Positions 1-64,000 of a stretch of DNA of 64,000 bases are shown here, one piece after another. Position 1 is the first letter of the stretch; the number at the start of each line of letters is the position of its first letter. The position numbers and the translations under genes are program-made. The stretch lies in contig NC_085842.1 of assembly GCF_035594765.1 (NCBI RefSeq), positions 269,995,749 to 270,059,748 on the forward strand, in the 5' to 3' direction. Below the pieces are notes generated by a model. That model saw nothing but the letters and a program-made list of their open reading frames with translations. It was not told the origin of the DNA and made no database searches. Origin of the DNA: Anolis carolinensis. Lineage: Eukaryota.

Positions 1-341
1 ATTATGTAAGCAGCTAAGTAATCCTGGTTAGTTGAAATGCAATGAATTTCTAGAAAATTCTATTTTAAACATAAGTAAAACCTTTAGAAATACAATACAG
101 TATAAAACTGGTGTAGTTAGGTTTTTTTTTGAAGGCACAATACGTTGGGTTTTCCAAGTTCTGAACTTTAGATTAGTGGTGCACTATTTTGTTCTTTTTA
201 ACTATTTTTGTTGTTCTTTTACATTTTTCCCCTTTGTACAGGATACTCAGAATGATGTGCTTGGTTCTATTCTATCCCAACAACCTTTCAGTTTCAGTAG
301 AAGTCAAGTACAGTCAGAAATATTCTAGACCTTTAAGAAAC

Positions 342-342
<1 letters not shown>

Positions 343-404
<62 letters not shown>

Positions 405-460
405 TATTTATATACCGCCCTATCTCCCAAAAGGGACTCAGGGCGGTTTACAACAATAAT
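343..460 (-). repeat. (AAT)n microsatellite tail plus L2-type 3' end
   Basis: (aat)n at 343-400 followed by tttatttatataccgccctatctccc...gactcagggcggtttaca, the reverse of the L2-type 3' terminus repeated many times in this window. Confidence 0.7.
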
Positions 461-1465
461 ACACAACACACAATACATAGCAATATAAAAACACATTATT
501 ACACAAAATAAAATTTTACACTAAAAATGACAATCAATGATAATCACAACAGTTTCCAATCAGAGGGCGAGGATCAATAATCCCTTAGATTAACATAGTC
601 CATAATCAGGAGAAAATGAGACTGTGCAGTATATTTCGGGTCAAAGTCAGTGGGATCAATAAAGCTAGGGAAATATGGAGAGCAATCTCTTGGCTGGCCA
701 TGGCAGCTCCTAGGGTTGGTGGTATCCATGTCCCATTGCATTGACAACTGAAGCTGCAGTACAGCACTGTTGCCCAGGAGCCAGAATAGGAGTGCGAGTC
801 AAATGGGAAGTGTTCTGGGCAAAGGGGGGAGGAACAAGATTTGACTTGCTTATTCCCCTCTATATGTGGCCTAGAAGGGAACTCACAACAGTGGTATGGG
901 ATGAGGTCCATGTATCCCACACAGACTGGGGGATTTCGAGGTTGCAGCAGCATCCCCTGCATCCCCCCCCCCCCCCCAGTGATGCCAATGTAACTAGACA
1001 CCCAAAAAGGCCATAGATGGAACCATAACAGAGAAAGTTCTTACATTGACTGGTGGATAAATTGATTCAGCTTTTTGGGGTCACAACATGCTTAACTTTC
1101 ACATAAGGGTGTGTACACACACACACACATGTTGCTTTTGTATGCTGCCTTTCTCCCGGAGTGGGATCCAAGGTGACTTCCAAATGGTGAACTCATTTCT
1201 GAAGTGATTTCTGTTTTCTAAATCCATCCAATCTCACCTCCCCAGGCTATATAATATTGATATTTGCAACACTCTAAATCTGCACACACAAAAAAATGGG
1301 ATTGAGAAGATTCTAATTTTAAGAAAACAAATGCTGAATTTGGAACATACCTTGAGTTACTGTGGGGCCCCTTAAATGGAGAAGATACTGAAACTGAAAC
1401 TATTTTTCTGGAAGTGTAAAGTGAGAAGCCAAGTCTTTTAAATACTGTAATGTCATAGACTAGAG

Positions 1466-2132
1466 CACGGGTCCCCAAACTAAGGCCCGGGTGCCAGATG
1501 CGGCCCTCCAAGGTCATTTACCTGGCCCCTGCACTCAGTTTTATAATATAATATGTTTATATCAGTTTTTATAATATATTGTATATACATATAATAATAA
1601 TACCATATAATAATATTAATTATATGTTATATATTACATAACATATAATAGTATAGTGGTATAGTTGAATATAGTAATATATAATGCTAATATTGTGCTA
1701 TGCTAATAATATAATATATTGTATGTATATATAGCTGCTCTGAGTCTCCTTCAGGGTGAGAAGGGTGGGATATAAATGTAGTAAATAAATGCAGTAAATA
1801 AATAATTAATTTTAGACTTAGGCTCGGCCAAAGTCTGAAATGACTTGAAGTCACACAACAACAACAACAGTCCTAATTAACTTGACTATTTCATTGGCCA
1901 GTAGTAGGCCCACACTTCCCATTGAAATCCTGATAGGTTTATGTTGGTTAAAATTGTTTTCATTTTTAAATATTGTATTGTTCTTTCGTTGTTGTTGTTG
2001 TTGTTTCACTACAAATAAGACATGTGCAGTATGCATAGGAATTTGTATTTTTTTTTCAAATGATAATTTGGCCCCACAACAGTCTGAAGGATTGTGGACC
2101 GGCCCTCTGCTTCAAAGGTTTGAGGACCCCTG
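1466..2132. mobile_element. Non-autonomous hAT DNA transposon (OC1/Charlie-like TIR)
   Basis: TIRs cacgggtccccaaact / aggtttgaggacccctg; perfect 8-bp TSD gactagag at 1458-1465 and 2133-2140. Confidence 0.85.
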
Positions 2133-2953
2133 GACTAGAGGCTAGGGAATACTAATAAGTATATGCTAAATGTCATTATTCCTGACAGTACTAATAAGTC
2201 TGCTCTGTCTTCATTGTTTTCTTTGTAAATTGCAATGCGTTTTAATTTTTTTTTTGTTTACCCTGGTAATATATAAAAATTACTAGTACTTAAAATACCA
2301 CATATTAATTAGTACTGTATGTGTAAATCCTGTAGAATCTGTAGAAAAATCTACTTCTATTGACCTTTAGGTGGCAGTATTGACTTTAGAGATGCTACAC
2401 ACATGCCTTTGTGTCCTTGGTACAACAACGAAATGCTGAATATAATGGGGCTGCAAGTATAGTAATGGATATTACCTAGACATAATTTTCTACTTCCCAA
2501 GTAGCAGTGTCAATTTTCATGTTCTTTATATTGCCTTTACAGTAGTCCTTTTTAAAGGTATACAGGTTTATGCAGCACCATATTTGCAGGATAATGCTTT
2601 AGGGTAATTTCTAATTGTGTTTTAGATACATTTATTCATTAGTCCATCTGGTTTTGTCTTCTTGGAATGAAAACATATTAAATGAGTTGGGCATTAGCAC
2701 CTTCAGGTATCATTTATTGCTATTCACGCTAAACCAGTATAAATACTGACTTTCTTTGTCCTGTAATTTCTTTCTGAACAGGAGAAGCAGCCTGATATCT
2801 CCCAAACACCAAAGTGTTTAATTGCTGATAAACCCCTTTCTGGAATATTACCACAAACAGAATTAATTCAATATAAGATTATTGATTATTTTTCTTACAA
2901 GATATTCCAGTTTGAGTGTTATTAACACTGATATCCTACCCCCTCTAAATATA

Positions 2954-3095
2954 GGCCTCTTCTACACTGCCATATAATCCAGATTATAAAATCAGATAAT
3001 CCACATTATTTGATTTGAACTGTGTTATATGAGTCCTCAATGCCATATAATCCAGTTCAAAACAGATAATTTTATATGCCAGTGTAGCAGGGGCC
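2954..3095. mobile_element. PIF/Harbinger-type MITE
   Basis: TIRs ggcctcttctacactg / cagtgtagcaggggcc with 3-bp TSD ata. Confidence 0.65.
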
Positions 3096-4983
3096 ATAGA
3101 GTATGACCAACAATAAATAGCAACATGGTATTTTGTTATCTTCTTCCCATCTGAAGTGCTTGTTCTTCTCTGAAATTGAAAATTTTAGAAATGGCACTAA
3201 AACATGTTAATAGAAAAATATACCTTTCCCAAATGGCAAAAAGGGGATGTAAACATCAGTTCAGTTCATCTTACTAATAGCCTGATATTTATGTCAACAT
3301 TCTCCATGGAGTTAGGATATACTTCATATGTTTTCAAAGGCTATTTTATATGCTTGATTTGTGTAAGATGGGTACTTTCAGGCATGGAAAGAATATTTCA
3401 CCCATGGAATTCTGTCATAGTATTTGTGTATGCATAACTTTCTAAATCTGGCTTTCCCTTTCTATAGACTGCTTGGTTGATGGATTTCATTCCTGCATTA
3501 GTATACTAAGTATCTCCTCATAGTTATTATGCACTACTCCTTGGCTATTTTTTTAGCTACTCTTGTTTTAAGAATGCTCATTAAGCAATATATCAGGCTA
3601 ATTGCAAATGCATTTTGTAGCCTTCAGATTATTATGTATTTTATGCTGCCTGCTCTCTTGAGTAAAAACTACATTTGAGAGTACAGGATACCACAAAACA
3701 AATAACATTATTATGGGATTTGCTTGTTTCGGTTGTTCTAGGTCTGTTTTCCAGATGTGCTATAATGTTCTTTAAGTGCACTTAACTGATATAGTGGTGA
3801 TTGGCATCTATGTGGGCTACTGGCATAATTTTAGAGTAAAAAGTCAGATTCTTTCACTTGGAAATGATACCACGAAGTGGGAATTGTTTTGGTAAAAGTG
3901 TAAGGTAGCATCCTAAAATCGGAAAGCACTAATGACAAGGCTTCAGAATACTATGCTGAAGTCATTTTAAGATCTTTGTAATGTATGCAAAAGATTAAAT
4001 ATACATGGAATTTAGCCAAATCTTAACTTCAGTGAACGTACCCTATATACTCATTTAAGTCACAAATCAACCAAAAAACCTGGGTCCACTTATCCATGGG
4101 TCACTTTGAGTATTGTACTGTAACTCTTATCAGAAAAGGAATCATCTGCTTTTCTGAATAGAGTTACAAAAGGCATGACAGTAGTCCATCCTGGGAGAGC
4201 CTAAAAGAAGCACCAACTCCTTCTTCTCTATCTGCCATGGCACTGTTTCAGGTTTTGTTTTTTAAATGCCTGGGAGGGGAAATGGCAGTGGCAGCTGGCC
4301 TCGAGATAGCACTGGTACCTTCTGCTGTGTGTGGATTAGCCTTCGGCTTATGCATTGGTCATATCAAAATCCATATTTTTGACCCCTTGATTCTTGACAT
4401 TTCAACTTTTTCCCCATCTTAGTATAACAAAGGCTAACTCCCTATGTCTGGAATCCTGTTGATGCAGTATGCTATTCTAATGTTTGTTTCACTATTGGCT
4501 GCAGATTTTGAAATATTGCTCAGAATCTGTGAAAGAGGGTAAATATCACCCCAGGAAATGAAGTCTGCCATCTATAAGCAATCTGTTTATGCAGTATCTG
4601 ACTTTTGGTGGATCCTAAACGCCTATGTGTTCTGGCCAGATGTCTCTGTCCCAGTCTCCATAGAACATTCTGATTTTTTGGATCCATGCATTTGCCAAGC
4701 ATAGTAGAAATAGAATGCTCAGAAAAGTAGCCCTCACTGCCAGTGATTACTTTCTTTGCCTTGCTTCACAGCAGCTTTACTTGTACCCCTCTCTTACCAT
4801 TGCCAATACATGTGCTGTTGTGCACCATCAGGACTTTGTTCTATCTTCTGACAAGAATTTGAGTTGCGTGAATCATTCCTTACATTCAGTATCTTCCTTG
4901 TACCTGCTGTCAATTGTTCTTGTTAAATATATGGTGGCTTATAGTGACTGAAAGGTCCATATATTAGTGAAGTATTCATTTAG

Positions 4984-5487
4984 GGCAGGGCTTTGGCGCA
5001 GCTGGTTAGTAGCCAGCTGCAATAAATCACTATGACCAAGAAGTCATGAGTTCGAAGGCAGCCCGTGTTAGAGTGAGCACCCTACCATTAAAAAAATAGC
5101 TCTGCTTGTTGTTGACCTAAGCAACCCGAAAGATAGTTGCATCTATCAAATAGGAAATTTAGGTACCGCTTATGTGGGGGAGGCTAATTTTAACAAATTT
5201 ACGATACCATAAAAAAAAATTGCCCAGCAGCATTTGGAATGAGGAAGTATCCATCAAGGACTCGGTGTCACAGTGGATGATGAAGTAGCTACTCCCCCAT
5301 GGCCGGAATCGAGCATATCCTCAGTAAGCTGGAAGCTGGAGAAAGTTAAATTGCCTCTGTATCTCTGTCTCTATTTTTCATATGGCATTGAATGTTTGCC
5401 ATGTATGTGTACATTATGATCCGCCCTGAGTCCCCTTCAGGGTGAGAAGGGCGGAATACAAATACTGTAAATAAATAAATAAATAAA
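4984..5487 (+). mobile_element. tRNA-derived SINE (Sauria-like body, L2-like 3' tail)
   Basis: A-box-like tggcgcagctgg, B-box-like gagttcga, L2-type tail gatccgccctgagtcccc...gggcgg and (taaa)n end; shorter relatives at 22917-23151 and 35518-35750. Confidence 0.75.
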
Positions 5488-6474
5488 TTTAAACCCTCAA
5501 AATAGAACCCAGCTTCAATTAGGTGTTTGTATTCCTCACAAGCTTCTTGCAGCAGAGGAATAAAAAGCAGCATGCTATTGGCTTTCTGCAAGGTCATTGT
5601 AAAAACAAACAAACCAAAAACTTAAACAAATGCATAACACAGTTTAGAACAGCTTGAATCCAAAGTAGTACTTTGAATCATTGAGAGGAGTACAATTAAG
5701 AACTTGGACAAACACTATCTCCCCATGGGTGTTCTGTAGCAAATTATTGCTATGCTCTACTACAGAAATTGGCAAGCTGATGCCATTCATATCTTTGAGA
5801 CTATAGTTTCCTTAAGGCCAGCCAGCATGGCTAGCAGAGATTGTGCAAGTTGTACTTCAGAACTTGAAGAGCATATCATGCCACTTATCCCAACACTACT
5901 ATAATGTGATAATTGAAAACGTTTCCTGCAATTAAGCCTCCACTCTTGAAATTGCCAGAGTCGAAGTCCATAGCCACTGCTCTTGGCTGAAATAGCTGTA
6001 TATTTTATCCATGTGTTAACTGTAACTTAATCCTTAAAATGGAAACATGAAATAGGCATTTCCTTTCATTTTATTCACTGTAAATTGTTCACTAAGTACA
6101 GCGTTCCTTTAAAAATTGTTCTTAATATGGCTATTAGTTTAAAACAGTGTTCTTGTGAATCCTAGCATTTTACATTTTGGGTCAGATGTCATTTGGAATA
6201 TTGTGCCTGTTCTGCATACCACAGTTTAAAAAACATTGCTAAATTTTTTAACTTGTTTATTTTATGGTGTTTTAGACTTATTCGTGATGTATTTGGATTG
6301 TTGTTTACATGATTTTAATATGTTGTTAGCTGCTTTTGGTCCTGTGAGGGAGAAAAGTGGGATATAAATAAAGGTTTATTATTAAATGTTGGAGATAGCA
6401 ACTGACTGATAGTTAGATCCTGTAGGAGTTTAGAAAAGCACGTTCATGGTTTACTGCCTGTTCACCTGTTTCTC

Positions 6475-6506
<32 letters not shown>

Positions 6507-8140
6507 CCCCATTTTGGTTTCATGTAGATACTTACATGTTCTCAGGGGCTGCATTTGCTCATTTACTTTTTCTCTCTGATACTTCACAATCAAGATGTGG
6601 TGAGAAAGCGGATGAGATGCTCTATTCTTCCTGAGGCTATGTACCTCAGCCTTTACCTTATTTTAAGAATCTGAGCCTGTATGTGGTTGTGTACAAACTA
6701 TGAGTGAATTTTTAATATCTTATACAGAAGATTTAGGTTTGATTCTTTTATCTGCTAGACAAAGTGGGGGAGGTTTCGGGGTTTTTTTTGTTCTAGCTTT
6801 TGCCTTAATGTTCTATAGGATTTATTATAAAATTATTATTAAAATATTATAAAATGTATTTGAAACCCAAAAGTAAGCTGGAATGTGTTCAGGAGAAGTC
6901 AGCCAAGATGTTGAAAAATTTGGAATTACTGTATTTACTCAAGTCATCAATCTAATGCGCACCTAAATTTTCAAAACTCTGAAACTAAAAAAAGTATTTG
7001 CTGATGAATGTATGCACAGCAGCAAATTTTGCACCCTTTGTAATATGACCATTATAGTTGTTGCCAGTTTAGAATTCCTTCTTTAAAACAAAAGTGTTAG
7101 AACACCAAAGATTTCAGCAGTGGAAAAGAAAACTTTGGGGTGCATCTCTGCTGTATAATGCATCCACTTTAACTGCATTGGTTCAGTGCTATGGAGTCAT
7201 GGTGTCTGTAGTTTTACAAGGCCTTGAGTTTTTTCTGTCAAAAACTACCACTCCCAAGACTATATAGGATTGAGCCAGGGCCATTAAATTACGGATGAAG
7301 TCCCTTTAAGAGGAGTTCCAGGTGTTTTTGAAGCAACTTCCCTTTTGCTTTGGCTCAGCACAAGATTACAGTATAATGCGAATCTAACATGCACCCAGAG
7401 CCGGTCCAACAATGTTTTGCGGTCGCTTGATTCTTTTATCTGCTGAAGTGTTTAAAGCTGTTTGTTTAGTTTTCTGTCATCGGAACTAAAGTTGCACAAA
7501 CTGCAAACAGGCACTTGGAATGCTGATGGAAGGAAACAGCTTTGTTTGTGGTTTTTGCATAGTATCTTAATCCTATGCATATCTACTCAGAAGTAGACAT
7601 TGCAAGTATTTCAGACTTCAGCCAATCCCCCATATTTGTGAGCGTTAGGGGCACATGACCTGGTGAAAATGGAAAATTCTTGAGTGTCATAATATCTCCC
7701 CATTTATGCTGCATACAGGATCCTTTCCCACTTTCAGACCCAGCCCCTCACGCTTCCCAGCTTTTCAGCATGAAGCCTCAGCCAGATTTGAAACTCCTTT
7801 GTACTTGTCTGAATGGTTTCTATGAAATGCATTTTTAGTTAAATTTTGACCCAGGGTTGTCTGTAAATGCCTTGATTAAAAAGTCTTCTTAAAGCACCAT
7901 TAGGTTTCTGTTACTGTTGGATAAGGACCCCAAAATCAATTAACAATTTCTGATCAATACACTTTTGTTAATAGATTTGATACTCATTTTAGTTTTAAAT
8001 GCATTTTTATAGTCAGTCTCTGTTTGTGTATCTGAAAGTGGCCAACATGGCTACATGTGAATATGTAGTTACAATATGTAGGCTGGAAGTTACAAAGTTA
8101 CAAATTGTGTCTGCAAGAATAATATGTACAGTAGAGTCTT

Positions 8141-8660
8141 GCTTATTTATTTATTTATTTATTTATTAGACTTGTATACCGCTACTCCCAGTTTGGCTTG
8201 GAGCGATTTACAGAAATAGATTAAAACAATACAATTAGCTTTAAAATAACAATAAAAACAACAATAAAAACAACAATAAAAACAGACATAGCCCTGAGTT
8301 TTTCACCCATTGAAAGCTTGTCAGAAGAGAAAGGTTTTGCAGGCTTTCCGAAAGGCAAGTAGGTCTCGGATAGTTCGAGTTTCAACTGGCAAGGCATTCC
8401 ATAAATGAGGGGCTACAATCGAGAAGGCTCTCTGCCTAGTAGAAGACAAATAATAAGTCCGTATGTTAGGGACTTCAAGCAAATGTTGGTCTTTGGACCG
8501 AAGTAATCTCTGGAGTTGGTAGGGGGATAAGCAGGCCCTCAGGTACGCCAGCCCCAAACCATATAAGGCCTTAAAGGTTAGTACCAGTATCTTGAAAGTA
8601 ATCCGGTACTCAATTGGTAGCCAGTGCAGCTGTTGTAGAATTGGGGTGATACGCCACCTC
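8141..8660 (-). mobile_element. L2 LINE 3' fragment (RT C-terminus)
   Basis: ORF 8321-8713 contains ITPILQQLHWLPIEYRITFKILVLTFKAL...RAFSIVAPHLWNALP...FRKACKTFLF, typical L2 ORF2 C-terminus; (TAAA)n tail. Confidence 0.85.
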
Positions 8661-9231
8661 GCCTCACCTCTATTGTGCAGTGCAGTTTTAACTAATCCAC
8701 TCAGGGGATTCAATAAAGAAGAAATAAATAATTACAATTACCATAATTTTTATATTACTTTTGTCCAGGATTTATTTTCCTCTAACTGTAGATGTAACTA
8801 GAACATGGTAGGTAATCCTGTACATCAATCACAATGGTCCATTGCTTGCGTGATTATTCTGCATGAATTATGATCCTGCAGCCTTCCCTTGCTTCCTGCA
8901 ATTTTTCCATCAAGCTAGGTCCTCTCCCTGGATACAGTACGACATGGTACAAATAGTGTTAGAATTATGGAGACTCTGCAAGCAGAAGGTTTTGGTGCTT
9001 CCCTCTCTCTGCCTTGCTGAAGGAAGAACACAAAGAGGAAAATATGTTGGCACCGTGCCTGTACCTGTGCTTTCCCTTTATTATCTTTCCCAGTGGAAGT
9101 GTTAGAGGGGAAACATACTCTGTGGGAGCTGCCATGTCGAAGCATTTCTGAGCTTGATTTTAATAATACTAAGCCTGAATGACTGGGGAGTAGCTTTGAA
9201 TACTTTTCTGCTGCAACCATATTACTATGTA

Positions 9232-9554
9232 CAGTAGAGTCTCACTTAACCAACATTCGCTTATCCAACCTTCTGGATTATCCAATGCATTTTTGTAGTC
9301 AATGTTTTCAATACATCGTGATATTTTGGTGCTAAATTTATAAATACAGTCATTACAACATAACATTACTGCATATTGAACTACTTTTTCTGTCAAATTT
9401 GTTGTGTAACATGATGTTTTGGTGCTTAATTTGTAAAATCATAACCTAATTTGATGTTTAATAGACTTTTCCTTGATCTCTCCTTATTATCCAACATATT
9501 CGCTTATCCAACGTTCTGCTGGCCTGTTTATGTTGGATAAGTGAGACTCTACTG
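9232..9554. mobile_element. Tc1/mariner-type MITE, family A
   Basis: TIR cagtagagtctcactta / taagtgagactctactg flanked by TA; further copies at 31635, 37304, 47823 and 61017. Confidence 0.9.
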
Positions 9555-10069
9555 TAGTTACAATTTGTCTCATCCACATATTGTTGGATAGTCCTTTTCT
9601 CAAGGCTCTACTCTAAGCATGATCTTCTTGAAGCTTCTTTGGTTATTGCTAGACTTTAGAAAAACCGAGTTAAGAGCATCATCTCGTTCTATTATATTCA
9701 GATATATCGTGTTCATTGAGGCTTTGTTCCAACTAATTGAATGTGAAAATGTGTATATATGCTGCACAGACAACATTTCCCACCTCAGGTGTATATCTTA
9801 ATCAGGGATGCTTCAGGCACATAATTTGGCCTTTATAGGCTATTTTGCAAGATCACTCACTTCTCCTGTGAATTAAGAGCCTAAATGTTAAAAGAATTAG
9901 AGTGGATTTTCAAGCGCTTTGGAATTGTTTGGGAATACATTGACCTAATGATAGCTCATTGGTGTGTTAGTAAACCAGGAGCTATGGAAACATGCCCTCC
10001 ACTATGTGCCTTTCTCTTAGCTTTAAATCATGGTTTAGCTTATACTTGTATGGAAGCTAATCATGTTTT

Positions 10070-10880
10070 GAAGTTGAACCTGGAAGCCCAGGTATCTGCT
10101 TTGGCCAAGAGGGACTTTGCACAATTAAAACTTGAGTGTCAACTGTGCCCGCTCCTTGAGAAGCCAGATCTGGCCACAGTGGCCCATAGGGTGGTTTCAT
10201 CCCATCTGGATTACTGTAACACGCTATACATGAGGCTGGTTGGAAGCTTTGGTTGCTAACTGGGGCAGGCTACAGGGAGGGGACAACCCCCCTCCTGCAG
10301 CGCCTCCACTGGCTGCCAGTCTGTTTCTAGACACAATTCAAAGTGCTGGCTATGACCTTTAAAGCCCTAGACCAGTGGTGCTCAACATGTGGGTCCCCAG
10401 ATGTTTTGGCCTTTAACTGAAATTCGAACTACCCGAGATCTACTTGCCTTTCGGAAAGCCTGTAAAACCTTTCTCTTCCGACAAGCCTTCGATGGGTGAA
10501 AACTTGGGGCTATGTCTGTTCTTATTGTTATTTAAAGCTAACTGTATTGTTTTATCTATTTTTGTAAACCGCTCCGAGCCAAATTGGGAGTAGCGGTATA
10601 CAAGTCCAACAAATAAATAAATAAATAAATAAACTCCCAGAAATTTTAATAGCTGGTAAACTGGCTGGGATTTCTGAGAGTTGTAGGACAAAACACCAGG
10701 GAACCCACAGGTTGAGAACCACTGTTATAAGATAGTTCAGGCCCAGGCTATTTGTTTAATTCTGTTTTAATGTTTGTATATTTTAAATTGTATAGTAATG
10801 CCTTTATTAGCATGCAAAGGGGACTCAAGACACTTTAAGTCTCCCTTGGGGAGATAATGCAGGGTATAAGCAAATATAAT
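10070..10880 (+). mobile_element. Degenerate L2 fragment interrupted by a hAT MITE (10373-10724) that itself contains a younger L2 3' end (10419-10633)
   Basis: SHLDYCNTLY and LHWLP-type L2 motifs; MITE TIRs cagtggtgctcaac / gttgagaaccactg; inner insert ends in (aaat)n. Confidence 0.75.
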
Positions 10881-11059
10881 ACTACTACTACTACTACTAA
10901 TAAAAATAAATATAGCCTACATTGCCTGGTAACTGATCTAGTAAGATGGACCAGTCGCTTTCCACTAATAGTCCCGTTTGCATCCTTCTCCTAGCACTTT
11001 TGATGGCTAAGACACTTTGGATAACCACTCCCCCCTGATGATGATATCGACATAACTAG

Positions 11060-11250
11060 CACTTTAGCCCAGTTTCCTACAGATTTTATCCATGATTTTA
11101 TCAAGATGTATTGTATGTGTTTTTATAATTTGTTTTATTGTTGTTTGATTTGTTTTACTGCTTGTTTTTACATTGTCATGACCGGGCTTGGCCCCATGTA
11201 AGCCGCCCCGAGTCCCTTCGGGGAGATGGGGCAGGGTATAAGAATAAAAA

Positions 11251-11302
<52 letters not shown>
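11060..11302 (+). mobile_element. LINE (L2-type) 3' tail with (ATT)n microsatellite
   Basis: gtaagccgccccgagtcccttcggggagatggggcagggtataagaataaa followed by (att)n; 5' boundary approximate. Confidence 0.6.
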
Positions 11303-11307
<5 letters not shown>

Positions 11308-14300
11308 CTCATTCAAGTACCTACTAGGGTTGACCCTGCTTAGCTTCCAAGATCTGATGTCTTTAGGATATTCAAGCAAGCTATTCAGTTTTTAATCTCT
11401 TGGAAATATTCTTTTAAAAGAATTCCAAAATTGTATGCTGTCTGCTGTGACTTATTGAAATTGATATTTTTCTTAAAATGGTGAGTTCAAGCCATAAATA
11501 TTCAACATGAAAATAAGGAATCATCTGTGAAATACAAAAATATTTGTGTAGAATAAATCAGGTTTGTCACATATCTTCATATGGAATTACTTTGCATAGA
11601 AAGACTGCAAACACTGTCTTTGTAACTGTAACTTGGTAACAGACAGACCCTATTGTATTGAGTGTTCTAGTGCAGTGAGGCTTTATATTGTAAACATGGC
11701 ATTCTTCATTGTAGCAGCCTTGCTCTTTCGCATGTTTATAAAGAGCTGTGAATCATGAGAATTGTGTGATTGTTAATTGTGAAAGCTGCATATATAGTTA
11801 TATGTTGAGAACGGTATATATATAATTTAGAATTGAAATATGTTTTTTTCTGTATTGTGTGCGTTGCATGCATGTCATATATATATTTAACAGTGAGAGC
11901 TTGTAAATTAACATTTAGATTAATACTATTGGTCTTACTCTAGTTGGGACTTGAATTGGATTAATGCCTTTGTCTCTTTATGCAGGTTTTTGTGCATGAG
12001 ATTCTTATCTATTTAATGTATTTCTTTTTGTCATTTGAGTAAATTGTGCACATCAAGTGCTTTAAGGACAGTGTGCCATTAGTATTCTACTTAAAAAGGA
12101 CCATGGCAGAGGTTTTAATGTATTTTTCTAAGAAAAATAAGAAATTAGTATGAAAAACTAGCTTGAAAATACAAGTATTAATACTAGCCTAGGTTTGTTT
12201 TCCATTTTTTCCAGAATTGTTAACAATAACCACTATTTTTTAAATCATGGTTTCCAAACTAGATACAAATACATTTATGGATAAATATTGTTTCTTGGTG
12301 AAGATGCGATAATATGGTTAATATTGGAAGATAAGGGAGGGAAAAACTGTCTTGACAGGAGACTGAAATTGATAAACTTTAGATCTGTACCAGTCCTTTA
12401 TGATAAGTATCTGATCAGCTTTTCCAAAATTGAAAAAGAAGTACAATCCTTTTTTATACTTCTCTGTTAGCACAAAGATTTTCTTTTTCTAGACAAAAAT
12501 TAAATTCTGTTAGCATAATGTTGTTTTTATTCATAAGTACTTATTTTACTCTGCCTTTCTAGTTCAAGACTTGAAGCAATTAAGACTGCTTGCAAAGCAA
12601 ATTTATAAGTATCAAAAGTAATTAAGAGACAACCAAAAGTTGTAACAAAATTATAGATAAAATTACATTGGTATTGAAATTTTGCTGTAAGAGATTTAAG
12701 GACTACTACCATTAAATAGAGTAAAATTAGACACAGTCTGTTCAGGATACTTTTCAGATAAGTCACTATAGATTCCCAATTGTAGATATTTAAAGGCTTG
12801 GATTCACTATGCTACTTTGGATTAATAATGATGTAATACTGTAATGAAGTACTGTTCAAGACTGAACTAAAATGGATCGCACAAATACAGGACAAATTAC
12901 AGATAAAGGATTGTCAGTTCAAGATTCTGCTCCTGGAACAAATTAATTCCAACATTTGTGGTTTGTGCTGACCAATTAAATTAATACATGATTTGGTGAA
13001 TATTTATTCTGAATTAAATGTGTGTTCAATGGGACCCAGTGTTTTTGAAACCCAGCCTTAAAAGGACAGTTGTTTTTTTTTTTTGTTTTTTTTTAAAGGA
13101 TCTACCACATTGTCATTATTGCACTGAGATTGTGACAGCAGTGAAAGCAGGTATGAGACATGTTTTTGGAGTGGCACCTTTGTTTTTAATTTCCTCTGAG
13201 TAAAACCTTTGTGCAGTTTTAAAAGTATATCTGCACAAAGTTTGATTTTTAGATTTACCTTAGAGAATGTTTGGCCTTTGTGAATTTGAGTTGCTGAAGA
13301 ATGAGCATCAGGAGAATCTCCAAGACAATTAAATGTGTAAAGCCTAGACTATTAAAATTTCAAAGAGATCTTTTTTAAAAAAGATTAAAGTAAGTACCTG
13401 TTTTAAATTTGCTCCTGGAATGGTTGGGTGTAGTATTCTAACTATTGAGCCTCTGTATTTGAGGCTTTAAAATTGTTGAAATAGTGGTCATGTAAGTATT
13501 TATTGTGGTTACCTCTTTGTTTCTCTCATTTATTGTGTTCAGATACTTCATGGATGTGGGAAAAGTTTATTTTAACTATTATGCCATGTTAAATCATTTG
13601 TCCTTTTTGTTGTGGTTGTGAACCTGAAATTATCATTTCCATTTCTAAGAATACTAAGTCAAAGTAACAGGCTTTGTTTGTGTGCTTTTTCATCATGTCT
13701 AGTCAGTTTATATACTATTCACAACTATAATTTTAAAGAGACATTTGTTAAATCTGGATTGTATTTGATGGGCTACCTAAAAATAATTCATTCCATAGTA
13801 GTTGATAGCTGGTTCCTAGCCTTGATACCACACTAGTCTGAACATTTTTTTAAAGCTCCACAGTTCAGCTACAAGACATTCAGTATGTGAAAGAAGATTT
13901 AAACAAACTTTCCATAACAGTACTTGTAGAATCTGTGTTTCATGGTAACCACCATGACGTTCACAGCGTTTAAGGCGATGAAGAAGCTGACATGAAAAGA
14001 TAGTAATTCATGAAGACTTGGCTTCACAGTGTGTGCATAATCCTTCATGCTCTCAATGGTACCCTAACCCTTGTACCCACCAGAACAAAAGAAGCTGAAT
14101 TGGAAATTGTGGGAGCTGGGGAATGTTCCCTTGGCAGTGCAGCTCATGGCCCACAGGCCTTGTCAGGACTCAGTTTGAAGTCTTTTATTCTTTCTGACAG
14201 ATGCGAGGTAAGTTCTATGAGGTGGAAGTCATTACTCGAGTGAGGGCAATGTCAGATCAAAAGTAACCAGTGATCAAACAAGGTGAAGGGGCTGTGGAAA

Positions 14301-28332: not shown

Positions 28333-29439
28333 CTAGCTTGGGGACCCGGTGGTGCCCGGGTCATTTGAGAAAGGCACTGTTTGTCTTTGAATGTTAGGTA
28401 TTCTCAGTTTGGAATGGGTGAACTACAATTCCCAGAATCGTGGGTCAATCCTCCCCAGTATTCAAAGTTGACCATTTTGGTTCTGTGTACCAAGTTTGGT
28501 CCAGATCCGTTGTTGGCTGGGTTCAGTGCTCTTTGGATGCGGGTGAACTACAACTCCCTGAATCAAGTCCCATTCCCACAAACTCCTGCAGTATGTTCAG
28601 TTGGTCATGAGGCTTCTCTGTGCGAAGTTTGGTCCCAGTCCATTGGTGGTGGGGGTCACTGTTTTTCTGGATGCAGGTGAATTATAACTCCCTTTTCCCC
28701 AAACTTGTCCAATATGTTCTGTTGGTTATGGGGGCTCTGTGTGCTAAGTTTGGTCCTCGTCCATCATTGGTGGGGTTCGATTGCAGGTGAACTATAAATC
28801 CCAGTACTTACTACTCCCAAATGTACAGGCCAATTCCCCTTGAAACCCACCAATATTCAAATCTGGGCATATTGGGTCTGCATTGCAAGTTTGGTCCAGA
28901 CCCATAATTGTTTGGGTTCATAGCGTTATGGGTGTAGGTGAACTACAACTCCTCTAAATTCCCCAGTAGGAGTCATAGTGCTCTGACTTGATGCAGGGTG
29001 AACTACAACTTCCACCATGTGGAGTTAATCCCCCAAACTCCTCCAGGAAGTTTAGTCTCTGCTCAGTTCTGCTGTGTTTGTTATGCAGACAGATTTGAAA
29101 GGGAAGGGCAGTAGCTGAGGTCATGCAAATTCCACAGCAACGGAGAACCCTGGGATGCCCGCCTGTGGTGGAGGAAAATGCACAATTAGGATGAAATGGT
29201 CCCCAAATGAAAGCATTCCTTGGGTGGTGGTCCGTAGCGTTTGGGAAGGACATTGGCAGGGGTTGGGCTACATGTTCATGGAGCTCGCTGTAACCACAAT
29301 GTCAGTGGAAGGGAGTGACTTGCTGGCTCCTCAGCATTGGGAACTATAGCCTGTTTGTGGAGGCTGGAGGCTGTCTGTGTGAGCTGACGCCCGTACCACA
29401 TACACACATACTGCTTTTCACTTTTATTATGGATATAGA
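28333..29439 (-). mobile_element. Non-autonomous Helitron with ~125-bp internal repeats
   Basis: Minus strand begins TC (29439) and ends CTAG (28333), inserted between A and T; subterminal hairpin gacccgg-tggtgc-ccgggtc. Confidence 0.8.
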
Positions 29440-29578
29440 TGTAATAACATTTTTTATGAATAATTCTATCAAATTCTTATCAGCTGTTCTTTCAATAATT
29501 GCATGCTTCCTCCAACTGCTTCTGGTCACTATCTAGTTGCAGCATTCTGGTCCCACTGAAATTTCAGAAAATACTGTA

Positions 29579-29896
29579 CAGTGTTCTCTCACTACTTCGC
29601 GGTTCACTTTTTGCGGATTTGCTGTTTCGCGGTTTTTCAATAAACTCTAAAATACTATTATAAATCACAAAAAATTACAATTTACAGCCTAAGGAAGGGA
29701 GGAAGGGGAAGCCAAAGGGAGAGAAAATGTGCCCAAGTGGCAATGGGAGGAGAAGGAGGCGATTTATCAATACACAATTGGTTGATAAAGACTTACAATA
29801 GTGTATAACTACTAAAATAGAGTCCCTACTTCGTGGATTTTCACTTATTGCGGGTGGTCCTGGAACCTAACCCCAGCGATAATTGAGGGAACACTG
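29579..29896. mobile_element. Tc1/pogo-type MITE, family B
   Basis: TIR cagtgttctctca / tgagggaacactg flanked by TA; second copy at 38605-38947. Confidence 0.85.
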
Positions 29897-30533
29897 TATA
29901 CCATAGATGTACCACATTATGTATCATAATAGTCCCCTCAAGATGTATATAAGGCAGCTCTCATTGTAACCTGTTAACCATCTCCAGGAAAGGGGACATT
30001 TGGTGCAGTAGTCATAGTTGTACAAATACTTTTCTGGTTTCTTATAAAATTTGGATTTCTAGGATCAGGGCTGGATTCAAGAATATACCCAAGAAGATAT
30101 AATGTTCTCAAATACAAGTAAAATATACCTTTCTAAATCAGGAACATTCCTGTCTTCCCTAGATGTAGTTGCAATTTGATTAAGTTGCAATTTGATACAG
30201 TTGCAGTTTGATTTGGTCTCCAGTTTCCTGTTGTCTGATATTAACAATTTTGAGGTCTAACTTAGAATGATACAAATAATTCTGCCTGTCGACTCACTTG
30301 TGTATATGGGTCATCTTATTGTATGGCTCATGAAGCCATGGTTAATTGTGTATGGTCTTGGAATTCTAGTCAAAAAGAGCAAAACTAAACCAGGTTGGTT
30401 CCCAAAGCCCTGAATTAGTCCCTTCTTTGCCTTAGATGAAATGCCTGCCGCAAACTAGCTTCTTAGACCTGATCAGGAGAACTCCTTTCCCTTATGAAAG
30501 CAGATGCCTGAGCATTATTTCTTTTAGATGTAA

Positions 30534-30835
30534 CTAGCTGTGCCCAGCCACACGTTGGTGTGGCGTTGTCTGGTGGTGTTGGTGAGAAATTGTTGAGGTA
30601 GTGGTGGTATTGAATGTTGTATGGTTGTCTTTATGTTTAGTATGCATTTGGTTGTTTGTGTACTGTGAAAGTGGTGAGGGTAGAGGGGGTCTATGTCCCT
30701 GTGTAGTATTGTATAGTATTTATACGTTGTCCATGTGTTGTGAATGCTTGGATTGTGTCCTGCTGCATAGTAGAAAGAGTTGGGCTGGATGGCCCTTAGG
30801 GGTCTCTCCAAACTCTTGGATTCTATGCTTCTATG

Positions 30836-30873
<38 letters not shown>

Positions 30874-31175
30874 CATCATCATCATTATCATCATCATCTT
30901 CTTCATCATTATTATGTAGAGGCTGGATGGCCATCTGTCAGGAGTGCTTGGATTGTGTCCTGCATGGCAGAATTGGGTTGGACTGGATGGCCTTTAGGGG
31001 TGTCTCCTAACTGTCTGATGCTATGATTCGATGTGTATTATTATTGTGTAGATATTGGATGGCCATCTGTCAGGAGTGGTTGGATTGTGTCCTTCTGCAT
31101 GATATAAGGAAGTTGAACTGGATGATCCTTAGGGGTGTCTGCTAACCTTAAGATTGTATGTTCTTCTTCTTTTTC

Positions 31176-31246
<71 letters not shown>

Positions 31247-31492
31247 GAGAGGCTGGCTGGCCATCTGTTGGGAGTGCTTGGATTGTATCATCCAATGGCA
31301 GAGTTGGGTTGGACTGGATGGCCTTTAGGGGTCTCTCCTAACTGTCCGATTCTATGATTCGATTTGCATTATTATGGTGCAGCTCTTGGATGGCCATCTG
31401 TCAGGAGTGCTTGGTTTGTGTCGTCCTGCATGGTAGAGGGAAGTTGAACTGGATGATCCTTAGGGGTCTTTCGTAACCTTAGGATTGTATGA

Positions 31493-31538
<46 letters not shown>

Positions 31539-32439
31539 GAGAGGCTGGGTGGCCATCTGTTGGGCGTGCTTGGATTGTGTTCTCCATGGGAGAATTGGGT
31601 TGGACTGGATTACCACAGTAGTTATTTCATATTACAGTAGAATCTCACTTATCCAACATTCGCTTATCTAGTGTTCTGGATTATCCAACGCAGTCTGCCT
31701 TTTAGTAGTCAATGTTTTAAATTCATTGTGATATTTTGGTGCTAAATTTGTAAATACAGTAATTACAACATAGCATTACTGAGCATTGAACTACTTTTTC
31801 TGTCAAATTTGTTGTATAACATGATGTTTGGTGCTTAATTTGTGTAATCATTACCTAATTTGATGTTTAATAGGCTTTTTCTGAATCCATTCTTATTATC
31901 CAACATATTCACTTATCCAACATTCTGCCGGCCTGTTTATGTTGGATAAGTGAGACTCTACTGTATATTTATAATCTTATATTATCTGCTTAGACCTGTA
32001 TTACACAGCTGTATAAAATGCACACTGAAGTGAATTATCTGGCAGTGTGGACTCGAGATAATCCAGTTCAAAGCAGATACTATAAGATTATAAATGGGTA
32101 ATATAGCTGTGTGGAAGGGCCTTGACTCTACACTGCCATATAATCCAGTTAAATTCAGATAATCTGTATCTTATAGGCAGTGTGGAAGAGGCCTAAGTGA
32201 GGCCTAACTGTGCCTGTGCCCTGGGCTGAGTAGGTTGCTAGGAGACTAAGTGGGCAGCAATTGGATAAAAAATAATTATTCCTCTCCCTCTAATTAGGAC
32301 TTTATTTTTCTTTTCTTTTTGTTGTATGAACATAGAGGCATGGATGAGGGGTTGTGCTGCCAAGTTTAGTTTTTCTGGGATGTGTAGTTTTGTTGTTTTG
32401 TCCTAGGCCGAAATTTCATTACCTTTTTATACATATAGA
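30534..32439 (-). mobile_element. Non-autonomous Helitron carrying TE-derived cargo
   Basis: Minus strand TC...CTAG termini in an A|T site; hairpin gccacac-gttg-gtgtggc; contains tandem CR1-like 3' ends, a Tc1 MITE (31635-31963) and Harbinger-like pieces. Confidence 0.75.
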
Positions 32440-34496
32440 TAATGTACATTTTAATAATACTCAGTATTACTCTTAGAAAACAATGTGGTTCTTCTGCTTC
32501 TAATATTTACTTGAAGGAAATGATATTATGTAGAAGGCAACTTTTAAATATCAATCCCATGTATCTGATAACCTTCAGTTAGCTTAAATTATTCACTTTT
32601 ACTTATCCTTTACACAGTTTCAATCTGTCCTTTATGAAAAAAATCTTTTAGATTGTTTAGATAATTGTTAATTTTAAATGAAGTCTTTAAAATGTTTGAA
32701 AAATCAAGAACCATCAATGCCTGTGAATAGAGTATTATATGCATCCTGTAACTTAAAGTTGTCTACCTTTAAAACTTAGGACTGATACTGGAGCTGTCAA
32801 AAAAACATTAAAAATATATGTTATTCTTTAAGTATGAGCACAAAAGGAACTGCTGTTTTTTACTGCTGACATCAAAGTGAGTACTGGGGGTTTATCAAAG
32901 TCTTAAGCCTCATCCATTAGTAATGTACAGTAAATAAATCAGCCGTTCTGGGTTTATGAGAGGTTAGTCTTTTTTCCCTTTTAGGTGATATTTCCTGAGA
33001 GAAAAAGATGCCTAGTGTAGTATCTGTTTTGAGTAAAAATGTCTTTGACAAAGCTGGACTTAGAAAAATAAATGCTGCTAATGTACTTTTGGATTTGTGA
33101 AGCAGTACTTTGAATAATATTCTGCTCTTATTTTAAAATCACTATTTTTTGTGATCAAGTATTTGGTAAACAAGCATGTTAATAAAAACTTTGGATCTAC
33201 TTATTAAAAAGTCATTTGAGATCAATCTGAGGATGAGAAATAAAGTATCGTAAATTCCTGTAAAGTGGCTGCGACGGTTTTGAGGTGGTGGTGGAGTCTT
33301 ATGATGCTTTAATACACAGGATTCTGTTTTACCAGGTTATGGTATGTTCCCAGTTGATAGACCATATACATACTAAAAATAAAAACTGAGCCCAAAAGCA
33401 ATACAATGCAAACTTGTATGTGATCTTTTAATATAAACCTTTTTTTTAAAAAAATGCCAATGATGAGTAATTCATAGTGGGTGTTAACATTAACCTTCTA
33501 ACTTCACTCTGCTAGTTTTCTAGTTGTTATATGAGCTAGAACCTTTGTTTTTATTCTGTATTAAATAGATAAAATCAAAATTGGTGATTTTTTACTTCAA
33601 TATTTTTATACAATTTTATTTTGAAATCCTTTTGCTGAAGAAAAGTAATTTTCAGTTGCACAGCAGAATGCCTTTATAGTTGTTTTCTTGCAACGTTCTG
33701 AATGCATTGGTTTTAATCTGAAGTTGGTGCCCCACTTATTACTTTTCATAGAGTCAGACCTGTTAATTCTGTGAGATTATTGAAAGTAACTGTTCAGCAT
33801 CTGAAATCATATATCATGTTTGATGTATGTAAGTATTAGTATGCTGTGACTAGGGAGGTGCAATTCGGAAAATATCCATACCATTTTTGGTGCCGAATTT
33901 TGATCGGCCCTTGTTCTGGGTTTTTTGGAAACTTCCCAAAGTCAGGAGGCAGGAAATACTGTTTCGTGATCCGTCAACCAGAAGTTCCATTTTCTTTCTG
34001 GGAAAATTCAGCCCATTGGCGGCAATGGGGGAACTTCCAAGGCTTCCCTTTCCATCATTTTTAGTGCTATTGGGACAAAAATGGCTACACTTGGAGGACA
34101 CATTTACGATTGCAAGCCTCCAGCTTTCAGAATGTTTTGATCATCCACTGATATTTAGGAAATTATTAAAGTTTCTAGAAAAAAATGTCCTTTAAAAAAC
34201 CCGAAAGAGGTTTCCCCTGGAATTTCTCCACAGTGACAGTATAGGATTAGCAGCAGGGCATTATTCCTCCCAACTTTCATAAAGATCCATACATGCCACA
34301 ATTTATAGGAAATGTTTAAAGATTTTTTTTTTTTTACTAATGAAAACAAATACTGTTCCTAAGCTTTTGCATTTCTACATGGTTGTCAAGCTAGGTGAAT
34401 GGGCAGGATTGCACACAAGCCAGAAGGTAGGACAGGGGAGGGATATAAATGAGTCAGTCAAAGAGGCAAACGAGGAGAAGAAAGGACTTATATAAT

Positions 34497-35772
34497 ATAA
34501 TAATAATAACTTTATTTTTATATCCCACCCCATCTCCCCGAAGGGACTCGGGGCGGCTCACAACAGGGACAAGCCCGAAACAACGACACAACATATTTGA
34601 CAAAACTTAAAACATTTCAACGATACACAAAATTAAATGATGGACAATACATTAAAATCCAAGCAGATAAAATCAGAGTAATTAAAAGCAAACCAGTGGG
34701 GATAAAGTGCTGTATCATAGAAATGAGTAACAGTGATAAAGTGCCATATGGTTTTATAAACATAAAAAAGTATTCTGATGACAACTCTTATTGGGCCTAT
34801 TCATTCAAATGCGCTCCAGAACAACCATGTTTTCAATTCCCAGCGGAAAATGGGCAGGGAAGGAGCTAGACTGATCTCCCTGGGGGGAGAGAGTTCCAGA
34901 GCTGGGGGGCCAGTGCCAAAAAGGCCCTCTCCCTCGTCCCCACCAGCCGCATTTGAGACAAAGGCGGGAGCAAGAGGAGCGCCTCCCCAGTTGATCTTAG
35001 GGTTCGCGTCAGTTCGTAGGAGAGGAGGCGATCATGGAGATAGGCAGGTCCTGAACCGTTTAAGGCTTTATAGGTAATAACCTGCACCTTGAATTGGGCC
35101 CGGAAACTCATCGGTAGCCAGTGGAGCTGTTTAAACAAAGGAGATGACCGTTCTCTGTACCTAGCTCCTGTTATTAATCTGGCTGCTGATCTCTGAACCA
35201 ACTGAAGTTTCCGAACTGTCTTCAAAGGCAGCCCCACGTAGAGTGCATTGCAGTAATCCAACCTGGAGGTGACTAAGTCAGACTTCACGCGGTACGGTCG
35301 CAGCTGGCGCACAAGTTTTAACTGCAAAAGCCCTCTCTGCCACCGCCGACACCTGAGCATCAGGTGTCAGCGCTGAGTCCAGGAGGACCCCCAAGTTGCG
35401 GACCTGTGTCTTAAGGGGGAGTGCGACCCCGTTTAGCACAGGTTGCCACCCTATGCCTTGATCGGCCGCACGACTGACCTGGAGGACCTCTGTCTTGTCA
35501 GGATTAAGTTTCAGCTTATTTTTATTTTATTTATTTACAGCATTTATATTCTGCCCTTCTCACCCCGAAGGGGACTCAGGGCGGATCACATTACACATAT
35601 AGGCAAACATTCAATGCCTTTTAACATAGAACAAAGACAAGACAAACATAGGCTCCGAGCGGGCCTCGAACTCATGACCTCCTGGTCAGAGTGATTCATT
35701 GCAGCTGGTTGCAGCTGGCTTGCTCTCCAGCCTGCGCCACAGCCCGGGCCCAATTATTCACCCTCATCCACT
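34497..35772 (-). mobile_element. L2 LINE fragment (RT C-terminal part)
   Basis: ORF 34866-35360: LVTSRLDYCNALYVGLPLKTVRKLQLVQRSAARL...LHWLP...RAFLALAPQLWNSLP. Confidence 0.9.
35518..35750 (-). mobile_element. Short tRNA-derived SINE inserted in L2
   Basis: Minus-strand head gggcccgggctgtggcgcaggctgg, gagttcgagg B-box-like motif, L2-like tail; L2 resumes after it. Confidence 0.8.
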
Positions 35773-37303
35773 TCTTTTGATACATTTTTTACAGACTACA
35801 GAAGCAAGATAGATAGGGCTGGGGAGGGACTGAAATTGAAATACTACTAGTATTCTTCCTGTGGGGACTTAAGGGAGTCAGGCTATCTCCTCCCCTCCCT
35901 AAACCACCCCTCTCCCACAAAGATAAAAAAATATTAAATATATCCCAAAAATGCCTTTTCCCAGCCCCCACCCCCCAGCGCATGCCCACCCTCACCTCCC
36001 TAACAAAATAGTAAAAAAGTACTCAAAGATATTAAACTGAGGAAAATTTAATAAAATTGCTAAAGAAAAATATTGGAATTGAGTCAAACATGTAATCTGC
36101 TTTCTTTCTCTGATTGGCTCAGGCAAGGCTAAGGAGAAAAAACCCTGCGTGCGTGCAGCTGTTACCATAGCACAGCTGAAAGCAGCCGATTTCGGCTGCC
36201 ATGTGGTTCGTTTTGGCCAAGTCAGTTCAAGTCCAGTTGCCCATCCCATTTCTGGAGGGTAGGTTTCCAAAACTTCCAGAATTCCCGGATCCGTTTTGAA
36301 AAATGGTGCCATGTACACTCTTAGCGGTGACATAATGAGGTCACCACATTATTGCTTGAAGTCACACACAGGAAAACAGAAGATAGTGGAGCCAGTTGCT
36401 GTCACTATTGCTGGCCTATGTAAACAGCCCTGGAATATTTGATTAATTTAAATTAAAAATATTACAGATTATCTTAATTTTGTTCAAGATCAGGAACAAA
36501 ATCACTTGTGGAGATAAATAATGAGTCGATTTACACAAGTAGGCTGCAGTAGGAAGCAGTACATTTATCAGAATATAAAGTATCATTGCCAGTAAAGTGA
36601 GTTCTGTTAAAACATGTATTTTTGTAATGTGAGTTGACAAGATCCTAGGATGTGGTGGGCTTTCCATCACTGGAGGTTATTAAATCTGTGTTATTGTTAT
36701 TTCTTGGTTGCTTTAGCTATGGAATCCTTCATGGTAGAGGAATGGATTAAATGCCCATTAGGGTTCTTTCTTGTTATGCAAGACAGTGGTTCTAGTTCAT
36801 AAACTCACATACCTACAGGAGATTTTAGAAATACCTCATAACTGCGAATGATCAAACACTTTGATTGGACACAAAACTTTGTAGACCCAGTGGGGACATT
36901 TGTGCAGCAGTAGCTTTCTTGTGGAAATAAATTTGATTTCTTTTTACCTAAATTCTTTTCATACCAAAGTAAGGTCTTGCCACTGCACATTTTGCACTTA
37001 TGTGTCTATGTATAGCAACAACAACCTCAAAGTGAATCCTTTGTTTGAACAATTCAGTTCATCTTCATACTTGTTTTAACTGTCCTCTGAAAAGCTGTAT
37101 ATATCTCATAATTTCTGTTATTTTCTATTTCAATGGATGCTTAACCCTCATCTGCTGATGCTACAGTTCATAGTAAGTCACCTTCTTTTGTTCAAACTGA
37201 ACATGCTGGCTACCAGAGAGGTCTTACTCTGCATAAATAGTCTTCTCCTCCTATATTCCAGTACAATGATTTGAATTTGTGAAATTTTTACGTTAAGTGC
37301 TTA

Positions 37304-37647
37304 CAGTAGAGTCTCGCTTATCCAACCGTAGCTCATCCAATGTTCTGTATTATCCAATGCAGTCTGCCTTTTAATAGTCAGTGTTTTTGTAGTCAATGTT
37401 TTCAATATGTTGCAATGTTTTGGTGCTAAATTCGTAAATACACTAATTACTACATAACATTACTGTGTATTGAACTGCTTTTTCTGTTGATTTGTTGTAA
37501 AGCATGATGTTTTGGTGCTTAATTTGTAAAATCATAACGTAATTTGACATTTTATAGACTTTTCCTTAATCCCTCCTTATTATCGAACATTTTTGCTTAT
37601 CCAGTGTTCTGCTGGCCCATTTATGTTGGATAAGCAAGACTCTACTC
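37304..37647. mobile_element. Tc1/mariner-type MITE, family A
   Basis: Same TIR and internal sequence as 9232-9554. Confidence 0.85.
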
Positions 37648-38604
37648 TATTTTTAAACTTGGGCAATTGGCCATATTATAATAAACATTTTAACTGCTTA
37701 TAGATGAACCTTGAATTCTGAAGCTACAGGACAGTATAATATATATATTAAATAGGGAAAATAACAATTAATTAGTATTTCATGTAACTGGTGTGCTTGT
37801 ATGTTTTGTTTATGCAATCAGAACTTGAACTTGGACTCAAAACTAGTGTACATTATTTTAATATATCTACACTGAGTACTTTTGTTAGTGAGAAATCCAC
37901 TTTGTAGACATTAAGATTCCCCAAATCCACAGTGAATAAATTGCTTACAAATCTCTACAGATTGTTTTGAACACAGTGCTGTTAGCCACCTGCAATTTAA
38001 TTTTAAAACAAATCTCTTCAGTTCTAAAAGTTAGCAGGTTTCTGTATAATTGTACTCTAAGGAACTTCAAACATTATGCTTTCAAAGTAGTATTTTTAAA
38101 CAATTCATAATACACAATATTTGACAATAGATAAAATGGCATAAAACATCTCAATGTAAATTAGTTGTATCTCATGTGTAATAAAATCTCAAGACAAAGA
38201 GGTAAGATGTCAAAATGTTCGTGCATTCTCTTGTGATTAATTTTGTATTAAACCTCTTACTGGAAACACCTTAAAACTTAGCATTGGTTCATAAATTTCC
38301 CCAAACCATATTGTTCATATTGGTCTGTTGTCAGCCATAATTATACAGTCTTTGGAAAGTAGTTTTAACTACAGTATGTTCAGTCTAATATCAAGATTTA
38401 AAATATTATTATAACCTGCTTTTCCCTCTTAAATGAGACTCAAAGCAGCTAGACAGATCTGTAAATCAATGAAATTAGAAAAAAGGAAATAGATTTCCAT
38501 ATTTAGATAAATTTCCTAAACAATGACTTGGGTCCAGTATCTTTCAGTAGAAAACAGCTTGGGTCCAGCACAGTATTTCCAGTAGCTAAACGGAGAAAGT
38601 AGTA

Positions 38605-38947
38605 CAGTATTCCCTCACTATTTCGCAGTTCACTTTTCATGGATTCGCTATTTCGCGGTTTTTCAATAAACTCTAAAAGACTATTATAAATAATAAAAAA
38701 TTACGATTTACAGCCTAAGGAAGGGAGGAAGGAAAAGCCAAAGCGAGAGAAAAGGAGCCCAGGCAGCAACAGGAGGAGAAGGAGGCGATTTATCAACGCA
38801 CAATTGGTTGATAAAGACTTAAAATAGTGTATAACTACTAAAATAATGTATAAATATTAAAATAAATATAGCGTCCCTACTTCGGGGATTTTCACTTATT
38901 GCGGGTGGTCCTGGAACCTAACCCCTGCAATAAGTGAGGAAACACTG
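38605..38947. mobile_element. Tc1/pogo-type MITE, family B
   Basis: Near-identical to 29579-29896, flanked by TA. Confidence 0.85.
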
Positions 38948-39092
38948 TAATTCTAGCCAACTTCCATCTCCTGATAAAAATCCGCCCTATTTGGGATAGG
39001 GCCCCAGAAATGAATAAATAGGTATGTGTCTATGCAGTGCTCGGATGGAACCATAAAAGGGCAGCATGTTGATAGAAAGGCTGTATCAGAGG

Positions 39093-39224
39093 GAGGCACG
39101 GGCAACTTTGACCCTCCAGGTGTTTTGGACTTCAACTTCCACAATTTCTAATAGTGTAAGCTGTTTGGAATTTCTTGGAGTTGAAGTCCCAAACACCTGG
39201 AGGGCTAAAGTTTGCCCATGCCTG
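39093..39224. mobile_element. hAT MITE
   Basis: Similar to 23434-23567, ends aagtttgcccatgcctg. Confidence 0.7.
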
Positions 39225-42200
39225 GTCTAGGAGGACCACAGTGTTGCGATGGAGACATTCTATGGGTGGCCTTCTCAGAAGGTAAGCTGAAGAAGGGAGA
39301 AAGGAACCCTTAAGATAAAAAACTTGTGTAATAATAATTCAGTTCCACATAGAATCATGTATTCAGAAAATGCATACCCAGGCAATGCTGGATATGTAGG
39401 ATAGTTTTACACAAATGGCACCATTTTATTACATCATTGTTATATGATGGAGTTTCAGCATCCACAGATACATATTGGTGCAGTCTATTGCCATCTGGCT
39501 TATGCAGTCTTTTAATGCCAAAGGGGTTGTGTCAGCTGGGTGCCAGTTGCTCAATGAACTGCACTATTTAGTTAGTTGGATTACTTGACACCTAGGACAT
39601 TAGAAGTGTTGCAGATATGGATGTGTCAAAACGTGTGTGTATGGAGGGAGAATGAGAAGGTTGCTTCAACAGGACAGCTAAGGGATGACCTGGTTTTTTC
39701 AGCACTTCACAGCTATACTTCTTAATGGTTTATAAGTTTTAATACTTGGCAAGCTAATTATATGATACTTTTCGGAGTTATATTTGTAGCAGAGAAAAAC
39801 AACAAATATGGGAGACATTTCTTGAGGAAAATATTATACTTATATAGCTTATAGATGCTGTCAAAAGATAGCTTGATATATACAGTTATAGTTATATAAT
39901 CACAGTTCTGTGGCAGGTAATTCAAATAGAAGAAAAAAATTCACTGTTCCTATTATATTGAGATTCAGCAATGAATTTCAAAACTACAATAACAAAGTTG
40001 TCAAATATGTTTAAGAAAAATGGCCAAAGTCCTGATAGTATTTTTACTGAATGTCTAATATCTGTGCCATTAGTTCTGGGCTGATTTCTTTCCTACTTAC
40101 CATGCTTTGTGCACAGCTTATAAATCTGTTTTCATCAGCTTATATGACTTTTATAAAGCAAGCCTAACATAATATAAGGAAATATGAAAGAAAGTCAGTG
40201 AAGGTCGAAGAGGCAATCAAATTATTACAGATTTCTCAGTGAACACTAATGGACCTTCGTAATGTGATTAGTTGTGAATATCTGTGCCCTCATTCACAAG
40301 GGGGCATTTTTAGTAAAAATATAGTATATTCTTTGCTCAATTTGGATTGATTTAGCAAAATTGTGTTTTGCAGGGTCTGATGACTAACTCCCATGTTAAA
40401 GTTTCAGTTTCAATAATAGTAATACTGTATGTTAAATTACTGAAGAGTAACAATTCACATTATCTCTTTGCCACGATAAGGTTCTGATGATACTTCTAAG
40501 CATCACCAGTTTTTCAGGTAAACAAAATATAGAAGTTAAAAGATTTTTAATTGGGTGAAAAAGGGGGTAATTGCACAGCCTAAGAAGCCTTAATGTATGA
40601 TTTTAAATACATATCCTGCAACACATAATTTGTCTTGTTAAATTGATCTCTTTGACCCATGTTGTTTCAGCTTACATTTCTGTTGTAGCTGTTCTCTTGT
40701 TTTATCTGATATATTGGTGACAGATTTGTCTTGATCTTAATCGTGTCATGCCACCAAAAACAAGATAATTTCTCAAATGTTGTACTAGGATTTAATGATT
40801 CCGGATGGGGTTGTACTACTTTGGAAAATAAAGTTTGTAATTTGTTTATGCTCTTAAATCCAGCCTTTTCCGGGTGTTCTCACTGGTACAAATGTGTACT
40901 ACTGATCTCTAAGTTAATGGGGACATGTTCTGGTTGAAGACTGGTTGAATGCTATTCTGGACTCCTTCCCTCCCCCAAAAAGCAGGATATAAATAGTTCA
41001 TTTACGTAAGTGCATTGTATTGTTGTGAGTATCGCTCTTGGACTGAAACACTAGCCCTGGTTATCTATGTTCTGATAGCCCCTTGTTTAAACCTCTTCAC
41101 AAGATCTTGTTGATATCAGTATCATTCGTTTAGTTTGTGTTTCCATTTTGTTCTTTCCATTTGGATGGCACGAAATGGTACATCCCTTTCCGATATGGAA
41201 AAAACGGTGAAACAAAAAGGAAAGTAGGAACAGAAATTATTTGGTCATCTGCTTTTCGGACCACTGAGCTCTGCCTGTCGGGCCAATCGGTGGAGGAAAA
41301 GAATGTCATCTGCCTCACCTGCTGCCTGCCTTGCCTTGCCCGCCTCCGCTCTGCAGACTGAGAGGAAAGCATCACATGTGGTATTTTAAGCCCTGCTTTT
41401 ACACTCACTTCTCTTCTGCAGATCGAGAGTTAAACATCTCAGAATTAGTGTAATCTTAAGTAACTCTGATGTTTTTAATTCCGGTCGTAATGAAGGATAA
41501 TAATACAAACTGCTTGAAAACAAAAATGGGGCCTTACAAATGAAATAAACTGAAACGAATAGCGATTCTCTACAAATGCTCAAGATTAGTTGATACTAAT
41601 CTGGAAACTACTGCTGATATCAAATGAAATGACTGGTATATTAACTGGCACAGCCTGGTAGTACTTAGGAGACAAATTGCTGCTACCTTCTGAAGAGTGA
41701 ACTAGGTTTCAAAAACTTTAAAAGAATCCAGGCAAAAGTGTTATTGCAAAAATTAACAGTGCGTTTCACATTAGACTTCAGAGAATTGGGGACTTATCAA
41801 TCCTTCTGCTGCTCTTCCTGGAAACTTCCAAGAGTAGAAACAAAGCTTTTTCTCATTTGTTTTATAAAGAAAGGCAATTGGGGGAATCCAAAAGGGCCTG
41901 TGAGCTTGTGAAGGGCCTTAGGTATCAACGTGTGATCCATGAGCAATCTCTGACCATTCTTCTTAGTGGTTTTCAAATCAGATATCTATGAAGGAATCAT
42001 CCAACCATCACAAGATGACAAAAACATCTTTGCAGTTGTCAAAGAGATAAACAATCATGAAATCAATTTCCATGTGGTGGGCAAATTTCAAGCTGTAATG
42101 TAGCCTTGGCTTTTTTGGCAACCTCCTAGATTACTAGATTTCTTTGATATCAGTTTCTGCATTCAGTAACACAATTCAGAGTTTTTTTTTAAAAAACTCG

Positions 42201-43491
42201 GTTAAAGCTCTCAGACTATAGTTGTGGGAAATGATGATGCATTGAAATATCTAGTGAAATCTCTTGGCACTTTACTGAATTAAAATACCTATACTGTATC
42301 TGAACGGAAAAAATACATTAATTTTTAATACTAGGGTGGCAAGGAATGCTGACAGAGAAACTGCTGTTGCTTTACAGTTTTTCTTTACAGATTAAACTAA
42401 TCTTGTAGTTTATAACTTTACAGCTGCTGGGAAGGAAAAGAATTTCAAACTGACTCCAAAATCTCAAATTTTATATATTATTCTTGAAATTAATATTGCA
42501 TCTCAAAAAACCTAACAGGAATGTAATTTTAAGCAACATGGGCATCTAGAAATATGTTTTTTTCTAATGCAGAATTAATATCAGTAGCATCTCCAGCCAA
42601 AAAGAGGTTAATCACCTAACTTGTCCAGATCATATAACACATTTCCTCTGATGTGAAATTTAAATGAGCTTCGGTGTTCTTAAGTCATGGAATAATAGAG
42701 TTGAAAGAGACCACATCTAGTCCAACCCCCTGCCATGCAGGAAATCGGAGTACTCCTAGCAATCTGCCTGGTTTTCGTTTTGCAAAATAAATAAATAAAT
42801 AAAAATTTGTTCCAAGGTTAGAAACATAAATATTTACCCTCCATTGTTCAGAGGTCAGAAGACGTTACTTGTTTAGCGATGCATGAATGTATATTTTGTA
42901 TATATATTAGATTTCTTGGACATCTATTTTTCAATGTGTGGCCAACTTATATTAATGTATATATTTCTAGCCTTTGTTCACAAATTCTTACCCTTCATCT
43001 AAACCTTTATACAGTATTAGTGCACAACACAAAAGAAGACAAAACTATTATTATATGAAGTGCATATATGATGCACTTGATTATGAAACTGAATTTTGTG
43101 TGCCTGATTTTCAGAATGTCTTTAGTTTTCAAAACCTAGTTTATGTCTTCTTTTGAACATTTGGGGACACACGGAGAATGTTCCTCCTGGTTATAGTTTT
43201 TACGTTTTGAACAAAGAAAGAATTGATTTTATTTTTAATCTCTGTAAATATGGTGCATTCTGTTTTCATTACTTCCTACTCTGTCAGTTGCTGGAGGAAA
43301 AAGAACACTTTTCATCATGTTCATTTTTTACCTGAAGACCTTTTAAGAATACTTTACTTTTTCCTCTCATACTGTTAAGACAAAAGAAACTACTGAATCT
43401 GCAAGGTAACACTACTGCTGAGATGATTCCTGGACTTCATGGATTGCAAATATTCATTGTCATTTTCAATTGCTTCGTTCTCTCTTTGCAG

Positions 43492-43599
43492 GTGACAGAT
43501 CAATCTGTTAAGGCATTCGCTGAACACTGTCCCGAGTTGCAGTATGTTGGATTTATGGGGTGTTCTGTTACATCTAAAGGAGTCATACACCTTACCAAT
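43492..43599 (+). CDS. FBXL17: F-box/LRR-repeat protein 17, internal coding exon (108 nt, phase 0/0)
   Basis: Acceptor tctctttgcag, donor gtaagt; encodes VTDQSVKAFAEHCPELQYVGFMGCSVTSKGVIHLTN, recognised as FBXL17 LRR sequence. Confidence 0.93.
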
Positions 43600-43794
43600 G
43601 TAAGTACTGTAATAAATTTTGGTAGTCCTATACTTGAAAAAAACCGTATATATGAGATATATTAGACATAGATAAAAAGTATCAAATTTGGATAGTCATA
43701 CACAGGGGTAAAATTTGAGAAAAAGTAATCTGAGGAGCTATCTACATAGTAGAATCCCATTTTAAGTAAGCATGTTTAATAAAGAAAGAACAAG

Positions 43795-43827
<33 letters not shown>

Positions 43828-44546
43828 AACACTAATCATGTAAAGCGTTATCATCCATAAATTTGTCTACGGCTTTTCTGAAGCAGGAGGTGGCAACTGT
43901 GGATGGCTAGCCTCTCCAGCCATTTCTGTAAAACAGAGACCCCACACACACGCTCACTATGCTTTGTAGTCTTCCTGGATCCCTTGAGAACATTTTGAGA
44001 AATTCCGTAAGAAAAATTGTTTGGAAAATGTGTTTTTACCTGGGGACCGTGGGCCTCAAAATGTGGTGGAAAAGCTCTCTACCCCTACCCACAATGTGGT
44101 GATAAGATTTTCAAACAAAAATATTTATTACATTTTTTTTATGCTAAATGGCCACAAAAATGGCTTTGGCAGCCACATGCAGCTCTCAGCACACCCCTTG
44201 CCCACTTCTGTTCTAGAGCCATCCATGTTGGCAACTTTCTTATGACTTGTGAATTGTATAGTTTAACTGTGTTCTTTGTGAAGAAGTGGTTCATATTGTC
44301 TAGCCTCATTCAACAGCATAGCTTCACCCTATTTGCTTATATTGTTCCTTGGGTGGATGTTGGGGTGGGAGACTTCTCTCTGTTTTCCCCATATTATTTG
44401 ATTGTATATCCAGCCCTCTCAAGGTCCCTTGAACCTTAATAACTACAGACCGGTCTGTAGTTATTAGGTATTAACCTACCTTTTTTGGACAAGGTGATTG
44501 AGAAGGCAGTTGCCCTCCCAACTCCAGGCAGTATTGCGTGACACAC

Positions 44547-45980
44547 ATTTTTTATTAATTTTTATTGGTTTTACAGATGGGGGTGTAAATAGTTTAAAAA
44601 AGAAGAAAAGGGGAAAAGTGTACGGAAGGCTGAGGGTGGACTTGAGTGGGATATGGAGAAACAAGATGTGGGGTAGGAGAGGGTAAGTAAGGGGAGGGAA
44701 GTATACGGAAAAGCCCAGGAAGGGAGGGGGGCGTCTGTTGACTTCCTTCCTCTGTCTTCAAGTTATGCAAATTCGATTTAAAAAAATTCTTTTTATTCTT
44801 CCGGTTTCCCTTTCAGCATTTCCGCGTCCGGTTCTTCTCCCTGTGCGTTTTTGTCGTCAACATCTAAGAATTCATTTTTCCCTGTTTGTTTTAAGAAATT
44901 CTTTTATTGGAGTCCAATCAGTTTGTTTTTGGGGTTTCTCTGTGTATCTTTCAATTGGTAGGTTAAGATGTCCTTTTTCATTACCTCTAGGACTTTCATA
45001 ATCCAGTCGTCTGACATTGGAGATTCTTTGGTCTTCGAGTTCCTTGCATATGATATTCTGGCCGCTGTTACCAAGTAATTGAATAATATATCTTTGTTTT
45101 TATCTCTTTCAAATTTCAACATCCCCAGTAGGAAGAATTCTGGTTTCATTTCTATTTTCTCTGATAGGATTTTTTCTATTTTCTGACGTATCATTTTCCA
45201 ATAATTCTTGGCTGTGTTGCACGTCCACCACATGTGGAAAAATGTTTCCACATGAGTGCCGCATTTCCAACATTTTCCTTGCTCATTTTTGTAGCATTTT
45301 GCCAATTTCTGGCATTGGTACATCATCTTATACCAGTTTATACCCTAAACAGTATGTATATTTTATTTTGCAGTTCCAACATTTTTCCCAGCTCTCCAAT
45401 TGGATTGAATGGCCAATATTTTGGGCCATTCATGCATTCCTTCACTGTCTCGGTTTCCCTGGACCATTGTAACAGAAGTTTGCATGTTTTCGTAATCTCC
45501 TTCTTTTCCAATTTGATTATTTTGTCCAAAATTGATTCTTTGGTCATGAAGCCCAATTTTTTGTCTTTATTGAAGAATTCCTCTAGTTGTCTATATTGGA
45601 ACCATGATACGTTCCTGTACATATTATGGATTTCTTCTTGTGGCTTTAACATATAATCCCCATTTTGTTTTTTCAGGATTTCCCTGTAAACAGGCCATTT
45701 TTCCCATGCTAACTCTCTTCTTTGGATTGCTTCTAATGGGGAAATCCATAGGGGGTCTTTGGGTATAATCTCTTTTTATATTTTTCTCATACTTTTATTA
45801 TTGCCTACCTAATTAAGTTGTTGCGAAAGTTCTTCTCTTTTTTCTTCCTGTCATACCACAGGTATGAGTGCCACCCACCTCTAAGGTTGAAGCCTTCTAA
45901 TGTTAAAATTTTATTCTGTTTTAGAGTAATCCAATCTTTAATCCATAGTAATGCACAAGATTCATGGTATAGTTTGAAAT
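44547..45980 (-). mobile_element. Degenerate L1/Tx1-type LINE 3' fragment
   Basis: ORF 44904-45326 has the ORF2 C-terminal cysteine motif KCWKCGTHVETFFHMWWTC; frameshifted neighbours; A-rich/AATAAA tail near 44547. Confidence 0.8.
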
Positions 45981-46280
45981 CAGGCCAGGTAAATGACTTT
46001 GGAGGGCCTTAGTTTGGGGACCCCTGATCTAGACAATCTCGTAAAACCATAGGTAAGTAAAGGGCCCTCAAAGGCCATCTAGACCATCTCATAGGACCAT
46101 AGGTAAGGAAAGGGACCTCCAAAAGCCATCTAGATGGCCTCATAAGGCCGTAGCTAAGCAAAGAGACCTTCGAAGACCATCTAGATGATCTCATAAGGCT
46201 ATAAGCAGAGACCTCCAAAGACCAAAGTCTAAAGTTTAGGACAGGGGCCAGGTAAATGACTTTGGAGGGCCGCATCCGGA
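45981..46280 (-). mobile_element. Two hAT terminal fragments flanking a ~50-bp minisatellite
   Basis: ggccaggtaaatgactttggagggcc occurs twice and matches the reverse complement of the start of the 1466-2132 hAT; about 4 tandem units at 46027-46225. Confidence 0.6.
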
Positions 46281-46284
46281 GCTG

Positions 46285-46940
46285 TTATATGGCATCCCAC
46301 AAGGTGCCTTTCTATCCCCAATGCTTTGTAACATTTAGATGAAATTTCTGGGAGAGATCATCTAAAGACATGGGGCAGGGTGTTATCAATATGCTGTTTA
46401 TATCCACATTTATTTCTCAATGCCTTCAAAAACAGCCTCAGCTAAGGATAGTGTGTCTCCTGGGACTGAATGCTTGGAGGAGGTAATGAGCTGGATAAGA
46501 AAAAACAAATTGAAGCTGAATCCAGATAAGACAGAAGTGCTTTCCATTAAGAGTTCTAACAGAGAGATTGAGGTATATTAGCCAGTTCTGGATGGGGTTA
46601 TACTCCCCCTGAAGCTTGGGAGTGCTCTGCAACTTGGGAGCTCTCCTAGATCCACCTCTCCAAACGTCAGGCGAGGTAGATGTGATGGTAAGGAGTGCTT
46701 ACTACCAGCTTCGGCTGATACACCGGCTGTCCCTTCCTAGAATCCAAGGACATAAAGATGGTGGTAAATGCGCTGATAACCTCAAGGTTGGACTTCTGTA
46801 ATGCACTGTACATTGGGTACCTCTGTACCAAGTTCAGAAACTCCAATTAGTTCAAAACATGGCAACTAGATTGATTACAGAAACATCTAGGAGTGAGCAT
46901 ATTACACACATATTAATGTCAATCCACTGGTTGCCAGTTA
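46285..46940 (+). mobile_element. Degenerate L2 LINE RT fragment
   Basis: Remnants of G(I/V)PQG, YA(D)D, LKLNPDKTE, SRLD(F)CNAL and IHWLP motifs with stops and frameshifts. Confidence 0.8.
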
Positions 46941-47289
46941 CCATATTTACTCGAAACTAGTGTGCCATCAATAAAAATGCGCATTGGAAAAAATTAATTT
47001 GCCAGAGAAGCAAGGAGAAACTTGTCCAAATATTTTTCTTTCTCTTTTTTATTATAAAGACTGTTTCAAGAGAGCTACTTAAAAAAAAAAAGCCATGCTG
47101 GTTGTCAGGTTTCAGCACTTGAAGTATAAAAATGGACCTTTTCCAAAAGGTCAAATAAAATAGCTACGTCAGGGGATTCTGGGACTTGCAGTCCGTCCAA
47201 GCACTTCTCTCTCCTTTAAAAAAAAAGGCAATTTCAAATGAGCTATTTTGCACCTGCTAGATGGGGGCTTTTGGGATTTACATCCAAAG

Positions 47290-47510
47290 ATGTTGTTCAT
47301 TTTCATGGTTTCCTCCTTTCTGTTGAAATTGTCCACATGCTTGTGGATTTCAGTGGCTTCTCTGTGTTGTCTGATATAGTGGTTGTTAGAGTGGTCCAGC
47401 ATTTCTGTGTTTTCAAATAATATACTGTGTCCAGGTTGGTTCATCAAGTGCTCTTGTATGGGTGACTTTTTTGGTTGAGTTAATCTGTAGTGCCGCCTTT
47501 CATGTTCCAT
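47290..47510 (-). mobile_element. Penelope-like element fragment (GIY-YIG endonuclease C-terminal part)
   Basis: EHERRHYRLTQPKKSPIQEHLMNQPGHSILFENTEMLDH...REATEIHKHVDNFNRKE. Confidence 0.8.
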
Positions 47511-47822
47511 AACATAGAAAGTTGTTACTTATGTTTTATACTTTTTTTTACAAATGAAATACATTTTATATTATTATATTTGTAATGCTGATGTAAAGGT
47601 CATAATTTATCCTGCTTTTCAAGTGAAATGAACATTGCCAGCTAACCACTGAGATTTACTACAGAGCAGGGCAACATGGCAATGACTAGCTGGGGAGCTT
47701 TTCAGCAGTATCAGCATATTTAACAGAAAGCCATAAGGATAATATCTTAGTTGCGGGAAGAAAGTAGGATTTTGGTATGGAACTGTTGTATCACTAACCT
47801 ATTAACAGTAATCAAGGATTTA

Positions 47823-48145
47823 CAGTAGAGTCTCACTTATCCAACATTCGCTTATCCAACATTCTGGATTATCTAACGCATTTTTGTAGTCAATATTTTG
47901 AATACATCGTGATATTTTGGTGCTAAATTCATAAATACAGTAATTACTACGTAGCATTACTGCATATTGAACTACTTTTTCTACCAAATTTGTTGTATAA
48001 CATGAAGTTTTGGTGCTTAATTTGTAAAATCATAACCTAATTTGATGTTTAATAGGCTTCTTCTTAATCTCTCCTTATTATCCAACATATTCACTTATCC
48101 AATGTTCTGCCGGCTCGTTTATGTTGGATAAGTGAGACTCTACTG
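47823..48145. mobile_element. Tc1/mariner-type MITE, family A
   Basis: Perfect TIR cagtagagtctcacttatccaacat, flanked by TA. Confidence 0.9.
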
Positions 48146-48595
48146 TATTTAATCAGTCTAGTTATCCATCTCTTAAATTCTGATGAACTTATGGGGTTGA
48201 GATCCTTACCCATACTAATCTTGATTAACTTAAGTACAGGTTTATTTCCCTGAAATATGCTTTGTTGCCAATTAAGCACTCCTATGATACATCCAGACTT
48301 TGCTTCAAGCTCCTCGCCACCTCTATTTTTCATTTTCTGCTATTTGTGGAGGTTACAGAACTGAAGGAATGTCTCGTAATTATATGTAATACTTCCATAT
48401 TCTGAGTTTCCCTGTTTCTATTATATTTCTGGAATATTGCCTTAGTTATTTCTTCAAGAAACTCTTGCCCCTCATTCATGCTGCTGCTCATAGAGTTCTG
48501 CTCTTATGAGCATGCCTCCTCTGATTCTGCATTGAGAGACTGAGAATGAAATAAAATATGCAGTGAAGATTTTGTTGTGATATCTAGTTTTTCTT

Positions 48596-48656
<61 letters not shown>

Positions 48657-48824
48657 ACCTTGTAAAAAAACTTGATTCAGAATAGAGTGACGTATATTTT
48701 GTTTGCAGTGCATTCCCCCGTCCAAATATTGAGTGATTGATGTGGGACTTTTTGTAATGATACTAATCTTATATCATTGAATAGGTCACTGTTTTATCAC
48801 AATGAGAGAATGCATTTTAATTAA

Positions 48825-48872
<48 letters not shown>

Positions 48873-48947
48873 TTGTTTATTTGTATCCCGCCTCCATCTC
48901 CCCCGAAGTGGACTCAGGGCGGCTCACAGAAATAATAGCATTACTTC

Positions 48948-49335
48948 TGTTAATGTGGGATTTGTGTATTGGTAGTGTTTAAATGAAATTTGTGTCTTGT
49001 CTGTATTGCATACTGATTGCATCATCCAGAGCGTAACATAATCTGGAAAGAGTTAATTCCTAAGAAGCTGTGATGTCCTTGATGTGTGGCTGGGAGCATC
49101 CAGACACAAGTGTGTGTGCATTGCTGATTGCATCAGTTAATTTCTGTTCTGAGTTGAGTCGAGTGCTGTCTGCTGAGAAGTCAAGTCCTGTGTCCATTGT
49201 CTTCAAGTCTGTTTGTCTTTATTACTGCTTTCAGTAAAACTTGTATATAGTTTTACCATCATCTCTGATGTCTCTTCATGCTGCGTTCCTCTGACTCCAT
49301 CCAACTGCTGCTGCGCTGCGTAAATTACTGTGACA
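48948..49335 (+). mobile_element. Solo LTR (388 bp)
   Basis: tgtta...tgaca termini, perfect 5-bp TSD acttc (48943-48947, 49336-49340), agtaaa polyA-like signal near 49233. Confidence 0.75.
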
Positions 49336-50033
49336 ACTTCAATGAAGGAAATGCTTCCTCATTGTATGATGGATAACTTGATGGGAAAAAAAGTTGAACA
49401 CTAAGATCCAGTTAATGATATGTTTACATCAGTTGCTATATAACCAGCTTAGGTGAACATTACTTCAAGGGAAAATTGATGGTTTCTACAGCTTTCCTGA
49501 AATAAAGTGGCTAAAAAAGCAGAATCCTGTTTCAGTAGTTCACTCAGTTCTGGACCAGTGGAATCTCAAACAGGTCAAACATTTGTCCTCATCATCTAAC
49601 TGTTCTTTGCATTCTGTGCTTGCCTTTCCCTCCTCCCAGTCTATTCTAGCTAGTAATGGATCTTGAGTCTCCACTGAAAATATATTATGTCGCGGGATGC
49701 TGGTTGTGAAGTGATTTATAGTTTCAAATTCACAACCTCCCTGAACCATTGAAACCTGTATAGCAAGTGTCCCAGAAGCAAGTAGATATATAGCAGAGTC
49801 CTTTTTTCACAGCAAACACGCATGCTTCAGCCCATCTATCAGCTGAGTACAACTGCCAGCATCTGACCTTATCTACACACTGTATAGTAAACTCATGGAT
49901 TCAGGTTTCACTCAAAATTTCTGGAGGCTTTAATCTTCACCATTGCGATACATACAAATGTACAAACAGGATTCACAGACCCACTTTCCTTGTACTTGCA
50001 AACAATCAGAGTCATCAAATAGTCACATACAAC

Positions 50034-50509
50034 CAGGCCCGGCCCAACACAGGATGCCGACCATGCCCCCGCGTTGGGCGCCATGTTCTGGGGGCGCTAT
50101 GGAGCACCCGGGAGGCGGGGCCAGACCTGGCCCCGCCTCCCGCGCCCTGGCCCCGCCTCCTACGCTGCGCTCCCTGGCCTCGCCGCCCGCACAGCGCAAG
50201 AGGAGGGGCCAGGAAGCACCGTGCGGGAGGCAGGGCCGAATCTGGCCCCGCCTCCCACGCTGTGCGCCGTGGCCCGGCCGGCCTGGCCCAGCCAGGCTGC
50301 GGTGGGAGTCTTTCTAGGCCTTCACCGTGGCCTGGAAGGACTTTCCCGCCTCGCCCTTGCCCCGCCTCCCGCGTAACGCGAGAGGCGATGTCAGGGCGCG
50401 CAGCGTGGGAGGCAGGGCCTCCCGTGTTGCGTGGCCACGCCTCCCGCGCTGCGGGGGGGGATTGTTTTTTATTCCGCGTATCTTTTAAAATTACCTCGGG
50501 CCGGTTCTG
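50034..50509. mobile_element. GC/CpG-rich non-autonomous hAT element
   Basis: TIRs caggcccggccc / gggccggttctg; perfect 8-bp TSD catacaac (50026-50033, 50510-50517). Confidence 0.85.
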
Positions 50510-52499
50510 CATACAACATACATCAAGTCACACAGGAGAGAGAAAGATGGACCCTTTCAACCTCCTTATATAGCCACCTGTTGATAGGTCATCAGTAAGA
50601 GACGCTGGCTGATGCAACCCTCTGCAATACCCTCACATGGTTATGACTCAGCCACATTCTGTAATAGGTATTGCATCATGAAATTCACAGTCATACCCAG
50701 GTGTTATCAATATACCACATATTCATCAAACGGTATTTTCTTCCATGATTAGAAATGCTGTGCCATTTCTATCTAACATATTCTTAAATGTAGGCCTCAG
50801 AGTATCTTTGTCCTCTATCCGCTGGATTTAGCCATAGTGAGAAGGTGTTTTGAAAATCTCCCCTATTGATCTGGTCCTTGAACCTTTGACATGAACCTCA
50901 CTCAGTGTTGCCATCAAAACATTTTTCAGAATTATTGAATGCAGTAAAATATACAACAGTGCTCTATAACGTTTACATTTAGCTGTTGTCAAAAATGGAA
51001 CATTTTGCAATAATATGGAGTCCTGAAACTATTAAATTACTCGTATAACAGTGCAACCTATATGCAGTGTCACTGTTGATGTCCAGCCTCCAACACACAC
51101 ACACACATCCCTTTTCTCAATCCTCCAGTCTTTGCAGCATTTTTGAACAATGGAGTATTGCAGTTATTCAGAGAGGGAGGATAATTCCCTCTTGATTCTG
51201 CTGATCAGTTCCATCCCTGGAAGTATCTCACCAGGCGCTTGTTATTGTATTATACAATATGGTGAAAAGTTTTAGTACACTTTTGTATTGGATGTATTAA
51301 GTTTTTAAAAGAACACGACAACATTCAATACAATAATGTTCTATGAAAAAATATGCCAGCACAGTATCTTAAAAGTGCTTTTGGTATTGTTTTTAGCAGC
51401 TGTAATAACTTTTTCACAAGATCTTGACCACAGGGGTGTTTCTCAGCCTAATCCATTGTTATTTTGTGTGGTAACTTTGATGAGGCACTCAGTTAATACT
51501 GTGCTTGTTGCTCATTAGAAAGTGTTCTTCTGCATTTTGTAGCTGGAAAGGATACAGGGATGGATTCTAAAAAAGTTATCATTAGAGTAATCGTATTGAA
51601 ATCAACAGGATAGAAGTTAGTTATTGAATTCAGTAATTCAGACTAAATATGCATCTGGCTTGTTCCGGGACCTGCATTTCAATTTGCCAGTAGAAATGTC
51701 CCTTAGCTCAGAACTCAGTTTACTATATTCTTCCTAGCAGAAGCTGGGAAGCGGTTTTCATTTATTTCTCCTGCTATGAAACCTCCAATACCATACCCCA
51801 CTCTTCTGGAGCACCTTGATAACATATTGTAAGGGGGTCTTGGGAAATGAATTAAGGTACAATGAATTAAAAAACAGGTTTTCTCTTACCATTTGTTTCA
51901 CCAGAAAAAAAATGCTGTAGTGTGTTGGAAGCTTCTTTATATCCTAGGAGTCCTTGTACCGAAGATGGCAAATATGAAAATTAACCCAGTAGACTTGATT
52001 CAGATTTATTTATGTACAATTGGGCTGGCAGAAGGAAACATTATTACCATTCCTTTCTTCCTTAAACCAGCTTCTTTGGACACTTGGCAAGATTTTTGGA
52101 AATGCTGCTGAATTACCTAGATAGTGGTGTGAGTCAAACATAGAAAGCTGTTGAGAACAACTTTTGGGAAGTTGTGCTGTTGCCAGCCCCACCTAATGTT
52201 TACAGTTTTCACTAAGCTGCTTTCATTAGTGACATAATTTCAAAAGTGTAAAACCATATTGTTTTAAATAATGATACATATTTACATTAAATGGACTTCC
52301 ATCAACTGATAAACTGGAAATCTGGAAACTTTTTTTGTTTAAAATAATAATTGATGTGGATATTTTCAGGTGTTCCTGCTTCGTTTGTCTTTTTAAAAAA
52401 TAACAGGGAATTCAAGCATTCAGCATTGTAAAGAATTCTATAAGTAATACAGTATTTACATATGAATTACAACACCTACCATTGTATTTATTTTAATAG

Positions 52500-52630
52500 C
52501 TAAGAAACCTTTCCAGCTTGGATCTACGTCACATCACAGAACTGGATAATGAAACAGTGATGGAAATAGTAAAGAGATGCAAAAACCTTACTTCCCTCAA
52601 TCTGTGTCTGAACTGGATTATAAATGACAG
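52500..52630 (+). CDS. FBXL17: F-box/LRR-repeat protein 17, internal coding exon (131 nt, phase 0/2)
   Basis: Acceptor ttttaatag, donor gtaact; encodes LRNLSSLDLRHITELDNETVMEIVKRCKNLTSLNLCLNWIIND(R), in frame with the 43492-43599 exon; absent from the ORF track. Confidence 0.93.
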
Positions 52631-53272
52631 GTAACTTCATTATAGAAAAGCAAGTTAATCTTTGTTTTAAAATATTATTACTAGTTGATACTTATCAGAA
52701 GCTTGGGAATAATGAAACTCAGAATTCTGCAAAATAGTTTTTAGATTTATTGTAGCTACAATTAATCTTCACACTAAATGTTTTGTATTTAAGCAAGAGA
52801 ATAAATGCTTACGTTGATGAATTGGATTGCTGATAAATTAATGCAGGGGGTTTAATTTTTCAGTTTCCGTTTTCTGTTGTGTTTTTCTTTTTCACATGTC
52901 ATGTTAACAATATGTTGTATGTCATCTAGTTTGTAACCACTGAGATGTATTTATAACTTTAGAACTTCCTTCTTAAATGAGAAGGCACCAGATTGGGGGT
53001 TTTCCTGGAAACCAAAATATGTTGAATTAGAAACTGTGAATAGGATCAACACTTGTTCATTGGAAGCTCTTTGCATTCATGGAAGAAACTGGAATCCCTA
53101 AAACATTTCTGGAGATATGAAAATCAACTGATGGCTGTAAGAGAAAAGAGAAAGGACAAGAAGAATTTGGAGAGAATAGTTATTTTATTATGTCAACAGT
53201 AAAAAATGTCTTATTTATCAGACCTATGGCATAGCAAAATGCTGAAAACCCAGAGAGGGCCTAAAATACCAT

Positions 53273-53273
<1 letters not shown>

Positions 53274-53346
<73 letters not shown>
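53274..53346. repeat. (TG)n(TA)n compound microsatellite
   Basis: Direct reading; a similar (TA)n(TG)n lies near 48596-48653. Confidence 0.9.
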
Positions 53347-53352
<6 letters not shown>

Positions 53353-55151
53353 TATAAAACAAACACACAATTATAATAGCAATAGAAAGTCATGAAATAA
53401 TTTGTTATTCCTTAAAAAAAAGAAGAAGAGAATCTTCTAGAAAGTATTAAACTTACATGAAAGCATCTTGAGATCAATTAAGATAGAGAATATCATTGCT
53501 TTATGAAGTGTACTTCATACCAAAATAAATTTGTTTTTCTGTTCTAAAATAATTTGTTTAATATGTACCAGGGTGATATGTAAACTTCAGAATGGATTTC
53601 AGTCAGGTTTCACATGGCATCTGTGTAACAATTTGAGGGGCTGGATAGAAAAAAAACCCTATTACAATACATAGTAAGAGTATGAACTCCATTCAAACCA
53701 GTGTTATTACTTCTGAGTAAACCCACATGGGATTGTTCAGTAAGGTTATGTGTATGCAGGCCTTTGAAGAGTTGGATTTACAAGTTGCTAATTCAAATAC
53801 TCATTTAAAGGCTCAAAGGAATAAATGTTTAGCCTGAGGTTAGACAAGCAGTGATCAAAAGGATGACGGCAAAAACAAGAGATGAAACTGTTTTCTTTTT
53901 GCTTCATCCACGAAGTAAACAACAATCAATAAGGTTAAATTATTGAACATTTAAGTTCAGATTAGGAGAAATTTGATTATAAAAATGGATAGTCCTAAAT
54001 AAATGGTTGAGTAGCTATGTTGTGTTCCCCTTCCCCTGGGAAAGGAGTTTGTACGAATGGATTAACTATTACTCTTCCTTGGTTAGCTTTGTGCTGCTGC
54101 TCTGGAAATCCATGTTTCTGGATGAAAGTATAACTTAAAATTGTTAACATGAACTTCTGTTTACAAAGAAGTTCAGGATTGGGTTCATTTGAAGTCTGCA
54201 GATTATGGCACAATACAGTTTTTAAGTTCAGGTCTGTTTCTTATTTGGTTACATTCCTTAGCCTGTGCTAGTTCTAGTACCTGAGTGGTGGATACTAATC
54301 CATATTGCAGAGATTGAAATGTAGATGTTGCTGGACTGCAATTCTTTGTGTATTTAGCTAGCATAGCAAATGGTAAAGAATGCTAGGAATTGCAGTTCAG
54401 TATCTAGAATGTCACAATTTTTACATCCTTGCTCTATCTGAACATCCCATGCTATGTCACAATACCTTACCATTTTTTCAGAAATACAACCTACCTTATA
54501 CATATTTTGAAAAGCAGGGGAGGGATTTATTAAAGTTCAAATGTGAAATACTTATTCAGTATGCAGCATACTGCAGCAGACAGAAGACTGTATAATGAAA
54601 ATAAATTGAGGATGGTTTGATAGACTGAATTGTAAAATGTTCCTGATAGTCTAAAAACACAAAATAGCTTTTATTTTAGCCAAGGATTTCATTGTTCACT
54701 ATTTCTTTATTTTGATGTCTTACTTGAAGAGTAAAATGTACCAAGAAAATAATGTAAATATAAAGCTTCTTTTTGTGTTCTTTTGGTTTTCCACAACAAG
54801 GGTGTGAAATATCAAATTTATTTTATTAAGATGTGTAATAGCAAGAAAACATATTCTTCCAATAGTAATGAAATTATTCAAATTATACAAAATTTTAATT
54901 ACATTTTCATTAGAATTCAAATTGCTTATAGAATGAACACACACAAACACCAAGAACTTGGATAATTAATTATTTTAATATATTTATTAAAATGATTTAA
55001 TAACATTGCATTATAGTTGTAACTTCATAAGGGATACCTTCATTCCTTTTGTTGTCTAAGTGTTCATTTTTGTTAATTTTGTTAATTCTACAAGATGGAA
55101 AAGGGGTAGTATGACATGGCTCAAATGCTGTTTCCTACTGTACTCAATGGT

Positions 55152-56031
55152 TGTGATGACTCATGGGCCATGTAGTCCCGTTCCTAACACTGTTGTGACA
55201 GATGAAGAGGAAAACTTAGGTTTCCCACCGTTTCAGCCAGAATTGGAGCTTTTTCAGCCAGAATTGGAGCCCTTGCACCTGCAGGAGATTTGCCTTCCAG
55301 AAGTCTGCCAAACAAGCCTTGAGCCGAAATCTCCCCCATTTTCTCGCCGTGATTATTATAAACAACAGAAAGGCGCTCAGGAGGCGTCTCGCAGGAGCGC
55401 TAGAATTGCTGCCAGGCATTCAGCTGATTAAGCCTGCTTCCCATGGGAAACTTTAGGGAGTCATGCATCTGGACACAGAGAATGGCTTTCGGTTCTGGTT
55501 CCCCAGAGAATTGTTCTTTGGCGGGAAAACGAGACCCTACTTAGGTGTTTTGCCCACGTAGGAATCTTGCGGAGTCAATTCGTCAGCTTCGGGAGTAGGT
55601 TGTGTGTGGACTACGCTACTCCCGCGTCCAAGCCCTTTGCTCCCGTTTCCAGCCTTGCCTTGCTTTCCAGGACCTTGCCTTGCTCCACGGACCTTGCCTT
55701 GCTTTCCGGACCTCGCCACGAATTTACCACGGATCTTGTTCTTGCTCCTCGTTTCTTGTTGCCTTGAATTAAGCCTAGTGTTCCAAGAATCAAGTTTACT
55801 TCCTAGCCTTGCTTAAGTTTCATGGACTAAAGGACCTTGTCATCTCCCCTCACTTTGCTTGGCAAAGTGAGTGTTTCGGTTACTGGATTACAACTTTGGA
55901 CCTTAATATTTCATATTGGACATTGTTTTCTTGGACTAATTTTGACCTTTCCTGAAAGGTCTACTTCTGAACTATTTTATACACTGGCCTCTGTGTATGG
56001 TTATTGGTGCTCTGCAGCCTGGGTCCTGACA
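55152..56031 (+). repeat. 5' LTR (880 bp; lacks 51 bp including AATAAA)
   Basis: Starts tgtgatg, ends cctgaca; shared portion matches the 3' LTR with one visible substitution. Confidence 0.93.
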
Positions 56032-56033
56032 GT

Positions 56034-56043
56034 TTGACTCCGC
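56034..56043 (+). promoter_or_regulatory. Self-priming primer-binding site
   Basis: ttgactccgc lacks the TGG of a tRNA PBS and is the exact reverse complement of gcggagtcaa at 55569-55578 inside the 5' LTR. Confidence 0.75.
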
Positions 56044-56073
56044 CACCTTAAGCACCAATTAACCTAGGCCAGA

Positions 56074-57060
56074 ATGTCTACCGGAGCCGGACCGGGTGAC
56101 CAACCACTCAGCTACACCATCGCCAAGGATGAAGTGGACAGAATCCGTGATATGCTCCATACGCAGGAGGGAGAAATACGGGGCTTGAAGGAACGCGGAA
56201 CCCGTCTCCCTGCCCTGGCGTTGCCAACCAAGTTTTCTGGAGAAGCTTCCAAGGTTCATGTTTTCCGTCGTCAATGCCAGGCATACCTAGAAGCCCGTCA
56301 GGCCGAGTTTCCTCAAGAAGACATCAAGGTGGCGTGGATTTACAGTCTCCTAGACGGCCCAGCGGCCAATTGGGCCACGGCGCTGTTCGATGAAGCCTCC
56401 CCACACCTAAGTTCCGCGCAAAACTTCCTGAATCACCTTAAGGTGACTTGGGGGATCGAGGACAATTTAGAGGCGGCCGGCCACAAACTCCGGCGCCTTT
56501 CTCAAGGGGACAGGCCCTTGTCCCAGTACATAGCCGAGTTCCGAGTGCTGGCCCAAAGCACCGGTTGGAATGACATAGCCCTCAGAGGACAGTTTCGGGA
56601 GGGCCTCAACATCGAGATGTTGGAAGAAATCTCCAAGGTGGATCCTCCAAACTCTCTTGAAAGACTCATTGACCAATGTTTACGAGCCGAAGTCATGCTT
56701 GCCAACAGAAAACAATGGCTCCGAGGCCAGAGTGGAAGAGCTGTAGCAAAACCTCCCGCTCCCGCCGGCATCCAGCCACGTCCAGTGTGGAGACCCCCGC
56801 CACCAGCCCCATACCCCAGAGACAGCGGGGAGGTGCCGATGCAATTGGGCAACGTGCGTCCCAGATTAGACGTTGCCGAGAAGGCCCGCCGCCAACGCTT
56901 AAACCTCTGTTGGTACTGCGGAGACGGGGGCCACTTCGCCAGAGAATGTCCAGCCAAAAGAAAGCCCGCCGCTCATTTGGCGGCGGCGTCTTCCGTGGAG
57001 ACAGAGACGGCCGAGGCGGCTAGCGCAAAGTCGGCGGGGGAAGCCAACGACCGGGCGTAG
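56074..57060 (+). CDS. gag: Gag (capsid plus CCHC zinc knuckle), PEG10/RTL-like type
   Basis: 328-aa ORF: LPTKFSGE, LSQGDRPLSQYIAEFR, QFREGL, VPMQLG and CWYCGDGGHFAREC motifs. Confidence 0.95.
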   Translation: MSTGAGPGDQPLSYTIAKDEVDRIRDMLHTQEGEIRGLKERGTRLPALALPTKFSGEASKVHVFRRQCQAYLEARQAEFPQEDIKVAWIYSLLDGPAANWATALFDEASPHLSSAQNFLNHLKVTWGIEDNLEAAGHKLRRLSQGDRPLSQYIAEFRVLAQSTGWNDIALRGQFREGLNIEMLEEISKVDPPNSLERLIDQCLRAEVMLANRKQWLRGQSGRAVAKPPAPAGIQPRPVWRPPPPAPYPRDSGEVPMQLGNVRPRLDVAEKARRQRLNLCWYCGDGGHFARECPAKRKPAAHLAAASSVETETAEAASAKSAGEANDRA

Positions 57061-60000
57061 AGAGGCTCGCCAACCCGGTCAGAAACCCCACTCAAGAACC
57101 GCCAACCGGGGTCCTATTTCTCCTAGTGGTCACCTTGTGGTCAGCGAAAAAAGGACCCGTCATGATCCATGCCATGATAGACTCGGGAGCAACAAACAAT
57201 TTCATCGACAGAGAGTATGCCGACTCTCTGGGATTACAATATCACGATTTCAAGAACGCTCGGGTGGTGCAAGCCATAGATGGCCGCCCCCTAAAGACAG
57301 GTCCAGTAAGCCAATGGTCTGAACCCACCAGAATGTGGATAAGGGAACATATGGAAGAGATTTCCTTCTTTGTTACCGAGGTTCCTCACTTCCCTGTGAT
57401 TTTGGGGATTCCATGGCTGACGCTCCACGACCCCAGCATCTCTTGGACCAACAGAGAACTGCAGTTTGCTTCTAAATATTGCCAAAACCATTGTCTTGTA
57501 GCCAAGGTCTGTCACGCCACAGACGCTGAATCCATCATCACCTTGCCCAAGAAATACTCCGACTTTTGGGATGTTTTCAATGAAAAAGAAGCCGCGAGAC
57601 TACCCCCGCATAGGCCTTATGATTGTGCCATTGACTTGGTGGAGGGGCCCCCGATCCCGCGAGGACATCTCTACTCCTTGACTGAACCAGAGCAAGAAGC
57701 TCTCAGGGAGTTCATAGAGTCAAACCTCCGCAAGGGGTTCATCAGACCCTCTCAATCCCCAGCCGCTTCCCCAGTGATGTTTGTGAAAAAGAAGTCAGGG
57801 GACCTACGCTTGGTGGTGGACTATAGAGCATTGAACAATATCACTAAGCGGAACCGCTATCCCCTGCCTTTGATCTCGGACCTATTAGACTGGCTTCGAG
57901 GGGCCAAGGTTTACACCAAGCTGGATCTTCGGGGGGCTTATAATCTAGTTCGCATCAGGGAGGGGGACGAGTGGAAAACCGCCTTCCAGACTAAATTCGG
58001 ATTATTCGAGTCCCTGGTCATGAATTACGGTTTATGTGGAGCTCCCGCAACGTTCCAGCATTTTGTCAATGATATCTTTCAGGATTATCTAGATCGGTTC
58101 TTGATCATCTACTTGGACGATTTTTTGGTGTTTTCTAGATCACAATCAGAACATGAGAACCACGTCAGAATGGTGTTACAACGATTGCGGGATCATGGAC
58201 TTTATGCCAAGCTGGAAAAATGCGCTTTTGATCTACAAGAGGTAGATTTCCTGGGATACCGTGTCTCGCCACTAGGGCTCTCCATGGACCCGGCAAAGGT
58301 TTCAGCAGTATTGGAATGGCGGGCGCCAACCAACAAGAAAGAGGTGCAGCGTTTCTTGGGGTTCGTGAACTATTACCGCAAGTTCATTCCAGACTTTGCC
58401 CGCTGGTCTGATCCAATCACCAGCTGCATCCGTGGGAAACAGCCTTTCCGCTGGACGGAGCAAGCAGAGAAAGGGTTCCAGCAACTAAGGAAATTATTCA
58501 CGTCCCAGCCTATCCTTCAGCACCCAGATCCTAAAACCCCTTTTGTTGTGCAGGCTGACGCTTCCGATGTGGCAATTGGGGCTGTACTCTTGCAACCAAT
58601 GGGAGATCATCTTCACCCTTGTGCTTTTTACTCCCGTCAACTAACAGCCCCAGAGAGAAATTACACTATTTGGGAAAAAGAACTTTTGGCCATAAAGGCA
58701 GCCTTTGAAACTTGGAGACATTGGTTAGAAGGGGCCAAATTTCCCATTGAGGTCCATACTGATCATCGGAATCTAGAACATCTAAGAACTGCCCGCAAGT
58801 TAAATCAGAGGCAGCAGCACTGGGCTTTATTCTTTGAGCGTTTTGACTTCCAGATCCATTATGTAACCCCAGCTCAGACCAAGCAAGCAGATGCTCTATC
58901 ACGGAAACCAGAATATGCTGCAGGGCGCAGAGAGACCTTTGAATCCCAATTGCTGCAGCCCGAGAACTTTGCCACGCTCACAGTGGGGAACACCAAATCC
59001 ACTCCAATTGAATCTACTTCCTCTACTCCAGGGCCCCTTTGTGCTCAGGAAATCAGGGCCAGTCAACAGGCGGGTGCCTGGGCTCAAGATCAACTTCGCC
59101 AAGGACTACATTTTCCCTTCTCGCTTAAGGATGGGTTGCTTTGCTATAGAAATCACGTCTACATCCCTCCAGGACCGGGCAGGGAGAAGGCACTTCGTCT
59201 GTGTCATGACTGCAAGCCAGCAGGGCATTTCGGATTATTTAAAACCATGCATTTGATCCTAAGAGATTTCTGGTGGCCCAAGATCCGCAAGGATGTGGAA
59301 AAATATGTCAATACCTGCCCAGTATGTCAGCGTTCCAAGACAAGAAGGGAGAAGCCCTCAGGGCTACTGCATCCCCTTCCTACTCCATCTCGTCCATGGG
59401 AAATAATTTCTGCGGATTTTATCACTGACCTACCACCTTCCCTTGGATTCACCACGATCCTAGTGGTGGTGGACCTTTTTACCAAGTTAGCCCATTTCAT
59501 TCCCTGCGATGGCCTTCCCACGGCCAAAGAGACTGCAGATTTATTCCTTCAGCATGTTTTCAGATTACATGGTTTGCCCAAGAGTTTGGTCACAGACCGT
59601 GGGTCTCAATTCACCTCTCGTTTCTGGAAAGCACTACAAAAACTATTGGGCATAGACTCTCGTTTATCTTCGGCTCACCATCCCCAAACGGATGGGCAAA
59701 CTGAGCGCACCAATGCCACTTTGGAACAATACCTTCGCTGTTATGTAAACTATCAGCAGGACAATTGGGCTTCCCTGTTGCCGCTGTCGGAGTTTGCCTA
59801 CAACAATGGTGTCCAGGCTTCAACTAAAGAAACCCCGTTCTTTGCAAACTACGGCTTCCATCCACGTTTCTTTCCTTCTGTCATTGAAACCTCAGAAGTT
59901 CCCGCAGCAGAGGACTGGCTGCAAGAGCTCACAGCAGTGCAACAACTTTTGCTCCAGCAACTAGATCAAGCCAAGGAGGACTATAAACGCCACACTGACA

Positions 60001-60584
60001 ATCATCGCCAGCCGGGCCCCGAAATCAAGGTAGGAGACCGGGTTCTTCTGTCCACTCGCTTTTTGCCCTCCCACCGCCCTTGCCGGAAGCTAGATGCCCG
60101 TTTCATTGGTCCCTATCCAGTGGTGGCGCAACTTAACCCCGTGACTTTCAAACTTCAACTTCCGCGCTCTATGCGCATTCATCCAGTGTTTCATTGCTCC
60201 CTGCTCCTTCCGGCGGATGGTGTGCGCCCTGATGCAGACCGGCCGGCCCCCACTCCTGTTTTGGTGGATGGGGAGGAGGAATTCGAGGTTCAGGACATTT
60301 TGGATTCTCGCTTTCATCGCCGCCGCCTTCAGTATCTCATTGACTGGGTAGGTTTTGGCCCCGAAGAACGCTCTTGGGAAGACGCTTCCACAGTCCATGC
60401 CCCCAATTTAGCCCGCCGCTTCCACCAGGCCTACCCCGCCAAGCCGCGGCCCCGCACCTCGGGAAGAGAGCCCATTTTGGAGAGGGGCCTTGAGGAGGGG
60501 GATAGTGTGATGCTCCTCGTTTCTTGTTGCCTTGAATTAAGCCTAGTGTTCCAAGAATCAAGTTTACTTCCTAGCCTTGCTTAA
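57024..60584 (+). CDS. pol: Pol polyprotein (protease, RT, RNase H, integrase, chromodomain), -1 frame relative to gag
   Basis: MIDSGA protease, YLDD RT, ADASD/TDHRNL RNase H, HHCC plus D-D-E integrase, GPY motif, chromodomain FEVQDILDSR...YLIDWVGFGPEERSWE; frame is open from 57024 (ORF track starts at 57126). Confidence 0.95.
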   Translation, partial: RKVGGGSQRPGVERLANPVRNPTQEPPTGVLFLLVVTLWSAKKGPVMIHAMIDSGATNNFIDREYADSLGLQYHDFKNARVVQAIDGRPLKTGPVSQWSEPTRMWIREHMEEISFFVTEVPHFPVILGIPWLTLHDPSISWTNRELQFASKYCQNHCLVAKVCHATDAESIITLPKKYSDFWDVFNEKEAARLPPHRPYDCAIDLVEGPPIPRGHLYSLTEPEQEALREFIESNLRKGFIRPSQSPAASPVMFVKKKSGDLRLVVDYRALNNITKRNRYPLPLISDLLDWLRGAKVYTKLDLRGAYNLVRIREGDEWKTAFQTKFGLFESLVMNYGLCGAPATFQHFVNDIFQDYLDRFLIIYLDDFLVFSRSQSEHENHVRMVLQRLRDHGLYAKLEKCAFDLQEVDFLGYRVSPLGLSMDPAKVSAVLEWRAPTNKKEVQRFLGFVNYYRKFIPDFARWSDPITSCIRGKQPFRWTEQAEKGFQQLRKLFTSQPILQHPDPKTPFVVQADASDVAIGAVLLQPMGDHLHPCAFYSRQLTAPERNYTIWEKELLAIKAAFETWRHWLEGAKFPIEVHTDHRNLEHLRTARKLNQRQQHWALFFERFDFQIHYVTPAQTKQADALSRKPEYAAGRRETFESQLLQPENFATLTVGNTKSTPIESTSSTPGPLCAQEIRASQQAGAWAQDQLRQGLHFPFSLKDGLLCYRNHVYIPPGPGREKALRLCHDCKPAGHFGLFKTMHLILRDFWWPKIRKDVEKYVNTCPVCQRSKTRREKPSGLLHPLPTPSRPWEIISADFITDLPPSLGFTTILVVVDLFTKLAHFIPCDGLPTAKETADLFLQHVFRLHGLPKSLVTDRGSQFTSRFWKALQKLLGIDSRLSSAHHPQTDGQTERTNATLEQYLRCYVNYQQDNWASLLPLSEFAYNNGVQASTKETPFFANYGFHPRFFPSVIETSEVPAAEDWLQELTAVQQLLLQQLDQAKEDYKRHTDNHRQPGPEIKVGDRVLLSTRFLPSHRPCRKLDARFIGPYPVVAQLNPVTFKLQLPRSMRIHPVFHCSLLLPADGVRPDADRPAPTPVLVDGEEEFEVQDILDSRFHRRRLQYLIDWVGFGPEERSWEDASTVHAPNLARRFHQAYPAKPRPRTSGREPILERGLEEGDSVMLLVSCCLELSLVFQESSLLPSLA

Positions 60585-60850
60585 ATTTCATGGACTAAAG
60601 GACCTTGTCATCTCCCCTCACTTTGCTTGGCAAAGTGAGTGTTTCGGTTACTGGATTACAACTTTGGACCTTAATATTTCATATTGGACATTGTTTTCTT
60701 GGACTAATTTTGACCTTTCCTGAAAGGTCTACTTCTGAACTATTTTATACACTTGCTTTTATTAACCTTATATATTTCCTCAATAAAGATATTAGATAGT
60801 TTCTGGCCTCTGTGTATGGTTATTGGTGCTCTGCAGCCTGGGTCCTGACA
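60506..60850 (+). repeat. 3' LTR (345 bp; lacks 586 bp of U3 and start of R, retains AATAAA at 60782-60787)
   Basis: tgtgatg joins directly to ctcctcgtttc (equivalent to 55745); ends cctgaca followed by the TSD. Confidence 0.93.
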
Positions 60851-61016
60851 ATGGTAGATATAGAGGGAATCTCTAAGAGAGTTAAAAGTGTGTTCTGCCA
60901 GCAGGGTGCAGCATTCATACTTTATAAACAGTAACCATTTTAGTTAATTTTGAGAAATTGAAAAAACAAAGAGATTTTAATTGTGACCAACACCCCCCCC
61001 CCCACCATAATAGCTA

Positions 61017-61339
61017 CAGTAGAGTCTCACTTATCCAACATAAACGGGCCGGCAGAATGTTGGATAAGCGAATATGTTGGATAATAAGGAGGCATTAAGG
61101 AAAAGCCTATTAAACATCAAATTAAGTTATGATTTTACAAATTAAGCATCAAAACATCAGGTTAGACTATAAATTTGGCAGAAAAAGTAGTTCAATACGC
61201 AGTAATGCTATGTAGTAATTACTGTATTTTCGAATTTAGCACCAAAATATCACGATGTATTGAAAACATTGACTACACAAGTGTGTTGGATAATCCAGAA
61301 CGTTGGATAAGCGAGTGTTAGATAAGTGAGACTCTACTG
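61017..61339. mobile_element. Tc1/mariner-type MITE, family A (opposite orientation)
   Basis: Same TIRs, internal sequence reverse-complemented relative to 47823-48145. Confidence 0.9.
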
Positions 61340-61485
61340 TATTCATAACTTTAAGGGGATTGCACTTATAACTAAAGAAATTATTTTAAAAGGCAATGTT
61401 TAAAGCTCTGAAGCGAGTGAGAATAAATGATGCACTACATTTTGGCTTAGCAAATGACTGCTTTCTCTGCATTCCCTAATCTCAC

Positions 61486-61616
61486 NNNNNNNNNNNNNNN
61501 NNNNNNNNNNNNNNNNNNNNNNNNNNNNNNNNNNNNNNNNNNNNNNNNNNNNNNNNNNNNNNNNNNNNNNNNNNNNNNNNNNNNNNNNNNNNNNNNNNNN
61601 NNNNNNNNNNNNNNNN
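61486..61616. other. Assembly gap
   Basis: Run of N. Confidence 1.
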
Positions 61617-63628
61617 TTAATATCATATGATTATAATGCTCCTTGAAATCTCTACTATGTCATTTAGCAGTCCATTTGCCCCTGCATACTTACGTATGTT
61701 AGGTATATCCTGTAAACTGAAGGAAAACACAAACTCCAAGCTCCATGTGATGGTAAGATATCATTAAAATGATTGCAAAATTTTATTTCATCTACTGCAT
61801 AGTTAGAATAACATGTGAGATCGCAAGTCATTGCCTCTTTTACATATAGAAAAGTCTGTCAGACACTGATTCATCCATGATAGAGTCTTATTAGAACCCA
61901 TGGTTAAATTATCAATTTTATATTAGAATCAAAGTAGTATTTCAGTTTAGCTGACATGATCTTACTATGATTTCACTAGTTAATAACCAGTTAATAATTC
62001 TGTATCCAGTAGTGATATTGCATTGGTTGAACAGGAGGATTCAACGAAACTGGGAGGAGCCTCCACTGCAGTTCATTGTATATCCCAAAGCCAAGTGTGG
62101 AATACTGAGGAAATTGCCCAGAACTGGTTTGGATTTAAATTTGAAGTGAAAGGGAGTGTATTTTCCTACAGCTCTGTTTCAAATCCAGAGGGCTTTGTAT
62201 CATCTTCCACAGATGCCCGAGGACATTTGGGAGTTCCTTCCACCTTGTTCATTCCAAATATCACTATTAAAGATACAGAAGCCCACTGAAGTAGCAGTTC
62301 CTTGCAAAAGGATTGCAGCCAAAACAGAAAATTGCCGTGTCCTCTCTGTACACATGCTTTAGACACTGTCCTAGTAGAAATAGAATGTAGTACTACATTT
62401 TAGGCACACCATATTTAAATAATTTTCTTATTATGTCTGTGTCTGAGCAAATTATCTTTGAAATAGTTTGTGGGGTTTTTTTTTGGTTTTTTGGTAGCAC
62501 AGCATTATATTGTGCTCTGGTATTTGCATTGAATTTCTTATTTTGAATAGCTGCTGACCTCTGTTGGGTTTCAGCTTGTGTTTTGCTACTGTGTCTTTAA
62601 ACAGTTCTCTTTAATAGAAGAACCATTGATGATACTTCATGTTTTATTGAAAGCTGTTTTGTTTTAGAACATCTGTGACTTCAAGGCAAGCATGGGGTAC
62701 TGAAAATTTCTTTTTTCCTAAACTTAAGCATGTTCATGCAAGATAGCTTTGAATTATTTTTAATGGTTAGGGAAAACTAGTTTTTCATCAAGATGAGCAA
62801 ACATGTTTTACAGATGTTGAGCAATAAAAAGCATCCTTAATGTAGTTTATTTTTAAATGGCTTATTAGGGCAGCTTGTACTGTTCTGAATGTCTCAGCAG
62901 GTGTTTAAATTCTTCGACGTATGCACAGAGCATATGCACCTTTTTGGTAAATAAAATTATAAAAACAATTTGTGGCTTCACATCTGGAGCCAATGCAAAG
63001 TGGTTATAAATCTGTTAGGGAATCTTTATTGGATTAATAGTCTCAAATGTTTACAAATGCTGTTCTTTTATGTTCTTTAGCTGTCTGTGGTGCGTTTATT
63101 AAAATTATTACCTTAGCCTGATAATTGTAAAAATTTTCTAGTGTGTTCTGAGGATTTCCGTAGTGGTTGTGTAAAAAGCTATTCGTTGTCAATAGTCTAA
63201 TAAATACAAACAAATACTGGGCAGGTCTAAATGCATCATTAAATACTAAGGCATTTTGGGTTGATTAAATGGGTGGCTGGGATTCATAGGTGTGTTACCT
63301 TGAATTCCATAATGGAAGATAGATAGTATGTAAAATATAATAAATATAATTTATTTTTGTTTCCAGTGTTATGGGATAGATCTATATGGCACAAACAGGG
63401 AACATATGGCCTCCCTTTTTGAACTGCAAAATCAATCATTCTTCCATTGTGGATAACGCAGATGAGGGATGCCACAATATCTGAAGAGTCACATATGTTT
63501 CATTCTGCAAATCTTATTGTGATAGAGAAAACTCCTTGTGACAAAACATTCCCTTCCCAGAGATATCAAAAGAGAAGCATCTGCTGAAAAAAGCAATTGG
63601 AAGTACTGAGTTTAGGAATCACCTAGAT

Positions 63629-63898
63629 CAGGGGTGTCAGGCTCATTTTTCTTGAGGGCCACACCAGCCTTATGATTGTCTTCAAAGGGCTGTTGTCCCC
63701 ATGGACAAATAANNNNNNNNNNNNNNNNNNNNNNNNNNNNNNNNNNNNNNNNNNNNNNNNNNNNNNNNNNNNNNNNNNNNNNNNNNNNNNNNNNNNNNNN
63801 NNNNNNNNNNNNNNNNNNNNNNNNNNNNNNNNNNNNNNNNNNNNNNNNNNNNNNNNNNNNNNNNNNNNNNNTAGTTTTTGCCCAGTTTGGGTCTCCTG
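63629..63898. mobile_element. Probable hAT MITE spanning an assembly gap (N at 63713-63871)
   Basis: caggggtgtcaggct start and agtttgggtctcctg end. Confidence 0.5.
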
Positions 63899-64000
63899 AT
63901 TATATTGAAGAAGAACTTCCATCACTTTTGTCTATCTATCCACCATGAGGTCTGGGGATAATGGAAATTGCAACCCAACAGCACTTGTGCCTCTGAAGTT

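Follow-up and report, generated by a model that had tools for sequence, protein, structure and literature searches.

Boundaries, LTRs and predicted priming structure of the element

The retrotransposon copy described here occupies positions 55152-60850 on the plus strand of the window, by which we mean the whole 64,000-nt stretch of Anolis carolinensis DNA that was analysed. On both sides it is bounded by an identical target-site duplication (55147-55151 and 60851-60855, both +) with a length of 5 bp, not 6 bp, and no second copy of the element is present within the window. While both LTRs possess TG...CA ends, they differ conspicuously in length, the 5' LTR (55152-56031, +) measuring 880 bp and the 3' LTR (60506-60850, +) 345 bp. 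Their common part consists of three blocks of 7, 241 and 46 bases, amounting to 294 bases with a single mismatch (55817 G / 60585 A). This mismatch lies in the 241-bp block of R common to both LTRs (55745-55985, +; 3' copy at 60513-60753). Missing from the 5' LTR is the counterpart of 60754-60804 (51 bp), a deletion at the junction 55985/55986 that can slide by 2 bp via CT microhomology. From the 3' LTR, in turn, the counterpart of 55159-55744 (586 bp) is absent, and the junction of this deletion at 60512/60513 shows 2 bp of TG microhomology. If the missing segments are added, both LTRs reach the same length of 931 bp (880 + 51 = 345 + 586). The initial annotation had given the same lengths, microhomologies and reconstructed length, together with about 290 shared bases and one mismatch, and we reproduce its coordinates and arithmetic throughout.

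The segment found exclusively in the 3' LTR (60754-60804, +), recognised by comparison of the LTRs, contains the only AATAAA motif within 55000-61000, at 60782. An AATAAA close to the LTR's 3' end is a typical trait of Sushi-clade elements (PMC3601003). We also considered the 51 bp as an insertion into the 3' LTR and rejected this reading on parsimony since the segment harbours the element's only AATAAA, and this at the clade-typical position. A purine-rich tract (PPT) at 60480-60505 (+), as read from the sequence, adjoins the 3' LTR.

Two bases past the 5' LTR a primer-binding site (PBS) of the self-priming type is located (56034-56043, +), which in all of its ten positions is the reverse complement of 55569-55578 (+), the putative self-primer and RNA 5' end, i.e. 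the start of R. A 10/10 match was reached in 42 of 20000 first-order Markov shuffles of the LTR. RNA folding predicts pair probabilities of 0.85 to 1.0 for the primer-PBS duplex and of 0.6 to 0.95 for a neighbouring 5-bp duplex, and folding of the whole region is no better than that of shuffled sequences (z = -0.05). As a candidate for the third duplex of the "pretzel", a U5-side arm (56003-56011, +) is complementary over 9 bp to the leader at 56051-56059. This duplex crosses the primer duplex and receives a probability of 0 in nested folding, a method in which crossing pairs cannot be represented. In the Tf1/sushi group, self-priming involves three duplexes, and the RNA 5' end serves as primer (10.1101/2022.12.06.519325, PMC4600332). 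The modelled primer/PBS duplexes of the present element match this structure, and self-priming is predicted for it.

Because the PBS pairs with 55569-55578 in 10 of 10 positions, we place the RNA start at about 55569. U3, the presumed promoter upstream of the self-primer, would thus comprise 417 bp (55152-55568, +), and R would be long, spanning roughly 420 nt in the present state of the 5' LTR. Neither TATAAA nor TATATA occurs in the roughly 200 bp upstream of 55569. An RNA start at this position implies that the 586-bp deletion of the 3' LTR takes away 410 bp of U3 along with the initial 176 bp of R, without which the first strand transfer cannot proceed normally, while the 51-bp deletion of the 5' LTR falls in R. 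In addition, a CCTTGCCTTGCT-type tandem repeat is seen in R of the 5' LTR (55652-55714).

Coding regions and the Pol tail encoded in U3

The gag frame (56074-57060, +) starts with an ATG at 56074 and encodes 328 amino acids with Pfam matches to DUF4939, Retrotrans_gag and zf-CCHC, corresponding to capsid-like domains and a CCHC knuckle. The product is colinear with the database proteins P0040 and P0041. The pol frame (57024-60584, +) lies in -1 phase to gag (offset 2 mod 3), with a putative frameshift. Its product exhibits the Pfam order PR-RT-RH-IN (residues 48-148, 254-414, 477-607 and 719-887), followed by an SH3 domain and, at the integrase C-terminus, by a chromodomain (PF00385, residues 1087-1135, E=1e-8), and finally by an aberrant tail of 24 residues derived from R. 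Neither gag nor pol contains an internal stop or a frameshift, and in the aligned stretches both are ungapped with respect to the closest family proteins. All 11 catalytic and zinc-binding motifs checked are present. A broken gag/pol frameshift junction was considered as well and rejected; P0040 has the same pol-frame residues at this site.

The closest three of 32 protein matches are Gypsy proteins of Anolis carolinensis, which represent clusters of 94, 366 and 1 members. With the first two of them the element shares 95% identity over Pol, and no gap occurs over 1122 amino acids against P0004. The named near matches outside Anolis are Gypsy/Tf2-like proteins of fish. Judged by its sequence features, all of those tested being present, the element is a Tf1/sushi chromovirus (Ty3/Gypsy) of an abundant Anolis carolinensis family; the sushi-like nature already proposed for it is borne out by Pfam order, chromodomain and self-priming PBS. 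It resembles Tf1, Tj1 and sushi-ichi in its PR-RT-RH-IN-chromodomain order, CCHC Gag, -1 phase and a PBS complementary to the 5' LTR and flanked by duplexes (10.1101/2022.12.06.519325, PMC4600332). In contrast to this group, it features a long R and a long coding tail in U3. Among the proteins retrieved, the unnamed P0042 (1027 aa) contains about 12 repeats resembling the C-terminal/zinc-knuckle region of Gag (41% identity) and is possibly a tandemly amplified gag fragment.

The coding tail is evident from an open frame of 92 codons in U3 of the 5' LTR (55153-55431, +), whose phase is that in which pol enters the 3' LTR. The encoded peptide, with RRSAR codons beginning at 55390, is 59 to 89% identical to the C-termini of P0003, P0004 and P0035-P0039 and corresponds to the C-terminal tail of the family integrase, although from its position in the 5' LTR it is untranslated. 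Family Pol extends about 85 to 97 residues into U3. In six of the eight named Anolis proteins retrieved (Pol/IN) the sequence runs from the chromodomain across the PPT into the U3 peptide, while P0035, a gene model of its own, has this peptide as its end and P0005 stops ahead of the LTR. Since five of the eight were retrieved using the U3 peptide as query, the unbiased count is two of three, which refers to cluster representatives rather than to individual cluster members: in the representatives of the two large clusters (94 and 366 members) the reading frame continues through a complete U3, and the third ends before the LTR.

In the copy at 55152-60850, the pol frame passes over the junction into R, where it adds 24 residues without relation to the family tail before it terminates. 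Hence, the 3' deletion truncates the integrase by removing about the last 92 Pol codons. As translation of the family proteins continues through an undeleted U3, the shorter 3' LTR represents a loss, and one that cuts coding sequence. As far as these sequences indicate, the family representatives normally possess a complete 3' U3. A search with the 46 residues spanning the junction yielded no match in 33 candidates at E<=10, a weak test confined to representatives (244-779 aa), whose sensitivity is limited in that members matching the first half of the region also remained unscored. The Anolis proteins named "Gypsy retrotransposon integrase-like protein 1" in UniRef (P0003, P0004, P0036-P0039) display the same read-through phase from chromodomain over PPT to U3; compared with them the present copy lacks the 3' U3 tail, has unequal LTRs and carries private substitutions of CpG type. 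With LTRs of 880 versus 345 bp and the Pol tail gone, it is not an autonomous full-length LTR element. Hence, the suggestion that gag and pol had been left open holds with regard to internal stops, but not to completeness, about the last 92 codons of pol being gone.

The family tail ends in an exact RRSAR in five of seven relatives, while the pattern R.S.RIAA occurs in all seven. HMGN proteins use RRSAR as the core of their contact with the acidic patch of the nucleosome (PMC12487698). We tentatively suggest from this likeness that the U3-encoded tail might, together with the chromodomain, take part in target selection by an HMGN-like binding to the acidic patch. The likeness comprises five residues without profile or structure support and is put forward as a lead only; more simply, the motif could be a basic nuclear-localisation signal. 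The last 32 residues gave no match to PDB sequences at E<=10, and the tail yielded no match in Pfam and no usable one in the ESM Atlas. In a literature search which lay outside subscription literature, we found no title describing an RRSAR-ended U3 tail in a vertebrate chromovirus. Precedent for a coding extension into the 3' LTR is provided by plant CRM elements of group A (PMC3059260), in which a CR motif replaces the chromodomain, whereas in the Anolis family the chromodomain is present and is joined by a U3 tail with an RRSAR-like end.

Two further observations concern this region. P0035 is a 166-residue model from Anolis carolinensis (NCBI LOC107983085 isoform X2), whose last 92 residues are the U3 peptide (89% identical); it corresponds to a predicted host transcript which runs into the first bases of a different LTR of this family. 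Furthermore, a tandem unit of about 18 bp is present within the coding tail at 55232-55272, where relatives differ by 5 to 7 residues.

Age, substitutions and genomic surroundings

The divergence of the LTRs amounts to 1/294, i.e. 0.34% (95% CI 0.009-1.9%), measured on a CpG-poor stretch (CpG o/e 0.16 in the 3' LTR), and Pol offers more information than the LTRs. The insertion, which had been called young on the same grounds, may accordingly be described as fairly young. At 44 positions of Pol, P0003 and P0004 agree with each other and both differ from the present copy. At ten of these all aligned Anolis relatives (at least three) agree, and five of these ten changes are of CpG-decay type as against two of the 34 others (Fisher p=0.004), the classification being inferred from the relatives' proteins and not from DNA. 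At positions 448, 599 and 991, the family residue is found in 22-23 of 26-29 aligned distant relatives and the residue of the copy in none of them; at position 290 the corresponding figures are 15 of 25 and 0. P0040 possesses the residue of the copy at eight of 13 positions checked, including position 260, one of the ten. Many of the Pol differences are thus subfamily traits. The occurrence of CpG-type changes at conserved sites of RT, RH and IN presents the pattern expected of a methylated copy that mutates without purifying selection, although some of the Pol substitutions may be tolerated. The open reading frames and the 11 intact motifs are compatible with youth alone, and the decay of Pol leaves time for deletions after insertion.

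In the vicinity of the element no host gene was identified by Pfam searches with 140 of 612 flanking stop-to-stop frames. They returned one match, a weak LINE-like RVT_1 fragment at 46366-46578 (+; E=6e-4). A LINE-like frame of 166 residues at 34866-35366 (-) has no Pfam match and presumably resembles the C-terminal part of an L2/CR1-type ORF2. Rfam gave no match in the window. About 4.7 kb upstream of the element a CpG-island-like stretch with repeated GC boxes (50040-50460; GC 0.69 and CpG o/e 0.82 in 50001-50500) is probably a host promoter. A MITE-like element of about 330 bp with short terminal inverted repeats occurs in five copies (9230-9560, 31633-31965, 37302-37649, 47821-48147 and 61011-61341), the last of which follows the 3' LTR downstream at a distance of 160 bp and is 79 to 91% identical to the others. 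At 30700-31590 about three units of some 331 bp, each with a terminal ATT microsatellite, are arranged head to tail.

Origin of the unequal LTRs

In our view the locus is most probably (with a probability of roughly 0.7) an ordinary decaying copy of an abundant Anolis Tf1/sushi family which suffered two independent deletions after insertion. Of the explanations offered by the initial annotation, chance, named last, fits the data best. What is directly observed is the anatomy, the primer-PBS complementarity, the loss of the family Pol tail and the pattern of substitutions. The copy would have inserted with two equal LTRs, each of which would later have undergone one host-repair deletion at 2 bp of microhomology, while pol meanwhile decayed at methylated CpGs. 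Microhomology at both junctions points to end-joining or slippage, from which deletions in LTR elements usually arise (PMC1940013); for at least 2 bp at each of them p=0.026. That both large deletions reside in LTRs speaks to some degree against decay, as two random deletions in a 6336-bp element would hit each LTR once with p=0.043, and no large deletion is seen in the 4474-bp interior, of which the coding parts were compared. So does the finding that there is no frameshift or stop, that 11 of 11 motifs are kept and that the LTRs differ at one of 294 bases. Reciprocal deletion is therefore mildly unusual for a single copy, though not for a family of hundreds: given this number, and an initial annotation that selected open reading frames, a few such cases are expected. 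Likewise, the look of a cassette is to be expected for a few percent of twice-deleted copies, and was noticed since the reading frames are still open. Illegitimate recombination deletes DNA of LTR elements in rice and fly, with some 0.1 deletions for every substitution, rates which refer to plants and flies and mostly to small deletions (PMC1940013). In anoles, large deletions are reported to fragment retrotransposons (PMC3787681, citing Novick 2009), and Gypsy insertions occur in large numbers (45,625 loci), most of them polymorphic (PMC7561263).

The main oddity, two large LTR deletions without any coding indel, keeps alive the idea that the asymmetry already existed at birth, with one or both deletions arising or being combined during reverse transcription. 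Slippage on plus-strand strong-stop DNA produces a deletion confined to the 5' LTR, an unrepaired loop one confined to the 3' LTR, and intermolecular strand transfers between different co-packaged RNAs give rise to unlike LTRs. The confinement of both lesions to LTRs, regions copied by separate synthesis steps, the low divergence of 1/294 and the location of the 3' junction 7 bp from the plus-strand start would suit such an origin. It requires, though, two rare events or pre-existing variants, the 3' junction is absent among the protein representatives, and the decay of Pol attests to time elapsed since insertion, so that we regard it as unlikely. A literature search covering titles and openings of abstracts revealed no precedent for natural reciprocal LTR deletion or for LTRs that are unlike at birth. 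We consider it even less likely that the assembly is a mosaic in which one junction, more probably that of the 51-bp deletion, stems from a sister copy's reads. The family is young and high in copy number, N gaps at 61486 and 63713 suggest an older draft assembly, and the 51-bp junction, 835 bp away from the unique left flank, is the less secure one. The duplication is, however, identical on both sides, and the 586-bp junction lies 339 bp from the right flank, which renders a mosaic of the large deletion unlikely. Moreover, the first 160 bp of the right flank and 1000 bp of the left flank are free of repeats within the window, and the copy diverges by 4-5% in Pol from the main clusters. Repeat collapse is not known to create junctions with 2 bp of microhomology.

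A functional asymmetry, be it an expressed, non-mobile Gag or Gag-Pol cassette that is retained or a parasitic form whose LTRs are rebuilt in each cycle, appears very unlikely to us. The initial annotation had pictured a cassette in which each LTR lost just the part dispensable at its end. Indeed, the 5' U3, the priming structure and the 3' poly(A) signal are kept, the latter making a transcript possible, but the 3' deletion is not limited to U3: it takes Pol codons and 176 nt of R. Selection for such a cassette, as early domestication or as a trans-acting helper supplying Gag or Gag-Pol, would follow the logic that loss of the 5' AATAAA affords more full-length RNA and loss of the 3' U3 prevents autonomous spread. 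While U3, self-primer duplex and 3' AATAAA are retained, gag and pol are open with their catalytic motifs, and RTL/SIRH genes came from the Sushi lineage, CpG-type changes at conserved positions of RT, RH and IN and the missing integrase tail make this selection highly improbable. Co-option is recognised by conserved synteny and evidence of selection (PMC8321522). The copy shares with PEG10 and RTL1 (RTL/SIRH) the retrotransposon lineage and the layout of gag plus -1 pol. These genes are, in contrast, old, fixed, syntenic and selected, whereas the Anolis copy, one among hundreds of related copies and visibly decaying, still possesses LTRs, target-site duplication and integrase.

Least probable of all, in our estimate, is a family-specific asymmetric design rebuilt in every cycle with the help of wild-type RNA. 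It is formally possible via three intermolecular transfers, and strong-stop DNA without a full partner in its own 3' R might be biased toward another RNA. At the 3' end this design is contradicted by the intact U3 of two of the three unbiased Pol representatives; altogether six Pol/IN representatives possess an intact 3' U3 (four of the six found via the tail search), and the junction tail was matched in none of the 33 candidates.

Returning to the copy twice deleted after insertion, its RNA, if transcribed, would start near 55569, might prime itself, would escape 5' polyadenylation and would end after 60782. The far end of the minus-strand strong-stop DNA lacks a partner in the 3' R, so that transfer could proceed only through the shared 241-nt block. 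Progeny would possess LTRs of 294 bp devoid of U3, self-primer and AATAAA, in agreement with their presumed self-inactivation, and would be dead ends. In self-inactivating (U3-deleted) retroviral vectors, deletion of the 3' U3 likewise results in promoterless progeny; the natural deletion found here goes further, taking 176 nt of R together with coding sequence of Pol, a loss that designed vectors avoid. With its truncated integrase, we infer the copy to be a replication dead end in cis, and it is probably silent. The copy might conceivably provide Gag or Pol in trans, albeit with an integrase lacking its tail.

If the locus were a retained cassette, it would represent a polymorphic starting point of a route to genes such as PEG10 and RTL1; if it were a parasitic form, unlike LTRs would be rebuilt by transfers with co-packaged wild-type RNA and both junctions would recur elsewhere in the genome. 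As an ordinary decaying copy, it is of little consequence in itself. The locus does illustrate that U3 can be coding, such that a "3' U3 deletion" may also affect Pol, and that in self-priming elements the LTR anatomy should be derived from the PBS instead of being taken for granted.

Follow-up and report, generated by a model that had tools for sequence, protein, structure and literature searches.

Where does the integrase of an LTR retrotransposon end when its reading frame has no stop before the 3' LTR, and what might the protein sequence that is then added from the LTR be good for? This question is raised by a young Ty3/gypsy chromovirus at positions 55152-60850 of a 64,000-nucleotide stretch of the Anolis carolinensis genome (the window; contig NC_085842.1 of assembly GCF_035594765.1, positions 269,995,749 to 270,059,748), which also contains two runs of N at 61486-61616 and 63713-63871. 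An earlier note, made from the sequence alone, had claimed that the element hides the C-terminal tail of its integrase in the U3 region of its LTR, that this tail ends in a motif resembling the nucleosome-binding core of HMGN proteins, and that the integrase of intact relatives would thus carry two chromatin tethers, a chromodomain and an acidic-patch anchor, joined by an acidic, proline-rich linker. What the note had observed in the sequence is confirmed throughout, whereas its interpretation is supported only in part, since the coding predictions hold but nucleosome binding remains an inference by analogy. None of the conditions that the note had named as refuting its reading was encountered. 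The element is organized as follows, with all features on the forward strand:

55147..55151 (+), left copy of the 5-bp target-site duplication ATGGT
55152..56031 (+), 5' LTR (880 bp, TG...CA), which keeps the whole U3 ORF but lacks a 51-bp piece present in the 3' LTR and in all related LTRs
55153..55431 (+), tail ORF in U3, 92 sense codons (V-M plus 90 further codons) followed by TAA, in the frame that Pol uses when it enters an LTR
55231..55272 (+), tandem duplication of 21 nt (7 residues, twice), 55231-55251 versus 55252-55272, 19 of 21 identical, with a repeat number that varies in frame between subfamilies
55390..55416 (+), HMGN-like motif RRSARIAAR, five residues from the C-terminus
55569..55578 (+), GCGGAGTCAA, complementary to the primer-binding site and likely the start of R
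56034..56043 (+), primer-binding site TTGACTCCGC, 2 nt after the 5' LTR
56074..57060 (+), gag (328 aa), with Retrotrans_gag/DUF4939 and a CCHC zinc knuckle
57024..60584 (+), pol open frame (ORF 57126-60584, open from 57024), at -1 relative to gag, encoding protease, RT, RNase H, integrase (zinc-binding, core and SH3 domains) and a chromodomain
60282..60428 (+), integrase chromodomain with an aromatic residue at each of the three HP1 cage positions (F, W, F)
60492..60505 (+), polypurine tract GAGGAGGGGGATAG, translated as part of Pol (EEGDS)
60506..60850 (+), 3' LTR (345 bp) with a 586-bp internal deletion right after TGTGATG, which removes the tail ORF; this LTR keeps the 51-bp piece with AATAAA (60783-60788)
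60851..60855 (+), right copy of the target-site duplication ATGGT

The assignment to the chromoviruses rests on two LTRs with TG...CA ends that are 99% identical over their shared parts (self-BLAST and repeat search), the short target-site duplication, the order of the Pfam hits in gag and pol, and a chromodomain (Pfam Chromo, E 1e-8) that aligns without gaps to those of HP1 alpha and beta and is of type I in the sense used in PMC3059260. As the note had stated, Pol has no stop before the 3' LTR and reads the polypurine tract as ...EEGDS and the LTR start as V-M (60507-60512). In this copy, however, the 3' LTR lacks the equivalent of about 55159-55744, so that Pol runs out of frame after V-M for 23 codons to a stop at 60582-60584, and the frame that would have encoded the tail stays open only in the 5' LTR.

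That such a frame is open by chance can be ruled out from other copies, and the window itself already points in this direction: the other five frames of the same 276 nt hold 2-8 stops, and the pattern RRS.R[LI][AST][AST] occurs once in the six-frame translation of the whole window, against 0.015 expected per shuffled window. Whether relatives with complete 3' LTRs read to the stop in U3 had been named beforehand as the main test, and they do. A search with the C-terminal region of the window's Pol (residues 960-1151) found as closest proteins A. carolinensis retrotransposon Pols about 90% identical over this region, among them two UniRef representatives, P0001 (1211 aa, cluster of 94 members) and P0002 (1212 aa, cluster of 366 members), both of which continue past ...GDSVM into [S/T]HGPCSP... 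and end in ...ASRRSARIAAKNLAN. Of the cluster members listed, at least 17 carry a complete tail of 88-100 residues that ends at the same place, whereas two others show private lesions, a premature stop in P0020 and a different U3 deletion, which also removes the motif, in P0019. The tail is hidden only in the window copy, which is a correction to the note; it is already present, without annotation, in hundreds of public predicted Anolis proteins.

At the DNA level, the comparison covers three further elements of the A. carolinensis assembly GCA_035594765.1 (L001, L002 and L003), as look-ups of the exact proteins P0002, P0019 and the window's gag returned no contig. All three show the same junction of polypurine tract and LTR. 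In L002 both LTRs hold the intact ORF, and the pol frame runs through the polypurine tract to the conserved stop, 92 codons into the 3' LTR. L003 has an intact ORF in the 5' LTR and a 20-nt deletion in the 3' LTR, and L001 has a 1-nt indel in one LTR and a CAA-to-TAA change in the other. Each of these lesions, like the 586-bp deletion of the window copy, is private to one LTR of a pair. Since the two LTRs of an element are copies of one template, such lesions arose after insertion, and all four elements inserted with an intact tail.

The four elements represent subfamilies whose LTRs differ by 15-36%, whereas the LTRs of a pair differ by less than 1%, so that post-insertion noise is small. In the Pol frame, Nei-Gojobori dN/dS of the tail is 0.11-0.57 between subfamilies, with differences concentrated at third positions and a synonymous excess of p from 2e-4 to 1e-8 in four of the six pairs. 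Four of the other five frames give about 1, and all five hold stops in every sequence; the low value in antisense frame -1 is expected, because this frame shares third positions with the Pol frame, and it was rejected as a coding signal, as the frame holds 4-6 stops. The last 1.5 kb of pol, with integrase and chromodomain, gives 0.07-0.14 as a control, indicating that the tail is constrained, but less so than the integrase core. Indels between subfamilies are only 21 and 6 nt inside the ORF (the UniRef tails differ also by a 5-residue block at the duplication), but 1, 1, 1, 2, 3, 7, 12 and so on in the remaining ~600 nt of the LTR. Nucleotide divergence is no lower inside the ORF than outside, 0.15-0.37 against 0.15-0.31.

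In an alignment of 18 chromodomain-plus-tail segments, the distal tail is variable except for RRS[A/L]RIAA[K/R], in which R, S, R, I, A and A are invariant and the second R is nearly so; single copies with R-to-S changes (P0025, P0016) look like decay. Synonymous codon changes occur at six of the seven conserved positions (all but the first R) across the four subfamilies: R2 is AGG or CGA, S is AGC or AGT, R5 is AGA or CGG, I is ATT or ATC, and the two A are GCT/GCA and GCC/GCA. Only position 4 switches, between A (GCT, GCC) and L (CTG, TTA). The motif is thus kept through many synonymous codon changes, so that the peptide and not the DNA is selected, which excludes a DNA-level element as the reason for its conservation. 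Other conserved blocks of the tail are HGPCSP, DE[E/D]EN-x-GF, LHL and S-x-x-F-x-R. The first 74 residues are acidic (net charge -7) and contain 12 prolines, whereas the last 18 residues have a pI of 11.5.

The position of the ORF within the LTR was inferred from the primer-binding site. The ten bases that start 2 nt after the 5' LTR are complementary to LTR position about 418 (equivalent positions 394-418) in all four subfamilies; in the absence of an RT phylogeny and a mapped transcript start, this conserved 10-nt complement is the only indication of self-priming, as described for Tf1/sushi elements of yeast and vertebrates (PMC6317226). It would place the start of R near 55569, and on this inference the ORF lies wholly in U3.

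RRSARLSA is the conserved nucleosome-binding core of the vertebrate HMGN proteins (HMGN1-5). Cryo-EM shows RRSAR of HMGN2 and PPRRSSRLT of the tardigrade protein Dsup (RRSSRLTS) in the H2A-H2B acidic patch, with two buried arginines and a serine that makes hydrogen bonds to H2A, while phosphoserine is predicted to repel (PMC12487698). The closest experimentally validated match, which the earlier note did not give, is yeast Dot5 RRSARIAT, which binds nucleosomes through this motif, requires R6, R7 and R10, and loses binding on acidic-patch-mutant nucleosomes (PMC13347269 and its preprint). The anole motif is identical to Dot5 at 7 of 8 positions and to HMGN at 6 of 8; it shares the core R-R-S-x-R-[L/I] followed by two small residues, and position 4 also varies among the proven binders (A or S), although leucine at this position, seen in several subfamilies, is a residue without binding data in any known binder. 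The motif furthermore sits in a stretch without domain match, close to a protein terminus, and is accompanied by a second chromatin-binding module, as in Dot5 and Dsup. The resemblance covers 8-9 residues only: the tail is not a member of the HMGN family, as Pfam HMG14_17 matches none of the 18 tails even at E up to 10, Pfam found only Chromo in the tail and the chromodomain-plus-tail segments, and a sequence search of the PDB with the last 30 residues gave no hit. An AlphaFold2 model from the 18-row alignment was of low confidence (mean pLDDT 55), with even the chromodomain poorly modelled; it draws the last 25 residues as a helix, whereas HMGN and Dsup bind in an extended form. AlphaFold 3 is noted to fail on HMGN-nucleosome complexes (PMC12487698).

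Taken together, the element is a recently active Anolis chromovirus, possibly of the Tf1/sushi type, and the analysis shows, with little room for doubt, that Pol of this family does not stop before the 3' LTR, that translation as read from the open frame runs through the polypurine tract and the LTR boundary and adds 85-100 residues encoded by U3, and that this acidic, proline-rich tail of variable length with its almost invariant basic end is kept by purifying selection on the protein. The function is inferred from sequence alone: the motif may work like that of HMGN, Dsup and Dot5, its arginines inserting into the acidic patch, and together with the HP1-like chromodomain about 110 residues upstream it would give the integrase two contacts with a nucleosome and tether the integration complex to chromatin, most likely H3K9-methylated chromatin, as chromodomains of this type are said to recognise methylated H3K9 (PMC3059260). 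For this binding mechanism the balance is about even. The window copy lost the tail from Pol after insertion, and the sequence survives only in the untranslated 5' LTR.

The most serious alternative, possible but less likely, is that the tail is a selected part of integrase whose basic end serves something other than the acidic patch, such as nuclear import, docking of a host protein in the manner of the MLV integrase tail and BET proteins (PMC4027182), a phosphorylation switch, or a contact with the acidic linker. Selection indicates that the peptide matters and not what it binds, the opposite charges of the two parts of the tail leave room for an internal or electrostatic role, and there is no HMGN homology beyond the motif. 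However, the conserved positions (R1, R2, S3, R5, I/L6 and small residues at 7 and 8) are those shared by three proven nucleosome binders, as is the variable one, and RRSAR does not fit the classical monopartite import signal K-K/R-x-K/R. That conservation reflects a DNA function of U3, with the open frame as a by-product, is very unlikely. U3 carries the promoter, and the HGPCSP block (LTR bases 8-25) overlaps the LTR terminus that integrase must recognise, so that part of its conservation may be at the DNA level; yet the divergence of the ORF equals or exceeds that of the rest of the LTR, changes pile up at third positions in one frame, all indels between subfamilies inside the ORF are multiples of 3, and motif codons differ by up to two bases while encoding the same residue, which largely refutes this view.

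Two further readings concern origin and expression, and both are very unlikely. The motif could have been captured from a host HMGN gene, these being vertebrate genes and the match RRSAR[I/L][A/S]AK spanning 9 residues in most copies; against this, Pfam detects no HMGN similarity outside the motif, and yeast and tardigrade show that the same short sequence occurs in unrelated proteins. The proposed mechanism would be the same with either origin. Alternatively, the U3 ORF could be made as a separate accessory protein, from the ATG at LTR bases 5-7 (the second codon of the LTR frame) or by splicing, as host gene models do splice into the LTR ORF, for example P0015, an NCBI model that ends with the tail. 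However, the frame is continuous with Pol, with no separating stop in any copy or protein seen, and the element's own promoter does not transcribe the U3 of the 5' LTR (the start of R being inferred).

An integrase C-terminus encoded in the 3' LTR is not unprecedented, which is a further correction to the note. [quoted passage not shown] In CRM, this CR motif replaces the chromodomain and has no identified binding partner, whereas the anole element, a vertebrate one with putative self-priming, keeps a complete HP1-like chromodomain and adds a second, unrelated module. The note's statements on HMGN, KSHV LANA and foamy virus Gag are correct. In LANA, hCMV IE1 and the chromatin-binding sequence of prototype foamy virus Gag, a short terminal peptide with an arginine anchor holds a viral genome on host nucleosomes, and for foamy virus this steers integration sites (PMC9040877; PMC12125541); these peptides have other sequences and shapes and sit on Gag or latency proteins rather than on integrase, and the review of viral acidic-patch binders does not mention retrotransposons (PMC9040877). 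In other retroelements, short C-terminal integrase modules choose the chromatin context by binding a host adaptor (MLV integrase tail and BET proteins) or a histone-tail mark (type I chromodomains of fungal and vertebrate chromoviruses and H3K9me) (PMC4027182; PMC5053271; PMC3059260), whereas the proposed second contact here is the histone core surface itself. Full-text literature searches for the HMGN-like motif or the acidic patch together with retrotransposon integrase found no prior report.

How LTR retrotransposons and retroviruses choose integration sites is still largely a matter of finding the tether, and a selected HMGN-like motif next to a chromodomain offers a concrete two-contact model. 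In its boldest form, which is somewhat less likely than not, a vertebrate retrotransposon has evolved a genuine HMGN-type acidic-patch anchor by writing coding sequence over its own U3 promoter region; chromodomain and anchor would then grip the same nucleosome, by the H3K9me tail and the H2A-H2B surface, and set where the element integrates. This would be the first acidic-patch tether borne by an integrase and a further occurrence of RRSxR[L/I] in an unrelated protein, after HMGN, Dsup and Dot5. The element also provides a clear animal example of protein-coding sequence written over U3, in which the same bases must serve as integrase substrate, promoter and coding sequence, and it supports the recent suggestion that many proteins with this motif remain unrecognised (PMC12487698).

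Outside this family, the tail was not recovered. A search with the tail alone among proteins of similar length found nothing, and an exhaustive HMMER search of 1.84 billion representative proteins found only five, the four whose sources were looked up being from A. carolinensis, so that on these data the tail is traced in this species only. Among the C-termini of more distant chromovirus Pols that were read (Crotalus, Cirrhinus, metagenomic and fungal-like), none has the tail or the motif; several of the metagenomic ones, however, do seem to read through a polypurine-tract-like G-G-V-M or G-A-T-V-M into long extensions.

No tRNA-type primer site is apparent in the element; the 10 bases following the 5' LTR (window 56034-56043) are complementary to a site about 418 nt into the LTR (window 55569-55578), and the same arrangement is seen in the three further elements L001, L002 and L003, in all four subfamilies. 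This complementarity fits self-priming of the Tf1/sushi type and marks the likely U3/R border. Near 55988/55989, the 5' LTR lacks a 51-bp piece that is present in the 3' LTR (60757-60802) and in every related LTR; this piece holds the only AATAAA (60783-60788). Each LTR of this copy has therefore suffered its own deletion. A second, different U3 deletion, extending from after ...EEENFGFP to near the end of U3, removes the motif from the Pol of another copy (protein P0019); the central part of U3 may be prone to deletion, or, alternatively, tail-less forms may circulate. Within the tail, a second invariant block, DE[E/D]EN-x-GF, lies at about 55207-55230 of the window (columns 95-102 of the protein alignment A1). 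It is an acidic run ending in an aromatic residue and, by sequence resemblance alone, recalls the acidic-aromatic motifs by which histone chaperones hold H2A-H2B.

In L001, positions 2227-11624 form a tandem arrangement, LTR-internal-LTR-internal, the two units of which are 98.9% identical; the two elements share the middle LTR and sit inside an intron of a pterin-4-alpha-carbinolamine dehydratase 2 gene model. Host gene models in A. carolinensis absorb pieces of this element, as seen for the proteins P0015, P0016, P0017, P0020, P0021 and P0049: P0015, an NCBI model, splices into an LTR and ends with the tail, including RRSARIAAKHSAD, whereas P0020 and P0021 are element Pols named after the host genes whose loci hold the insertions (PCBD2 and KCNQ5). 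These models are either annotation artefacts or exonised LTRs.

Four distant Pols of metagenomic chromoviruses (P0009, P0010, P0011 and P0013) also seem to read through a polypurine-tract-like ...GGVM or ...EEGATVM. Past this point, P0011 continues for roughly 300 residues, while P0009, P0010 and P0013 run about 40 further residues to their ends, after long extensions beyond the chromodomain; coding into the LTR may be commoner among chromoviruses than is usually noted. In the window, gag and pol overlap by about 37 nt (57024-57060), with pol at -1, which implies a -1 frameshift for Gag-Pol.
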